Shown here piece by piece: positions 1 to 64,000 of a stretch of DNA of 64,000 nt. The translations under genes and the position numbers were made by a program. Origin of the DNA: an uncultured Candidatus Rokubacteria bacterium. GTDB taxonomy: Bacteria > Methylomirabilota > Methylomirabilia > Rokubacteriales > CSP1-6. Below the pieces are notes generated by a model. That model made no database searches, was not told the origin of the DNA, and was given only the letters and a program-made list of their open reading frames with translations. The DNA lies in assembly GCA_963771355.1 (NCBI GenBank), contig CAVYTA010000006.1, positions 1,280,001 through 1,344,000 of the forward strand. Direction: 5' to 3'. The first letter of the stretch is position 1, and each line of letters opens with the position of its first letter.

Positions 1-294
1 GGTGCGCCTGAGGCGGATCCCGCTCGGGCCGGCGTCTGCGCCTCGGGGAGTCGGGACCGCTGCATCGGCTGGGGCGTCATCCTCTACGCCGCCGGTCCCC
101 TCACCCTCGGCCACGTGCTGTACTACAAGGGCGTGAGCGTCGTGGGCGCCGGCCGCGCCGCCATCTTCATGAACCTGATCCCCTTCCTCGTGATCGGGCT
201 CTCCTGGTTCTTCCTGGGCGAGCGCGTGTACTGGTATCACCTCGTCGGCGCGACCGCAGCCATCGGCGGGGTGGCACTGGCCACCAGCAAATAG
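1..294 (+). CDS. EamA/DMT-family transporter, C-terminal part (partial at window edge)
   Basis: Frame 1 reads ...LYAAGPLTLGHVLYYKGVSVVGAGRAAIFMNLIPFLVIGLSWFFLGERVYWYHLVGATAAIGGVALATSK* (TAG 292-294). This is a typical EamA C-terminal repeat. Not in the ORF track. Confidence 0.8.
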   Translation, partial: GAPEADPARAGVCASGSRDRCIGWGVILYAAGPLTLGHVLYYKGVSVVGAGRAAIFMNLIPFLVIGLSWFFLGERVYWYHLVGATAAIGGVALATSK

Positions 295-490
295 ATCCCG
301 CCGCGACGGGACTACCCGGCCTGGACTCCCCGCCTTCTCGCCTTCCCCGCCCTCTTCCCTACCGATTGGTTCCGGGATGGGCCGCGTGCCGCACTCGCGC
401 GGTAGCCCCGCGCCGTGGCAGCGATCTTGCTCCCCCAAGCGATGAGCGGACTACCGCGGACGCGGAGAACCGCTGAAAAGGAGAGCGACC

Positions 491-955
491 ATGGCGACGA
501 TCGAGCAATCCATCGAGGTCGAGGTGCCCGTGCGCGCCGCCTATAACCAGTGGACCCAGTTCGAGGAGTTCCCGCGCTTCATGGAAGGGGTGATCGAGGT
601 CAAGCAGCTCGATGACACCCACCTCCTCTGGCGCGCGAATGTCGGCGGCAAGGAGAAGGTGTGGCGGGCGCGCATCACCGAGCAGAAGCCGGACGAGCGC
701 ATCGCCTGGCGGAGCGAGGACGGCGCCCACAACGCGGGCGTGGTGACCTTCCACCGCATCTCGGACGGGAAGACGAAGATCATGCTCCAGCTCGAGTATG
801 ACCCCGAGGGCGTGGTCGAGAAGGTCGGCGACGCGGTGGGCGTGGTGTCGGCCCGCGTGAAGGGGGACCTGCAGCGCTTCAAGGAGTTCATCGAGGCGCG
901 CGGCCGCGAGACCGGCGGCTGGCGCGGCTCCGTGCCGGCCGGCAACCGGGCCTGA
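491..955 (+). CDS. SRPBCC/START-fold polyketide cyclase/dehydrase family protein
   Basis: IEQSIEVEVPVRAAYNQWTQFEEFPRFM...ITEQKPDERIAW...GDLQRFKEFIE signature; RBS AAGGAG upstream. Confidence 0.9.
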   Translation: MATIEQSIEVEVPVRAAYNQWTQFEEFPRFMEGVIEVKQLDDTHLLWRANVGGKEKVWRARITEQKPDERIAWRSEDGAHNAGVVTFHRISDGKTKIMLQLEYDPEGVVEKVGDAVGVVSARVKGDLQRFKEFIEARGRETGGWRGSVPAGNRA

Positions 956-1028
956 TTCGCGGCTGACATCGTGGCGGGGCAGGTGGCCGGAAGGCCGCCT
1001 GCCCTGCTGTGCGTCTTGCTGACCTCCG

Positions 1029-2361
1029 CTAGAAGATGAAGGGCGTGGGCAGCGGCGGGCGCCCGAAGGGGCGTCCCGCCCGCACGGTGAGCACCGGCAC
1101 GAGCTTCTTGGTGCCGCTCCGCTTGTTGTTGCGCGTGTCCACGAACTCCACCGGCCCGTCCACGTAGTCGAAGATCGCCACGTCAGCGGGCGCGCCCACC
1201 TGGAGGGTGCCCAGCCCGGGGACCTTGCCAATGATGCCCGCGGGCACCACGGTGGCCTTGGCCACCACGTCCTCGAGCGGCATCCCGAGGGCGAGGAACT
1301 TCGACATGACCCAGGGGAGCGTGGGATAGCCGGGTGTGTTGATGCTCACCGAGTGGATGTCGCTGGAGATCGTGTCGGGCACCATCCCCTGCTGCATGGC
1401 GGGCTCGCAGACGGTGAAGTCGAAGCTCCCGCCGCCATGCCCCACGTCGATGACCACGCCACGTTGCTTCGCCGCTCGGGCCGCCGGAAGGAGCTGGCCG
1501 TTCTGCACCGTGTTGTTCCCTGCCCCGCTATAGGCGTGGGTGAGGACATCGCCCGGGCGCAGGAGATCGAGGAGGTCCGAGAGATTGCCCGGCGCCGAGC
1601 CGATATGGCACATGACGCGCGCCCACTTCCCCGCCATCTCGGCGGCGCGGAGGGCGCGGCGCAGGGGCTCGAGCCCGTTCTGGCCGACCACGGAGTCGGT
1701 GATGCGCACCTTGACGCCGAGCACCAGGTCGGGGTTCTCCGCCACCGCCTTGGCGGCGCCCTCCACGTTGGCGTAGTCGATATTGAGCATCTCGCCGGGG
1801 GCAAGCCCACCCGCCAGGCCGATGCTCGCAATGTGGACGAAGCCGAAGAGGCGGGTGCGCGACTGGGCCACCGCGAGGTGCTTGAAGGCGCCGAAGGTGT
1901 GCCAGCCGCAATCGCCGGCGGATACCGCGGTGGTGGTGGCGGTGATGGGCACCAGCTCGTCGGCGGGCAGCCCCAGGCCCAAGTGCGGCACGAGATGGGT
2001 ATGCAGATCCACCAGGCCGGGTGTCACGAGCTTCCCCGTCGCATCGATCCGCTGCACGCTCCGGACGGGGGCAATGCTGGGCGCGAGCCCGGCGATCTGG
2101 CCGAACCGGATGCCGACGTCCAGGCGGCCGCGGAGGCGCTGGCTGGGGTCCAGCACCTCGCCCCCCGCGATGACGAGGTCGTACTTGAGCGCGGGATCTG
2201 CGGGATTGAAGCCGCGTGGGCGCGGGGGTCATGGCCTGGGCGAGCTGCATCGGGCGTTCTCCCTTGGCGGCCTCGGCGGCGGTGCCGGCAAGCGAAGCCC
2301 CGGCGGCGGCGCCCGCAGCGGCAGAAGTGGAACGGATGAAGTCGCGGCGGGAAAGATCCAT
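1029..2361 (-). CDS. Amidohydrolase/deacetylase (dihydroorotase-like) with Tat signal peptide, split by a single-base frameshift near 2214
   Basis: PGLVDLHTH metal motif, GVKVR, DVGHGGGSF, PDTISSDIH. The N-terminus MDLSRRDFIR (twin-Arg) is in another frame and joins ...GFNPADPALKYDLVIAGGEVLDP if one base is removed. Confidence 0.85.
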
Positions 2362-2370
2362 GGCAACCAC

Positions 2371-2447
2371 CTCGTCGGTGAGGGGCTCGTCGGTGAGGGG
2401 CTCGTCGGTGGCAGGGCTCGCCGGTGAGGAGCCTCGTCGGTGAGAGG
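2371..2447 (-). repeat. Five tandem 15-16 nt units (consensus CCCCTCACCGACGAG on the minus strand), mostly CTC-hexaloop-GAG hairpins
   Basis: Plus strand reads ctcgtcggtgagggg x2, ctcgtcggtggcaggg, ctcgccggtgaggagc, ctcgtcggtgagagg. Confidence 0.9.
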
Positions 2448-2455
2448 GCGAACGG

Positions 2456-2956
2456 TCAGCGCCGGGGCGCGACCTTGGCTGGCTTGGCGGGCTTGGCCTT
2501 GTCGCCTTCCTTGATGAGCCCCTTCACCTCGTCCATGAACTGCGAGATGTCCTTGAACTGGCGGTAGACGGAGGCGAAGCGCACGTAGGCGACCTGGTCG
2601 AGCTTCTGGAGATGCTCCATCACCACCTCGCCCAGCTCCTTGGAGGTGATCTCCTTCTCGGCCCGCTCGTGTAGCTTGGTCTCGATCTCGGCCACCACGT
2701 CGTCCACCGCCTGCACGCCCACCGAGCGCTTCTCGCACGCCTTGAGGATGGACCCGCGGAGCTTCTGCCGGTCGAAGGGCTCGCGCCGGTTGTCACGCTT
2801 GACCACGTGCGGGAGCACGTCCTCGATGTACTCGTAGGTCGTGTAGCGGCGGTGGCACTTGAGGCACTCGCGGCGGCGGCGGATGAACTCCCCGTCGCGC
2901 CCCACGCGGGAGTCCACCACGCGGTCTTCGGTGTGGCCGCAGAAGGGACATTTCAT
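2456..2956 (-). CDS. nrdR: Transcriptional repressor NrdR
   Basis: MKCPFCG...VVDSR...[17 protein letters not shown] zinc ribbon, ATP cone, [10 protein letters not shown]. Confidence 0.97.
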
Positions 2957-4206
2957 GGGCGGAGCCGCTCCGGGTAGAGGGGGAACCGCGACGTGAGCTC
3001 CTGCACCTCCGCGCGCACGGCGGCCTCGGTGGCGGCATCGCCGAGCTTGCTGAGAACGCGGTCGATGACTTCCGCGATCTGCGCCATCTCGGCCTCCTTC
3101 ATGCCACGCGTGGTGACGGCGGGGGTGCCGAGGCGGATCCCGCTCGTGACCATGGGCCCCCTGGTGTCGAAGGGAATGCCGTTCTTGTTCGTGGTGATCC
3201 AGGCACGATCGAGCGCCTCCTGCGCGTCCTTGCCGGTGACGCCCCGGGGCGTGAGGTCCACGAGGAGGAGATGGGTGTCGGTGCCGCCCGAGACCAGGCG
3301 GAAGCCGCGCGCGAGCATGGCCTCGGCCAGGGCCTTGGCGTTCTTGACGATCTGGCCCTGATAGGCGCGCCAGGCCGGCGTCTGCGCCTCGCGGAAGGCC
3401 ACCGCCTTGGCCGCGATCACGTGCATGAGCGGCCCGCCCTGGATGCCGGGCAGCACCACGCGGTCGAGGTCCTTGGCATGCGCGGCGCGGCACATCACCA
3501 TGCCGCCGCGGGGACCGCGCAGGGTCTTGTGCGTGGTGGTGGTCACGAAGTCCGCATAGGGCACCGGCGAGGGGTGCAGCCCCGCCGCCACCAGACCGGC
3601 GGGGTGCGCGATGTCGGCCATGAAGGCCGCGCCCACCTCGTCGGCGATCTCGCGGAAGGGCTTGAACTCGATGGCGCGCGGGAAGGCCGAGCCGCCGGCG
3701 ATGATGAGCTTGGGCCGGTGCTGCCGCGCGAGGTCGCGCACCTGGTCCATGTCGATGCGCTCGGTGTCCTTCCGGACCCCGTAGGGGACGATCGTGTAGA
3801 GCTTGCCCGAGAAGTTCATCGGGCTCCCCGCCGTCAGGTGGCCGCCGTGGGAGAGATTCGGGCCCAGTACGGTGTCGCCCGGCTTGAGCAGGGTGAGATA
3901 CACCGCCATGTTCGCCTGCGAGCCCGAGTGCGGCTGCACGTTGACGTGCTCGGCCCCGAAGAGCTCCTTGCCGCGGGCGATGGCCAGCTCCTCGGCGATG
4001 TCCACCATCTCGCAGCCGCCGTAGTAGCGCTTGCCCGGATAGCCCTCGGCGTACTTGTTGGTGAGGACGGAGCCCACCGCTTCCAGCACCGCTTCGGAGA
4101 CGAAGTTCTCGGAGGCGATCAGCTCGAGGTTGCGGGCCTGCCGCTCGGTCTCGCCGCGGATCGCCTTGGCGATCTCGGGGTCCACCTGCTCGAGATGGCC
4201 GGGCAT
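2953..4206 (-). CDS. glyA: Serine hydroxymethyltransferase
   Basis: [39 protein letters not shown]. Confidence 0.98.
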
Positions 4207-4214
4207 GGCGCGCC

Positions 4215-4679
4215 CTAGCGGCAGCCGTCCGCGTGGAGGCGCTGCTCCAGCGCGGTGATCTTCCCCACCCGGCGCGCGTGCCGGTCGCCCGCGAAGGTGG
4301 AGTCGAGCCAGATCTGGAGGATCTCGCGCGCGAGGTCCCGGCCGGTGAGGCGCGCGCCCAGGCAGAGCACGTTCACGTCGTTGTGCTCGCGGCTCACCCG
4401 CGCGGTGAAGGTGTCGCCGCAGACCGCGGCCCGCACGCCCGGCATCTTGTTGGCGGCGATGGCCATGCCGATGCCGGTGCCGCAAACCAGCACGCCATGG
4501 TCCACCTTGCCCACCGCCACCGCCTCCGCGACCTGGGCCGCGTAGTCGGGATAGTCGACGGAGTCGGGGGCGTGCGTGCCGAAGTCGAGCACCTGATGAC
4601 CCTGGTCGATGAGCCAGGCCTTGAGCGCTTCCTTGAGCTCCCAGCCGGCGTGATCGGCGCCCAGCGCCACGGCCACCAT
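4215..4679 (-). CDS. rpiB: Ribose-5-phosphate isomerase B
   Basis: [31 protein letters not shown]. Confidence 0.96.
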
Positions 4680-4686
4680 GGCGGCC

Positions 4687-4716
4687 ACCTTACGCTCCGT
4701 CGGGGTGTAGTGTCAA
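4687..4716 (-). promoter_or_regulatory. Sigma70-type promoter for rpiB-glyA-nrdR, probably leaderless
   Basis: TTGACA-18 nt-TAAGGT; the rpiB ATG lies 7 nt after the -10 box. Confidence 0.7.
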
Positions 4717-4723
4717 GGAGCCG

Positions 4724-6103
4724 CTAGATATGGTGTTTCCGGTCCTCTTCGGTGCCGTCGAGCACGGACTCGGGCACGAGGCGCACGAGGGCCTCGAACT
4801 CTTCGGCGAGGCCGCGGCGCCGTGCCACGAGGAAGGGGCGAAGGTCGCGCCGGGTGAGCAAGTGCACGAGGGCGCGAGTCTCGCGGGCGACGCGCGCGAG
4901 GCGTTCCTTCCAGCCCAGCGCGAGCAGTCCCGAGGGAACCAGGGCGATCAGAAAGAAGCCAAGCAGCGGCCACCCGCCCAGGCGCCACGCCAGCCAGCCC
5001 TCGGCGACCCAGCAGAGCGGGAACACCACCATCCCCAGGACGAGCTTGTAAGTAGCCTCCGCGTCGCCGTCCGGCTGCGCCAGCCGGACCAGCCAGCCGT
5101 TGATGCGGTAGGGGACCGAGTGGACCGCGAGCCCCCAGAGCGCTCCCGGGAGGCCGAGCAGGAGGGCCAGCGATTGGCGGAGCGCGTAGCGCAGGGCCGC
5201 CGCGCGCGAGGGCGGCGCGTTGAGCCGGCGCTCGCCGAGCCCGCTCCGCTGGCGCAGCGCCGCGTAGTGAGCCACCTCCCGGCGCAGCGCCTCGATCCGC
5301 TCGGGCTCGCGCGCCCGGAGCCAGCGATAGGCGCGCACCGCCCGCCGGCGCCACTCCGCGCTCGCCTCGGCGTCCGCCGCGGGGACACCCGCCTCCGCGC
5401 GCCAGATCGATTCCGCGAGGTGGAGCAGCCGGAGCGTGTCGCGGTCGCCCGCCTCGACGATGAGGGCGCCGAGCGCGTCCTCCAGCCGCTCCGTGAGGGC
5501 GCGCACTGTCGCCTCCGGCTCCGCCGCGTAGCGGGCGGGCGCCTCCCCGAGCCGCAGGGGCTCGCCGACCAGCACGTGCGCCCAGCCGCTGCGAAAGGTG
5601 CCGGGCTCGTTGAAGAGGAGCCCGACCGGTAGGACGGTGGTGTCGAGGGGGCGGCCGAGCGCCGCCTCTGCGCCGAGCAGGAGCCGCGCGGCGCCGGAGC
5701 GAAGGGGCTGGAGCGTCGGCTCGGGCTGGCTCTTGCCCTCGGGAAAGATGAGGATGGCCCCACCCTCCGCCAGCGTGCGGCCCGCCGTCTCGAACATGCG
5801 CGTGTTCTCCACCGTGGTGGTGCCGGTGTCCTGGCGCCGGACGACGGGGATGGCGCCCAGCAGGCGGAGAAAGGGCCCGATCAGCGGATTGGAGAAGAGC
5901 GGGGCCTTGACGAGCGGCCGGAGCCGGCGAGGCATGACCGCCAGGAGCAGCATGCCGTCCACCAGCGCGTTCTGGTGATTGGCGAGGACGAGCAACGGAC
6001 CGTCGGGCGGAATGCGCTCCGCGCCCACCACTTCTACCCGGCGATAGAACAATCTGAGGAGCGCGCGCGAGAGCGCCCGGACCAGCCGATACCCCAGCGG
6101 CAT
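4724..6103 (-). CDS. Lysophospholipid/glycerol acyltransferase (PlsC-like) with C-terminal membrane helices
   Basis: NHQNALVD (HxxxxD) and IFPEG motifs; hydrophobic C-terminal segments. Confidence 0.88.
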   Translation of the reverse strand: MPLGYRLVRALSRALLRLFYRRVEVVGAERIPPDGPLLVLANHQNALVDGMLLLAVMPRRLRPLVKAPLFSNPLIGPFLRLLGAIPVVRRQDTGTTTVENTRMFETAGRTLAEGGAILIFPEGKSQPEPTLQPLRSGAARLLLGAEAALGRPLDTTVLPVGLLFNEPGTFRSGWAHVLVGEPLRLGEAPARYAAEPEATVRALTERLEDALGALIVEAGDRDTLRLLHLAESIWRAEAGVPAADAEASAEWRRRAVRAYRWLRAREPERIEALRREVAHYAALRQRSGLGERRLNAPPSRAAALRYALRQSLALLLGLPGALWGLAVHSVPYRINGWLVRLAQPDGDAEATYKLVLGMVVFPLCWVAEGWLAWRLGGWPLLGFFLIALVPSGLLALGWKERLARVARETRALVHLLTRRDLRPFLVARRRGLAEEFEALVRLVPESVLDGTEEDRKHHI

Positions 6104-6133
6104 GTCCCCGCGTCTCCCGAAGGTGTCAGACCG

Positions 6134-6217
6134 TTACCCGCTGGCCGTCGCGCGCAGGAGATGCCGGGAGCCGGTGACGGTGCCGGCGGCGCCCAGAAAG
6201 CTCAGGTCGACGCTCAC
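6134..6217 (-). pseudogene. 27-codon N-terminal remnant of an MBL-fold beta-CASP ribonuclease
   Basis: GTG overlaps the thiI stop (GTGA); reads VSVDLSFLGAAGTVTGSRHLLRATASG*. FLGAAGTVTGS is the characteristic first motif of YSH1-like beta-CASP nucleases. Confidence 0.7.
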
Positions 6218-7434
6218 CGGCGGCCGGCGCCCCCGCGCGCGGCGGCGGAGGGGGGTCGCATGGGGCCCGCCCCCGGGGGCGAGTCGAAGGTCTCGAGCTC
6301 GGCGCCCGTCACCCCCATCGCCACCAGGCCGGCGACGTCCAGGCGGCTCTCCACCGCGTCGATCTCCTCGCGGCTGGCGCGGGTGCCGGGGTTCTTCGGC
6401 ACGAAGAGCGTGCAGCAGTCGGCATCCGGCTCGATGGAGATCCCGAAAGTGCCGATGGCCTCGGCCTGGGCGGTGATCTCGAGCTTGTCCATGCCGATGA
6501 GCGGCCGCAGCACCGGGAGGTCGGCCACCTCGTCCACGCGGGCGAGGTTGTGCAGCGTCTGCGAGGCCACCTGCCCCACGCTCTCGCCGGTGACCAGCGC
6601 CAGCGCGCCGCTGCTCCGCCCGATGACTTCCGCGATGCGGAGCATCAGGCGCCGGTAGACCACCACGCGCAGCGGCCCCGGCACCGCCAGCACCACCGCG
6701 CGCTGGATCTCGCCGAAGGGCACCAGGTAGAGGCGGGACACGTACTGCCACGCGGTGAGCCGCTCCACCAGGGCGCGCGCCTTGCCCCGCGAGATGTCGG
6801 GCAGGTACGGCACGCTGTGGAAGTGCACGAAGGTCACGCGACAGCCCCGCTTCATCAGCCGCCACGCCGCCACCGGGGAGTCGATGCCGCCGGAGAGCAG
6901 CGCCGCCACCATGCCGCTGGAGCCCACCGGGAGGCCGCCGGGGCCCGGCCGGCGGTCGCCGTAGACGAAAGCCTGGCCCGGCAGCACCTCGACGTGGACG
7001 TTCAGCTCGGGATGCTCGAGGCTCACCCGCGCGGGATGCCGGGCGAGCACGTGGGCGCCCAGCTCGCGATTCATCTCCAGCGAGGAGAGCGGCGAGGTCT
7101 TGAAGGCCCGCCGCGCGGTGATGCGGAAGGACTCGAAGCGCCGGCCCTCGGTGGCGCGATCCACCGCCCGCTTCAGCGCGTCCATGTCGGGGGAGGTGCG
7201 CTCGGCGAGGGCGAAGTTGGCCACCCCGAACACGCGGCCGATCCGGTCGGCGATGGCGCCGGCGTCGAGATCGCCGTCGAGGCGCAGCACGATGCGGCCC
7301 GGTAGCTGCTCCACGCGCGCGGGGCCGAGGTCGCCGACGGCGCGCAAGAGATTCTCCTGGAGCCGGCGCAGGAAGACCGGCCGGTTGCCGCGCTTGAGGC
7401 TGATCTCGTGGTAGTGCACGACCACGGTGTGCAT
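6214..7434 (-). CDS. thiI: tRNA 4-thiouridine synthase ThiI (no rhodanese domain)
   Basis: HYHEISLKRGNR, THUMP domain, LLSGGIDSPVA PP-loop, GESVGQVASQT, DCC. Confidence 0.96.
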   Translation of the reverse strand: MHTVVVHYHEISLKRGNRPVFLRRLQENLLRAVGDLGPARVEQLPGRIVLRLDGDLDAGAIADRIGRVFGVANFALAERTSPDMDALKRAVDRATEGRRFESFRITARRAFKTSPLSSLEMNRELGAHVLARHPARVSLEHPELNVHVEVLPGQAFVYGDRRPGPGGLPVGSSGMVAALLSGGIDSPVAAWRLMKRGCRVTFVHFHSVPYLPDISRGKARALVERLTAWQYVSRLYLVPFGEIQRAVVLAVPGPLRVVVYRRLMLRIAEVIGRSSGALALVTGESVGQVASQTLHNLARVDEVADLPVLRPLIGMDKLEITAQAEAIGTFGISIEPDADCCTLFVPKNPGTRASREEIDAVESRLDVAGLVAMGVTGAELETFDSPPGAGPMRPPSAAARGGAGRR

Positions 7435-7565
7435 CACGCGCTCTCGCCGGCTCGGGGGTGCTTGGGCCGGCGCCGGTATACGGTCTTGGGCACCTCGACC
7501 TTGGGGGGCTTGCGGGGCATCGGCTTGCGCACGCGCGCGTGGAGCGGCTTCTTCTTCTTCGGCAT
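7434..7565 (-). CDS. Small basic protein, 43 aa, with an ArfA-like YxRxxKH motif
   Basis: MPKKKKPLHARVRKPMPRKPPKVEVPKTVYRRRPKHPRAGESA*. Fills the gap between two genes, has GGGGA before the ATG, a TGATG overlap with thiI, and host-like G/C third codon positions. Confidence 0.75.
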   Translation of the reverse strand: MPKKKKPLHARVRKPMPRKPPKVEVPKTVYRRRPKHPRAGESA

Positions 7566-7572
7566 GTCCCCG

Positions 7573-8382
7573 CTAGTATAGCCCTCCGGGGAACGTGTTC
7601 ACGCCCGCGTGGCGGCCGGCCGCCTTGTACATCTTGACGCCGCCCCAGGCATGGCCCGACACGCCGTCGTGCAGCGCCCAGCTCCGGCCGCGCACGGTGA
7701 GCCCGGCCCCGGGGGCGCGGAACGGCGTGGCGCCGTCGAGGCCCCGGGTGAGGGTGCCCGTCTGCGAGAACTGCTCGTGGATGAGCTCCATGATCTCCCG
7801 GCCCATGATGTAGCCACAGCCGCGCCGCTCGTAGAGGATGGCGGAGTGGTAGAAGAGCGGGTCGATGAGATAGAGGTCCTTGCCGATGATCCCGCAGAAG
7901 GCCTCCATGCACTGGAGCACCCGGGCGAGCATCCCCAGGCCCCGGCGCACCTGGCCCGGCGCCAGCCCGTCCCGCATCGCGCGCGCCTCCTCGTCCAGGT
8001 TGCGGGACGCGGTGCCGAACAGCGTGTCCCGCCCGCCCGCGTCGCGGTCGATGCCGTAGCGAGGGGCGGCGGGGTCGTTGATCTGGACGAAGGCCAGCTC
8101 CGGCACCGACATCGCCGACATCTCCACGTCGATCAGGAGCATGGGATCGGGATCGCCCGGCGCCGCGCGCACTTCCACACGCGCCCAGGGCCGGTCCTCG
8201 GGCGCGGTGACGCGGACCAGCCGGGCGCCGTCGGGCCGGCACAGCGTGCTGGGGCTGATCTCGAGGCGGCGCTGCAGCTCGCCGGGCACCAGCCGGAGGT
8301 AGAGCGTCTCCGCCATCTCGCGGGGCAGCGCGTTGATCTCCTGGATCGACGTCAGCCCCAGCCCCGCCGCGCGCGCGTCCAT
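7573..8382 (-). CDS. Conserved-looking hypothetical protein (possibly GNAT-like)
   Basis: 269 aa, coupled to mobA; motifs NDP..PRYGID, GLAPGQVRRG, PLFYHSAILYERRG, RGRSWALHDG. Confidence 0.75.
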   Translation of the reverse strand: MDARAAGLGLTSIQEINALPREMAETLYLRLVPGELQRRLEISPSTLCRPDGARLVRVTAPEDRPWARVEVRAAPGDPDPMLLIDVEMSAMSVPELAFVQINDPAAPRYGIDRDAGGRDTLFGTASRNLDEEARAMRDGLAPGQVRRGLGMLARVLQCMEAFCGIIGKDLYLIDPLFYHSAILYERRGCGYIMGREIMELIHEQFSQTGTLTRGLDGATPFRAPGAGLTVRGRSWALHDGVSGHAWGGVKMYKAAGRHAGVNTFPGGLY

Positions 8383-8982
8383 CTAGCCGGCCGCCACCAG
8401 CGCGCGGGCGCGCGCCAGCTCCTCGGGCGTGTTGACGTTCATGAACACCCGGGCGGGATCGGCCAGCCGCGCGATCTCCGCCTCCGGGATCGCGAGCACG
8501 CGCACCTCGTCGAAGAAGCCGGTGATCTTCAGCCGGCCCTCGCGCAGCCGCCGCTCCATGGGGCCGAGGCACGCCTTGGCGTAGCAGGCGTGGAGGGTCT
8601 CCCACTGCTCGCCCACGCGCGGCACCACCACGTCCGCCTCCGGCGCGCGCGCGGTCACCAGGCGGGCCACCGCCGGCGAGATGAACGGCATGTCGCAGGC
8701 CACCGTGAAGGCGACGTCGCCCGGGGCGGCGTGCAGCCCCGAGTAGATGCCGCCGAGGGAGCCGCCGTCGGGAAAGACGTCGGGGATCATGGGCAGGCCC
8801 AGGAAGTGATAGAGCTCGGGCGTATTGGTCACCAGCAGCACCGGATCGGCGACGCCGCGGAGGACGTCGAGGACGCGCTCGATGATGCGGCGGCCGCCCA
8901 GCTCGAGCAGCGCCTTGGGCGCCCCGCCCATCCGCGTGCTCTTGCCGCCCGCCTGGATGACGCCGGTGATGGCGACGGTCAC
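8383..8982 (-). CDS. mobA: Molybdenum cofactor guanylyltransferase
   Basis: QAGGKSTRMGG.PKALL, GSLGGI, VACDMPF, FMNVNTPEEL. Confidence 0.92.
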   Translation of the reverse strand: MTVAITGVIQAGGKSTRMGGAPKALLELGGRRIIERVLDVLRGVADPVLLVTNTPELYHFLGLPMIPDVFPDGGSLGGIYSGLHAAPGDVAFTVACDMPFISPAVARLVTARAPEADVVVPRVGEQWETLHACYAKACLGPMERRLREGRLKITGFFDEVRVLAIPEAEIARLADPARVFMNVNTPEELARARALVAAG

Positions 8983-9587
8983 AGGCGGACGGGACCCTGC
9001 CGCAGGATGCGCGGCGGCCAGACGGTGCAGTCCGCGACGGTGGACCCGGCGCCCCCCGCGGTGGGCCCCCCGTCCAGGATGACGTCCACCAGCCCGGGGA
9101 GCCGCCGCGCCACCTCGTCCGCGTCGGACGACGGGGGCTCGCCGCTGGGATTCGCGGAGGTTCCGGTCAGCGCTCGCCTCGCCGCGCGCAGCAGCGCGAG
9201 CGTCACCGGATGGCCCGGCACGCGCACGCCCACCGTGCCCGTGCCCGCGGTGATCGCCGTCGGCACCGTCGGGCCCGCCGGCAGCACGAGGGTGAGCGGC
9301 CCCGGCCAGTGCCGCGCCATGAGGGCGCGCACCTCGGTGCCGGCCGCGGCGACCAGGCTCAGCGCGCGCTCCTCGGAGTCCACGAGGACGAGCACGGGAT
9401 TGGACTCCGCCCGGCCCTTGATGCGGAACACGCGGGCCACCGCCTCGGGATCGAGGGCGTCCGCGCCCAGCCCGTAGAAGCTCTCGGTAGGAAAGGCCAC
9501 GGTGCCGCCGGCCTTGAGGACCGCCGCGGCCGCGTCGAGCCCCGGGCCGTCCGGGTGCCGCGCGTCCACGCGGTGAACGGTGGTCAC
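8979..9587 (-). CDS. tsaC: L-threonylcarbamoyladenylate synthase (TsaC/YrdC)
   Basis: AFPTESFYGL, IKGR..NP, WPGPLT, GTSANPSG. Confidence 0.95.
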   Translation of the reverse strand: MTTVHRVDARHPDGPGLDAAAAVLKAGGTVAFPTESFYGLGADALDPEAVARVFRIKGRAESNPVLVLVDSEERALSLVAAAGTEVRALMARHWPGPLTLVLPAGPTVPTAITAGTGTVGVRVPGHPVTLALLRAARRALTGTSANPSGEPPSSDADEVARRLPGLVDVILDGGPTAGGAGSTVADCTVWPPRILRQGPVRL

Positions 9588-10855
9588 CGCTGCAGCGCCC
9601 TCCACGCGATGTCGCGGCGGTGATGCTTGCCGGTGAACTGGATGCGGTCCGCGGCCGCGTAGGCGGTGTCCACCGCGGCCCGCAGGTCGGGCCCCGTCGC
9701 GTGCACGCCCAGCACGCGGCCGCCCGCGGTGACGAGGGCGCCGTCGCGGCGCGCGGTGCCGGCGTGAAAGATCTCGACGCCGGGGAGCGCGGCCGCCGCC
9801 TCGACGCCGGTGATGGGGAGCCCCGTGTCGTAGCGGCCCGGATAGCCCCCCGAGGTGAGCACCACGCACACGGCCGCGTCGGGCTTCCAGGCGAGGGCGG
9901 CGGGCAACCCCTCGCCACGCGCCGCCGCGGCCAGGAGCGGGAGCAGGTCATCGGCCAGCCGCGGCATCACCACCTGGCACTCGGGATCGCCGAAGCGGCA
10001 GTTGAACTCGACCACGCGGGGCCCGTCAGAGCCGATCATCAGCCCGACGTAGAGGAAGCCCGTGAAGGGCGCGCCTTCCCTGGCCATGGCCGCCACCGTG
10101 GGGCGCACGATCTCGGCCATCACGCGCTCCGCCATCGCCGCGTCCAGGATGGGCGCGGGTGAGTAGGCGCCCATGCCGCCGGTATTGGGACCGCGGTCGT
10201 CGTCGAACACCGTCTTGTGGTCCTGGGCGCCGGCCAGCGGCAGGATGGCGGTCCCATCCGTGATCGCGAAGAAGGAGGCCTCCTCGCCCACCATGAACTC
10301 CTCCACCACCACGCTCGCCCCCGCCGCCCCGAAGGCCCCCGCCTCCAGACAGAGCGCCAGCGCCGCGTCCGCCTCCGGGAGCGTCCGGCAGATGCTCACG
10401 CCCTTGCCCGCGGCGAGCCCATCGGCCTTCACCACCAGCGGCACCCCCAGCTCGCGGCACCAGGCGCGCGCCGGCGCGAGGTCGGTGAACACACGATAGC
10501 GGGCGGTGGGGATGCGGTAGCGGGCCATGAGGTCCTTGGCGAAGGCCTTGCTGCTCTCGATCCGCGCCGCCGCCTGCGAGGGACCGAACACCGCCAGGCC
10601 GCGCGCGCGGAGCCGGTCCGCGAGGCCCAGCGAGAGCGGCAGCTCGGGTCCCACCACCGTCAAGTCCACCCGCTCGCGGAGCGCGAGATCGCATAGCGCC
10701 TCGACCCCGTCGTCCTTGATGGCGATGCAGCGGCCGTGGCGCTCGATGCCGGGGTTGCCCGGGGCGGCGATGAGCTCCGTGAGTCTGGGGCTCTGGGCGA
10801 GCTTCCAGGCCAGCGTGTGCTCGCGGCCGCCGCCGCCGACCAGCAGGACCTTCAT
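9584..10855 (-). CDS. purD: Phosphoribosylamine-glycine ligase
   Basis: GGGGREH, VKADGLAAGKGV, GPNTGGMGAY, EFNCRFGDPE. Confidence 0.98.
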   Translation of the reverse strand: MKVLLVGGGGREHTLAWKLAQSPRLTELIAAPGNPGIERHGRCIAIKDDGVEALCDLALRERVDLTVVGPELPLSLGLADRLRARGLAVFGPSQAAARIESSKAFAKDLMARYRIPTARYRVFTDLAPARAWCRELGVPLVVKADGLAAGKGVSICRTLPEADAALALCLEAGAFGAAGASVVVEEFMVGEEASFFAITDGTAILPLAGAQDHKTVFDDDRGPNTGGMGAYSPAPILDAAMAERVMAEIVRPTVAAMAREGAPFTGFLYVGLMIGSDGPRVVEFNCRFGDPECQVVMPRLADDLLPLLAAAARGEGLPAALAWKPDAAVCVVLTSGGYPGRYDTGLPITGVEAAAALPGVEIFHAGTARRDGALVTAGGRVLGVHATGPDLRAAVDTAYAAADRIQFTGKHHRRDIAWRALQR

Positions 10856-11817
10856 CGCTCCCGCTCGGGCTTGGCGGGCGCGCGCTCGACGGGCTCGTCC
10901 TCGTCGGGATCCGACTCGTCCAGCGCGGCCGGATCCGCGGTCTGCTCGAGGTGGGACCGCGCGATCTGGGACCAGGGGCTGCCCAGGTCCAGCTCGAGAT
11001 AGCGCCGCCAGTGGACGGCCGCGGCCTCGGCGCGTCCCACCTTGCCCAGCACGCCGGCGAGGTTGAAGTGCGCGTCGGCATAGTCCGGGTCCATCTCCAG
11101 CGCCCGCCGGTACCAGCTGACGGCGGCGGTGAAGTCGCCGAGATCTTCCTGCAGCGAGCCCAGGTTGAAGGCGGCCTGCGTGCACGTCTCGTCGGCGCCG
11201 AGCGCGGTGCGATAGCACTCCCCCGCCCGCTCGTAGTGCCCCATGCGGTGCTGGAGCAGCCCGAGGTTGTTCCACGCCGCCGCGTAGGCGGGGTCGATGG
11301 CGAGCACGCGCTCGTAGGCGTCCACCGCCGCCTCCCAGCGCTCCGGGTCGCCGTCCCACTCCGCCGCGCGCGCGAACCACACCTCGGCGGCGTCGCGGGG
11401 CGGGATGAGCGGGCGGACGCGGCCCCACGCCAGCGACTCTCGTGTCTCGCGCTCGAGCTCCAGCTCGGGAAAGTCCAGCAGCGCCTGCCCGGTACGGGCA
11501 TCGAAGCGGAGCTGCTCGTGGGCGACCACGATGCGCTGGCCTTCCACCAGGAGCCGCAGCTCGGCCAGCGGCGTCTCCGCGTTGGGCGCGAGCCGCCGGG
11601 CGCCCGCCAGCGCTTCGCGCACCCGGCGTACGCTCGCCCCCGCCTCCAGCAGCGCCGCCGCCACGCGGCACGCCACCAGCTCGCGGAACCGGTAGCCCAC
11701 GGACTCGACGCGGAGGAGGCCGAGCCGGCGGAGCTGGGCGGCGCGCTTGGGCGTGAGCCGCAGGAGCCGGGTCAGCTCCCGCAGGCTGAAGACGCGTTCC
11801 CGCTGGGGCTCGGCCAC
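10852..11817 (-). CDS. MerR-like HTH (DUF433-like) plus TPR-repeat protein
   Basis: N-terminal [10 protein letters not shown]...YRFRELV...GASVRRV helix-turn-helix; C-terminal TPRs ([21 protein letters not shown]). Confidence 0.85.
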
Positions 11818-11818
11818 G

Positions 11819-13416
<1,598 letters not shown>

Positions 13417-13420
<4 letters not shown>

Positions 13421-14049
13421 GCTCGCCCCTCCCCGAGAATTCGCACCCGCCGTCCCTCGATGTGGAGCCGTCCCTCCGCGAAGAGCCGGATCGCGTCCGG
13501 ATAGATCCGATGCTCCTCGGCGAGAATGCGCGCGGAGAGCGTCGCCTCGGTGTCGTCCGGGAGCACCGGCACCGCCGCCTGGAGCACGATGGGGCCGGTG
13601 TCGGTGCCCTCGTCCACGAAGTGCACGGTGGCACCCGCCACCGTCACCCCGTGCTCGAGCGCCTGGCGCTGCGCATGGAGCCCCGGAAAGGCGGGCAGCA
13701 GCGAGGGGTGGATGTTGAGGAGCCGGCCGCGGAAGTGCTCGACGAAGGCGGTCCCGAGGATGCGCATGTAGCCCGCCAGGCACACCAGGCCCACCTGCCG
13801 CGACTCCAGGCGCTCGATGAGGGCCTTGTCATGCGCCTCGCGGCCCGGATGCTCCCGGGGCTCCACCACGTCCGCCGCGATGCCATGCGCCCGCGCGATC
13901 TCCAGCGCCCCCGCCTCTCCCCGATCCGAGAGGAGGAGGACGATCTCCGCGGGAATGCGTCCCTCCGCGGCGGCCGCCACCATGGCCTGGAAGTTCGACC
14001 CGCGCCCCGACGCCAGCACCCCCACCCGCAGCCGCGCGCGCTCAGGCAT
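13417..14049 (-). CDS. purN: Phosphoribosylglycinamide formyltransferase
   Basis: [35 protein letters not shown]. Confidence 0.98.
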
Positions 14050-15070
14050 AGCGGACTCCTCGCGGGCCGGCCTCGATCTCGCCCACCTCGAACACCGACT
14101 CGCCCGCCCCGCGCAGGAGGGCCCGCGCCCCGTCGGCGTCCTCGGCGCGCACCACCACCAGATAGCCCACGCCCATGTTGAAGGTACGCCGCATCTCGTC
14201 CTCGTCCAGATGGGCCGCCTCCTGGATCACCCGGAACACCCGCGGCAGGGGCCACCCCGCGGGCCGGATCACCGCGCGGCAGCCCTCCGGCAGCACGCGC
14301 GGCAGATTCTCGGTGATGCCGCCGCCCGTCACGTGCGCCATGGCGCGGACCGGCAGCGCGCGCAGCAGCGCGAGGATGGACTTCACGTAGATGCGCGTGG
14401 GGCTCAGGAGCTCGTCAGCCACGCTGCGCCCGGTGCCGGGAAAGGCGTCGCCGATCTCGAGGCCGAGCCGCTCGAAGACCACCCGGCGGGCGAGCGAGTA
14501 GCCGTTGCTGTGCAGCCCCGAGGAAGCCAGCCCGAGCACGCGATCGCCCGGCTTGACCTCCTCGCCGGTGACGATGCGGCTCCGCTCCACCACGCCCACC
14601 GCGAAGCCCGCCAGGTCGTACTCGCCCGGCGCGTAGAAGTCCGGCATCTCCGCGGTCTCGCCCCCCACCAGCGCGCAGCCCGCCTGGAGGCAGCCCGCCG
14701 CGATCCCGGCCACGATGGCCTCCACCCGGGCAGGCTCGACCCGATGCATCGCGAGGTAGTCGAGGAAATAGAAGGGCTCCGCGCCGTGGACCAGGAGGTC
14801 GTTGACCCCCATGGCTACCAGGTCGATCCCCACCGTGTCGTGGCGGTCGGTGAGGAAGGCCACCTTGAGCTTCGATCCCACGCCGTCGGTGGACGACACC
14901 AGCACCGGCTCGCGGTAACCCGCGGGGATGGCGCAGAAGGCCGCGAAGGACCCGATGCCGCCCAGCACCTCGGGACGCCGGGTGCGCGCGGCGAGCCCGG
15001 CGATGCGGCGGACCGCCTCGTCCCCGGCCTGGATGTCCACGCCAGCGGCCCGGTAGGTGAGCGGATCCAC
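14042..15070 (-). CDS. purM: AIR synthase
   Basis: TYRAAGVD, TDGVGSK, GGETAEMP, SSGLHSNGYS, TFNMGVG; start codon uncertain. Confidence 0.97.
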   Translation of the reverse strand: MDPLTYRAAGVDIQAGDEAVRRIAGLAARTRRPEVLGGIGSFAAFCAIPAGYREPVLVSSTDGVGSKLKVAFLTDRHDTVGIDLVAMGVNDLLVHGAEPFYFLDYLAMHRVEPARVEAIVAGIAAGCLQAGCALVGGETAEMPDFYAPGEYDLAGFAVGVVERSRIVTGEEVKPGDRVLGLASSGLHSNGYSLARRVVFERLGLEIGDAFPGTGRSVADELLSPTRIYVKSILALLRALPVRAMAHVTGGGITENLPRVLPEGCRAVIRPAGWPLPRVFRVIQEAAHLDEDEMRRTFNMGVGYLVVVRAEDADGARALLRGAGESVFEVGEIEAGPRGVRYA

Positions 15071-15081
15071 GGTGGCGTCGC

Positions 15082-16515
15082 TCAGGAGTCGAACAGCTTG
15101 AGCTGCGAGGCGTCCGGCTGCTCGAAGCCGACCTTGTACTGGCCGGTGAAGCACGCATGGCAGAAGTGGTTCGGGTCATTGCCCGCCGCCTTCAGCATGC
15201 CCTCGAGCGAGAGGTAGCCCAGGGTATCCGCGCCGAGATAGCGCTGGATCTCCGCCACGTCGTGACTGGCGCCGATCAGCTCCTTCCGGGTCGGGGTGTC
15301 GATTCCGTAGTAGCACGGCCACTGGATGGGCGGCGAGGAGATGCGCATGTGCACCTCGCGCGCGCCCGCGGACCGGATCATCCGCACGATCTTCCGGCTG
15401 GTGGTGCCGCGAACGATGGAGTCGTCGATGACCACCACCCGCTTGCCGGCGAGCACCTCGCGGTTCGGATTGAGCTTCACCTTCACGCCGAAGTGCCGGA
15501 TGCCCTGGCTGGGCTCGATGAAGGTGCGGCCCACGTAGTGGTTGCGGACGAGGCCGCTGTCATAGGGGAGGCCGGACTCCTCCGCGTAGCCCAGCGCCGC
15601 ACCCACCCCGGAGTCGGGTACCGCGATGACGAGATCCGCCTCCACCGGGTACTCGCGGGCCAGCTGGTGGCCGAGCGCCTTGCGGACGGTGTGCACGTTG
15701 CGCCCCCACAGCATGGAGTCGGGCCGCGCGAAGTACACGTACTCGAACACGCACTGCAGCCGCTCGGCGGGCCGGAAGGGCTTGAAGCTGGTCACGCCCC
15801 GATCGTCGATGATGACCATCTCGCCGGGCTCCACGTCGCGCACGAACTCTGCCTCCATGAGGTCCAGCGCGCAGGTCTCGGAGGCGAGCACCCAGGCCTC
15901 GCCCAGCCGCCCGAGCGACAGCGGCCGGAAGCCGGCGGGATCCCGGACGCCGACCATGCGGTCGGGCGTGAGCACGAGGAGCGTGAAGGCGCCCTTGACT
16001 CGCTTGAGCGCGCGCGGCAGCTGGTCCACCAGGCTCGCCCCCTCGGCGCGGGCCAGCAGGTGGATGATCACCTCGGTGTCGGAAGTGGACTGGAACACGG
16101 CGCCGTCCCGCTCCAGGCTCTGGCGCAGCTCCTCGGCATTGACGAGGTTGCCGTTGTGTCCGATGGCCACCGGGCCATGCGCGGTCTGGGCGCTGATGGG
16201 CTGGGCGTTGCGGAGGTTCGAGGAGCCCGCGGTGGAGTAACGGACGTGGCCGATGGCGCGGTTGCCGGGCAGGCGCTTGAGACGATCACGGCTGAACACG
16301 TCGGCCACCCAGCCCATGGCCTTCTCCACGTGGAAGGCATGGCCGTCGGTGGCGGCGATGCCCGCCGACTCCTGGCCGCGGTGCTGCAGCGAGTAGAGCC
16401 CGAGATAGGTGACGTTGGCGGCTTCGGCGTGGTTCCACACGCCGAAGAGCCCGCACTCGTCGTGGAACTTGTCGTCCAGCTCGAAGCCGGGTGCGTCAGG
16501 CAACAGATCGCGCAA
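15082..16515 (-). CDS. purF: Amidophosphoribosyltransferase
   Basis: DECGLFG propeptide cleavage site, [29 protein letters not shown] 7 nt before a TTG start. Confidence 0.98.
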
Positions 16516-18739
16516 ACCCGCTCCTCCACTCGTGGCCGAGTCGCTCCACCGTCAGGTCCACCAGAGGGGTCTCGCCCCGGCGCACGACGAGCCGGTCGCC
16601 CCCCACCCTCCCGATCCAGCGCCACGGCACCGCGAACTCCCGCAGGAGCGCCTCGAAGGCCCGCGCCGCGGAGGCCGGCACCGACGCCACGATGCGCGAG
16701 GGCCCTTCTCCGAACAGCGCCAGGTCATCCCGGTCCCCGCCCGCGGGCAAGTCCAGCACGGCGCCGATGGGCGCCGGTCCGCTCACGCAGCACTCCGCCA
16801 CCGTCACCGCGAGCCCTCCCTCGGCACAGTCATGCGCGGACCGCACGAGGCGTCCCTCGATGGCGGCGCGGCAGGCCTCCTGCACCGCGCGCTCCACGTC
16901 GAGGTCGAGCGGAGCCAGCCGTCCCGCCACCCGCCGGTGCAGCGCCCAGAGATACTCGGAGCCGCCCAGGCTCACCGCGTCGGGCCCGATCAGGGCAATA
17001 CGGTCCCCCGCCTCCTGGAACCACTGGGTGCCGCGCGCTTCCGCGTCCTCGATCAGGCCGGCCATCCCGATCACCGGGGTGGGCAGGATCGCCTGCCCGA
17101 GAGTCTCATTGTAGAAGGAGACATTGCCGCCTACCACCGGGATCTCGAGGGCCCGGCAGGCCTCGGCGATACCTCCCACCGCTTCCTTGAACTGCCAGAG
17201 GATCTCGGGCCGCTCCGGCGAGCCGAAGTTGAGGCAGTCGGTGAGGCCCAGGGGCCGCGCACCGGACACGGCGAGGTTGCGGGCGGCCTCCGCCACCGCC
17301 ATCGCGGCGCCCCGGCGGGGATCGAGATAGACCTGGCGGGCATTGCCGTCGGTGGTGACCGCCACCGCCTTGCCGGTGCCCTTGATGCGCAGGATCCCCG
17401 CGTCGGAGCCGGGCATGACCACGGTGTTGAGCCCGACCTGGGTATCGTACTGCCGGTACACCCAGAGCTTGGACGCGATGGCGGGCGAGCCCGCGAGGGC
17501 CAGCAGCGCCCCCTCCGGCTCCGCCGCGGGCAGGGACAGCGGATCGAAGGCCTCGAGCGCGTCTTGCCAGTCCGGGCGCGCGGTGGGCTTCTCGTAGACC
17601 GGCGCCTCGTCGGCCAGCGCCTTCACCGGCACCTCCGCCACGATCTCCCCGTGCATGCGCGCGCGCAGGATCCCGTCGCCGGTGACGCGGCCGATCTCCA
17701 CCGCGTCCAGTTCCCACTTGGCGAAGACCCCGCGGATCTCCGCCTCGCGCCCGCGCGCGCAGACGAGCAGCATGCGCTCCTGCGACTCCGAGAGCATGAT
17801 CTCGTAGGGCGTCATCCCCCGCTCGCGCTGGGGCACGCGATCGAGGTCCACCTCCATCCCCGTCCCCGCGCGGGCCGGCATCTCCGAACAGGCGCAGGCC
17901 AGGCCCGCCGCCCCCATGTCCTGGATGCCCACGATGGCGCCGGTGGCCATGGCCTCGAGGCAGGCCTCGAGGAGAAGCTTCTCCGTGAAGGGATCGCCCA
18001 CCTGCACGGTGGGACGCCGCTCGGCCGCGCCCTCGTCGAAGGTGGCCGACGCCATGGTGGCGCCGTGGATGCCGTCGCGTCCCGTCTTGGCTCCGACGTA
18101 GAAGACGGGGTTGCCGACGCCTTCCGCGCGCGCCCGGAAGATCCGGTCCGTGGCCACCAGCCCGACCGCCATGGCGTTGACGAGCGGGTTGCCCGCGTAC
18201 TCGGGGGCGAAGCCGACCTCGCCGCCCAGGTTCGGCACGCCGAAGCAGTTGCCGTACCACGAGATTCCCGAGACCACGCCCTCGAGAAGGTGTCGCGCCT
18301 TGGGATCGTCCGGCGGCGCGAACCGCAGCGAGTCCAGGATGGCAATGGGCCGCGCGCCCATGGTGAAGATGTCGCGCAGGATGCCGCCCACGCCGGTGGC
18401 GGCGCCCTGGAAGGGCTCGATAAACGAGGGGTGGTTGTGGCTCTCGATCTTGAAGGTCAGCGCGAGCCCGCCTCCCAGGTCCACGATACCGGCGTTCTCG
18501 CCGGGGCCCTGCAGCACCTGCGGGCCCTGGGTGGGGAGCTCACGCAGGAAGACGCGCGAGTGCTTGTAGGCACAGTGCTCGGACCAGAGCGCGGAGAAAA
18601 GGCCCAGCTCGGTGAAGCGCGGCTCGCGACCGAGCCGGCGAATGATGCGGTCGTACTCCTCGGCGGTGAGGCCGTGGCTGAGGGCGAGCTCTTGCGTGAC
18701 CTTAGGCTCGGTGCCGGTCACCCGCTCGGCCCCGGTCAC
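16496..18739 (-). CDS. purL: FGAM synthase subunit PurL
   Basis: [36 protein letters not shown]. Confidence 0.98.
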
Positions 18740-18767
18740 CCCGTCCCCACTTCACCCCGCCTCCGTC

Positions 18768-19481
18768 CTACCGCTTGAGAAACGTCCCGTCCTCGACCAG
18801 GCTGGCGAGGAGGGAATGGAAGATGGCGAGCCCGTCGATGCCGCCCACCGCCTTCTCGGCGGCGCGCTCCGGATGGGGCATCAGACCGAGCACCGTTCCC
18901 TCTTCGTTGACGAGCCCCGCGATATTGTCGAGCGAGCCGTTGGGGTTGGCGTCCTTGGTGAGGCGCCCGTCCTCCTCGCAGTAGCGGAAAACAATCTGCG
19001 ACTTCTCACGCAAAGACCGCAGGGTGGGGCCGTCGCAGTAGTACTTTCCCTCGCCGTGCGAGATCGGCATCTTCAGGACCTGACCGGGGCGCGCGGCCCG
19101 TGTGAAGGCCGTCTCGGCGTTGTCCACGCGGACGTGCACGTACTGGCAGCGGTACTGAAGCGAGTCATTCCGCGTCAGCGCGCCCGGCAGGAGCCGGGAC
19201 TCGCACAGGATCTGGAAGCCGTTGCAGGAGCCTAGCACCAGCCCGCCCCGCGCCACGAACTCCGGTAGAGCCTCGACGACGGGGGAGCGGCCGGCCACCG
19301 CGCCGGCGCGAAGATAGTCGCCGTAGGAGAAGCCGCCCGGGAGCACCACGCAATCGTACCCGGTGAGATTCGCCTCCCGATGCCAGATGTAGCTGACGGG
19401 CTGGCGGAGTACTTCGCTGATCACATAGTGGAAGTCGCAGTCACTCCACGTGCCCGGGAAGACCACCACACCGAATCTCAT
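18768..19481 (-). CDS. purQ: FGAM synthase glutaminase subunit PurQ
   Basis: PGGFSYGDYLRAG, GSCNGFQ, NPNGS, MPHPER. Confidence 0.97.
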   Translation of the reverse strand: MRFGVVVFPGTWSDCDFHYVISEVLRQPVSYIWHREANLTGYDCVVLPGGFSYGDYLRAGAVAGRSPVVEALPEFVARGGLVLGSCNGFQILCESRLLPGALTRNDSLQYRCQYVHVRVDNAETAFTRAARPGQVLKMPISHGEGKYYCDGPTLRSLREKSQIVFRYCEEDGRLTKDANPNGSLDNIAGLVNEEGTVLGLMPHPERAAEKAVGGIDGLAIFHSLLASLVEDGTFLKR

Positions 19482-19503
19482 GGGAGTTGGTTGCTCCTCC
19501 TTT

Positions 19504-19547
19504 GTTGACCGCAGGTCCACTCTAACCCGTGCCTGCGCTTCTGGCAA
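19504..19547 (-). promoter_or_regulatory. Internal sigma70 promoter upstream of purQ, with an operator-like palindrome
   Basis: TTGCCA-17 nt-TAGAGT (19547-19519); near-palindrome GTGGACC-tgc-GGTCAAC at 19520-19504; RBS AAAGGAGG. Confidence 0.6.
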
Positions 19548-19576
19548 GCGCCGACGCGCGCTTCCGGCGCGGCGGC

Positions 19577-19825
19577 TCAGTTTTCGGGGAGGATCTCGAC
19601 CGTGAAGTCCTCGGTGACGGGGTTGGCGAGGAGCCGCGCGCACATCTCCTCGATGCGGCCGCGCGCCCCGGCCGGGTCCGGCGCGTCGAGCTCCACCTCC
19701 AGCACCTTCCCCACGCGCAGGTCACGCACCTCGCCGAAGCCGAGGCCCTCGAGCGCCCGCTTCACCGAGGTCCCCTGCACGTCGAGAATGCCCGACTTGA
19801 GACGGACGAGAACGCGCGCTTTCAC
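19577..19825 (-). CDS. purS: FGAM synthase subunit PurS
   Basis: LKSGILDVQG, VGK, LLANPVTEDF. Confidence 0.96.
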   Translation of the reverse strand: MKARVLVRLKSGILDVQGTSVKRALEGLGFGEVRDLRVGKVLEVELDAPDPAGARGRIEEMCARLLANPVTEDFTVEILPEN

Positions 19826-20532
19826 TTTCCCGCCGCGAGCCTACGGTAGACTTCCTGATACGCTTCCTCCACCCCACCGAGGTCCTGGCGGAAGCGATCC
19901 TTGTCGAGCTTCTCTCGCGTCTCGGCATCCCACAGCCGGCAGGTGTCGGGGCTGATCTCGTCGCCTAGCATGAGCTTGCCGCCCGCCCGCCCGAACTCGA
20001 GCTTGAAGTCCACCAGCAGAAGCGCCTTCCGCGCCAGGTAGGGCCGCAGGACGGCATTGATCTTGAGCGCGGTGCGGCGGATCCAGGCGAGCTCCTTGGG
20101 GGTGGCCAGCTTGAGCATGCGCACGTGGTCGTCGTTGATCATCGGGTCGCCGAGGGGGTCGGACTTGAGGTAGAGCTCGACGATGGGCGGCCGCACCGGG
20201 GTGCCCTCGGCCAGACCCGTGCGCTTGGCCAGGCTCCCCGCCACCACGTTGCGGACGATGGTCTCGATCTTGATGATGTCGAGCCGCCGGCAGAGCATCT
20301 CGCGGTCCGACAGCCGGGAGACGAAGTGGGTGGGGATCCGCGCCTTGCCCAGGCGCTCGAAGAGCAGGGCGGACATGCGGTTGTTCACCACGCCCTTGCC
20401 CAGGATGGTGCCACGCTTCAAGGCATTGAAGGCAGTGGCGTCGTCCTTGAAGTACTGGATGACGAGGCCCGGCGTGTCGGTGGTGTAGACGATCTTGGCC
20501 TTGCCCTCGTAGATCTTGTCGCGCTTTTCCAT
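19822..20532 (-). CDS. purC: SAICAR synthase
   Basis: YEGKAK, FKDDATAF, LVDFKLEFG, DEISPDTCRLWD, LDKDRFR. Confidence 0.98.
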   Translation of the reverse strand: MEKRDKIYEGKAKIVYTTDTPGLVIQYFKDDATAFNALKRGTILGKGVVNNRMSALLFERLGKARIPTHFVSRLSDREMLCRRLDIIKIETIVRNVVAGSLAKRTGLAEGTPVRPPIVELYLKSDPLGDPMINDDHVRMLKLATPKELAWIRRTALKINAVLRPYLARKALLLVDFKLEFGRAGGKLMLGDEISPDTCRLWDAETREKLDKDRFRQDLGGVEEAYQEVYRRLAAGK

Positions 20533-20546
20533 GGGGAGCCCCGCGG

Positions 20547-21842
20547 TCAAAGGAGATGCAGGCGGCGGTAGATGGCGTCCACGTTCCGCAGGTACCACGT
20601 GGGGTCGAAGCACTCGGCGAGCGCGGCAGAGGGCAGGCGCGCCGTCACCTCGGGGTCGGAGGCCAGGAGCTCGCGGAAGGACGTCCGCTCGCTCCACGCG
20701 CGCATGGCGTTCCGCTGGACGAGCTCGTAGGCCTGCTGGCGGGGCAGGCCGGTCTCGGTGAGGCGGAGAAGCACCCGCTGGGAGTACATGAGGCCGAAGC
20801 TCCGCTCCATGTTCTCCCGCATGCGCTCCGGGTACACGCGCAGGCCCTCGAGAATGTCCGACATCCGGTGGAGCATGTAGTCCAGCAGGATGGTGGAGTC
20901 GGGGAGGATCACCCGCTCCACCGAGGAGTGGCTGATGTCCCGCTCGTGCCAGAGGGCCACGTTCTCCAGCGCGGCCCCGGCATTGCTGCGGAGGAGGCGG
21001 GCGAGCCCGGTGACGTTCTCCGACCCCACCGGGTTGCGCTTGTGGGGCATGGCGCTACTGCCCTTCTGCCCTTCCGCGAACGGCTCCTCCGCCTCGCCGA
21101 TCTCCGTCCGCTGCAGCGAGCGGATCTCCACCGCCACCTTCTCCAGCGAAGCAGCGACGATGGCCAGGGTGGTCATGAGCTCTGCGTGCCGGTCACGCTG
21201 GACGATCTGGCTCGACACCGGCGCCGGCTCGAGCCCCAGGAGGTGGCACGCCTCCTCCTCCACGTCCGGCTCGATGTGGGCGAAGGTCCCCACCGCGCCG
21301 GAGATCTTCCCCACGCGCACCGTCTCCCGGGCGCGGCGCAACCGCTCGAGGTTGCGGCCCGCCTCCGCGTACCAGAGCGCGGCCTTGAGACCGAACGTCA
21401 TGGGCTCGGCGTGGATGCCGTGACTCCGGCCCACGCAGAGGGTGTGCCGGTGGGTGAGGGCGAGCGCACGCACGGCGGCGCGGAAGCGCTCGAGCCCCGC
21501 GAGGAGGATCTCGCACGCCTGCTGGAGCTGCAGGGCGAGCGCGGTGTCCAGCACGTCCGACGAGGTCATCCCGATGTGGACGTACCGGGAATCCGCGCCG
21601 ATGGCCTCCTCGAGGTTGGTGAGGAAGGCGATGACGTCGTGGCGGGTGGTGGCCTCGATCTCCTCTATTCGATGGGGGTCGACCTTGGCTTGGGCCTTGA
21701 TCCGATTGAGCGCGTCGCCGGGAATGACGCCCCGGCGCCCGTAGACCTCGCAGACGGCCAGCTCCACCCGGAGCCAGTTATCGTACTTGGCCTCCTGGCT
21801 CCAGATCCGGGCCATCTCCGGACGTGAGTAGCGCTCGATCAT
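20547..21842 (-). CDS. purB: Adenylosuccinate lyase
   Basis: MIERYSR, GRSHGIHAEP, GSSAMPHKRNP, WHERDISHSS. Confidence 0.98.
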   Translation of the reverse strand: MIERYSRPEMARIWSQEAKYDNWLRVELAVCEVYGRRGVIPGDALNRIKAQAKVDPHRIEEIEATTRHDVIAFLTNLEEAIGADSRYVHIGMTSSDVLDTALALQLQQACEILLAGLERFRAAVRALALTHRHTLCVGRSHGIHAEPMTFGLKAALWYAEAGRNLERLRRARETVRVGKISGAVGTFAHIEPDVEEEACHLLGLEPAPVSSQIVQRDRHAELMTTLAIVAASLEKVAVEIRSLQRTEIGEAEEPFAEGQKGSSAMPHKRNPVGSENVTGLARLLRSNAGAALENVALWHERDISHSSVERVILPDSTILLDYMLHRMSDILEGLRVYPERMRENMERSFGLMYSQRVLLRLTETGLPRQQAYELVQRNAMRAWSERTSFRELLASDPEVTARLPSAALAECFDPTWYLRNVDAIYRRLHLL

Positions 21843-21844
21843 GG

Positions 21845-23109
21845 CTAGCCGCGGAGGGTATCGCGGGGCAAGTTGCGCTTGTCGACCGGGCCCAGCGTCA
21901 CGAGGGCGAGCTGCTCCTCGTCCAGCACGCGGTGGAGCAGCGCCTCCACGTCGTCGGGACGGACGGCGTCGAAGGCGGCGAGCATCTCGTCGAGGGTGAG
22001 GAAGGACCCGAAGCGCATCTCCTGCTTCGCCAGCCGGTTCATACGGCTGGAGGTCGACTCCAGCGACAGCATGAGGTTGCCCTTGAGGTGATCCTTGGCC
22101 CGCCGGAGCTCCTCGAGGCTGACGCCGTCCTTCTTGAGCCCGCGCGTCTCCTTCAGCACCGCCTTGAGCACCTTGCCGAAATTCGCCGGCTCGGTGCCCG
22201 CGTACACGTAGAGGACCCCGGTGTCGCGGTAGCCCTGGGTGCCGGAGTGCACGGAGTACACCAGCGCCTGCCGCTCGCGAATTTCCTGGAACAGGCGGGA
22301 CGACATGCTCCCGCCGATGATGTCATTGAGGAGGTACAGCGCGTAACGCTCGGGGGCGATGTCGGCAATGCCGGGAAAGCCCAGCACCATGTGCACCTGC
22401 TCCAGCGGCTTGGCCACCATGTGGATTCCCGGGCGGAGGGTGGGCGGCGCGCCCTCCCGGGGCGTGGTGGGGCGCCCGAAGCCCTCGAAGCTCGAGGCGA
22501 AGAGCTGGTACACCTGCTCGTGCTCGACGTGACCGGCCACCGCCACCGTGATGCGTCCCGGCACGTACTCCTCCTCGAAATGCCGGAGAATGGTGGCCCG
22601 GTCGAACGCCTTCACCCGCTCCCATTGGCCGAGGATGGGGCGGCCGAGCGGATGCCCGGCCCACACCTGCTCCGCGAAGAGATCGTGGATGAGGTCGTCG
22701 GGGGTATCCTCCACCATCTTGATCTCCTGGAGGACCACCGCCTTCTCCTTCTCGATATCCTCCGCCGAGAAGAGCGGCCGCATGAGGATGTCGCTGAGGA
22801 GATCCACCGCCAGGGGAAGGTGCTCGTCGAGCACCCCCACGTAGAAGCACGTGTGCTCCTTCGCGGTGAAGGCATCCATGTGCCCGCCCACCGAGTCGAT
22901 GGCGCGGGCGATCGTCTCCGCGGAGCGGGTGGCGGTCCCCTTGAAGACGAGATGCTCGATGAGGTGGGACATCCCCCCGCGCTCTTCGGGCTCCACGCGG
23001 GAGCCCGTGTCCACCCACACTCCCACCGCCACCGAGCGGACATGCGGCATCGCCTCGGTGACGAGGCGGATGCCGTTGGGGAGAACGGCCTTGCGGTAGC
23101 CCTCCGGCA

Positions 23110-23110
<1 letters not shown>
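21845..23110 (-). CDS. M16-family zinc peptidase
   Basis: Inverted zinc motif HLIEH.VFKGT; GGSMSSRLFQEIRE; usual position downstream of pnp. Confidence 0.95.
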
Positions 23111-25239
<2,129 letters not shown>

Positions 25240-25267
25240 ATGCGTACTGAACCTCCCGCTGAACGTG

Positions 25268-25333
25268 TCGCGGTCAGATGGTGGGCCCGGCGCCGCCGGG
25301 TTTGGTGGGGAAGAACACGATCTGGGACCGCGA
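25268..25333 (-). other. rpsO-pnp intergenic stem-loop (candidate RNase III processing site)
   Basis: Minus strand TCGCGGTC..AGAT ... ATCT-GACCGCGA arms enclosing a CCCGGC/GCCGGG hairpin; same position as the known rpsO-pnp processing hairpin in other bacteria. Confidence 0.5.
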
Positions 25334-25603
25334 TCACTTGCGGATCCCGAGCTTTTCGGCCAATGTCCGGTAGCGTTCCGCGTCCTTCTTGCGCAGGTAC
25401 TCGAGCAGCCCACGGCGCTTGCCGATGAGCATGAGGAGACCCCGCCGGGAATGATGGTCCTTCAGGTGGGTCTTGAAGTGGTCGGTGAGGCCGGTGATCC
25501 GCTCCGACAGTAGCGCGATCTGAACTTCCGGCGACCCCGTGTCCCCATCGTGCGTCTTGTACTGCTCGATGAGGCTCTTCTTCTTCTCGACGGACAGACG
25601 CAT
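25334..25603 (-). CDS. rpsO: 30S ribosomal protein S15
   Basis: [22 protein letters not shown]. Confidence 0.99.
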
Positions 25604-25747
25604 GACTCACTCCTTCCGGGGGATCCCCCCCCAATCGCCCAGCCCCCAGAGATCTTGCTGCGTCTCCATCGAGGCGGGTTCCAGGGAAATTTCGAGAAAA
25701 TCGGCTGTAGCGGCTTGTACGGTAACACGGCGCGGTGCCGCTGTAAA
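25604..25747 (-). promoter_or_regulatory. rpsO promoter and structured 5' leader (candidate S15 autoregulatory leader)
   Basis: TTTACA-17 nt-TACCGT with TG extension (25747-25719); about 110 nt leader with CCCGCCTC/GGGGGCTGGG and GAGA/TCTC pairing. Confidence 0.55.
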
Positions 25748-25756
25748 GCCTCGGAA

Positions 25757-26707
25757 TCACTCCTCGAGCGGAAGACGCGGGACGGCGGCGCGGGCGGTCT
25801 CGATGTCGGCCATGACCTGACGCTTGAGGGCGTCCACGTCCGGAAACTTCTGCTCGCCCCGGACCCGATCGTAGAACTGCAGGGTCAGGGTCCGGTCATA
25901 GAGGTCGCCCGAGAAATCCAGCAGGAAGGCCTCCACCCAGTACTGGTGCTCGGCGAAGGTGGGGCGGTAGCCGACATTGACCACGGCCCCCGCCGTGCCG
26001 TCCCCGCCCTCGCCGGACCAGCGCGCCCGCGCCACATAGACGCCGGGGGCCAGGATGAGCGGCCGATCGGGCCGCAGGTTGGCGGTGGGGAAGCCGAGCG
26101 TCCGGCCCCGCCCCGCCCCGCGCAGCACCGGCCCGCTGACCGAGTAGGGGTGGCCCAGGAAGAGTCGCGCGCGGGCGGGGTCGCCGTCACGCAGAGCCTC
26201 GCGGATGGTGCTCGAGGACACGGTCTGCCCGTCCACCTGGAGCGGCGGCAGCACATGCGCGGCGAAGCCGTGACGAGCGCCCAGGGTCTGCAGCAGCGCC
26301 GCGGTGCCGCGGGCGTCGCGCCCGAAGGTGTGGTTGTAGCCCACTACCACCTCGCGGGCGTGGAGCGTCCGCACCAGTACCTCCGTCACGAAGGCCTCGG
26401 CCTCGATGCGCGAGAACTCCAGCGTGAACGGGATGACGAGGGTGGCGTCGAGTCCCGCGCGCGCCATCCGGGCGAGGTTGTCCTCGGTGGTGGCGATGGG
26501 CACCGGCGCCCGGTCGGGATGCAGCACCACCGCCGGGTGCGGCTCGTAGGTGCAGGCGAGCGCCGCGACCCCGAGCGCGCGGGCGCGCTCCACGGTGGTA
26601 CGGAGGATCTTGGCGTGAGCCAGATGAATCCCGTCGAAGGCGCCGAGCGCCGTCACCGACGGAGCGAGCTCAGCGGGGAAGGACGGGAGTCCGCGGAGGA
26701 TCCGCAT
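25757..26707 (-). CDS. ribF: Bifunctional riboflavin kinase/FAD synthetase
   Basis: GAFDGIHLAH, VSSSTIR, GRTLGFPTAN, RGEQKF. Confidence 0.97.
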   Translation of the reverse strand: MRILRGLPSFPAELAPSVTALGAFDGIHLAHAKILRTTVERARALGVAALACTYEPHPAVVLHPDRAPVPIATTEDNLARMARAGLDATLVIPFTLEFSRIEAEAFVTEVLVRTLHAREVVVGYNHTFGRDARGTAALLQTLGARHGFAAHVLPPLQVDGQTVSSSTIREALRDGDPARARLFLGHPYSVSGPVLRGAGRGRTLGFPTANLRPDRPLILAPGVYVARARWSGEGGDGTAGAVVNVGYRPTFAEHQYWVEAFLLDFSGDLYDRTLTLQFYDRVRGEQKFPDVDALKRQVMADIETARAAVPRLPLEE

Positions 26708-27599
26708 GGAGGATTCGCTCGGGTCGCACGTGCCCCGCCTGGGCGGCGCCCACGCCGAGCAGCGCCCCGTCGTCACCATAGACGCGCGCGAGCCCGGAGA
26801 GGGTGGGCGGGGCCGGCACCGCCTGGCCGTGGAGGAAGGCGCGCGTGTGCGGCGCGTCGAGGGTCAGCGCGGGCAGCTCGGCCAGCGCGGAGCCCAGCGG
26901 CTGCAGCGCGGGCCAGAGCCCGGCGCCGTCCCGCGCGTCGCGAAGCGTGGCCCAGGGCACCGCCTCCTCCAGTCGATACGGCCCCACGCGCGAGCGCACG
27001 AGGTGCGCGAGCACCGCGCCCGCTCCGAGGACCTCGCCGAGGTCGGCCGCGAGCGTGCGCACGTAGGTGCCCTTCCCGCACCGCACCCGAATCGTCAGCT
27101 CCGGGAGCGCCAGGTCCTCGAGCGTGATGGCGTGGACCACCACGCGACGGGGCTGCCGCTCCACCTCCGCGCCTTCGCGCGCCAGCTCGTAGAGCCGGCG
27201 GCCCTCGTGATGGAGCGCGGAGTACATGGGCGGGATCTGGTCGATCTCCCCCACGAAGCGCGCCAGCGCGGCGGTGACGGTCGCGGTGTCGAGCGGCGGC
27301 ACCGGGCGAGTGGTCAGGACCTTGCCCGACGCATCCTGGGTATCGGTTGTCAGTCCCAGGCGGACCCGCGCCACGTACTCCTTGTCGAGCGCGGCGAGAT
27401 ACGGCGTGAGCTTGGTCCCCTCGCCCACCAGGATGGGCAGGAGGCCGGTGGCGTCGGGATCGAGGGTGCCTCCGTGGCCGACCTTGGGCGCGCGGAGGAG
27501 ACGGCGAACGTGCGCGACCACCTGAAAGGACGTGACGCCGGGCCCCTTCTCGACGGCGAGAACGCCCGAGCGCGGCGCCCCCGGGCGCGCGGCGGTCAC
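26670..27599 (-). CDS. truB: tRNA pseudouridine(55) synthase
   Basis: KVGHGGTLDPDATG, QIPPMYSA, GKGTYVRTL. Confidence 0.97.
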   Translation of the reverse strand: MTAARPGAPRSGVLAVEKGPGVTSFQVVAHVRRLLRAPKVGHGGTLDPDATGLLPILVGEGTKLTPYLAALDKEYVARVRLGLTTDTQDASGKVLTTRPVPPLDTATVTAALARFVGEIDQIPPMYSALHHEGRRLYELAREGAEVERQPRRVVVHAITLEDLALPELTIRVRCGKGTYVRTLAADLGEVLGAGAVLAHLVRSRVGPYRLEEAVPWATLRDARDGAGLWPALQPLGSALAELPALTLDAPHTRAFLHGQAVPAPPTLSGLARVYGDDGALLGVGAAQAGHVRPERILHADPPRTPVLPR

Positions 27600-28582
27600 C
27601 GGGCGGGCGCGGCGAGGGCCTCGCGAACGGCCGCGAGGACGGTGGCGGTGGCCTCGTCGAGCGTGCCGCGCACGGTGCAACCCGCCGCGTTCTCGTGGCC
27701 GCCCCCACCGAAGCGACCCGCGATGCGGTTCACCGCCACCTCGCCCTTGCCGCGGAGGCTCACTTTCACCATCCCGGGCGCCTCTTCCCGCAGCAGCACC
27801 GCCACCTTCACTCCGCCGATGGAGCGCGGATAGGTGACCACGTCCTCGGCGGCCATGAACTCCTCGGAGACCAGCCCGCGGGGCACCGCCAGCCAGGCCA
27901 CCGCGCCGTTGTCGCCCAGCTGGATGCGGCGGAGCAGCTCGCCCAGCTCGTTGAGCGCGCGCGGGGCGCGGCGCTGGTAGAGCCACTCGGTGACGAGCGC
28001 GGGCTCCGCGCCCGCCTGAGTCAGGTCGGCGGCGATGCGGAACGTGCGCGCGGTGGTGTTGGAGTAGCGGAAGGAGCCGGTGTCGGTGTGGATGGCGGTA
28101 TAGAGATTCAGGGCCACCGCGGGCGTGAGCGACAGGCCCAGCCGTCTCAGGAGCTCCCAGATCATCTCGCCGGTGGCGGCCGCGGTCGGATCGATCCAGT
28201 CCACCGTCCCGTAGCGCCGGTTGTCCGGATGGTGATCGATGTTCAGCACCTGGCCGGCGGCATCGCGCGCGCCCTCGAGCAGCCCCTCGGTGCGCCCGTG
28301 GTTGGGGCAGTCGGTGAGGATCACGACCGGGAACGTTTGCGGCGCCTTCGGCCACACCTCCCAGCGGTCCGCGCCGGGGAGGAATCCCAGCACGTCGGGC
28401 ACCGGATGCGGCCCCGCGAAGCGGACGCGCCATCCCTTGTCTTCGAGGGCCAGCCCCAGGCCCAGCAGGGTGCCGAGCACGTCGCCGTCCGGGTGGACGT
28501 GACCCAGGAGGAGGGCTTCGCCGGGCGGTCGCCCGAGCACGTCGAGCAGCGCCGCGGGGGGCGTGGTGGAGAACTCGCCCAC
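27596..28582 (-). CDS. nrnA: DHH-family nanoRNase/pAp phosphatase NrnA
   Basis: HVHPDGD, NIDHH, TDTGSF, GGGGHENAAG. Confidence 0.93.
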   Translation of the reverse strand: MGEFSTTPPAALLDVLGRPPGEALLLGHVHPDGDVLGTLLGLGLALEDKGWRVRFAGPHPVPDVLGFLPGADRWEVWPKAPQTFPVVILTDCPNHGRTEGLLEGARDAAGQVLNIDHHPDNRRYGTVDWIDPTAAATGEMIWELLRRLGLSLTPAVALNLYTAIHTDTGSFRYSNTTARTFRIAADLTQAGAEPALVTEWLYQRRAPRALNELGELLRRIQLGDNGAVAWLAVPRGLVSEEFMAAEDVVTYPRSIGGVKVAVLLREEAPGMVKVSLRGKGEVAVNRIAGRFGGGGHENAAGCTVRGTLDEATATVLAAVREALAAPAR

Positions 28583-28587
28583 GGGGC

Positions 28588-28956
28588 TCAGTCCTCGTCG
28601 TCGGGCGGAGCGTCCGGCGGGCGGAGCCCGGACAGGAGCGCCGACATCCGGGCCGCGTGCTCCATGGAGCGGTCGGGACGGAAGAAGAGCTGGGGCGTCA
28701 CGCGGAGATCGAGGTTCTTCCGGAGCCAGCTCCAGATGAAGCCGCGCGCGCTCTCGAGCGCCTTGAAGGAGGACACCCACTTCTCCTCGGGCCCGAGCAC
28801 GGACACGTAGACCTTGGCCTGACGCAGATCGGGGGTGGCGTCCACCTCGGTGATGGTGACGAAGCCCAGACGGGGGTCCTTGAGCTCCCGCTGGACGAGC
28901 CGGGAGATCTCTTCCTTCATCAGCTGGTTGACCCGTTCGAGCCGTTTCGCCTGCAT
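28588..28956 (-). CDS. rbfA: Ribosome-binding factor A
   Basis: LKDPRLGFVTIT, PDLRQAKVYVS. Confidence 0.97.
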   Translation of the reverse strand: MQAKRLERVNQLMKEEISRLVQRELKDPRLGFVTITEVDATPDLRQAKVYVSVLGPEEKWVSSFKALESARGFIWSWLRKNLDLRVTPQLFFRPDRSMEHAARMSALLSGLRPPDAPPDDED

Positions 28957-28969
28957 CGGTCGCGTGCCC

Positions 28970-29260
28970 TCAGAGTACTTCCACGTGGATGTCGGTGACG
29001 TAACCGTCGAGATTGTCCTCGATGAAGTCGAGGGCCTTGGAGATCACCTCGTTGGCGTGGCGCGAGTCGCCCGACACGCAGGCCAGCGCGAGGGTGGCCC
29101 GTTGCCACAGGTCCTGGTGGTCGACCTCCGCCACCGAGATCTCGAAACGGTGGCGGAGCTTCTCCTTGAGCCCTTTCAGCACGTGCCGCTTGCCCTTGAG
29201 CGACCCGACGTCGGGCAGGTGCAGCTCGACCGTCCCCACCGCCACCCGGGCCCCCGACAT
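28970..29260 (-). CDS. ylxP: DUF503 (YlxP-like) protein
   Basis: SLKGKR, SVAEVDHQDLWQRA; conserved position between infB and rbfA. Confidence 0.92.
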   Translation of the reverse strand: MSGARVAVGTVELHLPDVGSLKGKRHVLKGLKEKLRHRFEISVAEVDHQDLWQRATLALACVSGDSRHANEVISKALDFIEDNLDGYVTDIHVEVL

Positions 29261-29263
29261 CGC

Positions 29264-31856
29264 CTAGAGCGTCCGCGCCACCTCTTCGGTGGTGAACGCC
29301 TCGATGGTGTCGTTGGTCGCCACACCCTTGACACCATCCACGCCGATGCCGCACTCGAGACCCTGCAGCACCTCGCGGACGTCGTCCTTGAAGCGCTTCA
29401 GCGAGCTGATGGTCCCCTCGCCGAGCAGCGTCTCGCCCCGCTTCACCCGCACCCGGGCCCCGCGGACCATCTTGCCCTCGGTGACCGCGCTGCCGAAGAT
29501 CAGGCCGAGCTTCGAGATGGGGAAGACCTGGCGCACCTGGGCGCGGCCGAGAATCGTCTCGCGAATCTCGGGAGCGAGCATGCCCGACAAGGCCGCCCGG
29601 ACGTCGTTGATCACGTCGTAGATGACGCTGTAGCTCCGCACGTCCACCCCGTCGGACTGGGCCTGGCTGGCGGCCTTCGCGTCGGCCTTGACGTTGAAGC
29701 CGAGCACGATGGCGTTGGAGGCGGACGCGAGCATGACGTCGGACTCGTTGACCGCGCCCACCGAGCCGTGGATGACCTTGAGCTTGACCTCATCGGTGGA
29801 CAGGCGCTCGAGCGACTCGGTGAGGGCCTCCACCGAGCCTTGCACGTCGGCCTTGAGGATGAGGCGCAGCTCCTTGACCTCGCCCGACTCGATCTGCTTG
29901 TGCAGCTCCTCGAGGGTGATGCGGGCGGAGCCCTTGCCCTTCAGCTTCTCGCGGTCCGCGCGCACGGTGGCGATCTGCCGCGCCTTGCGCTCGTCGGCGA
30001 CGACCAAGAGGGTGTCGCCCGCCTGCGGGACGCCGGAGAGACCCAGGATCTCGACGGGATCCGCGGGGCCCGCCTGCTGCGTCTTCTTGCCGCGATCGCT
30101 GAACATCGCGCGCACGCGGCCCGACTGCGAGCCCACCACCACCGCGTCACCCTCCTTGAGGGTACCCGACTGGATGAGGGCAGTGGCCACGGGACCGCGC
30201 CCGCGGTCCAGCCGGCCTTCCACGATGACCCCGCGCGCAGCGCGGCTCGGATTGGCCTTGAGCTCGAGGATCTCCGACTGCAGCGCGGTCATCTCGAGGA
30301 GCTGCGCGATGCCGTCGCCCCGCTTGGCCGAGGTGTGGACGAAGATCGTCTGCCCGCCCCAGTCCTCGGGCACGAGTCCGTGATTGGACAGCTCGCGCTT
30401 CACCCGATCCGGTTCCGCGCCGGGCTTGTCGATCTTGTTCACCGCCACGATGATGGGGACCTCGGCGGCCTTGGCATGGTTCACCGCCTCCACCGTCTGC
30501 GGCATCACGCCGTCGTCGGCCGCCACCACCAGGATGACGATGTCGGTGGCCTTGGCTCCGCGCGCCCGCATGGCGGTGAACGCCTCGTGACCCGGCGTGT
30601 CGAGGAAGGTCACCTTGCCGTGGCTGGTCTCGACCTGGTAGGCGCCGATGTGCTGCGTGATGCCGCCCGCCTCCTTCTCCGCCACCCGGGTCTTCCGGAT
30701 GGCGTCGAGGAGCGAGGTCTTGCCGTGGTCGACGTGGCCCATGACGGTGACCACCGGGGGCCGGGACCTGAGCTGTGACGGATCGGTCTCTTCCTCCTCG
30801 AGCACGTCGCCCTCGAGCGAGCGGACCTCCACGTCGAAGCTGAACTTGTCGGCCACCAGCTTGGCCGCGGTGGGATCGAGCACCTCGTTCAAGGTCGCCA
30901 TCACGCCCAGCTCGAGCAGCGCCTTGATCACCTCGCCTGACTTCCGGCGCATCGCCGCGGCCAGCTCGCCCACCGTCACCGACTCGGGCAGCTTGATCAG
31001 CTCGCGCTTCACCTCGACCGGCGGCTCGGGCGGCGGCGGCAGCGGGCGCGTCTCCCCGGGGGCGGCCGGCGCGGCCGCGGGCGGCGCGACGGCGGCGGGC
31101 GCGGCGACGGCCGGCGGAACCGGACGCGCGGGCGGGACCACCACCGGGCGCGGCGGCGAGGGCGGCACGATGCGCGGCGGCGCCGTCATGGGCCCGCGCG
31201 AGGATGGGGGCGCGCCGGGACGCGTCACGCCGGGGGCGGCCGGTGCAGTCGGGACGCCCGGAACCCCAGGGACCCCCGCAGGTCGGCGGGGCGCCATTGG
31301 CGGCGCGGACGGAGCCGGCGGGGCGGCGGCGCGGACGAACGGGTGTCGCCGGCGCGGGCCGGATGGGCTCGACGCGGGACGGCTCGATGCGCGGCGGCTC
31401 GACCTTGGGCGGTTCGATCACCGGCGGCATGGGTACCGGAGACGCGGGCGACACCGCGGCGGGCTCGGCAGGAACCGGGGCGGCCGGCGCGGGACGGAAG
31501 AGGGTGGCGGCGGGCTTCACCAGCTCGACCACTGGCGCGGGCTCCGGCTCGAACTTCGACGCCTTGCCCGGCGCCCCCTTCGCGGCGATCTTGCGCGCAG
31601 GCTTGACCTGCTCCTCGGCGGGCGCCTCGCCCTCCACGGGCGCGGCCTTGGGCTTGGGCACGCGCTTGGGCTTGGCCTCGGGGGCCAGCTCCCGGCCGCG
31701 ACCGAGCTTGGTGCGGAGCTCGTTCGCGGTGGCCACGTCGAGCGGAGTCATGGCGCGCTTGCCCTTGTGGCCCATGCTGTCCAGCGCCAGCAGCAGGTCC
31801 TTGCTGGTGACGCCCAGCTCCTTCGCGAGGTCAATGACCTTCAACCGTCCCGCCAA
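29264..31856 (-). CDS. infB: Translation initiation factor IF-2, frameshifted near 31331
   Basis: [21 protein letters not shown] in one frame; N-terminal [10 protein letters not shown] domain in another frame. One extra base lies in the Pro/Ala-rich linker. Confidence 0.95.
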
Positions 31857-32167
31857 AGCGTCTCTCCTTTACCCGAGTTCCAGGCCGCCAGCATCGCTTC
31901 TGCGCTCTCCGCCGGCGGCTCCGTCGGCCGCCGGAACGCGTGGTCGAGCCGCCCCTTCCGGAGCGCGCCCACCAGGCACTCGAGGGCCGGACACGCATAG
32001 GCTCCCCGCCCCGTGTCCGTCCCGCGCGCATCCCCGCTCCTGCCCCCACTCCTGGCAAGATCCAGGACCGCGCGCCCGTCTCCTCCCCGCGTCAGCCGGA
32101 TCAGCTCCGCCTGAGGCCGAACCCGCCGACAGCCCAGGCAGGTCCGACGGGGCGGCGATTTCGTCAC
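31841..32167 (-). CDS. ylxR: YlxR/RnpM (DUF448) RNA-binding protein
   Basis: PRRTCLGC, LIRL, GRGAYAC..C. Confidence 0.9.
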   Translation of the reverse strand: MTKSPPRRTCLGCRRVRPQAELIRLTRGGDGRAVLDLARSGGRSGDARGTDTGRGAYACPALECLVGALRKGRLDHAFRRPTEPPAESAEAMLAAWNSGKGETLWRDG

Positions 32168-33546
32168 CCCGCTTCGGACCGCGGCACGTCGTCGACGCCG
32201 CCGCCCGGGTCCGCGGGCGCGGCCTCGACCATCGCCTCGTCGGCGCCGAGCTCGAGCGCCGTGACCGGCGGATGCTCGGCCACCCAGTCCGCCGCCGCCT
32301 GGAGAATGGCCTCCGCCTTCTTGTCTCCCAGCCCGGGTACCGCTTCCAGCGCCTCGAGCCCGGCGCGCACGATCCGCGCGGGGGAGTAGAGGCCCGCGTC
32401 CGTCAGGCGGTCCACCATCTGCGGGCCGACGCCGGCGAAGCCGGCGATGGCCTCACGTCCCAGCACGCGCTCCTCCTCGTCCCGGCGGCGCTCCTCCTCC
32501 ACCTCGCCCTCACTCTTGATATCGACCCGCATCCCGGTCAGCTTGGCGGCCAGGCGCGCGTTCTGGCCGCGCTTGCCGATGGCCAGCGAGAGCTGGTTGT
32601 CGGGGACGATGACGAGCACCGAGGCCTGCTCGCCCTCGTCCACACGCTCGGTCACCGTCACCGAGGACACCTTGGCCGGCGACAGCGCGCGTGCCACGAA
32701 GGAGGACGGCTCCGCCGCCCACTCGACGATGTCGATCTTCTCGCCGCGCAGCTCCCGGCTGATCACCTGGATCCGGGTGCCCCGCAGGCCCACGCACGCG
32801 CCGATGGGATCGACATCACGCTTGGTCGACGCGACGGCGACCTTGGCGCGCTCCCCTGCCTCGCGCGCGGCCGCGCGCACCTGCACGATGCCCTCCGCGA
32901 TCTCGGGAATCTCGGCCTCGAAGAGCCGCGCCAGGAAGCCGGGATGGGTGCGCGAGAGGAGGATCTGGGGCCCCTTGGCCGTCTTCTTGACCTCCAGGAC
33001 GTAGGCGCGCACCCGGTCGCCCGGGTTGTACCGCTCGCCGGGGATCTGCTCGCGCTCGGTGATGACCCCCTCCGCCTTTCCCAGCTCCACGATCACGTTG
33101 CGCTTCTCGATGCGGTGGACCACGCCGCGGACGATCTTGCCTTCCTTGTCGATGAAATCGGAATAGATGGCGTCGCGCTCGGCGTCGCGCACCCGCTGCA
33201 GGATCACCTGCTTGGCGGTCTGCGCGGCGATCCGCCCGAATTCCTGGGGCGCCAGCTCCACCTCGATCTCGTCGTCCAGCTCCGCGGCGGCATTGAGCGC
33301 GCGGGCCTCCGCCAACCGGATCTCCAGCTTGGGATCGCCCACCGCGTCCACGACCTTCTTGCGGGCGAAGACCTGGAGGGCGCCGGTGTGGCGGTCGAGG
33401 TGCATCCGCACGTTGTCCGCCACCCCCATGGTCTTCTTCGACGCCGAGAGCAGGGCAGACTCCAGCGCATCGAAGAGAACCTCGACTCCGATCCCCTTCT
33501 CGTTGCCGATCTGCTGGATCACGTAGATGAGCTCTTTGTTGATCAC
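32164..33546 (-). CDS. nusA: Transcription elongation factor NusA
   Basis: FGRIAAQTAKQ, ILLSRT, DPIGACVG, SLAIGKRGQNARLA. Confidence 0.98.
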   Translation of the reverse strand: MINKELIYVIQQIGNEKGIGVEVLFDALESALLSASKKTMGVADNVRMHLDRHTGALQVFARKKVVDAVGDPKLEIRLAEARALNAAAELDDEIEVELAPQEFGRIAAQTAKQVILQRVRDAERDAIYSDFIDKEGKIVRGVVHRIEKRNVIVELGKAEGVITEREQIPGERYNPGDRVRAYVLEVKKTAKGPQILLSRTHPGFLARLFEAEIPEIAEGIVQVRAAAREAGERAKVAVASTKRDVDPIGACVGLRGTRIQVISRELRGEKIDIVEWAAEPSSFVARALSPAKVSSVTVTERVDEGEQASVLVIVPDNQLSLAIGKRGQNARLAAKLTGMRVDIKSEGEVEEERRRDEEERVLGREAIAGFAGVGPQMVDRLTDAGLYSPARIVRAGLEALEAVPGLGDKKAEAILQAAADWVAEHPPVTALELGADEAMVEAAPADPGGGVDDVPRSEAG

Positions 33547-34034
33547 GACCGACCCTGCTTCCTTGGAAACAACACCGGCACCAGACGCGCCTTGTCGAGC
33601 AGCCGCCGCGGCACCGCCTGGGTCACCTGACCCGCTTCCGCGACCGTCAAGGCTTCCGGCGTCACCGCCACCAGAACCCCCGCCAGCTCACGCCGGCCCT
33701 CCAGCGGCTCCCTCACCCAGCATCGCACTTCCTTGCCCACCGCCCAGGCGAACTCCCGATCCGACTTGAGCTCGCGGTCGAGTCCCGGGGACGAAACTTC
33801 GAGGTCGTACGGCTCGGAGATGAGCCCGGATACGTCCAGCACATCGCCCATTTCTCGGCTGAAGCGCTGGCAGTCGGCGATCCCGACACCACCGGGCTTG
33901 TCCACGTAGAACCGCAGGACCCAGCGCCGACCCTCGCGACGCCACTCCGAATCCACCAGGGTCAGACCGTGCGCTTCGAGCACCGGCGATGCCACCGCAT
34001 CGATCCGGCTGAGCCGCGCTTCCAGATCGCTCAT
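33543..34034 (-). CDS. rimP: Ribosome maturation factor RimP
   Basis: LRFYVDK.GGV..DC, YDLEVSSPGLDR. Confidence 0.97.
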   Translation of the reverse strand: MSDLEARLSRIDAVASPVLEAHGLTLVDSEWRREGRRWVLRFYVDKPGGVGIADCQRFSREMGDVLDVSGLISEPYDLEVSSPGLDRELKSDREFAWAVGKEVRCWVREPLEGRRELAGVLVAVTPEALTVAEAGQVTQAVPRRLLDKARLVPVLFPRKQGRS

Positions 34035-34059
34035 TGCCAGATCGCCCCCTCGTCTTCAG

Positions 34060-34086
34060 AAAAAAAAGTGGGCAGAGCCCACTTTT
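34060..34086 (-). terminator. rimP-leader attenuator/terminator hairpin
   Basis: Minus strand AAAAGTGGGC-TCT-GCCCACTTTTTTTT, between the promoter and rimP; fits the described rimP leader GGGc...gCCC motif. Confidence 0.85.
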
Positions 34087-34092
34087 CACGAC

Positions 34093-34121
34093 ACTTTAGC
34101 ATACGCCTCCCACCCTCGCAA
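34093..34121 (-). promoter_or_regulatory. Sigma70 promoter of the rimP-nusA-infB operon
   Basis: TTGCGA-17 nt-TAAAGT with extended -10 TG. Confidence 0.7.
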
Positions 34122-34264
34122 GAGGCGGGGGACGTCCCCGGGGGGCCGCGCCCCTCAGGGGGTGGCGACAACGCCGGGGGGAGGCGGTCGACCCGCGAGG
34201 TCGGCCTCGATCCAGGGCCGGAGGCGGGTCCCGGACCACCGGCGCGCGGTCACCACGGCCGAGG

Positions 34265-35968
34265 TCACGCGGTGGCGAGTCGGGCGGCGATGTCCTTCAC
34301 GGTGGCCAGCACGTGATCGCGGGGCACCTTGTGATCGCGGCGGGTGGCGCGCTCGCGGATCTCCACGATGCCCTCCTTCACCAGCCCCTGCCCCACCGTG
34401 ACCCGGAGCGGGCAGCCGAGCAGGTCGGCGTCCTTGAACTTGACGCCGGCGCGCTCGTCGCGATCATCGATGAGCACGTCGAACCCGGCGGCGCCCAGCT
34501 CCGCGTAGATCGTTTCCGCGGCGGCGGACTGGGTGGCATCCTTGATCGCCACCGGGACCACATGGACCTGGAAGGGCGCGATGGCCCAGGGCCAGAGGAT
34601 GCCGTCGGCGTCGTGGCGCTGCTCGATGGCGGCGGCGGTGATGCGCGCGGGACCGATGCCGTACGAGCCCATGACGATGGGGCGCTGCTGCCCGCTCTCG
34701 TCGAGGTAGACGGCGTTGAGCGCCTCCGAATACGTCGTGCCCAGCTTGAAGATGTTGCCGATCTCGATGACCCGCTCCACTGTGAGCGGCTTGCCGCAGC
34801 GAGGACAGCCCTCGCCCGGGAGCGCCACCTGCAGATCCACGAACTCGCAGGCGAAGTCCTGCCCGGGCGCGACGCCGGTGAGGTGATAGCCCTCGCGGTT
34901 GGCGCCCACCACGTAGCGGCCCTCACGCAGGGACTCGTCGGCGAGCACGCGCGAGACGCCGTTGACCTTCACGGGCCCGATGGAGCCCGGTGCCACGCCG
35001 AGATGCTGGCGCACCTCCTCGGGCTGGGCGGGGCGCGCCTCCGCCCGCAGGGCCCGGGCCAGCTTGCGCTCGTGCAGCCCGTGGTCGCCGCGGACCAGTG
35101 CCAGCACCGGACCCGCCGGCCCCATGAACACCAGCGACTTGATGGTCAGCGCCGGGTCCACCTTGAGCTGCGCGGACACCTCGGCGATGGTCTTTGCGTC
35201 AGGGGTCGCCACCTCATCGGGAGCGCTCCAGGGCGCGGCGGGGGTGACGGGCACCCCGCGGGCGAGCTCGACGTTGGCGGCATAGCCGCAGGCCGGGCAC
35301 AGCGCCACGTCGTCCTCGCCGGCCGCGCTGGGCGCCATGAACTCGTGGGACCCCGAGCCGCCCATCATGCCGGGATCCGAGTCCACCACGATGTAGCGCA
35401 CGCCGCAGCGCTCGAAGATGCGGCAATACGCGTCGTGGTGGGCCTGGTAGGAGCGGTCCAGCGCCGCCGCGTCGGGATCGAGGGTGTAGGCGTCCTTCAT
35501 GAGGAACTCGCGCGTCCGCAGCACGCCGGAGCGCGGCCGCGCCTCGTCGCGCTCCTTGGTCTGGATCTGGTACCAGATCTGGGGCAGGTCACGGTAGGAC
35601 CTGATCTCCTTGGAGGCCAGCCACGCGATCACCTCCTCGTGCGTCATGCCCAGGCACAGATCGCGGCCGTAGCGATCCTTGAGACGGAACATCTCCGCCC
35701 CGATCGCGTCCCAGCGGCCGGACTGCTGCCAGATCTCGGCGGGGAGGAGCACCGGCATGGTGATCTCCTGCCCGCCGATGGCGTTCATCTCCCCGCGGAT
35801 GATGGCGTTCACCTTCTCGAGCACGCGCTGGCCAAGCGGGAGATACACGTAGATGCCGGCGGCGAGCTGGCGGACGAGTCCGGCCCGCACCATGAGGCGA
35901 TGGCTCACCGCCTCGGCGTCGGCGGGGTCGTCACGCAGGGTAGGGATGAGGCTGCGATTCCAGCGCAC
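34265..35968 (-). CDS. proS: Proline-tRNA ligase (with insertion editing domain)
   Basis: GMTHEE, YQIQTK.RDE.RPR.G.LR.REF.MKDAY, GNIFKLG, MGSYGIG. Confidence 0.97.
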   Translation of the reverse strand: MRWNRSLIPTLRDDPADAEAVSHRLMVRAGLVRQLAAGIYVYLPLGQRVLEKVNAIIRGEMNAIGGQEITMPVLLPAEIWQQSGRWDAIGAEMFRLKDRYGRDLCLGMTHEEVIAWLASKEIRSYRDLPQIWYQIQTKERDEARPRSGVLRTREFLMKDAYTLDPDAAALDRSYQAHHDAYCRIFERCGVRYIVVDSDPGMMGGSGSHEFMAPSAAGEDDVALCPACGYAANVELARGVPVTPAAPWSAPDEVATPDAKTIAEVSAQLKVDPALTIKSLVFMGPAGPVLALVRGDHGLHERKLARALRAEARPAQPEEVRQHLGVAPGSIGPVKVNGVSRVLADESLREGRYVVGANREGYHLTGVAPGQDFACEFVDLQVALPGEGCPRCGKPLTVERVIEIGNIFKLGTTYSEALNAVYLDESGQQRPIVMGSYGIGPARITAAAIEQRHDADGILWPWAIAPFQVHVVPVAIKDATQSAAAETIYAELGAAGFDVLIDDRDERAGVKFKDADLLGCPLRVTVGQGLVKEGIVEIRERATRRDHKVPRDHVLATVKDIAARLATA

Positions 35969-35970
35969 CC

Positions 35971-36312
35971 TCAGGCCTCTTTGGGCGGGAGCGGCACCTT
36001 GTTGGGGCCCGGCACGCCGGGTTCGTAGATCAGGCGCGCGACCGGCCGCCCGCCCAGGATGTGGGACTCGACGATCTCGGCGAGATCCGACTCGGCGACG
36101 CCGTGATACCAGACGTTGTCGGGGTAGATCACCATCATCGGCCCGTGCCCGCACTGGGAGAAGCACCCCGCCTTGTTGACTCGGACTTCCTTGTGCTTGC
36201 CCGCGGTGGCGACGGCGGTGCGCAGGGTCTTGACCATCTTTTCCACGTCACCCTGCTGGGGACAGGTCTCCCCAGACGTGCAGACGAACACGTGACACGC
36301 GTACTGGCCCAT
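35971..36312 (-). CDS. Thioredoxin-like [2Fe-2S] ferredoxin
   Basis: HVFVC....C, AGCFSQCGHGP.MVIYPDNVWY. Confidence 0.9.
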   Translation of the reverse strand: MGQYACHVFVCTSGETCPQQGDVEKMVKTLRTAVATAGKHKEVRVNKAGCFSQCGHGPMMVIYPDNVWYHGVAESDLAEIVESHILGGRPVARLIYEPGVPGPNKVPLPPKEA

Positions 36313-36330
36313 GGTCCCTCGCCTCGGTGG

Positions 36331-37695
36331 CTAGCGGAAGAAGCGTAAGACGTCGATGCGCACCAGATCGTTGTACACCGCATACACCATCAGCATCATC
36401 AGCAGCACGAAGCCCACCTGCTGAGCCACCTCACGCTTTCGCAGCGACAGCGGACGGCCCAGGATCGCCTCGCACACGAAGAAGAGCAGGTGCCCGCCGT
36501 CGAGCATGGGCACCGGCAGCAGGTTGAGCAGCGCCAGGTTCACGCTGATCACCGCGGTGAAGAAGGCCAGGCTCGGCAGCCCCTGCCGGGCCTGCTCCCC
36601 CGCCGCCTGCGCGATCTGGATGGGCCCGCCGATGTTGGAGCGGTCGAGCTGTCCCACCACGATCTTCCACAGGCCGGTGGCGGTCAGCGCGGTGACCTCC
36701 ACCGTCTTCTGCACCCCGTCGCGCAGCGCGAGGATGGGATTTTCCCGCACGTAGGTGGTGCCGGGGGCGGGGCTGATCCCGATGCGCCCGACCTCGGCTT
36801 CCTTCCCGTCCGGCCCCCGGTCCTTGACCGCGCGCGGGGTGACCGTGAGGGCGACGCGCTCGGTGCCCCGCTGCACCACCAGGCGTGTGGGCTGGCCGGG
36901 GCGGCGGTTGATGGCCTCGGCCAGATCGGACCAGGACAGCACCGGCCGGCCCTCGATCTCCACCACGGTGTCGCCGGGCCGGAGCCCCGCCTCGGCGGCG
37001 GGGAAACCCGATACCGTGTCGCCGATGACCGGCGCGATGTAGGGACCCATGCCGACGTCCCAGACCTCGCGCTCGTCGCCGAAGATGTCCCGCTCCTTCA
37101 GCCGCGTCGGCGTCACCGTGACCTTGCGCTCGCCGCCGGGCACTCCGATCACCGTCAGCTCGATGGCCCGCCCCTGCCCCTCCTGCACGGAGCGGAGCAC
37201 ATCCTCCCAGTACTTCACCGGGCGGCCGTCGACCGCCACGACCTTGTCCCCGGTGGCGAGCCCCACCTTGGCGGCGGCCCCGTCCGGGGCGACGCGGCCG
37301 ACGACGGGCGGCAGCGCCGGTCTCCCCACGAACATGAACACGAGGGCGAAGATGACGGCGGCGAGGACGAAGTTCATCCCGGGACCCGCGAAGACGATGA
37401 GGAAGCGGGCGATGAGGGACTTGCCGTGGAAGGCCTTGGTCGGATCCACCGTCGGTCCCGCGCCGCCCTCGAGCGGATTCTCGTCGTCGCCCATCATCTT
37501 CACGTAGCCGCCCATGGGAATGGCGGAGAGGCAGTATTCGGTCTCCTTCCCCCGGTAGCGCCAGAGGACAGGGCCGAAGCCGATGGAGAAGCGCTCCACG
37601 CCCACGCCGAAGAGCCGCGCCACCACGAAATGTCCGAGCTCGTGGATGACGATGAGGATCCCGATCACGATGATGAAAGCCAGAACCGACGTCAC
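36331..37695 (-). CDS. rseP: RIP metalloprotease RseP
   Basis: HELGH, GGYVKM, two PDZ domains, NLLPVPMLDGG. Confidence 0.97.
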   Translation of the reverse strand: MTSVLAFIIVIGILIVIHELGHFVVARLFGVGVERFSIGFGPVLWRYRGKETEYCLSAIPMGGYVKMMGDDENPLEGGAGPTVDPTKAFHGKSLIARFLIVFAGPGMNFVLAAVIFALVFMFVGRPALPPVVGRVAPDGAAAKVGLATGDKVVAVDGRPVKYWEDVLRSVQEGQGRAIELTVIGVPGGERKVTVTPTRLKERDIFGDEREVWDVGMGPYIAPVIGDTVSGFPAAEAGLRPGDTVVEIEGRPVLSWSDLAEAINRRPGQPTRLVVQRGTERVALTVTPRAVKDRGPDGKEAEVGRIGISPAPGTTYVRENPILALRDGVQKTVEVTALTATGLWKIVVGQLDRSNIGGPIQIAQAAGEQARQGLPSLAFFTAVISVNLALLNLLPVPMLDGGHLLFFVCEAILGRPLSLRKREVAQQVGFVLLMMLMVYAVYNDLVRIDVLRFFR

Positions 37696-38888
37696 GTCGC
37701 GTTCCTCCCGGTGGCACGCGGCGCCGAGGGGACCCCGGCGGGCAGCCACCCCGCCACCGCCCGGCGCGTCTCGTCGTCCACATGTACGCATGTTTCGATG
37801 TCGGCGAGCCCCCGTGCCGGCACGTGCGCGAGGGCCCGCTCGATCAATTGGGCAATCTCGACGAAGCGAATCCGCCCTTCGAGGAAGGCGGCCACCGCCA
37901 TCTCGTTGGCGGCATTGAGCACCACCGTCGCCACCCCGCCCGCCTGGAGCGCGCGGCGGGCGAGGGCGAGGCAGGGGAACCGGTCGGTGTCGGGCGCTTC
38001 GAAGGTCAGCGCCCCCACGCGCGTGAGGTCGAGGCGCTCCGCCGCCGCGGGCAGCCGCGACGGATAGGTGAAGGCATAGAGGATGGGGATGCCCATGTCG
38101 GCCACCCCGAGCTGGGCGATCACCGAGCCATCCACGTACTCCACCATGGAGTGCACGATCGACTGCGGGTGCACCACCACCTGCACGCGCTCGGGCTCCA
38201 CGTCGAAGAGCCAGCGCGCCTCGATGACCTCGAGCCCCTTGTTCATGAGGGTGGCGGAGTCCACCGTGATCTTGGCGCCCATCTTCCAGGTGGGATGATT
38301 GAGCGCCTGCTCCACCGTGACGTGCTCCAGGTCTGCCTTCGTCATCCGGCGGAAGGGCCCCCCGGAGGCGGTGAGGAGGATCCGATGCACCTCCGCGCGA
38401 TTGTGGCCGACCAGACACTGGAACACCGCGCTGTGCTCGGAGTCTACCGGCAGGAGGGAAACTCCCGCGGTCCGCGCGGCCGCGGTCATGAGGCTCCCCG
38501 CCATGACCAGCGTCTCCTTGTTGGCCAGCGCCACCGTCTTGCCGGACCGGATGGCGGCCATGGTGGGCAGCAGCCCCGCCCCGCCCACGATGGCCGACAG
38601 CAGCACCTCGGCCTCCACCTCGGCCGCGAGCGTCACCAGACCGGCGGCGCCCCGGAGCATCTCGGGATGCGGCCGGGGCAGGAGCCGCGCCACCGCGTCC
38701 ACCGCGTCCCCTTCGGACAGGGCGAGCGCGCGCGGGCGATGCTTGAGGCACAGATCGGCCACCAGCTCGGGATTGGATCCGCGTGCGGCGAGCCCCTCCA
38801 CGCGGAACTCGCCGGGGAACTGATCCACCAGATCGAGCGCCCGGCGCCCCACCGAGCCGGTCGCGCCGAGGAGGACCAGCCGCTTCAC
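37692..38888 (-). CDS. dxr: 1-deoxy-D-xylulose-5-phosphate reductoisomerase
   Basis: LGATGSVG, LANKE, LPVDSEHSA, HPTWKMGAKIT, NKGLE. Confidence 0.98.
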   Translation of the reverse strand: MKRLVLLGATGSVGRRALDLVDQFPGEFRVEGLAARGSNPELVADLCLKHRPRALALSEGDAVDAVARLLPRPHPEMLRGAAGLVTLAAEVEAEVLLSAIVGGAGLLPTMAAIRSGKTVALANKETLVMAGSLMTAAARTAGVSLLPVDSEHSAVFQCLVGHNRAEVHRILLTASGGPFRRMTKADLEHVTVEQALNHPTWKMGAKITVDSATLMNKGLEVIEARWLFDVEPERVQVVVHPQSIVHSMVEYVDGSVIAQLGVADMGIPILYAFTYPSRLPAAAERLDLTRVGALTFEAPDTDRFPCLALARRALQAGGVATVVLNAANEMAVAAFLEGRIRFVEIAQLIERALAHVPARGLADIETCVHVDDETRRAVAGWLPAGVPSAPRATGRNAT

Positions 38889-39727
38889 TGGAGCCCCCGC
38901 ATGTGCGCGGCGCAATAAAAGAGCACCGGCGTATTGAAGAGCAGGCTGTCGATGCGGTCGAGCACTCCGCCGTGACCGGGGATGAGGCTCCCGGTGTCCT
39001 TGGTGCCCACGCTGCGCTTGAGCGCGGACTCCACGAGGTCGCCGATCTGGCCGGACACGCCCAGGGCCAGTCCCACCAGCGCCGCGCCGGCCAGCCCCAG
39101 CGCGGGGAAGAACCACATCTGCGCGATCACCGCCGCCAGCACCGAGACCACGAGCTGCGCGAGGGCGCCCTCCACGGTCTTCTTGGGGCTCACCATGGGC
39201 GCGAGCCGATGGCGCCCGGCGGCGGAGCCGACCAGATAGGCGGCGGTCTCCCCCAGCCACGTCACCCACACCAGGAGCAGCACCCACTCCTTCCCCGACT
39301 CGAGGTCGCGCAGCCAGAAGGCATAGCCCAGCAGCCAGTTCACGTACAGGATTCCGAACACCGTGACCACCGCCGGCTGCCATTCCATCTGCCCGAGGCG
39401 CTGCTGCCACAGGGCGGCGGTGAGCGCGCCCAGGAGCACGGCGGTGAGCATCACCCGCTCCGACACCGGCAGCGCGAAGCTGGCGGTGACGAGCACGCCC
39501 CCCAGCAGGCCCAGCCCCCTCATGGTCCGCACGCCCGCGCGCTCGAACATCCCGGTGAACTCCCACTGCCCCAGCGCCCCCAGGAGCACGATGATGGTGC
39601 CGAAGAGCCAGAGCGGCCCGGCCATCACCAGCCAAAGGAAGAGCGGGAGCAGCACGAGCGTGCTGAGCCCCCGCCGGAGCAGGGCCGCGCCCCGGGAGGG
39701 CGCCGCGGTGGCGCGGGGGAGGGACAT
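38885..39727 (-). CDS. cdsA: Phosphatidate cytidylyltransferase
   Basis: SPKKTVEG, GDLVES.LKR, KD.G.LIPGHGGVLDRIDS. Confidence 0.96.
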   Translation of the reverse strand: MSLPRATAAPSRGAALLRRGLSTLVLLPLFLWLVMAGPLWLFGTIIVLLGALGQWEFTGMFERAGVRTMRGLGLLGGVLVTASFALPVSERVMLTAVLLGALTAALWQQRLGQMEWQPAVVTVFGILYVNWLLGYAFWLRDLESGKEWVLLLVWVTWLGETAAYLVGSAAGRHRLAPMVSPKKTVEGALAQLVVSVLAAVIAQMWFFPALGLAGAALVGLALGVSGQIGDLVESALKRSVGTKDTGSLIPGHGGVLDRIDSLLFNTPVLFYCAAHMRGLQ

Positions 39728-39744
39728 GTCCTCCGCCCCGCCCA

Positions 39745-40527
39745 TCACACGCGTCCGAATCGGCGATCGCGGCGCTGGAACTCGGCGACGGCCACGTGGA
39801 GGTCGCGCACGCCGAAGTCCGGCCAGAGCGTGGGCGTCACCCACAGCTCGGTATACGCGATTTGCCAGAGGAGGAAGTTGGAAACCCGCATCTCCCCGCT
39901 CGTGCGGATGAGGAGATCGGGATCGGGCATGCCGTCGGTGTAGAGCGCCCGCGCCACCGCGGCCTCGTCGATGCTCTCCGGATCGAGCGCGCCCGCGCGC
40001 ACCTCCCGCGCCAGGCCGCGCACCGCATCCACGATCTCGTCGCGGCCACCGTAGTTCAGCGCGAGCACCAGGGTGAGGCCGGTATTGGCGGCGGTCTCCG
40101 TGACCACGTGCTCGATGCGCCGCCGCACGCCGGGAGGAATGCCGGCGGAGCGGCCGATCACGCGGAAGCGGACGTTCTTCGCCATGAGATCGGGCAGCTC
40201 CCCGTCGATCGTACGCTCCAGGAGCGTCATGAGGAACGAGACCTCGGTCTCGGGCCGCTGCCAATTCTCGGACGAGAACGCGTAGAGGGTGAGGAAGTCG
40301 ATGCCGAGCTCCCCCACCTGACGCACCGTCTCGCGCACCGCCTTGACGCCCTGATGATGGCCGGCCACCCGCGGCAGCCCGCGCCGCGTCGCCCAGCGGC
40401 CGTTGCCGTCCATGATGATCGCGACATGGCGGGGACGGGGGCGGGCCAAGACACGGCTCCGGAGCTCCGCTTCAGGAAGGCGCGAGAGCTCGGCCACGGA
40501 AACGCCGGAGGCCGGGGGAAACGCCAT
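39745..40527 (-). CDS. uppS: Undecaprenyl diphosphate synthase
   Basis: HVAIIMDGNGRWA, YAFSSENW, LIRTSGEMRVSNFLLWQ. Confidence 0.97.
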   Translation of the reverse strand: MAFPPASGVSVAELSRLPEAELRSRVLARPRPRHVAIIMDGNGRWATRRGLPRVAGHHQGVKAVRETVRQVGELGIDFLTLYAFSSENWQRPETEVSFLMTLLERTIDGELPDLMAKNVRFRVIGRSAGIPPGVRRRIEHVVTETAANTGLTLVLALNYGGRDEIVDAVRGLAREVRAGALDPESIDEAAVARALYTDGMPDPDLLIRTSGEMRVSNFLLWQIAYTELWVTPTLWPDFGVRDLHVAVAEFQRRDRRFGRV

Positions 40528-40607
40528 GGGCCTCAAGTGTACCGGAGGCAGCAAGAGACTGCCAGGAAAATCAGGCGTTTCGTCCACGCCGGGCGGCGGC
40601 GGCGCGC

Positions 40608-43317
<2,710 letters not shown>

Positions 43318-43324
43318 AGTGCCG

Positions 43325-43435
43325 TCCTTTCGGTTCGCCTCCGACCGTCGAGCGGCGGGGCCCCGAGGGCCGCCGCGCTTCCCCGCCGCGCCCCCTGAAG
43401 GGCCGCGGAGACCGAAGCTCGCGGTCGTGCGTCGT
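43325..43435 (-). ncRNA. rpsB 5' leader (t44/S2 leader-like cis-regulatory RNA)
   Basis: Structured GC-rich leader with CGACC...GGTCG outer stem followed by GAGGCGAACC, resembling the t44 3' end. Confidence 0.55.
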
Positions 43436-43442
43436 TAACTTC

Positions 43443-44657
43443 TTACGTCGTGTACTTCGAGTTGAGCCGGACGTACTCCTCGGTGAGGTCCGAGGTCCAC
43501 ACGGAGTCCTCGCCGCGGCCAAGCCCGAGCTCGATGCCGATGCTGTATTCGCCGCCCCGCATGGTAGCCTCCACGCGGTCCATGCGCGCGCCCGGCCGGA
43601 GCATCCCGCGCTCCACGATGCGCTCCTCGCCGATCTGGATGGCCACCCGGTCGGCGGCGACCTTGGCGGTCGACTTGCCCAGCGCCATCATGATGCGCCC
43701 CCAGTTGGGGTCGGCGCCACAGATGGCGGTCTTGACCAGGGGCGAGTTGGCCACGCTGCGGGCGGCGATCAGCGCCTCTCGGCGCGTGCGGGCTCCCGAC
43801 ACGCGCACCTGCACCAGCTTGGTGGCGCCCTCGCCGTCCTGCACCAGCATCTTGGCCAGCTTCTCGGCCACGGCCTCGAGCGCCTGGCGGAACTGCCGCA
43901 GCCCCCGGCCGCTGCGCTCCAGCGGCGCGTTCTCGGCCAGCCCGTTGGCGAGCACCGCCACCGTGTCGCTGGTGGACTCGTCGCCGTCCACCGTCACGCG
44001 GTTGAAGGACCGATCCATGGCGCGCCGGAGCGAGATCTGGAGCGCGTCGGCCGCGATCACGGCATCGGTGGCGAGGAAGCAGAACATGGTCGCCAGGTGC
44101 GGTTCGAGCATGGCCACGCCCTTGGCGATACCGCCGATGGTCACCGGCCGGCCTCCGATCTCCACCCGGAGCGCGGCCTCCTTCGGCATGGTGTCGGTGG
44201 TCATGATGGCCTCGGCCGCGCTCCGGCTCCCCTGCGGCGACAGCGCCTTCACCAGCTTGGGCAGGCTCGCCCGCACCTTGTCCATCGGCATCGGCTGGCC
44301 GATCACGCCGGTGGCCGCGATGAGGACGCGCTGGGCGGGAATACGCAGGTGCTCGCCCACGATCTTGGTCATCTCCCGCGCGTCCCGGATCCCCTGCTCG
44401 CCCGTGCAGACGTTGGAGCACCCGGAGGACGCCACGATGGCCTGGGCCTGACCGCCCTTGACGTGGTCGCGGGACACCAGCACCGGCGCGCCCTTGACCT
44501 GGTTCGTCGTGAACACCGCCGCCGCCCGCGCGGGCGACGAGGAGTAGATGAGGGCGAGGTCCTTCTTGCCGCTGGGCTTGATGCCGGCGGTGACGCCGGC
44601 GGCGAGGATGCCGGGGACGGCGGTGATACCGCCGTCGAGCCACTGGATGTCGGCCAT
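43443..44657 (-). CDS. argJ: Ornithine acetyltransferase ArgJ
   Basis: VFTTN, IMTTDT, LATM (cleavage site), DGDESTSD, DGEGATK, DPNWGR. Confidence 0.96.
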   Translation of the reverse strand: MADIQWLDGGITAVPGILAAGVTAGIKPSGKKDLALIYSSSPARAAAVFTTNQVKGAPVLVSRDHVKGGQAQAIVASSGCSNVCTGEQGIRDAREMTKIVGEHLRIPAQRVLIAATGVIGQPMPMDKVRASLPKLVKALSPQGSRSAAEAIMTTDTMPKEAALRVEIGGRPVTIGGIAKGVAMLEPHLATMFCFLATDAVIAADALQISLRRAMDRSFNRVTVDGDESTSDTVAVLANGLAENAPLERSGRGLRQFRQALEAVAEKLAKMLVQDGEGATKLVQVRVSGARTRREALIAARSVANSPLVKTAICGADPNWGRIMMALGKSTAKVAADRVAIQIGEERIVERGMLRPGARMDRVEATMRGGEYSIGIELGLGRGEDSVWTSDLTEEYVRLNSKYTT

Positions 44658-44665
44658 GCCGGCGC

Positions 44666-45718
44666 CTACGGGTAGACGGGGGGCGCTTCGAGCCCGCTCC
44701 GCTCGTCCCAGCCCATCATGATGTTGAGGCTCTGGATCCCGTTGGCGGAGCCGCCCTTGCCCAGGTTGTCGAGAGCGGAAACGCAGACCGCGCGCCGCGT
44801 GCGCACATCCACGACCACGGTGACGTCGCAGAAGTTGGAGCCCACGATGTGACGCGTGGTGGGCTTCTCGCCTTCCGGGAGCACCCGCACGAAGGGCTCC
44901 CCCGCGTAGAATTCCCCGTACAGGCTCACCAGGTCGGCGGTGGAGGCGCTCCGCGTGAGCGGCACCGAGGCGGTGGTGAAGAGCCCGCGGTTCATCGGCA
45001 GCAGATGCGGGGTGAAGGCGACCACCACCGGCCCGCCCGCCAGCGCGGACAGCTCCTGCTCCATCTCGGCCGTGTGCCGGTGGGTGCCGCCGAGACCATA
45101 GGCCTGCACGTTCTCGTTGGCCTCGGTGTAGAGGTACATGGGCTCGATCTTCCGGCCCTGCGCTCCCGCTCCCGTCACGCCCGACTTGCCGTCGATCACG
45201 ATGCCCTCGCGCGAGCCGAGCCCGCTCTTGAGCAGGGGCGCGGTGGCGAGAATGGCGCCCATCGGATAGCAGCCCGGCGAGGCGACCAGGCCGGCCTGGG
45301 CGATCGCCTTGCGATGCAGCTCGGGCAGCCCGTACACCGCCTCCGCGAGCCCGGCGGCATCGACGTGCGGGGCCTTGTACCAGGTGACGTAGAGCGAGCC
45401 GTCGCGGAGCCGATAGTCCGCGGAGAGGTCCACGACCTTTCGCCCCAGACGGCGTAGCACCGGCACCGCCCGCTGCGACTCCATGTGCGGCAGCGCGAGG
45501 AAGACGAGGTCCGCCTCCCCGGCGATCCGCTCGGCATCGACCTCCTGGAAGACCAGCGAGGAGAGACCGCGGAGATGCGGGTACACCTTGTCCAGGCGCT
45601 CGCCGGCGAGCCGCTCGGAGGTGACGGCGGTGAGCTGGACCTGGGGATGGACGGTCAGGAGGCGGAGGAGCTCCGCCCCCATGTACCCGCTCGCCCCCGC
45701 CACCGCCACCCGCAGCAT
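44666..45718 (-). CDS. argC: N-acetyl-gamma-glutamyl-phosphate reductase
   Basis: GASGYMG, DLSADYR, PGCYP, SGVTGAG, DNLGKG. Confidence 0.97.
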   Translation of the reverse strand: MLRVAVAGASGYMGAELLRLLTVHPQVQLTAVTSERLAGERLDKVYPHLRGLSSLVFQEVDAERIAGEADLVFLALPHMESQRAVPVLRRLGRKVVDLSADYRLRDGSLYVTWYKAPHVDAAGLAEAVYGLPELHRKAIAQAGLVASPGCYPMGAILATAPLLKSGLGSREGIVIDGKSGVTGAGAQGRKIEPMYLYTEANENVQAYGLGGTHRHTAEMEQELSALAGGPVVVAFTPHLLPMNRGLFTTASVPLTRSASTADLVSLYGEFYAGEPFVRVLPEGEKPTTRHIVGSNFCDVTVVVDVRTRRAVCVSALDNLGKGGSANGIQSLNIMMGWDERSGLEAPPVYP

Positions 45719-45729
45719 CGGCAATCTCC

Positions 45730-46125
45730 CTACCGCTTCGAGTACTGGAACTTCGACCGCGCGCCTGGCTGGCCGTACTTCTTCCGCTCCTTCATCCGCG
45801 GATCGCGGGTGAGGAGGCCGGCCCGCTTGAGCGCCTGCCGGAGCTTCTCGTCGAACTCGAGCAGAGCCCGCGAGATGCCGTGCCGGACGGCGCCGGCCTG
45901 ACCGGTGGGGCCCCCGCCGCCGACGTTGATGTTGGCGTCGAATTGCCCCAGCAGGTTCGTGAGCTGAAGCGGCTGGCAGATGATCATCCGCAGCGTCTCG
46001 CGCGGGAAGTAATCCTCGAAGGCCCGCTTGTTCACCCGGATATTGCCGTTGCCCTGCTTGAGCCACACGCGCGCCACGGAAGTCTTCCGCCGCCCGGTCC
46101 CGTAAAACAGCATCGCCTCAGCCAT
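45730..46125 (-). CDS. rpsI: 30S ribosomal protein S9
   Basis: [23 protein letters not shown]. Confidence 0.99.
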
Positions 46126-46165
46126 ATGCTCGGTCGCTCCTTAGCCTACTTGGGCCTGCTTGGGC

Positions 46166-46612
46166 TTACTTGGCCGCGCGGCCGGCCGCGGCCAGCGGCT
46201 CGGGCTTCTGGGCGGCATGCGGATGAACGGTTCCCCGGTACACCTTGAGCTTCTTCGCCATGGCCCGGCCGAGCCGGCCCTTGGGAAGCATGCCCTGCAC
46301 GGCCCACTCGATGACACGCTCGGGATGGGTCTTGATCATCTTGTCGGCGCTCACTTCGCGCAGACCGCCGATATAGCCGGTGTGCCACCGGTACATCTTC
46401 TCGGTCATCTTGCGCCCGGTGAGCTGCACCTTCTCGGCGTTGACCACCACCACGTGGTCCCCCACGTCCAGGTGAGGCGCGAAGATCGGCTTGTGCTTCC
46501 CTCTCAAGATGGTCGCCACCTGAGTGGCGAGACGACCCAGCACGCGGCCCTCGGCGTCAACTAGGAACCACTTGCGGTCGATCGAGTCTTCCTTCGGCAT
46601 GACGGTCGGCAT
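46166..46612 (-). CDS. rplM: 50S ribosomal protein L13
   Basis: [26 protein letters not shown]. Confidence 0.99.
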
Positions 46613-46640
46613 GATTCCTCCCCGAATTCAGCAACACGCC

Positions 46641-46669
46641 ATACTACGGGCCGTCCTCAAATCTGTCAA
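46641..46669 (-). promoter_or_regulatory. Sigma70 promoter of rplM-rpsI
   Basis: TTGACA-17 nt-TAGTAT; the -35 box overlaps the nth stop codon. Confidence 0.8.
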
Positions 46670-47379
46670 CCCTTTCGTACCTTTCTCCCCCGATCGGCGT
46701 CTCCTTTGACCGCGGGCTTCGGTCCCGCCGGCGGTGTCTTGCCGGGCCACGGACAGAGCGCGCGGACCCCGCATTCCGGGCACTTGGGGGCCCGCGCCTG
46801 ACAGGTACGCCGACCATGCCAGATGAGGAGATGGCTGGCCTCGGTGAGTCGGTCCGGCGGGAAGAGGGCCACGAGGTCGTCGTGGATCTTCTCCGGGTCG
46901 GTGGCCCGAGTGAGACCCAGGCGCTGGGAGACCCGCGTCACGTGGGTGTCCACCGCGAGGGCCGGAATCCCGAAGGCGTTGCCCAGCACCACGTTGGCGG
47001 TCTTGCGTCCCACTCCGGGGAGCTGGGTCAGCTCGTCGAGCACGCGCGGCACCTCGCCGCCGTGGCGCTCCACCAGCGCCCGAGCCATGCCGAGGATGGA
47101 CTTGGCCTTGGCGCGATAGAACCCGGTGGAGTGGATCTCGCGCTCGAGTCGCGCGGGCGGGATCGCCGCCCAGTCGCGCGCGGTGCGGTACTTCGGGAAG
47201 AGCCCGGCGGTGACCTGGTTGACCCGTTGATCCGTACACTGAGCGGAGAGAATCGTCGCCACCAGGAGCTCGAGCGGGGTGGACGACTCGAGCTCGATCC
47301 GCGCGTCGGGATACATCCGGGCGAGCCCGTCGAGGATGAGGCGGGCACGGCGCTTCCGGTCGGCGAGGGATTCCGCCAT
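46666..47379 (-). CDS. nth: Endonuclease III
   Basis: LSAQCTD, LPGVGRKTAN HhH, VDTHV, C-x6-C-x2-C-x5-C Fe-S motif. Confidence 0.97.
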   Translation of the reverse strand: MAESLADRKRRARLILDGLARMYPDARIELESSTPLELLVATILSAQCTDQRVNQVTAGLFPKYRTARDWAAIPPARLEREIHSTGFYRAKAKSILGMARALVERHGGEVPRVLDELTQLPGVGRKTANVVLGNAFGIPALAVDTHVTRVSQRLGLTRATDPEKIHDDLVALFPPDRLTEASHLLIWHGRRTCQARAPKCPECGVRALCPWPGKTPPAGPKPAVKGDADRGRKVRKG

Positions 47380-47395
47380 CGGGGCTCCTTTCGGC

Positions 47396-47767
47396 TCAGC
47401 GCGTCGCCGCGCCGGCCTCGCCGCCGATCTCCAAGCGGCCGGGAAGTATGCGCGGGGTGGCCAGCGTGACCGCGACCGGCAGGCGGCGCAGCCGGGGCGT
47501 GGGGTCGAGGTGGTGCCACACCCCGTCGACCACGAGGGAAGGGAGCCGCAACCCTCCCACGCGCACCCCCTCCACCGCGAGGGCGAAGGGCACGCCGTCG
47601 CGGCCGGGCAGAAGGCGCACCCGCGCGGTCACCGCGAGCCATTCGAGCGCCACGCCGGCGCGCGCGATCCCGTCCTCCAGCACGAGCGTGGCGCGCCGAA
47701 GCCGCACCCCGGCGAGGATGAGCAGGAGGAGGGCGAGCAGGCCGGCGTCCCGTCGCGCGGTGGACAC
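47396..47767 (-). CDS. Hypothetical protein with N-terminal hydrophobic anchor, possibly truncated
   Basis: 123 aa filling the operon gap between HIT and nth; GLLALLLLILAG then a beta-rich segment. Confidence 0.5.
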   Translation of the reverse strand: MSTARRDAGLLALLLLILAGVRLRRATLVLEDGIARAGVALEWLAVTARVRLLPGRDGVPFALAVEGVRVGGLRLPSLVVDGVWHHLDPTPRLRRLPVAVTLATPRILPGRLEIGGEAGAATR

Positions 47768-47788
47768 GGGTCTCGGCGGTGCCCGCGG

Positions 47789-48217
47789 CTAGCGGGGCGC
47801 GCCCAGGGCCCGGCGGATCGCCTCGATACGCGCGGCGACCTCGTCGGCGGGGAGCGTCGACGGCTCGTGCTGCACCCGCCACACCGGCCATTGCGGCTCC
47901 GGGTCTCCGGCCAGGCGCGGCACCAGGTGCCAGTGGATATGGGCCACCTGGTTGCCGAGGAGCTCGTAGTTCATCTTCACCGGCTGATACACCTGGGCCA
48001 GGGCCCGCGCCATCCAGCTCACGTCCTCGACCACGCGGGCGCGCTCGGCTCGGGACAGCTCGTAGAGCTCCCGCGCGTGCCAGCGCAGCACCACGAACAC
48101 CCAGCCCGGGAAGAACTGGTCGGGATTGAAATAGGCGCGGCAGGCGTCGAGGTCGGCGATGAAGTGCTCGCCCTCTCCCGCCACCCGCTCACACAGCACG
48201 CAGGCGGGCTCGCTCAT
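47789..48217 (-). CDS. HIT-family hydrolase
   Basis: CVLC, NYELLGNQVAHIHWHLVPR. Confidence 0.93.
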   Translation of the reverse strand: MSEPACVLCERVAGEGEHFIADLDACRAYFNPDQFFPGWVFVVLRWHARELYELSRAERARVVEDVSWMARALAQVYQPVKMNYELLGNQVAHIHWHLVPRLAGDPEPQWPVWRVQHEPSTLPADEVAARIEAIRRALGAPR

Positions 48218-49359
48218 CACGGCCGCTCCGAGAGGAAGCGGCCGAGGCGGACCAGGGCCTCCTCGATCCGCGCGAGGGAGTTCGCGTAGGCGAAGCGCAG
48301 ATAGCCCTCCGCGTTCCGCCCGAAGTCCACCCCCGGCGTCACCGCCACGTGGGTGCGCTCGAGGATGTCGAACGCGAAGGCGAGCGAGTCCCCGGTGTAG
48401 CGGCGGGCGTTGGCCAGCACGTAGAAGGCTCCCGTGGGCGGGGCGGCCACGCCGAGGCCGATGCGGCGCAGCCCCGCCACCATGGCCCGGCGGCGCTCGT
48501 CGAAGACCCGGCGGAAGCCGGCCGCCTCCGCGCCCGCCTCGCGGAGGGCGGTCAGCGCCGCCCACTGGACGAACTCGTTGCTGGAGATGAAGAAGTTCCC
48601 GTGCAGCGCGGTGAGAGTCGCCATGAACTCGGGCGGGGCGATCACGTACCCGCACCGCCAGCCCGTCATCGCGTACGCCTTGGAGAAGCCGTTGAGCACG
48701 AAGGCCCGATCGGTGAACTCCAGGATCGTGTGCTCCGGCCCTTCGTAGGTGAGCCCGTGGTAGATCTCATCGGAGACGATCCAGGGACCGAGGCGCGCCA
48801 GCGCCGCCATGCGCTCCGGCGCCAGCACCGTCCCGGTGGGATTGGCGGGCGAGTTGATGAGAATGGCCCGGGTCCGCGGGGTGAGCGCCGCCGCCACCGC
48901 CTCCGGCCGGAGCTGGAACCCGTCGGTCTCGTGGACGTCGACGAAAACGGGCTCCGCCTCCGCGTACTTCACGAACTTCGGATAGCAGGCGTAATGCGGG
49001 TCGGAGAGGATGACCTCGTCGCCGCGCTCGAGCAGGGCGCCGAAGAGCAGCAGCATGGCGGGCGACGTTCCCGCGGTGACCAGGATGCGGTCCGGCGACA
49101 CGTCCACGTCATACCGCGTCCGGTAGTGCTCGGCGATGGCCTCGCGCAGCGGAAGGATGCCCAGGGTGTGAGCGTAGCGGGTGCGGCCGTCCTTCAGCGC
49201 CTTCTCGGCCGCCTCCCGGATCACCGACGGCGTCTCGAAGTCGGGCTCGCCGAACTCGAGGTGGATGACATCGACGCCGGCCCGCTCCAGCGCCTGCGCG
49301 CGCTGGAACACCTCCACCGCGAGAAACGGCTCGATCTCCCGGGCCCGGCGCGCGATCAC
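48217..49359 (-). CDS. Class I/II PLP-dependent aminotransferase
   Basis: GEPDF, NSPANPTG, SDEIY, NGFSKAYAMTGWR. Confidence 0.95.
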   Translation of the reverse strand: MIARRAREIEPFLAVEVFQRAQALERAGVDVIHLEFGEPDFETPSVIREAAEKALKDGRTRYAHTLGILPLREAIAEHYRTRYDVDVSPDRILVTAGTSPAMLLLFGALLERGDEVILSDPHYACYPKFVKYAEAEPVFVDVHETDGFQLRPEAVAAALTPRTRAILINSPANPTGTVLAPERMAALARLGPWIVSDEIYHGLTYEGPEHTILEFTDRAFVLNGFSKAYAMTGWRCGYVIAPPEFMATLTALHGNFFISSNEFVQWAALTALREAGAEAAGFRRVFDERRRAMVAGLRRIGLGVAAPPTGAFYVLANARRYTGDSLAFAFDILERTHVAVTPGVDFGRNAEGYLRFAYANSLARIEEALVRLGRFLSERP

Positions 49360-50102
49360 CGCGTCCCCTTCCCCGCCCCGCCACCGAGCCGCAGTCGCGC
49401 CGCGACGATCTGGACGAGCATGCGCGGTCCGTCCCGGAAGACGCCGACCTTGGAGCCGGGCTGGTCGGTCCAGTTGACGGGGACCTCCGCGATCCGGTAG
49501 CCCCGCCGCTCCGCGCGCAGCACCAGCTCCACGTCGAACCCGAAGCCGTCGGTACGGAGGACGCCGAAGAGGTCGTCCGCCACCCCACCCCGGAAGAGCT
49601 TGAAGCCGCACTGGGTGTCCATCACCTGGCGCACCCCGAGGGCGCGCGTGGCGGCGATGAACACTCGCCCGAACCACCGGCGGTGCACGCGGGCCCGCAC
49701 CATCACGGACGGGTCGGCAAGCACCCGCGAGGCCACCGCGAGGTCCGCGCCGTCCTGAACGGCCACCTCCAGGCGCTTCACCTCCGCGATGGGTGTGGCC
49801 CCGTCCGCGTCGGCCATCAGGCGGAGAGCCCCGCGGGCGCGGAGCATCCCGGCCCGCACCGCCGCGCCCTTGCCCCGATTGGTCCCGAGGCGCAGGACGC
49901 CCACCGCGGTGTGCGCCGCCCACTCCTCCCGCACCCGGTCCGCGGTATCGTCGGTGCTCCCGTCGTCCACCACCAGCACCTCGTAGGGCTCGTCGCGCCC
50001 GTCGAAGTAGCCCGTCACCTCTCGGAGATAGCGCGGGAGGCGGCGCGCCTCATTGTAGGCGGGAATGACCACGGACCAGCGGAGGGCGGGGGGCGTCGCC
50101 AC
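49356..50102 (-). CDS. GT2 polyprenol-phosphate glycosyltransferase (ALG5/DPM-like)
   Basis: VVIPAYNE, VDDGSTD, MADADGAT, DTQCGFKLF, FGFDVE. Confidence 0.93.
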   Translation of the reverse strand: MATPPALRWSVVIPAYNEARRLPRYLREVTGYFDGRDEPYEVLVVDDGSTDDTADRVREEWAAHTAVGVLRLGTNRGKGAAVRAGMLRARGALRLMADADGATPIAEVKRLEVAVQDGADLAVASRVLADPSVMVRARVHRRWFGRVFIAATRALGVRQVMDTQCGFKLFRGGVADDLFGVLRTDGFGFDVELVLRAERRGYRIAEVPVNWTDQPGSKVGVFRDGPRMLVQIVAARLRLGGGAGKGTR

Positions 50103-50113
50103 GCGCGGCCGGC

Positions 50114-51553
<1,440 letters not shown>

Positions 51554-51635
51554 TGGGACCCTCTCGAGGCCGCGGTTGGATCACCCGTTCTACCGCCTCT
51601 GCCGGGGTGGAATGGCTCCCGGACCCGCCCTGCCG

Positions 51636-51664
51636 TTGACCGGACGTGGGGGCCATGGTATCCC
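51636..51664 (+). promoter_or_regulatory. Sigma70 promoter of yceI, probably leaderless
   Basis: TTGACC-17 nt-TATCCC with TG extension; in-frame GTG 6 nt downstream. Confidence 0.5.
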
Positions 51665-51670
51665 AACCGC

Positions 51671-52252
51671 GTGCTTTTGCGAATGGTTCTGGCGGGGCTC
51701 GTCCTCGCCCTCATCACTCCTTCCGCCGAGGCGCAGTCCCGCCGCTGGGTGCCGGTCCCCGGCAAGAGCGTGGTCGCCTTCGAGGCCACGCACCGGCTGG
51801 GGGACTTCCGCGGCAGCTCCGATACCGTCACCGGCGAGTTCGAGGCCGATCCTGCCGAGATCCGGGCGGGTTTCACGGGGACCCTGCGCGTGCCCGTCGC
51901 GGCGCTGAGGACTGGCGACGCCGGGCGCGACCGAGACATGCGGAAGCTGCTCCGCGCGGACACCCACAAGGTGATCCGCTACACCATCGGGGGCAGCGAC
52001 GCCTCGTTCCATGCCCTCACCGCCACTGCGGACGTGCTCCTGACCATCAAGGGCGCGCTGGAAGTCCGCGGGGTGGAGCGGCCGCTCGTCTTCCTCGCCC
52101 GGGCCCGCCTGGTCGGCGACCGTATCTGGGTGCGGGGCGAGTCGCGCCTGCGACTCACCGACTTCGGCATCGAGCCGCCGCGCCGCCTGCTGTTCCGGGT
52201 GGGCAACGAGGTGGCGGTCAGCTTCGATGTGACGCTCCAGCCTGGAAACTGA
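51671..52252 (+). CDS. YceI-family lipid/polyisoprenoid-binding protein with signal peptide
   Basis: Signal peptide ...SAEAQ; S.V.F, LRTG..RDRDM, G.LEVRGVER, DFGIEPP. Confidence 0.88.
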   Translation: MLLRMVLAGLVLALITPSAEAQSRRWVPVPGKSVVAFEATHRLGDFRGSSDTVTGEFEADPAEIRAGFTGTLRVPVAALRTGDAGRDRDMRKLLRADTHKVIRYTIGGSDASFHALTATADVLLTIKGALEVRGVERPLVFLARARLVGDRIWVRGESRLRLTDFGIEPPRRLLFRVGNEVAVSFDVTLQPGN

Positions 52253-53455
52253 TCAGAGTGCGCGGCGCAGGAGATCCAGGGCCAGGGTGGCCGCGCGAAT
52301 GCGGAGCGAGGCGCGGTCACCCCCGAATCGATGCTCCCGCGTCTCGGTCTTCCCGGCGCCCGCCACCGCCAGGCAGATGAGGGTGACGGGCGGGGACGAG
52401 TCCGGGACGTCCTCGAAGTAGGTCGCCAGTCCCCACTCCACGCCGCTCCAGCCGCGCACCACCTCGGCCAGGCGACCGGCGCGGCTCGCCGCGTCCGGGA
52501 GGACGGCGAGATCGGTGCCGAGCCGGGTCGCGTCCGTCGCAGCTCCCAGGATCACGCCGGTCGCGAAGCCCGCACCGACCCCGGTGGCGAGCCGCTCGGT
52601 CACCGAGCCCCCGCTGCCCAGCTCGGCCGCCGCCACCCGCGTCCGCGCACCGGCCAGGCGCTCGGCAATCTGGCTCTCGAGGGTGTCGGCGTCCGCCCCG
52701 AACACCACCTCGCCCAGCCGCTGCCGGATCTCTGCCTCGACGGGCGCGATGAGCCGGGCCGCCTCGTCGCCATCGGCGCCCTTGGCGGCAATGCGCACGT
52801 CCACCTGCCCCAGATGGGCGAGGGTGCCCACGGTGGGGTTGCCTCCCTTCTCCATGAAGTCCGCGATCGCCTCGCCGATGCGACTCTCACCCAGCCCCAC
52901 CGTCTTGAGCACCCGCAACCGGATCTCGCCCTCGATCTTGTACCGGTCCCGCAAGTAGGGCATGACCCGCGTTCGGAGAAGATGCTGCATCTCGCGCGGG
53001 ACCCCCGGCAGCGTGATCACGCAGCCCGGTCCGGCCTCCACGATGAAGGCGGGCGCGGTGCCTACCGGGTTCTCGATGGGGATGGCCCCGGCGGGGATAT
53101 AGGCCTGACGCTGATTGGAGGGCGACAGCTTGAATCCGCGAGCCGCAAAGAAGGCCTCGATCTGGGTCATCAGGTGCGCCGAGAACACCAGCTCCCGGTC
53201 GGTGGCGGCGGCCACCGCCTCCCGAGTGACGTCGTCCAGCGTCGGACCGATGCCGCCCGCGGTTATGACGATCTCCGCTCGGCCCAGGGCCTGGCGAATC
53301 GCGCCCTCGAGGCGGCCGAGATTATCCCCTACCGTGGTCTTGTAGTAGAGATCGACGCCGGCGCCGGCGAGCTCGCGCGCGATGTAAGCGGAGTTCGTGT
53401 CGACGATCTGCCCCAGCAAGAGCTCCGAGCCGACCACCAGGATCTCCGCTCGCAC
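52253..53455 (-). CDS. cinA: CinA-like protein (MoCF domain plus degenerate PncC domain)
   Basis: GSELLLGQIVDTN, VGDN, GGIGPTLDDVT, LPGVPREM; RBS GGAGG; TGcTATGAT extended -10 at 53482-53474. Confidence 0.92.
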   Translation of the reverse strand: MRAEILVVGSELLLGQIVDTNSAYIARELAGAGVDLYYKTTVGDNLGRLEGAIRQALGRAEIVITAGGIGPTLDDVTREAVAAATDRELVFSAHLMTQIEAFFAARGFKLSPSNQRQAYIPAGAIPIENPVGTAPAFIVEAGPGCVITLPGVPREMQHLLRTRVMPYLRDRYKIEGEIRLRVLKTVGLGESRIGEAIADFMEKGGNPTVGTLAHLGQVDVRIAAKGADGDEAARLIAPVEAEIRQRLGEVVFGADADTLESQIAERLAGARTRVAAAELGSGGSVTERLATGVGAGFATGVILGAATDATRLGTDLAVLPDAASRAGRLAEVVRGWSGVEWGLATYFEDVPDSSPPVTLICLAVAGAGKTETREHRFGGDRASLRIRAATLALDLLRRAL

Positions 53456-53728
53456 GGACCACCTCCGGGCGGCATCATAGCAGACCTTCGAAAGAGGGCC
53501 CGCCTCACCGAATAGGCTCCACTTCTCGCGCGTCTTTCCCATAGCGCCGCCGCCTGGGAACACCGCCTCACGCGTGGGGGTTCTAGGTCACACGGCGATG
53601 AAACGAAGAGCGGGTTCACGCCCTCTAAACATTAGGTGAACGTGCACATTCAACTGGCAGCGCTGAGATCACGCCCCCGGAACGGGTCAGCAAGGCCGAA
53701 GCGGGCCAACAAGGCCGGAAGGATCGCG

Positions 53729-55321
53729 ATGACCTTTAGGGAAAGCGAAGGCCAAATCTCCCCTGATACTGTAGCTGTTTGGGCGGGAGCACCTACGACG
53801 CGGCGTAAGGATCGCGCGAGCGGGCCCTCCATCGGCCCCCGATTGGTGGCTCGCCGCAAGCCCTCGCTCCTGGCTCCGGTCGCGCTCGGCGAGGGGCTTC
53901 CCGGCGCCCTGCCCGATGCGGGAGACGACGAGGTCGAGAGCCCGGTGGCGGTAGTGCACGCCGCGGAGGAGCCCGGCCTCAGCGAGGAGGCGCTCCGTCC
54001 CTCGCCGGCCGAGGGCGAGGACCCGGTACGGATTTACCTGAAGGAGATCGGCAAGGTCCCCCTGCTGACCGCGCGGCAGGAGGTCGAGCTCGGCCAGCGG
54101 ATCGAGGCGGGCCAGATCAAGCTGCGTGGCGCCCTGGCTGACATCCCCCTGGCGATCGGCCGGCTGCTCACGCTGGTGGACGGGGTGCGGCGCGGCGAGG
54201 TCCCCCTCGACGACGTCATCATCCTGCCCGAGGGCGGCGAGCCCGCCCCCGAGCAGGTCAAGCCGATGATGGCTGCCTTCGCCCGGATCCGGCGCCTCGA
54301 GCGCGAGTCCGAGCGTATCCGGGTCTCGCTCGCGACCAAGCGTCGGGCGGCCGCCTCCACGCGGGCGAGCTACCGCGACTGGATCGCCCAGAACCGGGCC
54401 TCGGTCCGCGGCATCGTCGAGCGACTTCCCCTCAAGCCGGCGCTGGTGGACGGGTTCGTCGCCGAGGTACGCCGCGTCGCCGGCTCGATGCGGGTCGCGC
54501 GCGACGGCGCGGAGCTGCGCGGGCTCGAAGCGCAGGCGGGCCTGGCGCGGAAGCCGCTGCTGACCGCCCTCGCCGAGCTCGAGCAGCACGATCGCGTGGT
54601 TCGCCAGGCCAAGAAGGAGCTGATGGAGGCCAACCTCCGGCTGGTGGTCTCGGTGGCCAAGCGCTATCTCGGGAGCGAGCTGTCCCTCCTCGACCTCGTC
54701 CAGGAAGGCAACCTCGGGCTCATGAAGGCGGTGGATCGCTTCCAGTACCGGCGCGGGTTCAAGTTCTCGACCTATGCCACGTGGTGGATCCGGCAGGCCA
54801 TCACCCGTGCCATCGCCGACCACTCGCGCACCATCCGCATCCCCGTGCACATGGTGGAGACGCTCAACCGCATCTCGCGCGTGAACCGGACCATGCTCAA
54901 CGAGATGGGCCGCGAGCCCACGCCCGAGGAGCTGGCCCGGCGCACCGGCGTGCCGGCGCGGAAGGTCCGGCTCATTCTGGAGTCGTCGCGGAAGCCGCTG
55001 TCGCTGGAAACACCCATCGGAGAGGACTCCGACCTGGGCGATTTCCTGGAGGACAAGTCGGCCGAGTCCCCCAACGACACCCTGATCAGCCAGGACCTCA
55101 CGCATCAGGTCGAGCGCGCGCTGGGCACGCTCTCGCCCAAGGAGAAGGAGATCCTCCGCCTCCGCTTCGGCATCGGCGAGGAAGGCGAGCACACCCTCGA
55201 GGAAGTGGGCAAGCGCTTCGCAGTCACGCGCGAGCGAATCCGACAGATCGAGACCAAGGCCCTGCGCAAGCTGCGTCATCCGCTGCGCGGCCGCGCCCTC
55301 AAAGCCTTCGTCGAGAACTAG
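53729..55321 (+). CDS. RpoD-like (group 1/2) sigma-70 factor, stand-alone
   Basis: [11 protein letters not shown] (region 1.2), [45 protein letters not shown]; start codon uncertain. Confidence 0.95.
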
Positions 55322-55775
55322 ACCGCCCGTCCGCCGCCTTCTCCCCCCCGGGGGAGAGGGTGCGGGCCGACGCCCGCGTCATCGCGCTCTCGAGGATCCG
55401 CATCGCCATGGCGATCGGGCCCAGGATCCCCGCCACCAGCACCCCGAAGATCAGCTCGTTCAGCAGGGGATCCGCGCGACCGGTCAGCCACAGCACGCCC
55501 CAGAGCGCCAACACGCAGCCGAGCGCGACCAGGAGCAGACGGCGGCCCCGACGGAGCCGCCGCTCGGCGGCGTCGAAGATCGAGCCGCGTCCGGCCGAGA
55601 CATCGGCGCGGGCCGCCTCCGCCGCGATCCGGGCCGCGCCGCGGGCGACGAGGCCGGACGCCGTCAGGGCCAGCACGATGACGATGACGCCCCAGACCAG
55701 GAGCCACGGCACCAGCGCGGCCAGCCGCGGCATCGCGGCGGCCAGGTGGGGCGTGAGCTCCGCCACCGTCGGCAT
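55299..55775 (-). CDS. Hypothetical membrane protein (about 3 TM helices)
   Basis: Three hydrophobic segments; last gene of the carboxylase run; overlaps the sigma factor 3' end convergently. Confidence 0.65.
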
Positions 55776-55794
55776 GGCTACCGGTGGCGGGCTG

Positions 55795-57354
55795 CTACAC
55801 GGGCATGACGCCGTGCTTCTTCCACGGCCGCTCCACCTTCTTGGTCCGCGCCATCGCGAGGGCCCGGATGAGCACGGGGCGCGTCTCCCGCGGATCGATC
55901 ACGTCGTCGATGAAGGCCCCGCCCGCGGCGATATAGGGATTGATGAGCCGGCGGAACTCCTCCACCCGCCGCGCCCGCTCCTCGTCCGGATTCGCCGCCC
56001 CCGCGATCTCCTTCCGGAAGATGATATTGGTGCCGCCCTCGGGGCCCATCACCGAGATCTCCGCGGTCGGCCAGGCCACGATGAGGTCGGCCTCGTAGGC
56101 CTTGCCGCACATGACGAAGTACCCGGCGCCGTACGCCTTGCGCAGCACCACCGTGAGCTTGGGCACGGTGGCCTCGCTCACGGCATACAGCATCTTGGCC
56201 CCGTGGCGAATGATGCCCTGCCGCTCCACCTTGGAGCCGACGAGGAAGCCCGGCACGTCCTGGAGGAACAGCAGCGGGATGTGGAACGCGTCGCACAGCA
56301 TGATGAACCGGGCCGCCTTGTCGGCCGCGTCCACGTCGAGCGCGCCGCCCAGCACCATGGGCTGGTTGGCCACCACGCCCACCGGTCGGCCTCCCAGCCG
56401 GGCCAGCGCGGTGACGAGGTTCCGCGCCCACCCCGGCTTGATCTCGAAGAAGTGCCCGTGGTCCACCACCGCGGCGATGACCTTCTTCACGTCATACGCG
56501 CGGCGCGCGCTGTCCGGCACCACCGTGAGGAGAGCCTCGTCCATCCGGTCCGCGGGATCGTCGCAGGGGAGCACCGGCGGCGCCTCCAGATTCGACGAGG
56601 GGAAAAAGGAGAGATACTCCTTCACCGCGGCGAGGCAGGCGGCGTCGTCCGCCACCTCGAGGTCGGCCACCCCGGAGATCTCGGTGTGGACCTTGGATCC
56701 TCCCAGCTCCTCGGGCGTGACATCCTCCCCCACCACCGCCTTCACCAGCGGCGGCCCGCCGAGCGCCATGTGGCTGGTCCCCTTCACCATGGGGACGAAG
56801 TCGGACAGCGCGGGGATATAGGCCGTGCCCGCTGCGCCCGGCCCCATCATGGCGGCCACCATGGGGACCACGCCGGACATGATGGATTCCTCCCGAAAGA
56901 GGTAACCGGACTGGGCGAAGCTGGAACCGATCGCCTCCTGGATGCGCGCGCCCGCGGAGTCGATGAGCCAGATCATCGGCATGCGCTTGGTGAGCGCGAT
57001 CTCCCGCGCGCGATTGCACTTCACTTCCGCGGTGCGCCCCATGGAGCCCGCCATCACCGTGAAGTCGTAGGCGATGAGGGAAGCGGGCCGCCCGCCGATC
57101 TGGCCGAAGCCGGTGACCACGCCGTCGGCCGGCGTCTCCTTGCCTCGCATCGCGGGTGAGATATTGGCGTGGGTGGCGAGGAGACCGATCTCCTGGAAGG
57201 AGCCCGCGTCGAAGAGGCGGTCGACTCGCTCGCGCACGGTGAGCTTGCCCTCGCCGTGCTGCTTCGCAATGGCCTCGGGCCCGCCCATGGCCAGCGCCCG
57301 CTGGCGGCGCGCGCGAAGCTCCTCCACCAGCTCCTTCATGCCCATGGCGGACAT
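55795..57354 (-). CDS. Acyl-CoA carboxylase carboxyltransferase (PccB/MccB-like)
   Basis: GKLTVRER, PADGVVTG, DSAGARIQE, DVPGF, RKAYGAG, DVIDPRETR, KKHG. Confidence 0.95.
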   Translation of the reverse strand: MSAMGMKELVEELRARRQRALAMGGPEAIAKQHGEGKLTVRERVDRLFDAGSFQEIGLLATHANISPAMRGKETPADGVVTGFGQIGGRPASLIAYDFTVMAGSMGRTAEVKCNRAREIALTKRMPMIWLIDSAGARIQEAIGSSFAQSGYLFREESIMSGVVPMVAAMMGPGAAGTAYIPALSDFVPMVKGTSHMALGGPPLVKAVVGEDVTPEELGGSKVHTEISGVADLEVADDAACLAAVKEYLSFFPSSNLEAPPVLPCDDPADRMDEALLTVVPDSARRAYDVKKVIAAVVDHGHFFEIKPGWARNLVTALARLGGRPVGVVANQPMVLGGALDVDAADKAARFIMLCDAFHIPLLFLQDVPGFLVGSKVERQGIIRHGAKMLYAVSEATVPKLTVVLRKAYGAGYFVMCGKAYEADLIVAWPTAEISVMGPEGGTNIIFRKEIAGAANPDEERARRVEEFRRLINPYIAAGGAFIDDVIDPRETRPVLIRALAMARTKKVERPWKKHGVMPV

Positions 57355-57425
57355 CCTTCCGGCGGTAATTCAGTTGCGCGCATTTTTTCCACCTTCGCTC
57401 GCCTCGCCTTCGGCTGCGGCTCGCC

Positions 57426-57932
57426 CTACCCTTTCACGACCGACGTGCGGTAGGAATTGATCCCGGTATCCGGCGGGGAGCCGCTGATGAGGGTGAGCAT
57501 GGTGGCGGCCTCGCTGCGGTGGTGGGTGGCGTGGTTCACCACGTGCTGTAGGAGCGCGCCCAGGGCCACGCGGAACTGGACTCCCTCGGTGTTCCGGTAC
57601 TCGATGGGCCGCGTGAGGTCGGCCTCCCCCAGCGCCTCCACGAAGGCGCGCTGCTCCGCCTCCAGCGCGTCCCAGCGCGCGCGGAGATCCCCCATGCTCG
57701 GGAAGTCGGCGTCACCGGACAGGCGCTTGGGCGACTCGCCCTTCCAGCGCGCGAGCCAGATCGAGTCGGCGCCGTACATGTGGGAGAACATTCCCTTGAG
57801 GGTGGGAAAGCTCCAGTGCTTGCCCAGGTCGCGCGTCACCGGCTCCGCGCCCAGGCCCGCCGCAATATCGAAGAGCCGGTGATTGGCCCAGCGGTGATAG
57901 TCGTAGTGCTCGCGGATCAGCGCCGTGCTCAT
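57426..57932 (-). CDS. DinB-family protein
   Basis: YHRWAN, SHMYGAD.IW, QHVVNHATHHRSE. Confidence 0.92.
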   Translation of the reverse strand: MSTALIREHYDYHRWANHRLFDIAAGLGAEPVTRDLGKHWSFPTLKGMFSHMYGADSIWLARWKGESPKRLSGDADFPSMGDLRARWDALEAEQRAFVEALGEADLTRPIEYRNTEGVQFRVALGALLQHVVNHATHHRSEAATMLTLISGSPPDTGINSYRTSVVKG

Positions 57933-57964
57933 GTCGGTCTCCCTCGCTTCCGGTCTTTATTCGC

Positions 57965-58180
57965 CTACTCGAGAACGGCGACGATGTCGCCGTCCTGGAC
58001 CGTCTGGCCCTCCGCCACGCGGATCTCGCGGACCACCCCCGCGCGCGGAGCCTCCACGGGAATCTCCATCTTCATGGACTCGAGCACGATGACGGGGTCG
58101 CCCGCCGCCACCTTGTCCCCCGCCTTGCTGGTGATCTGGAAAACCACGCCCGTGATGTGGGCCTTGACGTCCTCAGGCAT
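57965..58180 (-). CDS. Stand-alone biotin carboxyl carrier protein
   Basis: [10 protein letters not shown] biotinylation motif; 71 aa. Confidence 0.95.
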
Positions 58181-59517
58181 TGAACGCTCCTTGTTCGACC
58201 ATCTGGGTATGCACCCGGCCGGCGCGGAACGCCGCGCTCTCGAGCACGCGCCGGTGAAACGGGATGACGGTGCGGATCCCCTCCACGACGAAGCCGTCCA
58301 GCGCCGCCTGCATCCGTGCGAGAGCCTCCTCGCGGGTGGCGCCCCGGGTGATGAGCTTGGCCAGGAGCGGGTCGTAGTGTACCGAGACCTGCACCCCTTC
58401 CGCGACCCCGATCTCCAGCCGCACGCCGGGCCCCTCGGGCACGGCGAGGCGGGAGATCGTCCCGGGCGAGGGCATGAAGTTCTTGGCGGGATCCTCGGCG
58501 TAGATCCGGCACTCGATGGCGGCGCCGCGCTGGACGATCTCGTCCTGGCGCCACGGCAAGGGCTCGCCCGCGGCCACCCGCAGCTGGGCCTGGACGAGGT
58601 CCAGGCCCGTCACCTCCTCGGTGACCGGATGCTCGACCTGGAGCCGGGTGTTCATCTCGAGGAAGTAGAACTCGGAGCCCTTGACGATGAACTCCATGGT
58701 CCCCGCGTTGACATACCCGACCGCCCGCGCGCCCGCCACCGCGGCGGCGACCAGCTCCGCCTTCACGCCGGGCGCGAGCGCGGGCGCGGGACTCTCCTCG
58801 ATGAGCTTCTGGTGACGGCGCTGGATGGAGCACTCGCGCTCGTGCAGGTGGACGACCTCGCCCCGCGCGTCCCCGAACACCTGCACCTCCACGTGGCGGG
58901 CCTCGGCGAGATACCGCTCCACGAAGAGCGCGCCGGAGCCGAAGGCGGCCTGGGATCGCCGCTCCGCGGAAGCCCACGCCGCGGGCAGCGTGGCGGCGTC
59001 CGGCACCCGCACCATGCCGATGCCGCCCCCGCCCGCCGCCGCCTTGAGCATCACCGGATAGCCGATGCGATCGGCCAGCGTGACGTGCCGCTTCGAGCGA
59101 ATCAAGCGCGCCCTCGCTGCCGGGCACCACCGGCACCCCCGCGGCCTGCATCCGGCGGCGCGCCTCGACCTTGTCGCCCATCTGCTGGATGACGCGCCAC
59201 GGCGGCCCGATGAAGACGAGCCCGGCCTCCTCGCAGGCCTTGGCGAAGCGCCAGTTCTCCGAGAGGAATCCATACCCGGGATGGACGGCCTGCGCGCCCG
59301 TCTCGCGCGCGGCGGCGAGGATGCGGTCGACGTTCAAATAGCTGTCCCGGGCGGGCGCCGGGCCGATCGACACCGCCTGGTCGGCGTCCCGGACGTGAGG
59401 CCAGCCGGCGTCGGCCTCGGAGTAGACCGCGATCGCCTGCACCCCGAGGGCCCGGCAGCCGCGGATGACCCGGCGGGCGATCTCCCCGCGATTGGCGACG
59501 AGGACGCTCGAGAGCAC
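58173..59517 (-). CDS. Biotin carboxylase, frameshifted near 59082
   Basis: LVANRGEIA and [10 protein letters not shown] in one frame; [39 protein letters not shown] in the next. One extra base joins them. Confidence 0.93.
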
Positions 59518-59523
59518 GCGCGG

Positions 59524-60495
59524 TCAGGCGGAGCGGGCGGCCCGAACGTGGGCCACGTCGAGGGCCTGTGCGCGCCAGCCCTCCGGCCCGCCCGCCCAGC
59601 GGGCGGCCAGCGTCACCGATCCGTCGGGACCATCCAGGCGGAGCTTCAGGAGCAGCTGCCGGCCGATGCGCGTGGCGGCCACGATCTCGTGGTGGGTGAA
59701 GCGGGCGGCCGCGAGCACGGAGTCCTCGGCCTCACTCCAGACGGCGTCGCCGGCCAGCCAGCGGCGCACGGCGGGGGCGTCGCGCGCGACCAGGGCGTCA
59801 CCCAGCGCGGCGGCGGCGGCCCGCAGGTCGTCGGGCACGGGCCAGCGGGCGGGCCGGGTCTCGAGACGGATGAACTCCTCCGCCTCCGTCATGCCCTCGG
59901 GCGAGACCGGCGCCGGCACCGGCGCGGGCAGGCCCTCGCCGGTGACCCCGCCCGCGGCGGCGAGCAGCCCACCCAGCCGCTCCGCCCACGCGGCCGCGCG
60001 GGTCTCGGCCGCAGGCGTGGTGGCGAGATGTGCGAGCACGCGCTCGCCCGCCGTGATGTGGCGGCGCTCGTCCTCGGCGCAGCGCGCGAGGATGCGACGG
60101 GTGGGCGGCTCGTAGACGGCGTTGGCGCTGGCGAGGTCGCGCTCGTAGGCGGCCAGCAGATGGGGCTTGAGCACGCGGTACACGCCCACCAGCCGCTCCA
60201 CCGTCAGCTCCGGCGTCTCCGCCGACTCCAGGGCGTCCATGAAGGCGACGAAGCCCTCCCCGGCGGGCTCCGACTCCTGGGCATGGGCGCGCAGCTCGGG
60301 GAGCCGGCGACCGAGCGCGTCGGCGTGCTGGGCATTGTCCCAGACGTGCCGGCCCATGAGGAGCTTGGCGGAGATTTCGGGCGTCAGGGCGAGCCAGCCG
60401 CCCAGGACGCGCATCAGGCGCTCGGTGGCGTAGCGGTAGTGGCGAACGCGGCGGGCGGACTCCTCGACCGAGTGGGCACCTTCCAGCGGGTACAT
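59524..60495 (-). CDS. Ferritin-like protein with partly degenerate diiron motifs plus a C-terminal NTF2/SnoaL-like domain
   Basis: Helical N-domain with ATER, WDNAQH, EDERRH; Pro-rich linker; alpha+beta C-domain. Confidence 0.7.
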   Translation of the reverse strand: MYPLEGAHSVEESARRVRHYRYATERLMRVLGGWLALTPEISAKLLMGRHVWDNAQHADALGRRLPELRAHAQESEPAGEGFVAFMDALESAETPELTVERLVGVYRVLKPHLLAAYERDLASANAVYEPPTRRILARCAEDERRHITAGERVLAHLATTPAAETRAAAWAERLGGLLAAAGGVTGEGLPAPVPAPVSPEGMTEAEEFIRLETRPARWPVPDDLRAAAAALGDALVARDAPAVRRWLAGDAVWSEAEDSVLAAARFTHHEIVAATRIGRQLLLKLRLDGPDGSVTLAARWAGGPEGWRAQALDVAHVRAARSA

Positions 60496-60500
60496 CGAGG

Positions 60501-61256
60501 CTAGTAGACCTGCGAGCGCTGCGTGGTCTTGATGAGGCGCTCGATCTCCTCGTCGGTGAAGCCGCCGAGCTGGCGCGCCTCCGTGGCGATCGAGATCAGC
60601 ACCGCGTCGTGATCCCCGTCCTGCCGCACGCCGCCCAGGTTGAAGCGCTCGTCGATGGTCTCCTGGAACTCGATGGCGCGGCGTCGACGCTCCGGATCGC
60701 CCTCGGTGAGCTTGGTGAGCCACTTCGAGCCCATGCGCACGTGGGTGATCTCGTCGGCGAGGACGAAGTCCACCGCGCGCTCCAGGATGGGATCGCCCAT
60801 CTTCCGCGCGATGTGGACGAGCTGATTGAACACGTCGCAGGCGAGCCCCTCGAGGCCGCGGTTCACGCCCGCCACCCGCGCCGCCGCGTCCTCGGCGCAG
60901 GCGCAGCGCCAGAGGATGGTGGTCTCCGGGAACTCCCCCACATAGCCGTCCAGGTGCTCGAGGAGCCGGAGATAGATCTCCAGGTGGCGGGACTCGTCCC
61001 AGACCTGGCGGGCCATGTCCAGGGTGAACTCCCAGGGCGCGTCGGGAAAGTCGTAGACGCTGCGCCCCGCGCCCTCCATGGCCTGCATCTCGCCCACCAT
61101 GATGCCGTGGACCCGCTCCTTGATGGACTCGCGGCTGCCGAGGTCGGGAAAGGGCGTGAGACCCTGCTCGACCTTGAGCTGCGCGACGTCCCGGGCCCGC
61201 ATGCGGACGAAGCGCTCCTCGCGGGCCAGCTTGTCGTAGGCGATCGGGCGATCCAT
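60501..61256 (-). CDS. DUF455-like ferritin-fold diiron protein
   Basis: HGIMVGE, F.DAPWEF..DMARQVWDESRH, GLEGLACD, ADEITHV: a complete E/ExxH/E/ExxH ligand pattern. Confidence 0.85.
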   Translation of the reverse strand: MDRPIAYDKLAREERFVRMRARDVAQLKVEQGLTPFPDLGSRESIKERVHGIMVGEMQAMEGAGRSVYDFPDAPWEFTLDMARQVWDESRHLEIYLRLLEHLDGYVGEFPETTILWRCACAEDAAARVAGVNRGLEGLACDVFNQLVHIARKMGDPILERAVDFVLADEITHVRMGSKWLTKLTEGDPERRRRAIEFQETIDERFNLGGVRQDGDHDAVLISIATEARQLGGFTDEEIERLIKTTQRSQVY

Positions 61257-61294
61257 GAGTACCCCTTCCCGGCGAAATGAACCGCGGTTCATTC

Positions 61295-61323
61295 AGTCTA
61301 GTCGAAGCTCGGGTCGAAGGCAA
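61295..61323 (-). promoter_or_regulatory. Sigma70 promoter of the ferritin-like/carboxylase operon
   Basis: TTGCCT-17 nt-TAGACT, about 40 nt upstream of the DUF455-like ATG. Confidence 0.65.
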
Positions 61324-61467
61324 TGCACCCCGCCGGGCGATCTCCTGATCGAGAAACGGATCGGGCCGATCAACGGTTGCCGCCTCCCGCCGGCCGAAGC
61401 CGCGGCGGCGCAGCGTCACCTCATCGAGGAGGGTCCCCCTCGATCGCGAGTGCTTGATTGAAGGGTG

Positions 61468-61516
61468 GCCGGAGGCGACGACGGCCGGCCTCGACGCCGG
61501 CCGCCGCCCCTCCGGC
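61468..61516 (-). terminator. About 20 bp GC-rich hairpin after the binding-protein gene (terminator or mRNA stabiliser)
   Basis: GCCGGAGG-GGCGGCGGCCGGC / GCCGGCCGTCGTC-g-CCTCCGGC. The mismatches are G-U pairs only on the minus strand. The U-tract is weak. Confidence 0.55.
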
Positions 61517-61528
61517 GGGAACCGCCGA

Positions 61529-62704
61529 TTAGAAGGTCAGCGGATCGGTCAGGCGCACCCAGCGCCCGCCTTTCACCACGGCCAGGAACGAGGAGTTGGC
61601 GCCCTGATGCTTGTCGGGGCCGAAGCTGGCCTCGGGGCCGTTGAAGATGTCGCGGTAGCTCTTGATGGACTCGAGCGCCTTGACGAAGTTCTCGGTGGTC
61701 AGCTCAGGGCCGGTCTTCTCCAGGCCCAGCACGGTCAGGTCGGCGGCCACGTGCCCGTAGATCGCGCCGATGTTCGGGTCCACTTTGTAGCGGTCCTTGT
61801 AGCGGTCGAACCACTTCTGAGCGGCCGGGCTCAGCGTGTCGTGATAGGGCATGGCGGTGAGGCCCATGGCGTAGAGCCCTTCGGTCACGCCGCCCTGGGC
61901 CGCGGCCACGAAGAGATCGTAGCTGGCGGCCGAGCCGAGGAAGTCGACGTCGGTCCAGCCGATCTTCCGCGCCGTCGCGTAGGGGACGATCGAGTCGCGC
62001 ACGATGGTGCCGAGCACCACCAGATCGCAGTTGGCGGCCTTCAGCTTGGTGATCTGGGCGCTGAAGTCCTGGTCGGTCGGCTTGTGGGTGACCGTCTCCA
62101 CGATCTTGAGCTTCATCTTCTCCGCCTGCGCCTGCACACCGTCCACCACCTCCTTGCCGAAGTCGGTGTCCTGGTACATGGCGCAGAGGGCCTTCTTGCC
62201 CTTCTTGGTCACGAAGTAGTTGATGCCGGCACGCACCTGGTCCACGTAGCTGGCCGCGCCGTAGAACTTGAGCTTGTGGAAGGGCTCGTACATCGAGCGC
62301 GCCGCGGAGAGCGGAAAGAGGTTCGGCACCCCGGCGTCGAACTGGTCCTTGAAGAGCGCGTTGTTCATCGGGGTGCCGAGGCCGGCCACGATGGCGAAGA
62401 CCCGGTCGCGGTTGATGAGCTTGGCGCCGACCTGCACCGCGCGCGGCACCTGGTACTGGGTGTCCTCGACGACCAGCCGGATCTTGCGGCCGTTGACGCC
62501 GCCCGCCTCGTTGACCTCGTCGAAGCGCATCTTCACCGCATTCGACGACGAGACCCCGTAGGTGGCGGCGGGCCCGGAGAGATCGGTATGCATGCCGAGC
62601 ACGATCTCCGCCTTCGTCACGCCGCGGGTCTCCTTCTGGGCGGTGGCCACCCCGGCCACCGCCACCGCGGCGGCCAGCACGCTGACTGCCAGTAGCTTTC
62701 TCAT
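61529..62704 (-). CDS. ABC transporter substrate-binding protein (LivJ/K family)
   Basis: Signal peptide, GMHTDLSGP, NEAGGVNGRKI, YQDTDFG. Confidence 0.93.
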   Translation of the reverse strand: MRKLLAVSVLAAAVAVAGVATAQKETRGVTKAEIVLGMHTDLSGPAATYGVSSSNAVKMRFDEVNEAGGVNGRKIRLVVEDTQYQVPRAVQVGAKLINRDRVFAIVAGLGTPMNNALFKDQFDAGVPNLFPLSAARSMYEPFHKLKFYGAASYVDQVRAGINYFVTKKGKKALCAMYQDTDFGKEVVDGVQAQAEKMKLKIVETVTHKPTDQDFSAQITKLKAANCDLVVLGTIVRDSIVPYATARKIGWTDVDFLGSAASYDLFVAAAQGGVTEGLYAMGLTAMPYHDTLSPAAQKWFDRYKDRYKVDPNIGAIYGHVAADLTVLGLEKTGPELTTENFVKALESIKSYRDIFNGPEASFGPDKHQGANSSFLAVVKGGRWVRLTDPLTF

Positions 62705-64000
62705 GCCTCGCTCCTTTCGTACATGCCGTCGATGAGGTCCTTGTACTTCACGTTGATGAACGTGCGCTTCAGCTTCATGGTGGGGGTGAGCTCCTCGTCC
62801 TCCGCGGTGAGGAGTTGCTCGATCAGCCGGAACTTCTTGATGGTCTCCACCCGGGCGAGCTCCTTGTTCACCCGCTCGATCTCGCTCCAGATGAGATCCT
62901 GCACCTCGGGCGCCCGGCAGAGCGAGGTGAAGTTGCTGAAGGGGACGTCGCGCTCCTGGGCGAACTGGGCCACCGTCTCGTGGTCGATCATGACCAGGCA
63001 GGAGAGGAACTTGCGCCGGTCGCCGATCACCACCGCGTCGGAGATGTAGGGCGAGAACTTGAGCTGGTTCTCGATCTCGGAAGGAGTGACGTTCTTGCCC
63101 CCGGCGGTGATGATGATGTCCTTCATGCGGTCGGTGATCCGCACGAACCCTTCCTCATCCATGGTCCCGACGTCGCCGGTGTGGAGCCAGCCGTCCACCA
63201 CCGTCTCCGCCGTCTTGTCCGGCTTGCCGTAGTAGCCGAGGAAGACGTGCGGGCCCTTCAGGAGGATTTCGCCGTCGGGGGACAGGCGGACGTGCGTATC
63301 CGGCCGGGCGGTGCCCACCGTGCCGAGCTTGATCCGGTCGCGCGGCATGGCGGTGGCGAGACCGGTATTCTCGGTCTGGCCGTACACCTCCGTCATGTTG
63401 ATACCGAGCGCGAGGTACCAGCGGATCAGGTCCGGGGCGATGGGGGCGGCGCCGGTGGCCGCGCCGCGCGCCCGGTGGAGCCCGATGGAGCGCTTGACGT
63501 TGTCGAGCACCAGAAAGTCGGCGATGCGGAAGGCGAGGCGCTGGAGCAGGGACGGGCGCCGGCCCTGGATCTTTCCCTCCGCCAGGGCGAGGCCGACCCG
63601 GATGGCCTGTCCGTAGGCGAACCGGCCGAGCCAGGTGGCGTCGCGCATGCGGAGGGCCACCCCGGAGTAGAACTTCTCCCAGATGCGGGGCACCGCGAAG
63701 AACAGGGCGGGGGCGACTTCACGGATGTTGTCGGGCACCGTGTCGATGCTCTCCGCGAAGTTCACGGTGGAACCGGTGTAGAGCGGGTTGAAGACCGTGA
63801 ACGTCCGCTCGGCGATGTGGCACAGCGGGAGGAAGGAGAGCTGCTGGTCGCCCTCACGCAGCTCGGTGATGAAGTCGGCGTAGGCGAGCTGGAAGAGGAT
63901 GTTGCGGTGGCTCAGCATGGCGCCTTTGGGGGGCCCGGTGGTGCCGGAGGTGTAGACCAGGATGGCCAGGTCTTCGGGCTTCGGGATCTCGACCATGCGG
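62701..64000 (-). CDS. Long-chain acyl-CoA synthetase (AMP-binding), partial at window edge
   Basis: YTSGTTGPPKG, YGQTE, WLHTGD, ITDRMKDIIITAGGKN, ELTPTMKLKR. Confidence 0.95.
   Translation of the reverse strand, partial: RMVEIPKPEDLAILVYTSGTTGPPKGAMLSHRNILFQLAYADFITELREGDQQLSFLPLCHIAERTFTVFNPLYTGSTVNFAESIDTVPDNIREVAPALFFAVPRIWEKFYSGVALRMRDATWLGRFAYGQAIRVGLALAEGKIQGRRPSLLQRLAFRIADFLVLDNVKRSIGLHRARGAATGAAPIAPDLIRWYLALGINMTEVYGQTENTGLATAMPRDRIKLGTVGTARPDTHVRLSPDGEILLKGPHVFLGYYGKPDKTAETVVDGWLHTGDVGTMDEEGFVRITDRMKDIIITAGGKNVTPSEIENQLKFSPYISDAVVIGDRRKFLSCLVMIDHETVAQFAQERDVPFSNFTSLCRAPEVQDLIWSEIERVNKELARVETIKKFRLIEQLLTAEDEELTPTMKLKRTFINVKYKDLIDGMYERSEA

Follow-up and report, generated by a model that had tools for sequence, protein, structure and literature searches.

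The window analysed (64,000 nt; positions 1,280,001-1,344,000 of contig CAVYTA010000006.1, assembly GCA_963771355.1) comes from an uncultured soil bacterium (Candidatus Rokubacteria; Rokubacteriales, CSP1-6) with a 5.5-Mb genome that is 99.8% complete. On its minus strand lies a run of seven genes: A, encoding a 251-aa DUF455 ferritin-like protein (60501..61256); B, a 323-aa protein with a degenerate ferritin-like part and an NTF2-like domain (59524..60495); a stand-alone biotin carboxylase (BC; 58173..59517); a stand-alone 71-aa biotin carrier with an intact MKM motif (BCCP; 57965..58180); a DinB/YfiT-family protein (57426..57932); a carboxyltransferase (CT; 55795..57354); and a hydrophobic 158-aa ORF (55299..55775). 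The run is present as an earlier note, made from the sequence alone, had described it, including gaps of at most 6 nt among the first four genes: 5 nt for A-B, 6 nt for B-BC, and an 8-nt overlap of BC and BCCP. The remaining gaps, in gene order, are 32, 71, and 19 nt. The 158-aa ORF, which has no Pfam or NCBIfam match and a counterpart in 1 of the 86 related loci, is a recent add-on outside the conserved unit.

Upstream, also on the minus strand, are genes for a LivK-type binding protein (61529..62704; 272 nt from A) and a long-chain acyl-CoA ligase (62701 to beyond 64000), both assigned by family matches and synteny. The earlier note drew them into the system; they are there, but a LivK-ligase cassette of this type lies directly upstream of A in only 1 of 81 loci, and comparison of the loci marks the two genes as the end of a LIV-type ABC cassette, a variable neighbour outside the conserved unit. 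A ligase gene is upstream in 26 of 86 related loci (19 on the same strand, 7 on the opposite one), and a DNA polymerase IV gene directly adjoins the block in 42 of 86. After the LivK stop is a long G+C hairpin without a U-tract (61468..61516, minus strand; -64 kcal/mol for a fold of 61431-61528, an energy given without a shuffle control). It is absent from the terminator scan output, and may divide the upstream transporter transcript from A.

The A protein matches PF04305 (DUF455) at 95.1 bits (gathering cut-off 34.3). All six ligands of a diiron site are present (E56, E88, H91, E136, E169, and H172), in the pattern E, ExxH, E, ExxH on a four-helix bundle, conserved in 48 to 49 of 49 rows; H50 and E61 are also invariant. 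The predicted structure (pLDDT 86.5) has a ferritin-like fold, with an aldehyde-deformylating oxygenase as its top match (Z 16.2, rmsd 3.0, 188 aligned residues, 15% identity) in a near tie with R2lox, PaaAC, and monooxygenase subunits, all within about 3 Z of it. By residues and model, A is likely the catalytic diiron (alpha) subunit of an enzyme.

B does not match the DUF455 profile; its sole match, to MiaE_2, is below threshold. Residues of about 1-195 make up the ferritin-like part, in which the alignment places N or L at the second ligand position and K at the fourth, a loss of two ligands. The NTF2-like domain follows at about 220-320; it had escaped the earlier note. For the predicted structure (pLDDT 89.8), the top Foldseek rows are toluene monooxygenase beta chains, PaaAC chains, and NTF2-like proteins, all with E above 0.001 (no row reaches that value) and with fold likeness scattered over many ferritin-like families; A and B alike are structurally closest to aldehyde-deformylating oxygenase and R2lox (Z 16-18). 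B is likely a degenerate ferritin-like (beta), metal-free partner subunit.

The two genes sit side by side in all 86 Rokubacteriales loci and in 54 of 80 distant ones, where both gene orders are seen; B-A fusions, which keep both ExxH motifs in their C-terminal half, make up 11 of the 150 representatives. Modelled as a complex, a step suggested earlier, A and B score 0.90 (best of 3 controls, 0.00), with run agreement of at least 97% of contacts and partner pLDDT of at least 92; the mark used is reached by 116 of 157 solved pairs and 2 of 215 mismatched pairs, and the score may mirror likeness to solved alpha/beta diiron pairs. Since ligands are complete in A and broken in B, adjacency is constant, fusions occur, and a complex is predicted, A and B likely behave as catalytic and structural subunits of a single diiron enzyme. 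Gene A is 78-96% identical across Rokubacteriales loci while the carboxylase genes come and go. Comparative gene content thus points to A plus B as the conserved core of the locus; the seven genes do not form one conserved unit, as had been proposed.

PaaA/PaaC (PDB 3PVR, 3PW8, 4II4) and the alpha/beta subunits of toluene, phenol, and methane monooxygenases likewise pair a ferritin-like catalytic subunit with a ligand-losing homologue; they too have adjacent genes and form heterodimers (predicted here), and they appear among the fold matches. A search against PaaAC and BoxB had been suggested: PaaAC is indeed among the matches of both subunits. Unlike PaaA, A belongs to DUF455, and neither A nor B has a Pfam, NCBIfam, or PDB sequence match to the PaaA/PaaC family; B has an NTF2-like domain in Rokubacteria, fusions occur, and FadR control is predicted. 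The block contains no PaaB/PaaD/PaaE-like, gamma, effector, or reductase genes (BC, carrier, DinB, and CT follow A/B; 86 loci), and the aromatic or phenylacetate pathway context of PaaABCDE is missing. No description of a two-subunit DUF455 A/B enzyme locus was found in the literature searched.

A sigma-70-type promoter precedes A (61295..61323, minus strand; -35 TTGCCT at 61323-61318, a 17-nt spacer, and -10 TAGACT at 61300-61295). This promoter had been noted earlier. A consensus scan, with 0 sites returned, did not score TTGCCT-17-TAGACT; a loose pattern made from the regions upstream of A in relatives nevertheless matches 59 of those 87. Directly behind the -10 box, overlapping the expected transcription start, is an 18-bp perfect palindrome (61276..61293, no strand), a feature not in the earlier note. 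It precedes A in 66 of 87 upstream regions; the 21 lacking it include every one of the 6 from the second family, where promoters are of the leaderless type.

The 5.5-Mb genome has 5 exact copies of the palindrome core; all are intergenic, and one precedes the fadR gene. Among 11 permuted control palindromes, one gave 6 hits in this genome and the others 0-1, so the single-genome count is no proof; what carries the argument is where the sites lie and which genes they precede. All 41 genomes searched have 2-6 sites each (control total, 1 hit over all), and the 81 sites fetched are without exception intergenic: an acyl-CoA dehydrogenase pair follows 20 of them, the TetR-enoyl-CoA hydratase operon 18, a thiolase 10, a MoxR/VWA operon 9, AurF-like diiron genes 8, and gene A 5; SCP2 and PHA genes share the palindrome as well. 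The TetR gene is a YsiA/FadR orthologue (3WHB, 145 bits, E 1.8e-41; next family, 57 bits; TetR_C_4, 102 bits), with the palindrome 11 nt before it.

According to PMC5397183, FadR of B. halodurans binds a 16-bp unit, which the palindrome before A matches, and FadR of B. subtilis is released by C14-C20 acyl-CoA. We predict that a FadR repressor of Bacillus type, a TetR protein, binds the palindrome as its operator. As it is shared across the family with the FadR gene, acyl-CoA dehydrogenases, and thiolase, A/B likely belongs to the fatty-acid degradation regulon. The Bacillus FadR (YsiA) regulon (PMC5397183) is similar in its orthologous TetR, 16-bp inverted-repeat unit, autoregulation, and beta-oxidation targets; unlike there, the inverted repeats here are mostly single rather than tandem, and the predicted regulon adds two unstudied kinds of diiron protein, MoxR/VWA, and PHA genes. 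The earlier suggestion of a diiron enzyme pair linked to acyl-CoA is thus strengthened by ligand pattern, pairing, and an operator shared with fatty-acid catabolism genes.

From sequences and models, A/B is best read as a diiron oxygenase of PaaAC-like type that would act on long or branched acyl-CoA. More fully, the explanation that we favour, with about even confidence, is a two-subunit O2-activating diiron enzyme, FadR-derepressed and acting on fatty acyl-CoA, with the carboxylase parallel and dispensable. Long-chain acyl-CoA would release the FadR-type repressor, de-repressing A/B together with fatty-acid breakdown genes; A would hold the metal site, binding iron and using O2, beside a metal-free B; and the enzyme would hydroxylate or desaturate a long or branched fatty acyl-CoA, such that beta-oxidation could continue. 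The operon contains no electron donor gene, so the enzyme would have to draw electrons from a protein encoded outside it; in one actinobacterial clade a 2x[4Fe-4S] ferredoxin gene is directly upstream of A/B. In the actinobacterial P0262 clade, the neighbours of A/B include genes for thiolase, acyl-CoA dehydrogenase, ligase, and ferredoxin; in many distant loci (P0252, Acidimicrobiia clades), lipid genes were not found nearby. More distant A/B modules are located in peptide-modification (precursor-peptide) clusters, so the substrate cannot be read from the scaffold.

In the favoured explanation, BC-BCCP-DinB-CT joined the locus behind B in the common ancestor of Rokubacteriales. It most likely acts in parallel with A/B under the same switch, as an extra carboxylase for bulky acyl- or enoyl-CoA left from branched fatty acid degradation; BC and carrier could also serve the genome's orphan YngE-like CT. 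Contrary to the earlier description of a complete carboxylase, BC carries, near 59086, a single base that five relatives lack; this splits it into two frames, one with the Pfam N-terminal domain and the other with the ATP-grasp and C-terminal domains. BC is intact (447 aa) in the closest locus (L031, 95% identical). Frameshift-like genes number 2 of 36 testable in this assembly, and BC is absent or a remnant (true decay) in 10 of 75 readable related loci; the frameshift could be either an assembly error or a real lesion.

By whole-sequence score, CT is closest to PccB (520 bits, vs 302 and 250 for MCC/GCC types). In the tree, however, the PccB and MccB+AtuC clades, each with support 100, both exclude it, which sets aside assignment to either; it forms a putative separate clade between PccB and MccB/AtuC/YngE, this position having support 52. 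The pocket is mixed, with position mapping inferred from alignments: Phe413 is MCC-like (Tyr in MccB/AtuC; Asp, Ile, or Cys in PccB-type enzymes, where Asp or a small aliphatic residue is expected), Ser149 is GCC-like (Gly in AtuC), and Pro at the MCC Ser187 position is as in PccB. Phe or Tyr occupies the PccB-D422/MccB-Y422 position in all 25 CT orthologues read (the role of D422 in PccB, S. coelicolor position 422, is treated in PMC7835884), and Ser the GCC-Gly162/MCC-Phe191 position in all 6 aligned. The earlier analogy with MCC/GCC is partly supported by the pocket, although the overall scores favour PccB. MCC/GCC beta subunits (PMC4673880) share with CT the aromatic residue at the Tyr422 position, a GGPPLVKA-type segment, and, for GCC, the small residue at Gly162/Phe191; unlike theirs, the alpha subunit here is split into BC and a bare carrier.

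CT is 47% identical to the genome's own PccB, whose gene adjoins methylmalonyl-CoA mutase, and 42% to the YngE-like CT. The Bacillus yng-type three-subunit carboxylase and PccB-type beta subunits resemble the present set in having a separate BC, a very short carrier (70 aa in yng), and a CT of 510-520 aa; the yng proteins are 51% (BC) and 41% (carrier) identical to those here. The yng operon serves leucine degradation. Unlike yng, the block lacks HMG-CoA lyase, hydratase, and dehydrogenase, and the true YngE-like CT (61%) is encoded elsewhere in the genome. This orphan is nearly universal in Rokubacteriales (58 of 64 good genomes), and in this genome has no palindrome site.

The earlier note had proposed a single pathway of import, activation, oxidation, and carboxylation. 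A narrower linear version, in which A/B oxidises or desaturates an acyl-CoA, the adjacent CT carboxylates the product as MCC/GCC do, and the YngE-like CT substitutes where CT is absent, seems to us unlikely, if worth serious attention. The order A-B-BC-BCCP-(DinB)-CT is present in both families of Rokubacteriales; BC-BCCP-CT is ancestral in both and nearly overlaps B, which fits closer coupling than the favoured reading claims, and the pocket residues and near-universal YngE-like CT are also in its favour. Against it, CT orthologues occur in 27 of 64 good genomes, and on the gene-A tree BC changes state about 9 times and CT 14 times with A kept throughout; CT was ancestral in the block and lost in most lineages. 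Near 80 distant A homologues there are no carboxylase parts, carrier included (32 have at least 3 kb downstream; many are short), and a ligase gene is near 6. The YngE-like CT has no operator and BC is broken in this assembly. Outside Rokubacteriales, then, the diiron pair shows no carboxylase link in these loci and has a ligase neighbour in few of them, and within the order the link is patchy, which goes half way to the refutation set out in the earlier note; the carboxylase association appears to be Rokubacteria-only, lineage-specific, and often lost by relatives. Our best reading remains that the carboxylase genes are not needed for the A/B reaction, with no obligatory oxidise-then-carboxylate pathway.

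Instead of a CoA thioester, A/B might act on a lipid such as a free fatty acid or a fatty aldehyde (with chemistry like that of ADO, R2lox, or UndA), feeding or trimming substrates for beta-oxidation or PHA. The top folds of both subunits, aldehyde-deformylating oxygenase and R2lox, act on or bind long fatty chains, and SCP2 and PHA genes are in the regulon. Yet Z-scores are nearly tied with other families, identities to A/B are 12-19%, A has no Ald_deCOase Pfam match, A/B has no reductase partner gene, and those enzymes are single-subunit types; ADO-, R2lox-, and UndA-type enzymes are not known to form alpha/beta pairs. We regard this as improbable.

The carrier itself could be the true partner of A/B, with the enzyme modifying the 71-aa protein (a match to PRK05889 at 87 bits, cut-off 75), its cofactor, or a tethered group, as distant modules in precursor-peptide clusters seem to modify peptides. 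It is present in 68 of 72 loci and intact beside B in 9 of 10 without BC, apparently the most persistent piece of the carboxylase module. A small gene may, however, persist for the genome's other BC and CT subunits, and the distant A homologues have no carrier gene nearby, making the proposal quite doubtful.

We give equally little credence to a redox-protective or iron-handling role (ferroxidase, peroxide scavenger) co-induced with beta-oxidation and without organic substrate. Dps, bacterioferritin, and Mn-catalase folds match A at Z 12-15, and in related loci the block comes after the isc operon and DNA polymerase IV. A, however, has its own promoter and operator, and has the extra helices of substrate-oxidising families, aligning with them over 188-204 residues vs about 140 with ferritins. 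Oxygenase hydroxylases, for their part, typically require a metal-free partner.

Least credible, almost negligibly so, is a BioE-like cleavage of long acyl-CoA to pimeloyl-CoA for biotin, accounting for the biotin-protein neighbours: BioE, per PMC12704756, whose main text does not mention DUF455, is a ferritin-like diiron oxygenase that takes C14-C18 acyl-CoA/ACP as substrate and is under a ligand-dependent repressor, as predicted for A/B, and one locus of 86 (L103) has bioA- and bioF-like genes upstream, but BioE is a homodimer encoded next to bioFDBA, and in this 99.8% complete genome the late genes bioF, D, and B were not found (no BioB over cut-off; no match for BioF, BioD, BioB, or BioW with Bacillus queries).

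The DinB protein has a three-histidine pattern (H51, H134, H138) that we take to be the metal triad of its family; its gene is common but not constant across the loci, and is sometimes duplicated.

All seven genes of the minus-strand run described in the earlier note are present where it put them: A (61256-60501), a ferritin-like protein of the DUF455 family (PF04305); B (60495-59524), a degenerate ferritin-like protein with an NTF2-like tail; a biotin carboxylase (BC, 59517-58173); a 71-aa carrier (BCCP); a DinB protein, which from the role of its family we take to be a possible thiol transferase; a carboxyltransferase (CT, 57354-55795); and a membrane ORF (55775-55299). The gaps among the first four (5, 6, and -8 nt) are likewise as short as it had claimed. 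The window lies on contig C6 (CAVYTA010000006.1) of a 5.5-Mb, 99.8% complete genome (G000). By table count, 67 of the 83 genomes searched in the order Rokubacteriales have a gene A match of at least 78% identity; among the 68 remaining genomes of that class no match was better than E 2.7e-5, and Binatota homologues are about 60% identical. Fourteen sequencing runs contain half or more of the words of this stretch, and RNA runs a share of at most 0.26; neither is drawn on as evidence here.

Upstream of A, 42 of 86 loci have DNA polymerase IV as the immediate neighbor; 26 of 86 have a ligase cassette, which comes in two versions and lies in either orientation. The LivK and ligase genes noted upstream of A are indeed present here, but a LivK of this type is directly adjacent in just one of 81 loci. 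In L103, the one locus that has lost BC and carrier alike, a divergently oriented insertion in front of A (L103:3427-7793) carries bioA- and bioF-like genes together with a radical SAM gene. Upstream of the window end, a string of genes is conserved within the order Rokubacteriales (C6:1348961-1359722; labels by sequence appearance): an isc operon, DsrE-like genes, a second cysteine desulfurase, an IscU-like gene, cysE, a 60-aa helix-turn-helix-like protein, an HD protein, and DNA polymerase IV. At the other end, a plus-strand sigma-70 family gene (53636-55321) converges on the block, its stop overlapping the end of the membrane ORF, and marks the block end in most relatives; the membrane ORF itself was found in one of 86 loci.

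The sequences of A and B differ at their metal sites. In A, E56, E88xxH91, E136, and E169xxH172 are kept in 48-49 of 49 aligned rows; in B, the second ligand position is Asn, Leu, or another non-ligand in all 55 rows, and the fourth is Lys in 53 of 55. Both structure models are confident (pLDDT 86.5 for A, 89.8 for B). A is predicted to fold as a ferritin-like bundle, with aldehyde-deformylating oxygenase as top match (Z 16.2, rmsd 3.0, 188 residues aligned) and monooxygenase subunits, the R2-like ligand-binding oxidase R2lox, PaaAC, and ferritins all within about 3 Z of it. For B, Foldseek matched toluene monooxygenase beta chains and PaaAC chains, and for its tail NTF2-like proteins, in each case with E above 0.001; after re-scoring of these hits aldehyde-deformylating oxygenase ranked first (Z 17.7).

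Modeled as a complex, as the earlier note had suggested, A and B reached a score of 0.90, and the best of three controls stayed at 0.00. The same mark is attained by 116 of 157 solved pairs and 2 of 215 mismatched ones, and likeness to solved alpha/beta pairs may contribute to the score. Predicted contacts agreed to at least 97%, with partner pLDDT of at least 92. Every one of the 86 loci of the order has B behind A. In a distant set of 80 metagenomic loci (three clades, labeled Actinomycetota, Acidimicrobiales, and one unnamed), B adjoins A in 54, in either gene order, and in 32 of the 40 that are flanked by 1 kb or more on each side. Single-protein fusions, B-like in their N-terminal half and DUF455 in their C-terminal half, make up 11 of 150 representatives; cluster members carry the labels Bacteroidota, Chloroflexota, and Polyangiaceae. 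Five further apparent chimeras (P0242, P0268, P0296, P0318, P0344) look like read-through fragments and were omitted from this count. Given the ligand pattern, the models, the adjacency, the fusions, and the predicted complex, we take A and B for the alpha and beta subunits of a single enzyme, one that would function as PaaAC does without belonging to that family.

PDB sequence searches with A, with a profile of its distant homologues, and with a profile of B yielded no real relative (a match to Crov588 was rejected as a repeat artefact); NCBIfam had no family for either protein, and the ESM Atlas gave no clusters other than unnamed ones and those of DUF455. The other ferritin-like genes of the genome were rejected as paralogues, being AurF-like or short types. 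Among plasmids there was one distant DUF455 gene (Geobacillus), surrounded by transposases, whose N-terminal half had no BLAST match to B; no DUF455-type match was found in viral contigs.

Conservation bears out the promoter elements proposed before A: a loose -35/-10 pattern, itself derived from the upstream regions of A, fits 59 of these 87 regions, and 13 of 87 have a leaderless-type -10 box. A consensus promoter and terminator scan scored nothing at this promoter. Behind the -10 box lies an 18-bp palindrome (61276-61293), whose form MTGAAY-N4-RTTCAK recurs in 66 of the 87 regions, with none in the six of the second family. Five exact core sites, all of them intergenic, occur in the window genome. 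One precedes A, and another a TetR gene at the head of enoyl-CoA hydratase, short-chain dehydrogenase, SCP2, and PHA genes; a third stands in front of an acyl-CoA dehydrogenase pair and a fourth in front of a MoxR/VWA operon. The fifth, at an arginine-repressor-like gene that it precedes, is probably unrelated. All 41 genomes searched have 2-6 sites each, and a reversed control gave one in all 41 together; counting against the motif, one of 11 permuted palindromes has 6 matches in the window genome. The 81 sites fetched (part of those listed, known sites at A being mostly skipped) are all intergenic, and lie at the dehydrogenase pair (20), the TetR operon (18), thiolase (10), MoxR/VWA (9), AurF-like diiron genes (8), gene A (5), and other genes (5), with no gene called nearby for 6.

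By sequence comparison the TetR protein of the operon (C6:1240322-1240903) is a Bacillus FadR/YsiA orthologue. As described in PMC5397183, the unit bound by one FadR dimer is a 16-bp inverted repeat, which matches the palindrome here in form, and C14-C20 acyl-CoAs release FadR from its DNA.

Some neighbors in this predicted regulon deserve mention. The AurF-like protein is a second unstudied kind of diiron protein (e.g., L137:515-1525, L195:839-1903); three such genes in the window genome (C6:1862451-1863416, C5:228804-229865, C6:1070812-1071819) have no exact site. The recurrent operon at L123:3116-6203 (G000 C6:1779112-1782202) encodes a MoxR-type AAA ATPase and a CoxE-like VWA protein. MoxR/VWA pairs often mature metalloenzymes, and this one could serve the diiron proteins of the regulon. 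At least seven Acidimicrobiia-clade loci (L273, L279, L282, L286, L296, L297, L299) have a different palindrome, TTGACCG-N2-CGGTCAA, before the pair or before A. In 13 of the distant loci A is followed by an unannotated gene of 200 aa.

The reading we consider most likely, with about an even chance of being right as a whole, is de-repressed acyl-CoA oxidation by A/B with a carboxylase at its side. Long-chain acyl-CoA would lift FadR off the operator; A and B would assemble and take electrons from a donor encoded elsewhere (four actinobacterial-clade loci carry a gene for a 2x[4Fe-4S] ferredoxin directly upstream); and the pair would activate O2 to hydroxylate or desaturate acyl-CoAs poorly handled by ordinary beta-oxidation. 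BC, carrier, and CT would be a co-regulated, dispensable carboxylase for branched leftovers.

The chief rival is a linear pathway, in which the adjacent carboxylase acts on the A/B product. Most loci do have BC and carrier behind B. In this assembly the window's carboxylase is not complete, contrary to the earlier note: through either a sequence error or a genuine lesion, BC has an extra base near 59086 relative to five relatives and is split over two frames. It is intact in a 95% identical locus (L031), and two of 36 testable genes in the window assembly look frameshifted. Among relatives, 10 of 75 readable loci have no BC or just a remnant of it, and three have one that is full-length but frameshifted. 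Of 64 loci readable to its position, CT is present in 29, a scar in 2, and missing in 33. Genome-wide, 27 of 64 good genomes have a CT orthologue and 46 a BC, the latter by a strict cut-off that misses broken copies. On the gene A tree (a single-gene tree with several weak nodes) the BC state changes 9 times and the CT state 14 times, and the full module order occurs in both families; so the module is ancestral and eroding. Nor did the expected recurrence of carboxylase or ligase genes extend to the distant pairs: none of the 80 loci has a match to BC, carrier, or CT at E 0.001, and six have an acyl-CoA ligase (32 loci have 3 kb downstream, 19 have 3 kb on both sides). A linear pathway seems unlikely, and care is needed not to take the carboxylase genes for an established sequel to the diiron reaction.

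In one clade (L042, L049, L051, L052, L054, L056, L061, L062, L066, L069), genes for an acyl-CoA ligase, short-chain dehydrogenases, an enoyl-CoA hydratase, and an acyl-CoA dehydrogenase are inserted between BC and carrier. A separate, YngE-like CT, found in 58 of the 64 good genomes, is 61% identical to the CT of a Bacillus BC-carrier-lyase-hydratase operon; here it is an orphan (L124:3022-4545; G000 C6:644021-645544), with no BC or carrier beside it.

The likeness of the carboxylase to methylcrotonyl- or geranyl-CoA carboxylases (MCC, GCC) proved partial. Whole-sequence scores of CT are 520 bits for PccB-type, 302 for MCC, and 250 for GCC, and two active-site segments, expected to rank MCC first, also favor PccB-type. 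A tree of 19 sequences, with references named by their gene neighbors, sets CT apart as a separate clade that lies between PccB (support 100) and MccB/AtuC/YngE (93), two accepted lineages of acyl-CoA carboxylases, with a support of 52 for that position. D422 of Streptomyces coelicolor PccB faces the acyl group (according to PMC7835884); the apparent counterpart in CT is Phe or Tyr, as in MccB, AtuC, and YngE. The position of GCC Gly162 and MCC Phe191 sets pocket size (according to PMC4673880); there CT appears to have Ser, and PccB-type enzymes Tyr or Phe. At the probable equivalent of MCC Ser187, CT has Pro, like PccB. Ser187 and Tyr422 of MCC reportedly have a role. A plain PccB identity was dropped on the tree and residue comparison; the pocket residues suggest a bulky substrate, and do not decide between alpha and gamma carboxylation.

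The remaining rivals fare worse. Action of A/B on a free acid or aldehyde is improbable; aldehyde-deformylating oxygenase heads the fold matches, nearly tied with other families. That the carrier is itself the substrate is very doubtful; it is present in 68 of 72 loci, and survives in 9 of the 10 without BC. Redox protection, to which ferritins among the fold matches might point, has an equally slim chance. A BioE-like role is scarcely credible, and was rejected since the genome lacks late biotin genes.

A literature search, largely outside subscription journals, found no functional study of DUF455 and no account of this locus. The locus offers three handles for such study: a partner subunit that must be co-expressed, a regulator that identifies long-chain acyl-CoA as the class of inducer, and a short substrate list. 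To the known enzymes it would contribute a soluble alpha/beta diiron oxygenase acting on fatty acyl chains, from soil bacteria that are abundant, and a CT clade placed between both accepted lineages of acyl-CoA carboxylases. A wider proposal, which we hold to be rather a long shot, is that DUF455 alpha/beta proteins form a class of two-subunit diiron oxygenases not recognised so far, starting in Rokubacteria a new fatty-acid rescue route, in which long branched acyl-CoA would be desaturated or hydroxylated and CO2 fixed onto the product by a new CT subfamily intermediate between alpha- and gamma-carboxylating lineages, with the same scaffold recruited elsewhere for ribosomal-peptide modification.

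Three loci are peptide-modification clusters with a DUF455 triple of beta, alpha, and alpha: L112:2132-8819 (genome G079), L111:3403-8519 (G103), and L113:6325-7427, the last cut, with one alpha visible. The triple may be a RiPP-modifying diiron enzyme not yet described, and may exceed the A/B locus itself in novelty. The clusters also hold an asparagine-synthetase-like enzyme, PqqD-like and HPr-kinase-like proteins, and an S26-like peptidase, and one a putative flavoprotein (labeled by sequence appearance). Precursor-like short ORFs (L112:5061-5213, L113:6325-6468) have a YxxP leader motif, with Trp-Trp and Cys in the core.
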